From the NCBI RefSeq assembly GCF_009914755.1, contig NC_060939.1: a stretch of 64,000 bases of DNA. The stretch is one strand, 5' to 3'. The notes under the pieces were generated by a model. That model did no database searches. It had not been told where the DNA came from and was given only the letters and a program-made list of their open reading frames with translations. Every line of letters starts with the position of its first letter. The first letter of the stretch is position 1. This DNA comes from the human T2T-CHM13v2.0 reference genome, Homo sapiens. Made by a program: the position numbers and the translations under genes. Shown in pieces: positions 1 through 64,000 of this stretch.

Positions 1-19660: not shown

Positions 19661-20850
19661 TAAATACGGAAATTAATTAATTCATTAATTCTTTTCCCTG
19701 CTGACGGACATTTGCAGGCAGGCATCGGTTGTCTTCGGGCATCACCTAGCGGCCACTGTTATTGAAAGTCGACGTGACACGGAGGGAGGTCTCGCCGACT
19801 TCACCGAGCCTGGGGCAACGGGTTTCTCTCTCTCCCTTCTGGAGGCCCCTCCCTCTCTCCCTCGTTGCCTAGGGAACCTCGCCTAGGGAACCTCCGCCCT
19901 GGCGGGGGCCCTATTGTTCTTTGATCGGCGCTTTACTTTTCTTTGTGTTTTGGCGCCTAGACTCTTCTACTTGGGCTTTGGGAAGGGTCAGTTTAATTTT
20001 CAAGTTGCCCCCCGGCTCCCCCCACTACCCACGTCCCTTCACCTTAATTTAGTGAGTCGGTTAGGTGGGTTTCCCCCAAACCGCCCCCCCCCCCCCCGCC
20101 TCCCAACACCCTGCTTGGAAACCTTCCAGAGCCACCCCGGTGTGCCTCCGTCTTCTCTCCCCTTCCCCCACCCCTTGCCGGCGATCTCATTCTTGCCAGG
20201 CTGACATTTGCATCGGTGGGCGTCAGGCCTCACTCGGGGGCCACCGTTTTTGAAGATGGGGGCGGCACGGTCCCACTTCCCCGGAGGCAGCTTGGGCCGA
20301 TGGCATAGCCCCTTGACCCGCGTGGGCAAGCGGGCGGGTCTGCAGTTGTGAGGCTTTTCCCCCCGCTGCTTCCCGCCTCAGGCCTCCCTCCCTAGGAAAG
20401 CTTCACCCTGGCTGGGTCTCGGTCACCTTTTATCACGATGTTTTAGTTTCTCCGCCCTCCGGCCAGCAGAGTTTCACAATGCGAAGGGCGCCACGGCTCT
20501 AGTCTGGGCCTTCTCAGTACTTGCCCAAAATAGAAACGCTTTCTGAAAACTAATAACTTTGCTCACTTAAGATTTCCAGGGACGGCGCCTTGGCCCGTGT
20601 TTGTTGGCTTGTTTTGTTTCGTTCTGTTTTGTTTTGTTCGTGTTTTTCCTTTCTCGTATGTCTTTCTTTTCAGGTGAAGTAGAAATCCCCAGTTTTCAGG
20701 AAGACGTCTATTTTCCCCAAGACACGTTAGCTGCCGTTTTTTCCTGTTGTGAACTAGCGCTTTTGTGACTCTCTCAACGTGCAGTGAGAGCCGGTTGATG
20801 TTTACTATCCTTCATCATGACATCTTATTTTCTAGAAATCCGTAGGCGAA

Positions 20851-20940
20851 TGCTGCTGCTGCTCTTGTTGCTGTTGTTGTTGTTGTTGTTGTCGTCGTTG
20901 CTGTTGTCGTTGTCGTTGTTGTTGTCGTTGTCGTTGTTTT
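20851..20940. repeat. (GCT)/(GTT)/(GTC) compound trinucleotide repeat
   Basis: Seen directly. Confidence 0.9.
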
Positions 20941-21014
20941 CAAAGTATACCCCGGCCACCGTTTATGGGATCAAAAGCATTATAAAATATGTGTGATTAT
21001 TTCTTGAGCACGCC

Positions 21015-21611
21015 CTTCCTCCCCCTCTCTCTGTCTCTCTGTCTGTCTCTGTCTCTCTCTTTCTCTGTCTGTCTTCTCTCTCTCTCTCTCTCTGTGTCTC
21101 TCTCTCTCTGCCTGTCTGTTTCTCTCTCTCTGCCTCTCTCTCTCTCTCTCTCTCTGCCTGTCTCTCTCACTGTGTCTGTCTTCTGTCTTACTCCCTTTCT
21201 CTGTCTGTCTGTCGGTCTCTCTCTCTCTCTCTCCCTGTCTGTATGTTTCTCTCTGTCTCTGTCTCTCTCTCTCTTTCTGTTTCTCTCTCTCCGTCTCTGT
21301 CTTTCTCTGACTGTCTCTCTCTTTCCTTCTCTCTGTCTCTCTCTGCCTGTCTCTCTCACTCTGTCTTCTGTCTTACTCTCTCTCTCTGCCTGCCTGTCTC
21401 TCTCACTCTCTCTCTCTGTGTGTCTCTCTCTCTCTTTCTGTTTCTCTCTGTCTCTCTGTCCGTCTCTGTCTTTCTCTGTCTGTCTCTTTGTCTGTCTGTC
21501 TTTGTCTTTCCTTCTCTCTGTCTCTGTCTCTCTCACTGTGTCTGTCTTCTGTCTTAGTCTCTCTCTCTCTCTCTCCCTGTCTGTCTGTCTCTCTCTCTCT
21601 CTCCCCCTGTC

Positions 21612-21656
<45 letters not shown>

Positions 21657-21929
21657 TTGTCTTTCTTTCTGTCTCTGTCTCTCTCTCTCTCTCTGTGTGT
21701 CTGTCTTCTGTCTTACTGTCTTTCTCTGCCTGTCTGTCTGTCTGTCTCTCTCTGTCTGTCTCTCTCTCTCTCTCCCCCCTGTCGGCTGTTTCTCTGTCTC
21801 TGTCTGTGTCTCTCTTTCTGTCTGTTTCTCTCTGTCTGTCTTTCTCTCTCTGTCTCTTTCTCTCTGTCTCTCTGTCTGTCTCTGTCTCTCTCTCTGTCTC
21901 TCTCTCTCTGTGGGGGGGTGTGTGTGTGT

Positions 21930-21966
<37 letters not shown>

Positions 21967-22217
21967 TGCCTTCTGTCTTACTCTCTTTCTCTGCCTGTCT
22001 GTCTGCCTGTCTGTTTGTCTCTCTCTCTCTGCCTGTCTCTCTCCCTTCCTGTCTGTTTCTCTCTCTTTCTGTTTCTCTCTGTCTCTGTCCATCTCTGTCT
22101 TTCTCCGTCTGTCTCTTTATCTGTCTCTCTCCGTCTGTCTCTTTATCTGTCTCTCTCTCTCTTTCTGTCTTTCTCTCTCTGTGTATCGTTGTCTCTCTCT
22201 GTCTGTCTCTGTCTCTG

Positions 22218-22250
<33 letters not shown>

Positions 22251-22312
22251 GTCTGTCTGTCCGTCTGTCTGTCTCGGTCTCTGGCTCTCGCTATCTCCCG
22301 CCCTCTCTTTTT
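21015..22312 (+). repeat. CT-rich block 3 with an embedded (GT)n at 21918-21965
   Basis: Same TCTGTCTTA landmark motifs as blocks 1 and 2. Confidence 0.95.
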
Positions 22313-23593
22313 TTGCAAAAGAAGCTCAAGTACATCTAATCTAATCCCTTACCAAGGCCTGAATTCTTCACTTCTGACATCCCAGATTTGATCTCCCTAC
22401 AGAATGCTGTACAGAACTGGCGAGTTGATTTCTGGACTTGGATACCTCATAGAAACTACATATGAATAAAGATCCAATCCTAAAATCTGGGGTGGCTTCT
22501 CCCTCGACTGTCTCGAAAAATCGTACCTCTGTTCCCCTAGGATGCCGGAAGAGTTTTCTCAATGTGCATCTGCCCGTGTCCTAAGTGATCTGTGACCGAG
22601 CCCTGTCCGTCCTGTCTCAAATATGTACGTGCAAACACTTCTCTCCATTTCCACAACTACCCACGGCCCCTTGTGGAACCACTGGCTCTTTGAAAAAAAT
22701 CCCAGAAGTGGTTTTGGCTTTTTGGCTAGGAGGCCTAAGCCTGCTGAGAACTTTCCTGCCCAGGATCCTGTGTGACCAAAAGTGCCTCTGCTGGGAGCTG
22801 GGATCCTCGGGACCATGCTTGCTAGCGCTGGATGAGTCTCTGGAAGGACGCACGGGACTCCGCAAAGCTGACCTGTCCCACCGAGGTCAAATGGATACCT
22901 CTGCATTGGCCCGAGGCCTCCGAAGTACATCACCGTCACCAACCGTCACCGTCAGCATCCTTGTGAGCCTGCCCAAGGCCCCGCCTCCGGGGAGACTCTT
23001 GGGAGCCCGGCCTTCGTCGGCTAAAGTCCAAAGGGATGGTGACTTCCACCCACAAGGTCCCCACTGAACGGCGAAGATGTGGAGCGTAGGTCAGAGAGGG
23101 GACCAGGAGGGGAGACGTCCCGACAGGCGACGAGTTCCCAAGGCTCTGGCCACCCCACCCACGCCCCACGCCCCACGTCCCGGGCACCCGCGGGACACCG
23201 CCGCTTTATCCCCTCCTCTGTCCACAGCCGGCCCCACCCCACCACGCAACCCACGCACACACGCTGGAGGTTCCAAAACCACACGGTGTGACTAGAGCCT
23301 GACGGAGCGAGAGCCCATTTCACGAGGTGGGAGGGGTGGGGGTGGGGTGGGTTGGGGGTTGTGGGGTCTGTGGCGAGCCCGATTCTCCCTCTTGGGTGGC
23401 TACAGGCTAGAAATGAATATCGCTTCTTGGGCGGAGGGGCTTCCTTAGGCCATCACCGCTTGCGGGACTACCTCTCAAACCCTCCCTTGAGGCCACAAAA
23501 TAGATTCCACCCCACCCATCGACGTTTCCCCCGGGTGCTGGATGTATCCTGTCAAGAGACCTGAGCCTGACACCGTCGAATTAAACACCTTGA

Positions 23594-23800
<207 letters not shown>

Positions 23801-23873
23801 CTCTTTCATTGGTTTTCACTGGAGATTCTAGATTCGAGCCACACCTCATTCCGTGCCACAGAGAGACTTCTTT

Positions 23874-26800
23874 TTTTTTTTTTTTTTAAGCGCAACGCAA
23901 CATGTCTGCCTTATTTGAGTGGCTTCCTATATCATTATAATTGTGTTATAGATGAAGAAACGGTATTAAACACTGTGCTAATGATAGTGAAAGTGAAGAC
24001 AAAAGAAAGGCTATCTATTTTGTGGTTAGAATAAAGTTGCTCAGTATTTAGAGCTACCTAAATACGTCAGCATTTACACTCTTCCTAGTAAAAGCTGGCC
24101 AATCTGAATAATCCTCCTTTAAACAAACACAATTTTTGATAGGGTTAAGATTTTTTTAAGAATGCGACTCCTGCAAAATAGCTGAACAGACGATACACAT
24201 TTAAAAAAATAACAACACAAGGATCAACCAGACTTGGGAAAAAATCGAAAACCACACAAGTCTTATGAAGAACTGAGTTCTTAAAATAGGACGGAGAACG
24301 TAGCTATCGGAAGAGAAGGCAGTATTGGCAAGTTGATTGTTACGTTGGTCAGCAGTAGCTGGCACTATCTTTTTGGCCATCTTTCGGGCAATGTAACTAC
24401 TACAGCAAAATGAGATATGATCCATGAAACAACATATTCGCAAATCAAAAAGTGTTTCAGTAATATAATGCTTCAGATTTAGAAGCAAATCAAATGATAG
24501 AACTCCACTGCTGTAATAAGTCACCCCAAAGATCACCGTATCTGACAAAATAACTACCACAGGGTTATGACTTCAGAATCATACTTTCTCTTGATATTTA
24601 CTTATGTATGTATTTATTTTTTTTAATTTATTTCTCTTGAGACGGCGTCTCGCTCTGTCGCCCAGGCTGGAGTGCGATGGTGTGATCTCGGCTCACTGCA
24701 ACCGCCACCTCCCTGGGTTCAAGCGATTCTCCTGCCTCAGCCTCCCGAGTAGCTGGGACTACAGGTGCCCGCCACCACGCCCAGCTAATCTTTATACTTT
24801 TAATAGAGACGGGGTTTCACCGTGTCGGCCCGGATGGTCTCGATCTCTTGACCTCGTGACCCGCCCGCCTCGGCCTCCCAAAGTGCTGGGATGACAGGCG
24901 TGAGCCACTGAGCCCGGCCTTCTCTTGACGTTTAAACTATGAAGTCAGTCCAGAGAAACGCAATAAATGTCAACGGTGAGGATGGTGTTGAGGCAGAAGT
25001 AGGACCACACTTTTTCCTATCTTATTCAGTTGATAACAATATGACCTAGGTAGTAATTTCCTATGTGCCTACTTATACACGAGTACAAAAGAGTAAAACA
25101 GAGAGACTGCTAAATTAAAGGGTACGTGAAGTTCTTCATAGTAACTCCGTAAACTGGAACACTGTCAAAAAGCAGCAGCTAGTGAATTGTTTCCATGTAT
25201 TTTTCTATTATCCAATAAGTGAACTATGCTATTCCTTTCCAGTCTCCCAAGCACTTCTTGTCCCCATCACCACTTCGGTGCTCGAAGAAAAAGTAACAAA
25301 TCAAGGAACACAACTAAAGAAACACACACACAAACCAAAGACAACTACAGCGTCTGCAAAAGTTTGCTAGAAGACTGAAACTGTTGAGTATAAGGATCTG
25401 GTATTCTACGATGATCATGAGTTCACTTCAGAGTTTGTTCAAGACATACGTTTCGTAAGGAAACATCTTAGTTAGAAGTTATTCAGCAGTAGGTACCATC
25501 CCTAAGTATTTTTCACCAAATTCGTGACAATAAAGAGCTATCTAACCAGAAAAATTAGCGAGTACCGGCACCATCCATAGGGCTTTGTCTTTACGCTTCA
25601 TTAGCACTTACCATGCCTTACAATGTCTAGGATTGACCCTGATAGCATTTCGAAAACAAGCTAATGCTTTGTCCAGTTCTTCAGTGAAGACAAGCTCACG
25701 CCCTAATGCGCTATAGGCATAAGCATCATTTGGATCCACTTCGAGAGTTCTCTGGAAGAATTGAATCGCAATATCGTGTTCCCGTTGCAGACCGAAACAG
25801 TTCCCTGCAGCACACCAGGCCTCTGGCTGGCGAATTTTTATCCATGTCTGTGAAGTCTTTGGACAGAACTGAAAGAGCAACCTCTTTCGGAGGATGCCAA
25901 AGTGTTGTAGAGTAGATCTCCATGCCTTCGACTCTGTAATTCTCAATCCTCCTAACCTCTGAGAATTGTCTTTCAGCTTGCGTGGACTCTGAAAGTTTAC
26001 AATAGGCCCTTCCGATTTGGCACAGTACCCAACCGGTATTGCAGTGGTGAGAAGCTAGATGGCTCAAGATGCTGATAGCTTCTTTGCCGTGGTAAGAACA
26101 CAAAGCTAAATAACCTTTCCCCCTTTCACGAAGAAGGCTCATCAAGCCTTCCGCTGCTGCTTTTTGTAGATTAAAAGCCTGAATCTGAGGCGCGATTGCG
26201 GCTATTTTCCCTTCTGAAATGACGGAAGAGTCCAATTTTGTCACTTCCAGGCTATCACTTATGTTCGGTGGAGTTATTGCTCCTTTATTAGTTTTACTTT
26301 TGGTTCTTCTGTTTGGGATTTTAGGTGGAAACTTCATTTTTAATTTTCTCCTATTCTCCTCGGTTGTGGAGCTGTCACTAGTCAAGAGTCGTGAATTTCT
26401 TCGAGGCGGTGCATTTGGGGGAGATGCCATAGTGGGGCTCAATACCTGAGGTGTTGCCCTTGTCGGCGGACCAGAACTTTGTGTTTTTGCAAGGACTGGA
26501 GTTACCTTTCGGCTCTTTCCCCTCTGCGAGAAGACAGACGGTGTTCCGGTTTGGCCGATTCTGGCAACAGGCTTTTTTGAAGGGGCTCCGGTGGATGGCA
26601 CGTCAATGACAGACGGTGTCTCATACCAGTGCAGTTTTGTCAATAGGGTCCGTCTCCGGGACTTGGGGTTTCTAATGGCAAAATGCCAACACTTGGGGTT
26701 AATGGACTAACAGCTGCTGGTCCTCCTAATAAACTTCGACCAGTTTTTGGTTTATGTTGAACCTGTTTAGATCATATGGAAGTTCCTGTTCCCAGTGGGA

Positions 26801-27668
26801 CAGTATCAGGTGAAAGGACAGCTGAATCGATAGAAGACACTGGGGAGTCTGTATTCAAGGAGTACTTTGAATTGGAAGATTCTAAATTCCATCCGTTTCA
26901 TTCGACGGTGTCCTGGGGTGTTTCCGTAAGAACGGTCTCGGGCTGTCTGTGACATAAACTAGGACGAGGTCCAAGTGTTGTGGCGCAACACTTGGACAGG
27001 CAGTTGCTAAAGCTCTCTAGAGAGGTGAATCAAAATGTTTGGTCAGGATCTGGCTTTTCCCCCCTATTTCACATCATGATTCAAAGGGACACCAGAGGAA
27101 AGGATTTCAACGAAGGCTCTTTTGGTCACATTCTGATCCTTTGGTAAGCCGATCTGTCTTGCAATATACATGTCCCGACGATGGAAGGGGAAAGCGAGCT
27201 GAATCACCAAACTCAGGAACGATAATATCATCGTGGCTTTTCTGCTTATGAAACACTCCACCCGATAAGATTTGATCCCCTTCTGCAAGCTTGCTGAGAT
27301 CAACACAACATTTCGCAAGCAGGCATTTGCATTGCGGGGTAGTACAACTGTGTCCTTTCAAGAGTCTATATGTTTTATAGGCCTTTCCTGAGCGGTAAGA
27401 ACAGGTCGCCAGTAAGAACAAGGCTTCTTCTGAGTGTACTTCTGCATAAAGGCGTTCTGCGGGGGAAACCGCATCTCGGTAGGCATAGTGGTTTAGTGCT
27501 TGCCATATAGCAGCCTGGACGGGTCCCTGCAGCACCGCCATCCTCGAGGCTCAGGCCCACTTTCTGCAGTGCCACAGGCACCCCCCCCCCCATAGCGGCT
27601 CCGGCCCGGCCAGCCCCGGCTCATTTAAAGGCACCAGCCGCCGTTACCGGGGGATGGGGGAGTCCGAG
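23874..27668 (-). pseudogene. CDC27P: CDC27 retrocopy: 5'UTR 27542-27668, spliced frameshifted CDS 27541-25612, intron-like 3' extension to poly(A) at 23871-23887
   Basis: ORF fragments MAVLQGPVQAAIWQALNHYAYRDA, LQKAAAEGLMSLLRE and RNAIRVNPRHCKAW match CDC27/APC3; several frameshifts; candidate TSD at 23858-23873 and 27669-27684. The coding part is very secure; the left boundary is inferred. Confidence 0.9.
24601..24919 (-). mobile_element. Full-length Alu (Y/Sc-like) with its own TSD
   Basis: TSD TTCTCTTGATATTTA (24586-24600) and TTCTCTTGACGTTTA (24920-24934). Confidence 0.93.
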
Positions 27669-28193
27669 ACAGAATGACTTCTTTATCCTGCTGACTCTGG
27701 AAAGCCCGGCGCCTTGTGATCCATTGCAAACCGAGAGTCACCTCGTGTTTAGAACACGGATCCACTCCCAAGTTCAGTGGGGGGATGTGAGGGGTGTGGC
27801 AGGTAGGACGAAGGACTCTCTTCCTTCTGATTCGGTCTGCACAGTGGGGCCTAGGGCTGGAGCTCTCTCCGTGCGGACCGCTGACTCCCTCTACCTTGGG
27901 TTCCCTCGGCCCCACCCTGGAACGCCGGGCCTTGGCAGATTCTGGCCCTTCCTGGCCCTTCAGTCGCTGTCAGAAACCCCATCTCATGCTCGGATGCCCC
28001 GAGTGACTGTGGCTCGCACCTCTCCGGAAACATTGGAAATCTCTCCTCTACGCGCGGCCACCTGAAACCACAGGAGCTCGGGACACACGTGCTTTCGGGA
28101 GAGAATGCTGAGAGTCTCTTGCCGACTCTCTCTTGACTTGAGTTCTTCGTGGGTGCGTGGTTAAGACGTAGTGAGACCAGATGTATTAACTCA

Positions 28194-28345
28194 GGCCGGG
28201 TGCTGGTGGCTCACGCCTGTAACCCCAACACTTTGGGAGGCCGAGGCCGTAGGATCCCTCGAGGAATCGCCTAACCCTGGGGAGGTTGAGGTTGCAGTGA
28301 GTGAGCCATAGTTGTGTCACTGTGCTCCAGTCTGGGCGAAAGACA
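28194..28345 (+). mobile_element. Alu with internal deletion, followed by (GGCA)n
   Basis: GGCCGGGTGCTGGTGGCTCACGCCTGTAACCCCAACACTTTGGGAGGCCGAGG. Confidence 0.85.
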
Positions 28346-28458
28346 GAATGAGGCCCTGCCACAGGCAGGCAGGCAGGCAGGCAGGCAGAAAGACAACAGC
28401 TGTATTATGTTCTTCTCAGGGTAGGAAGCAAAAATAACAGAATACAGCACTTAATTAA

Positions 28459-28760
<302 letters not shown>

Positions 28761-28803
28761 ACGTTTATTTATTTATTTTTTTAATTATTTTACTTTTTTT
28801 TAG

Positions 28804-29156
<353 letters not shown>

Positions 29157-29235
29157 TATTTATCTATTTATTAACTTTGAGTCCAGGTTATGAAACCAGT
29201 TAGTTTTTGTAATTTTTTTTTTTTTTTTTTTTTTT

Positions 29236-29340
29236 TGAGACGAGGTTTCACCGTGTTGCCAAGGCTTGGACCGAGGGATCCACCGGCCCTCGGCCTCCCA
29301 AAAGTGCGGGGATGACAGGCGCGAGCCTACCGCGCCCGGA
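29236..29340 (-). mobile_element. Alu left-arm monomer fragment
   Basis: CTCGGCCTCCCAAAAGTGCGGGGATGACAGGCGCGAGCC. Confidence 0.8.
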
Positions 29341-30144
29341 CCCCCCCTTTCCCCTTCCCCCGCTTGTCTTCCCGACAGACAGTTTCACGGCAGAGCGTTT
29401 GGCTGGCGTGCTTAAACTCATTCTAAATAGAAATTTGGGACGTCAGCTTCTGGCCTCACGGACTCTGAGCCGAGGAGTCCCCTGGTCTGTCTATCACAGG
29501 ACCGTACACGTAAGGAGGAGAAAAATCGTAACGTTCAAAGTCAGTCATTTTGTGATACAGAAATACACGGATTCACCCAAAACACAGAAAGCAGTCTTTT
29601 AGAAATGGCCTTAGCCCTGGTGTCCGTGCCAGTGATTCTTTTCGGTTTGGACCTTGACTGAGAGGATTCCCAGTCGGTCTCTCGTCTCTGGACGGAAGTT
29701 CCAGATGATCCGATGGGTGGGGGACTTAGGCTGCGTCCCCCCAGGAGCCCTGGTCGATTAGTTGTGGGGATCGCCTTGGAGGGCGCGGTGACCCACTGTG
29801 CTGTGGGAGCCTCCATCCTTCCCCCCACCCCCTCCCCAGGGGATCCCAATTCATTCCGGGCTGACACGCTCACTGGCAGGCGTCGGGCATCACCTAGCGG
29901 TCACTGTTACTCTGAAAACGGAGGCCTCACAGAGGAAGGGAGCACCAGGCCGCCTGCGCACAGCCTGGGGCAACTGTGTCTTCTCCACCGCCCCCGCCCC
30001 CACCTCCAAGTTCCTCCCTCCCTTGTTGCCTAGGAAATCGCCACTTTGACGACCGGGTCTGATTGACCTTTGATCAGGCAAAAACGAACAAACAGATAAA
30101 TAAATAAAATAACACAAAAGTAACTAACTAAATAAAATAAGTCA

Positions 30145-30293
30145 ATACAACCCATTACAATACAATAAGATACGATACGATAGGATGCGATAGGATACGA
30201 TAGGATACAATACAATACGATACGATACGATACAATACAATACAATACAATACAATACAATACAATACAATACAATACAATACAATACAATAC
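30145..30293. repeat. (TACAA)/(TACGA) pentanucleotide repeat
   Basis: Seen directly. Confidence 0.95.
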
Positions 30294-30576
<283 letters not shown>

Positions 30577-30665
30577 AAATAAATACATAAATAAATACAT
30601 ACATACATACATACATACATACATACATAAATTAAAATAAATAAATAAAATAAAATAAATAAATG

Positions 30666-31130
<465 letters not shown>

Positions 31131-31401
31131 TTAACTTCATTTTATGTTATTATCATGATTGATGTTTCGAGACGGAGTCTCGGAGGCCCGCCCTCCCTGG
31201 TTGCCCAGACAACCCCGGGAGACAGACCCTGGCTGGGCCCGATTGTTCTTCTCCTTGGTCAGGGGTTTCCTTGTCTTTCTTCGTGTCTTTAACCCGCGTG
31301 GACTCTTCCGCTCGGGTTTGACAGATGGCAGCTCCACTTTAGGCCTTGTTGTTGTTGGGGACTTTCCTGATTCTCCCCAGATGTAGTGAAAGCAGGTAGA
31401 T

Positions 31402-31433
31402 TTGCCTTGCCTGGACTTGCCTGGCCTTGCCTT
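31402..31433 (+). promoter_or_regulatory. p53-binding element (RGC, ribosomal gene cluster site)
   Basis: TTGCCTTGCCTGGACTTGCCTGGCCTTGCCTT; half-site GGACTTGCCT fits RRRCWWGYYY. Confidence 0.85.
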
Positions 31434-31523
31434 TTCTTTCTTTCTTTCTTTATTACTTTCTCTTTTTCTTCTTCTTCTTCTTCTTCTTCTTCTTCTTCTT
31501 CTTCTTCTTCTTCTTTTTTTTTT

Positions 31524-31807
31524 TGAGACAGAGTTTCACTCTTGTTGCCCAGGCTAGAGGGCAATGGTGCGATCTCGGCTCACCGCACCCTCCGCCTCCC
31601 AGGTTCAAGCGATTCTCCTGCCTCAGCCTCCTGATTAGCTGGGATTACAGGCATGGGCCACCGTGCCTGGCTGATGTTTGTACTTTTAGTAGAGACGGTG
31701 TTTTTCCATGTTGGTCAGGCTGGTCTCCCACTCCCAACCTCAGGTGGTCCGCCTGCCTTAGCCTCCCAAAGTGCTGGGATGACAGGCGTGAGCCACCGCG
31801 CCCAGCC
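31524..31807 (-). mobile_element. Alu (Sq/Sp-like) with (CTT)n tail
   Basis: Full reverse consensus. Confidence 0.92.
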
Positions 31808-31808
31808 T

Positions 31809-31811
<3 letters not shown>

Positions 31812-31859
<48 letters not shown>

Positions 31860-32506
31860 CGCTTGCTTGCTTGCTTTCGTGCTTTCTTGCTTTCCCGTTT
31901 TCTTGCTTTCTTTCTTTCTTTCGTTTCTTTCATGCTTGCTTTCTTGCTTGCTTGCTTGCTTTCGTGCTTTCTTGCTTTCCTGTTTTCTTTTTCTTTCTTT
32001 CTTTCTTTCTTTCTTTTGTTTCTTTCTTGCTTGCTTTCTTGCTTGCTTGCTTGCTTTCGTGCTTTCTTGCTTTCCTGTTTTCTTTCTTTCTTTCTTTCTT
32101 TTGTTTCTTTCTTGCTTGCTTTCTTGCTTGCTTGCTTTCGTGCTTTCTTGTTTTCTCGATTTCTTTCTTTCTTTTGTTTCTTTCCTGCTTGCTTTCTTGC
32201 TTGATTGCTTTCGTGCTTTCTTGCTTTCTTGTTTTCTTTCTTTCTTTTGTTTCTTTCTTTCTTGCTTCCTTGTTTTCTTGCTTTCTTGCTTGCTTGCTTT
32301 CGTGCTTTCTTGTTTTCTTGCTTTCTTTCTTTTGTTTCTTTCTTGCTTGCTTTCTTGCTTCCTTGTTTTCTTGCTTTCTTGCTTGCTTGCTTTCGTGCTT
32401 TCTTTCTTGCTTTCTTTTCTTTCTTTCTTTTCTTTTTCTTTCTTTCTTGCTTTCTTTTCTTTCATTCATTCATTCTTTCTTTCTTTCCTTTCTTTCTTTC
32501 TTTCTT

Positions 32507-32553
<47 letters not shown>

Positions 32554-32555
32554 GT
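31812..32555 (+). repeat. Compound (CT)n/(TTGC)n/(TTTC)n array
   Basis: Seen directly. Confidence 0.93.
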
Positions 32556-32566
32556 TTCGTCCTTTT

Positions 32567-32856
<290 letters not shown>

Positions 32857-33934
32857 TGTTGACTCATTTCGCTTTTTTATTTCTTTCGTTTCCACGCGTT
32901 TACTTATATGTATTAATGTAAACGTTTCTGTACGCTTATATGCAAACAACGACAACGTGTATCTCTGCGTTGAATACTCTTGCGTATGGTAAATACGTAT
33001 CGGTTGTATGGAAATAGACTTCTGTATGATAGATGTAGGTGTTTGTGTTATACAAATAAATACACATCGCTCTATAAAGAAGGGATCGTCGATAAAGACG
33101 TTTATTTTACGTATGAAAAGCGTCGTATTTATGTGTGTAAATGAACGAGCGTACGTAGTTATCTCTGTTTTCTTTCTTCCTCTCCTTCGTGTTTTTCTTC
33201 CTTCCTTTCTTCCTTTCTCTCCTTCTTTAGGTTTTTCTTCCTCTCTTCCTTTCCTTCTTTCTCTCTTTCTGTCCTTTTTTCCTTCGTGCTTTATTTCTCT
33301 TTCGTTCCCTGTGTTTCCTTCTTTTTTCTTTCCTCTCTGTTTCTTTTTCCCTTCTTTCCTTCGTTTCTTTCCTCATTCTTTCTCTCTTTTTCGTGTTTCT
33401 TTCCTTTCCGTCTGTCTTTTAAAAAATGGAGTGTTTCAGAAGTTTACTTTGTGTATCTACGTTTTCTAAATTGTCTCTCTTTTCTCCATTTTCTTCCTCC
33501 CTCCCTCCCTCCCTCCCTCCCTGCTCCCTTCCCTCCCTCCTTCCCTTTCGCCATCTGTCTCTTTTCCCCACTCCCCTCCCCCCGTCTGTCTCTGCGTGGA
33601 TTCCGGAAGAGCCTACGCATTCTGCCTCTCCGTGTGTCTGCAGCGACCCGCGACCGAGTCCTTGTGTGTTCTTTCTCCCTCCCTCCCTCCCTCCCTCCCT
33701 CCCTCCCTCCCTGCTTCCGAGAGGCATCTCCAAACACCCACGCGCCGTGGGTTGTCTTCTGACTCTGTCGCGGTCGAGGCAGAGACGCGTTTTGGGCACC
33801 GTTTGTGTGGGGTTGGGGCAGAGGGGCTGCGTTTTCGGCCTCGGGAAGAGCTTCTCGACTCACGGTTTCGCTTTCGCGGTCCACGGGCCGCCCTGCCAGC
33901 CGGATCTGTCTCGCTGACGTCCGCGGCGGTTGTC

Positions 33935-33953
33935 GGGCTCCATCTGGCGGCCG
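33935..33953 (-). promoter_or_regulatory. CTCF-like motif upstream of the spacer promoter
   Basis: Minus strand CGGCCGCCAGATGGAGCCC, ~0.9 kb upstream of +1, where CTCF binding to human rDNA is known. Confidence 0.7.
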
Positions 33954-33979
33954 CTTTGAGATCGTGCTCTCGGCTTCCG

Positions 33980-64000: not shown

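What the first reader, a model, noticed from the sequence alone, without database searches (positions are those of the whole stretch)
23858..27684. CDC27 retrocopy appears to derive from an intronically polyadenylated transcript and extends ~1.7 kb beyond its coding homology
Seen: on the minus strand CDC27 homology stops at ...AAG GCA TG|GTAAGT (25611-25606), a perfect splice donor that gives an in-frame TGG TAA. AT-rich intron-like sequence follows to an AATAAG (23915-23910) 22 nt before a 17-nt poly(A) (23887-23871). The whole 3.8 kb is flanked by a 14/16 direct repeat, ACAGAGAGACTTCTTT (23858) and ACAGAATGACTTCTTT (27669), with an A-rich L1-endonuclease-like start on the minus strand. Inference: this is a fossil of a truncated CDC27 isoform lacking the C-terminal TPR region, later amplified with the rDNA array. 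It could also produce false intronic CDC27 variant calls.
Basis: partly seen in the sequence, partly recalled or inferred. Interest (0 to 1): 0.8.

Follow-up and report, generated by a model that had tools for sequence, protein, structure and literature searches.

The report
Truncated CDC27 mRNA fossil in rDNA
The known CDC27 pseudogene in the human ribosomal DNA spacer is one 3.8-kb insertion, not 2 kb: it copies exons 1-14 plus about 1.4 kb of intron 14 and a poly(A) tail, so it likely records a CDC27 mRNA cut short inside that intron, and it likely explains many reported CDC27 'cancer mutations'.

Summary
Confirmed and extended. Window 27668-25612 (minus strand) is CDC27 exons 1-14 spliced together. 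It runs without a break into intron 14 (89.6% identical over 1,352 columns) and ends 17 nt after that intron's first AATAAA, which the gene and 13 of 13 dispersed copies read still carry; this array copy has AATAAG. The gene is T-rich at the endpoint, so internal priming is excluded. Older spacer relics elsewhere in the genome show the empty site with one copy of the 16-bp target duplication (4 read, 9 matched), so the whole 3.8 kb is one insertion. Corrections: about 0.33 kb of the 1.7 kb is a later Alu, and the isoform would lose only residues 639-824, the distal TPRs. Exon 15 is single-copy, so no full-length retrocopy was found. The array copy drifted strongly AT-to-GC (71:3 private changes, against 23:18 in two dispersed copies). 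Eight of 16 'somatic' CDC27 variants in a review are its alleles. The pseudogene, its end at exon 14 and the false-call risk are known. I did not find its intronic-polyadenylation origin in print, but could not read the 1993 description. Whether the isoform is made today is untested.

The parts
27669..27684 (-). 5' target-site duplication (16 bp), preceded by AT; an L1-endonuclease-like AT|AAAG site
   Evidence: Identical 16-mer present once at empty sites on C8, C12 and C24 (3 of 4 read; 1 mismatch in the fourth); L1 site consensus is recalled
25612..27668 (-). Spliced CDC27 exons 1-14 (824-aa splice type, 122 nt of 5' UTR in the gene model); dead reading frame
   Evidence: 91.4% identity over 2,035 columns, 6 insertions of which 3 shift the frame; first stop at codon 145
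25606..25611 (-). Unused exon 14 splice donor GTAAGT; read-through gives W638 then TAA (25610-25608)
   Evidence: exon 14 = residues 569-637 of the 824-aa PDB chains
24920..25611 (-). Intron 14-derived 3' UTR, first part
   Evidence: Collinear with G000:C17:47999486-47998812; 87.1% identity over 658 columns
24601..24919 (-). Alu inserted after retroposition, with 15-bp duplications at 24934-24920 and 24600-24586; maps to Alu_human20 (Sc) and conserved blocks c35-36 of Agrawal and Ganley
   Evidence: Single site in the gene; same break in 13 of 13 dispersed copies listed; mapping by offset and Alu order, inferred
23888..24600 (-). Intron 14-derived 3' UTR, second part; at about 24267-24280 it holds the empty site of an Alu that the gene now carries (C17:about 47998500-47998190)
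   Evidence: 89.9% and 93.7% identity
23910..23915 (-). Decayed poly(A) signal (AATAAG; AATAAA in the gene at C17:47997835-830)
   Evidence: first of 3 AATAAA in the 4,756-nt intron
23874..23887 (-). Non-templated poly(A) remnant
   Evidence: The gene reads T-rich sequence here; an A-rich tail starts at the same place, within 2 nt, in 13 of 13 dispersed copies
23858..23873 (-). 3' target-site duplication (14 of 16 here; mostly 15 of 16 in dispersed copies)

Best explanation
This is one 3.8-kb insertion made of spliced CDC27 exons 1-14, about 1.4 kb of intron 14, a poly(A) tail and a 16-bp target duplication, and it likely arose when L1 machinery reverse-transcribed a CDC27 mRNA that had been cleaved and polyadenylated at the first AATAAA of intron 14. 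Shown: the spliced junctions, the contiguous intron, the signal, the non-templated tail, the empty site, and a later Alu inside. Inferred: the exon 14 donor was skipped and the cell's cleavage/polyadenylation machinery used the intronic signal, giving an mRNA of about 3.4 kb for a 638-residue CDC27 with its stop in the last exon; L1 ORF2p primed on its tail at AT|AAAG in one rDNA spacer on the ape stem; an Alu then landed in it; concerted evolution spread it to every array unit examined; segmental duplication scattered at least 14 further copies; and copies staying in the array drifted AT-to-GC, likely by GC-biased gene conversion. Today it is a non-coding passenger, and its likely practical effect is mis-mapped reads.
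For: Collinear exon 14 + intron 14 block ending at C17:47997813. All 13 upstream introns are removed. AATAAA lies 17 nt before the end, with U-rich sequence after it and no A-run; an endpoint falls 10-35 nt after an AATAAA by chance about 1.6% of the time (3.8% with ATTAAA). 13 of 13 dispersed 3' ends keep AATAAA, tail and target copy. Empty sites: 6 pattern matches, control 0; 4 of 4 read join both flanks around one 16-mer; 9 loci match across the junction, while every other listed hit stops at it. Intron 14 beyond the site gave only short repeat-like hits and exon 15 had 1 candidate, the gene itself. Ape-only presence as reported in PMC6281188.
Against: No transcript evidence was seen. CDC27 has 0 occurrences in the 4 supplements of an intronic-polyadenylation study, where CDC16 has 3; the table hit there lists differential events in B cells (PMC5928244). 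It has 0 in 1 supplement of PMC12456218. Cleavage falls after T rather than the usual CA (recalled preference), and no UGUA lies in the 125 nt upstream. One insertion says little about how abundant the isoform was. No monkey or ape DNA could be read.
Confidence: 0.9

Rival explanations
1. The template was an incompletely spliced nuclear pre-mRNA or a decay intermediate that was oligoadenylated or captured near this point, not a mature isoform made by the canonical cleavage machinery.
For: No present-day use of the site was seen; cleavage after T; no UGUA upstream.
Against: All 13 upstream introns are spliced. The end sits at the canonical distance from the first AATAAA with a U-rich downstream tract (chance about 2-4%).
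Confidence: 0.07
2. L1 primed internally on an A-rich stretch of an intron-retaining pre-mRNA.
For: Intron 14 has seven A-runs of 8 or more.
Against: None lies at the endpoint, which is followed by 3 A and 12 T in 20 nt; the nearest run of 8 or more downstream is about 670 nt away.
Confidence: 0.02
3. Two events: a 2-kb processed pseudogene, with the intron segment added separately by DNA duplication or gene conversion from the gene.
For: The element is usually drawn as the exon part only (recalled as 2 kb; the review PMC7941923 says exons 3 to 14).
Against: The exon-intron junction is seamless, the tail follows the intron part, one target duplication brackets the whole, and the empty sites lack all of it.
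Confidence: 0.01

Closest known systems
cdc27 pseudogene of the ape rDNA intergenic spacer (Gonzalez et al. 1993, not held; seen through PMC6281188, PMC11373518, PMC12579671)
   Same: Same element, strand and place; ape-only presence as reported; called non-transcribed in PMC12579671.
   Different: True extent is 3.8 kb with intron 14, tail and 16-bp duplication. The passages I read give no reason for the stop at exon 14 and do not mention the intron part.
HGNC-type CDC27 pseudogenes (eleven, on chromosomes 2, 14, 20, 21, 22, Y, 'exon 3 to 14'; PMC7941923)
   Same: At least 14 dispersed copies were found on C2, C13, C14, C15, C16, C20, C21, C22 and C24.
   Different: They are not independent retrocopies: they share the endpoint, target copy (13 of 13) and internal Alu break (13 of 13), so they descend from the one spacer insertion. 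Abyzov et al. could not exclude this for CDC27 (PMC3847774).
Processed pseudogenes as fossils of alternative transcripts (Shemesh et al. 2006; title seen in a reference list only; content recalled)
   Same: A retrocopy records an isoform's structure.
   Different: Here the isoform is an intronic-polyadenylation product, it is the only CDC27 retrocopy type found, and it was amplified by rDNA concerted evolution.
GC-biased gene conversion in rDNA (Escobar et al. 2011; title seen in reference lists only)
   Same: Strong AT-to-GC bias in array copies.
   Different: Here it is seen in a neutral spacer passenger with a known source gene and with escaped copies as controls.

Membership tests
L1-mediated processed pseudogene | Introns precisely removed | tested here: met
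   13 of 13 junctions between exons 1-14; a 4-nt duplication sits just before the 13/14 junction
L1-mediated processed pseudogene | Non-templated poly(A) at the 3' end | tested here: met
L1-mediated processed pseudogene | Target-site duplication with a single copy at the empty site | tested here: met
   16 bp; 4 of 4 empty sites read, 9 loci matched
L1-mediated processed pseudogene | L1 endonuclease-type site (TT|AAAA-like) | tested here: met
   AT|AAAG, 4 of 6 to the recalled consensus
L1-mediated processed pseudogene | Disabled reading frame | tested here: met
   First stop at codon 145; frameshifts of +2, +5, +4
Intronic polyadenylation isoform (composite terminal exon) | Terminal exon runs through a 5' splice site into the intron | tested here: met
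Intronic polyadenylation isoform (composite terminal exon) | AAUAAA 10-35 nt upstream, U/GU-rich tract downstream | tested here: met
   AATAAA ends 17 nt before the end; 12 of next 20 nt are T; no UGUA upstream
Intronic polyadenylation isoform (composite terminal exon) | Not internal priming | tested here: met
   3 A in the next 20 nt; A-runs elsewhere unused
Intronic polyadenylation isoform (composite terminal exon) | 3'-end reads at the site in living cells | not testable with these tools
   No 3'-end atlas on hand; two supplement searches gave no CDC27 row
Ape-specific rDNA spacer insertion | Whole 3.8 kb absent from monkey rDNA | tested here: inconclusive
   Monkey FASTA and alignment unreadable. 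Indirect: Alu20 has no macaque orthologue and its neighbours Alu19 and Alu21 map to consecutive macaque Alus 18 and 19; block c37 (inside, by my offset) is 12.9% and c38 (just outside) 73.6% identical in marmoset
GC-biased gene conversion tract | Excess of AT-to-GC fixations specific to the recombining lineage | tested here: met
   71:3 on the array branch against 23:18 private changes in two dispersed copies, Fisher p 2.6e-7; conversion itself was not observed and a mutational cause is not excluded

The most novel reading that the evidence does not exclude
The only CDC27 message found fixed as a retrocopy is the intron-14-truncated one because that isoform is a real, germline-abundant product that is still made. 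CDC27(1-638) would keep the N-terminal dimerisation TPRs but lose the distal TPRs (recalled: part of the IR-tail pocket for Cdc20, Cdh1 and Apc10), and so would act as a built-in damper of APC/C; the human gene still has the intact donor-stop and AATAAA.
Probability: 0.15. Interest if true: 0.72.

Novelty: new variant of a known kind. Interest (0 to 1): 0.47.

Why it matters
It resets the boundary of a landmark of human rDNA and explains why all CDC27 pseudogenes stop at exon 14. It shows that the scattered CDC27 pseudogenes are one insertion. It widens the region prone to false CDC27 calls into intron 14, and ties 8 of 16 reviewed 'somatic' variants to rDNA alleles. It points to one exact candidate poly(A) site in a core mitotic gene. 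And it gives a neutral marker of known origin inside the rDNA array, with pre-insertion relics and escaped copies as internal controls, for measuring biased conversion under concerted evolution.

Tried and rejected
Searching the genome with the window's own segment returned only array copies (40 of 40), and so did exon 1 as query apart from the gene; the 30 array loci are 2 distinct sequences (16 and 14) and are not independent evidence. Only short stretches of the dispersed copies and empty sites were read (13 3' ends, 2 intron stretches, 2 5' stretches, 4 of 9 empty sites), so their exons were not compared and 8 of the 16 listed variants stay unassigned. Folding the gene's poly(A) region gave nothing (z -0.32). 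Supplement searches for CDC27 in two polyadenylation papers were blank. Four 12-mers did not hit in the S5 alignment PDF, so the mapping to Agrawal and Ganley's coordinates rests on an offset from the 45S start and on Alu order. Gonzalez 1993 and Shemesh 2006 are not held, Abyzov's supplements are unavailable, and the primate FASTA/ALN files cannot be read; any of these may already describe the intron part. Internal priming and a two-event origin were rejected (see rivals).

Full report
Observation. The sequence features stand at the stated coordinates. The two 16-mers match at 14 of 16 and are the only such pair within 3 mismatches in the window. The window is one rDNA unit and a half; the segment recurs at 100% in the 40 best-scoring places, all in arrays, which amount to 2 distinct sequences among the 30 fetched.

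Source gene. Stretches of G000:C17 hold the parent. BLAST of window 23500-28100 gives 13 separate exon blocks and then one block running from exon 14 into the next intron. The exons, refined to AG/GT ends, total 2,035 nt and encode CDC27 to residue 638, followed by TAA if the exon 14 donor is read through. Exon 14 is residues 569-637 of the 824-residue CDC27 chains in the PDB. The same output shows further TPR-like repeats after that point, so the isoform would lose the distal repeats only (residues 639-824). Intron 14 is 4,756 nt; the retrocopy covers its first 1,674 nt in gene coordinates, at 89.6% identity over 1,352 columns.

The 3' end. Homology stops at C17:47997813, 17 nt after AATAAA (47997835-830), the first of 3 AATAAA in the intron. 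The gene continues with 12 T and 3 A in 20 nt. A-runs of 19, 16 and 10 nt lie further down and were not used. An endpoint would fall 10-35 nt after an AATAAA by chance about 1.6% of the time. Searching with the gene's intron found 13 dispersed copies and a fourteenth. All 13 whose 3' ends I fetched keep AATAAA, begin an A-rich tail within 2 nt of the same base, and end in the target copy. The window's AATAAG and a 5-nt duplication before the tail are later changes in the array. Intron 14 beyond the site matched only short repeat-like pieces, and exon 15 had one candidate, the gene: no longer or full-length CDC27 retrocopy was found. Against: no UGUA upstream, cleavage after T, and no CDC27 row in the polyadenylation supplements searched.

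The empty site. A probe for the predicted pre-insertion junction matched 6 places (control 0). The 4 that I read align to window 27944/27892-27669 at 78-81% and then directly to 23873-23806 at 84-88%, sharing one 16-mer. Using one as query, 9 loci on C8, C12 and C24 (the query included) match over about 500 nt, while the 31 other listed hits, dispersed and array copies, all stop at query position 258-259, the target site. The whole 3.8 kb is therefore one insertion with a 16-bp duplication at AT|AAAG. That these relics are old rDNA spacer pieces is inferred from 400-500 nt each.

Order of events. The retrocopy has the empty site of an Alu now in the gene's intron, and carries its own Alu (24919-24601, 15-bp duplication) that the gene lacks. 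All 13 dispersed copies listed break at that Alu site, so they left the array after it. In PMC6281188 (sections 18, 19, 25, passages and six supplements seen) the pseudogene is in apes, not monkeys. By an offset from the 45S start (window 34840), their blocks c35-36, stated to cover Alu_human20, fall at 24625-24903, inside this Alu, and the Alu order fits. Alu20 has orthologues from chimpanzee to gibbon and none in macaque, while Alu19 and Alu21 map to macaque Alus 18 and 19. This fits insertion on the ape stem. It also implies that the reported marmoset and mouse 'conservation' of c35-36 (80% and 57%, 80% and 52%) is likely similarity to paralogous SINEs. Changes separating the gene from all three copies are 26 of 1,187 columns (2.2%), compatible with that age (divergence yardsticks recalled).

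Evolution in the array. Against the gene, the window copy shows 140 AT-to-GC and 14 GC-to-AT differences in exons, and 105 and 20 in the intron; CpG rises from 30 to 75 and from 7 to 29; all 6 exonic indels are insertions. Polarised with two dispersed copies over 1,187 columns, private changes are 71:3 (85 in all) for the window, 12:8 and 11:10 for the dispersed copies, which share 19 more (8:5, 6 other). The array branch is thus about twice as long and almost purely GC-ward (Fisher p 2.6e-7). GC-biased gene conversion is the likely cause; it is known for rDNA (Escobar 2011, title only), and a mutational cause is not excluded.

False variants. The review PMC7941923 (passages and section 10 seen) already notes eleven pseudogenes covering exons 3 to 14 and warns of false calls. 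Of the 16 somatic variants in its Table 3, all 16 reference bases check against my gene model and 8 alternative alleles equal the window copy, including the first six rows, E6G and I235I (naive binomial p 5e-9, or 2e-5 ignoring allele identity). The other 8 do not match this copy; dispersed exons were not read. Intronic false calls are a prediction (141 substitutions in intron 14), not tested.

What is in print. Ten full-text searches found the pseudogene mentioned but no paper listing tying it to intron 14 or intronic polyadenylation; 'CDC27 + intron 14 + polyadenylation' gave 0. Passages of PMC11373518, PMC12579671, PMC3847774, PMC12105275 and bioRxiv 2026.03.22.713381 add nothing on it; in PMC7290577 CDC27 does not occur. 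Gonzalez 1993 could not be read, Gonzalez and Sylvester 1995 was not looked up, and genome-browser annotation was not available, so prior notice cannot be excluded.

Verdict. Real and well explained: a known pseudogene whose true form is an L1-type retrocopy of a likely intron-14-polyadenylated CDC27 mRNA (confidence 0.9). It is a passenger with no coding capacity. Its value lies in the candidate isoform it records, the artefacts it causes, and its use as a neutral marker of rDNA evolution. Interest 0.47.

Noticed in passing
G000:C8:46415260-46415759; C12:34093303, 34153683, 37999995, 38091021; C24:18482775, 18555796, 19162749, 19235763: Nine relics of the rDNA spacer flank that predate the CDC27 insertion. 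In the four read, an Alu left arm follows the site, whereas the window's Alu at about 23596-23804 starts part-way in, so it was likely shortened later.
   Followed up: partly
window 23888-27668: Extreme AT-to-GC drift and CpG gain in the array copy (245 against 34 differences from the gene), and 6 of 6 exonic indels are insertions, several of them short tandem duplications.
   Followed up: yes
window 24601-24919: The published 'deeply conserved' spacer blocks c35-36 (Alu_human20) map inside this ape-only insertion, so their marmoset and mouse matches are likely paralogous SINE hits.
   Followed up: partly
G000:C2:132.70 Mb, C14:9.67 Mb, C20:29.97 Mb, C24:10.51 Mb: Four dispersed copies are about 1.2 kb longer between their two target sites than the others; in the C2 copy L1-like sequence (recognised by eye) abuts the retrocopy's 5' UTR (L062), suggesting a shared L1 insertion that marks a sub-lineage.
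   Followed up: no
window 25525-27525 region, exons 1-14: 8 of 16 somatic CDC27 variants tabulated in PMC7941923 equal alleles of this rDNA copy.
   Followed up: yes
L037:7740-7790 (G000:C17:47997740-47997790): A (CAT)n microsatellite starts about 30 nt downstream of the inferred cleavage site in the gene; length variation there could affect use of the site.
   Followed up: no
G000:C15:14664868-14665132: A 5' flank ending at the target site with no 3' partner in the capped lists; possibly a further or partial dispersed copy.
   Followed up: no
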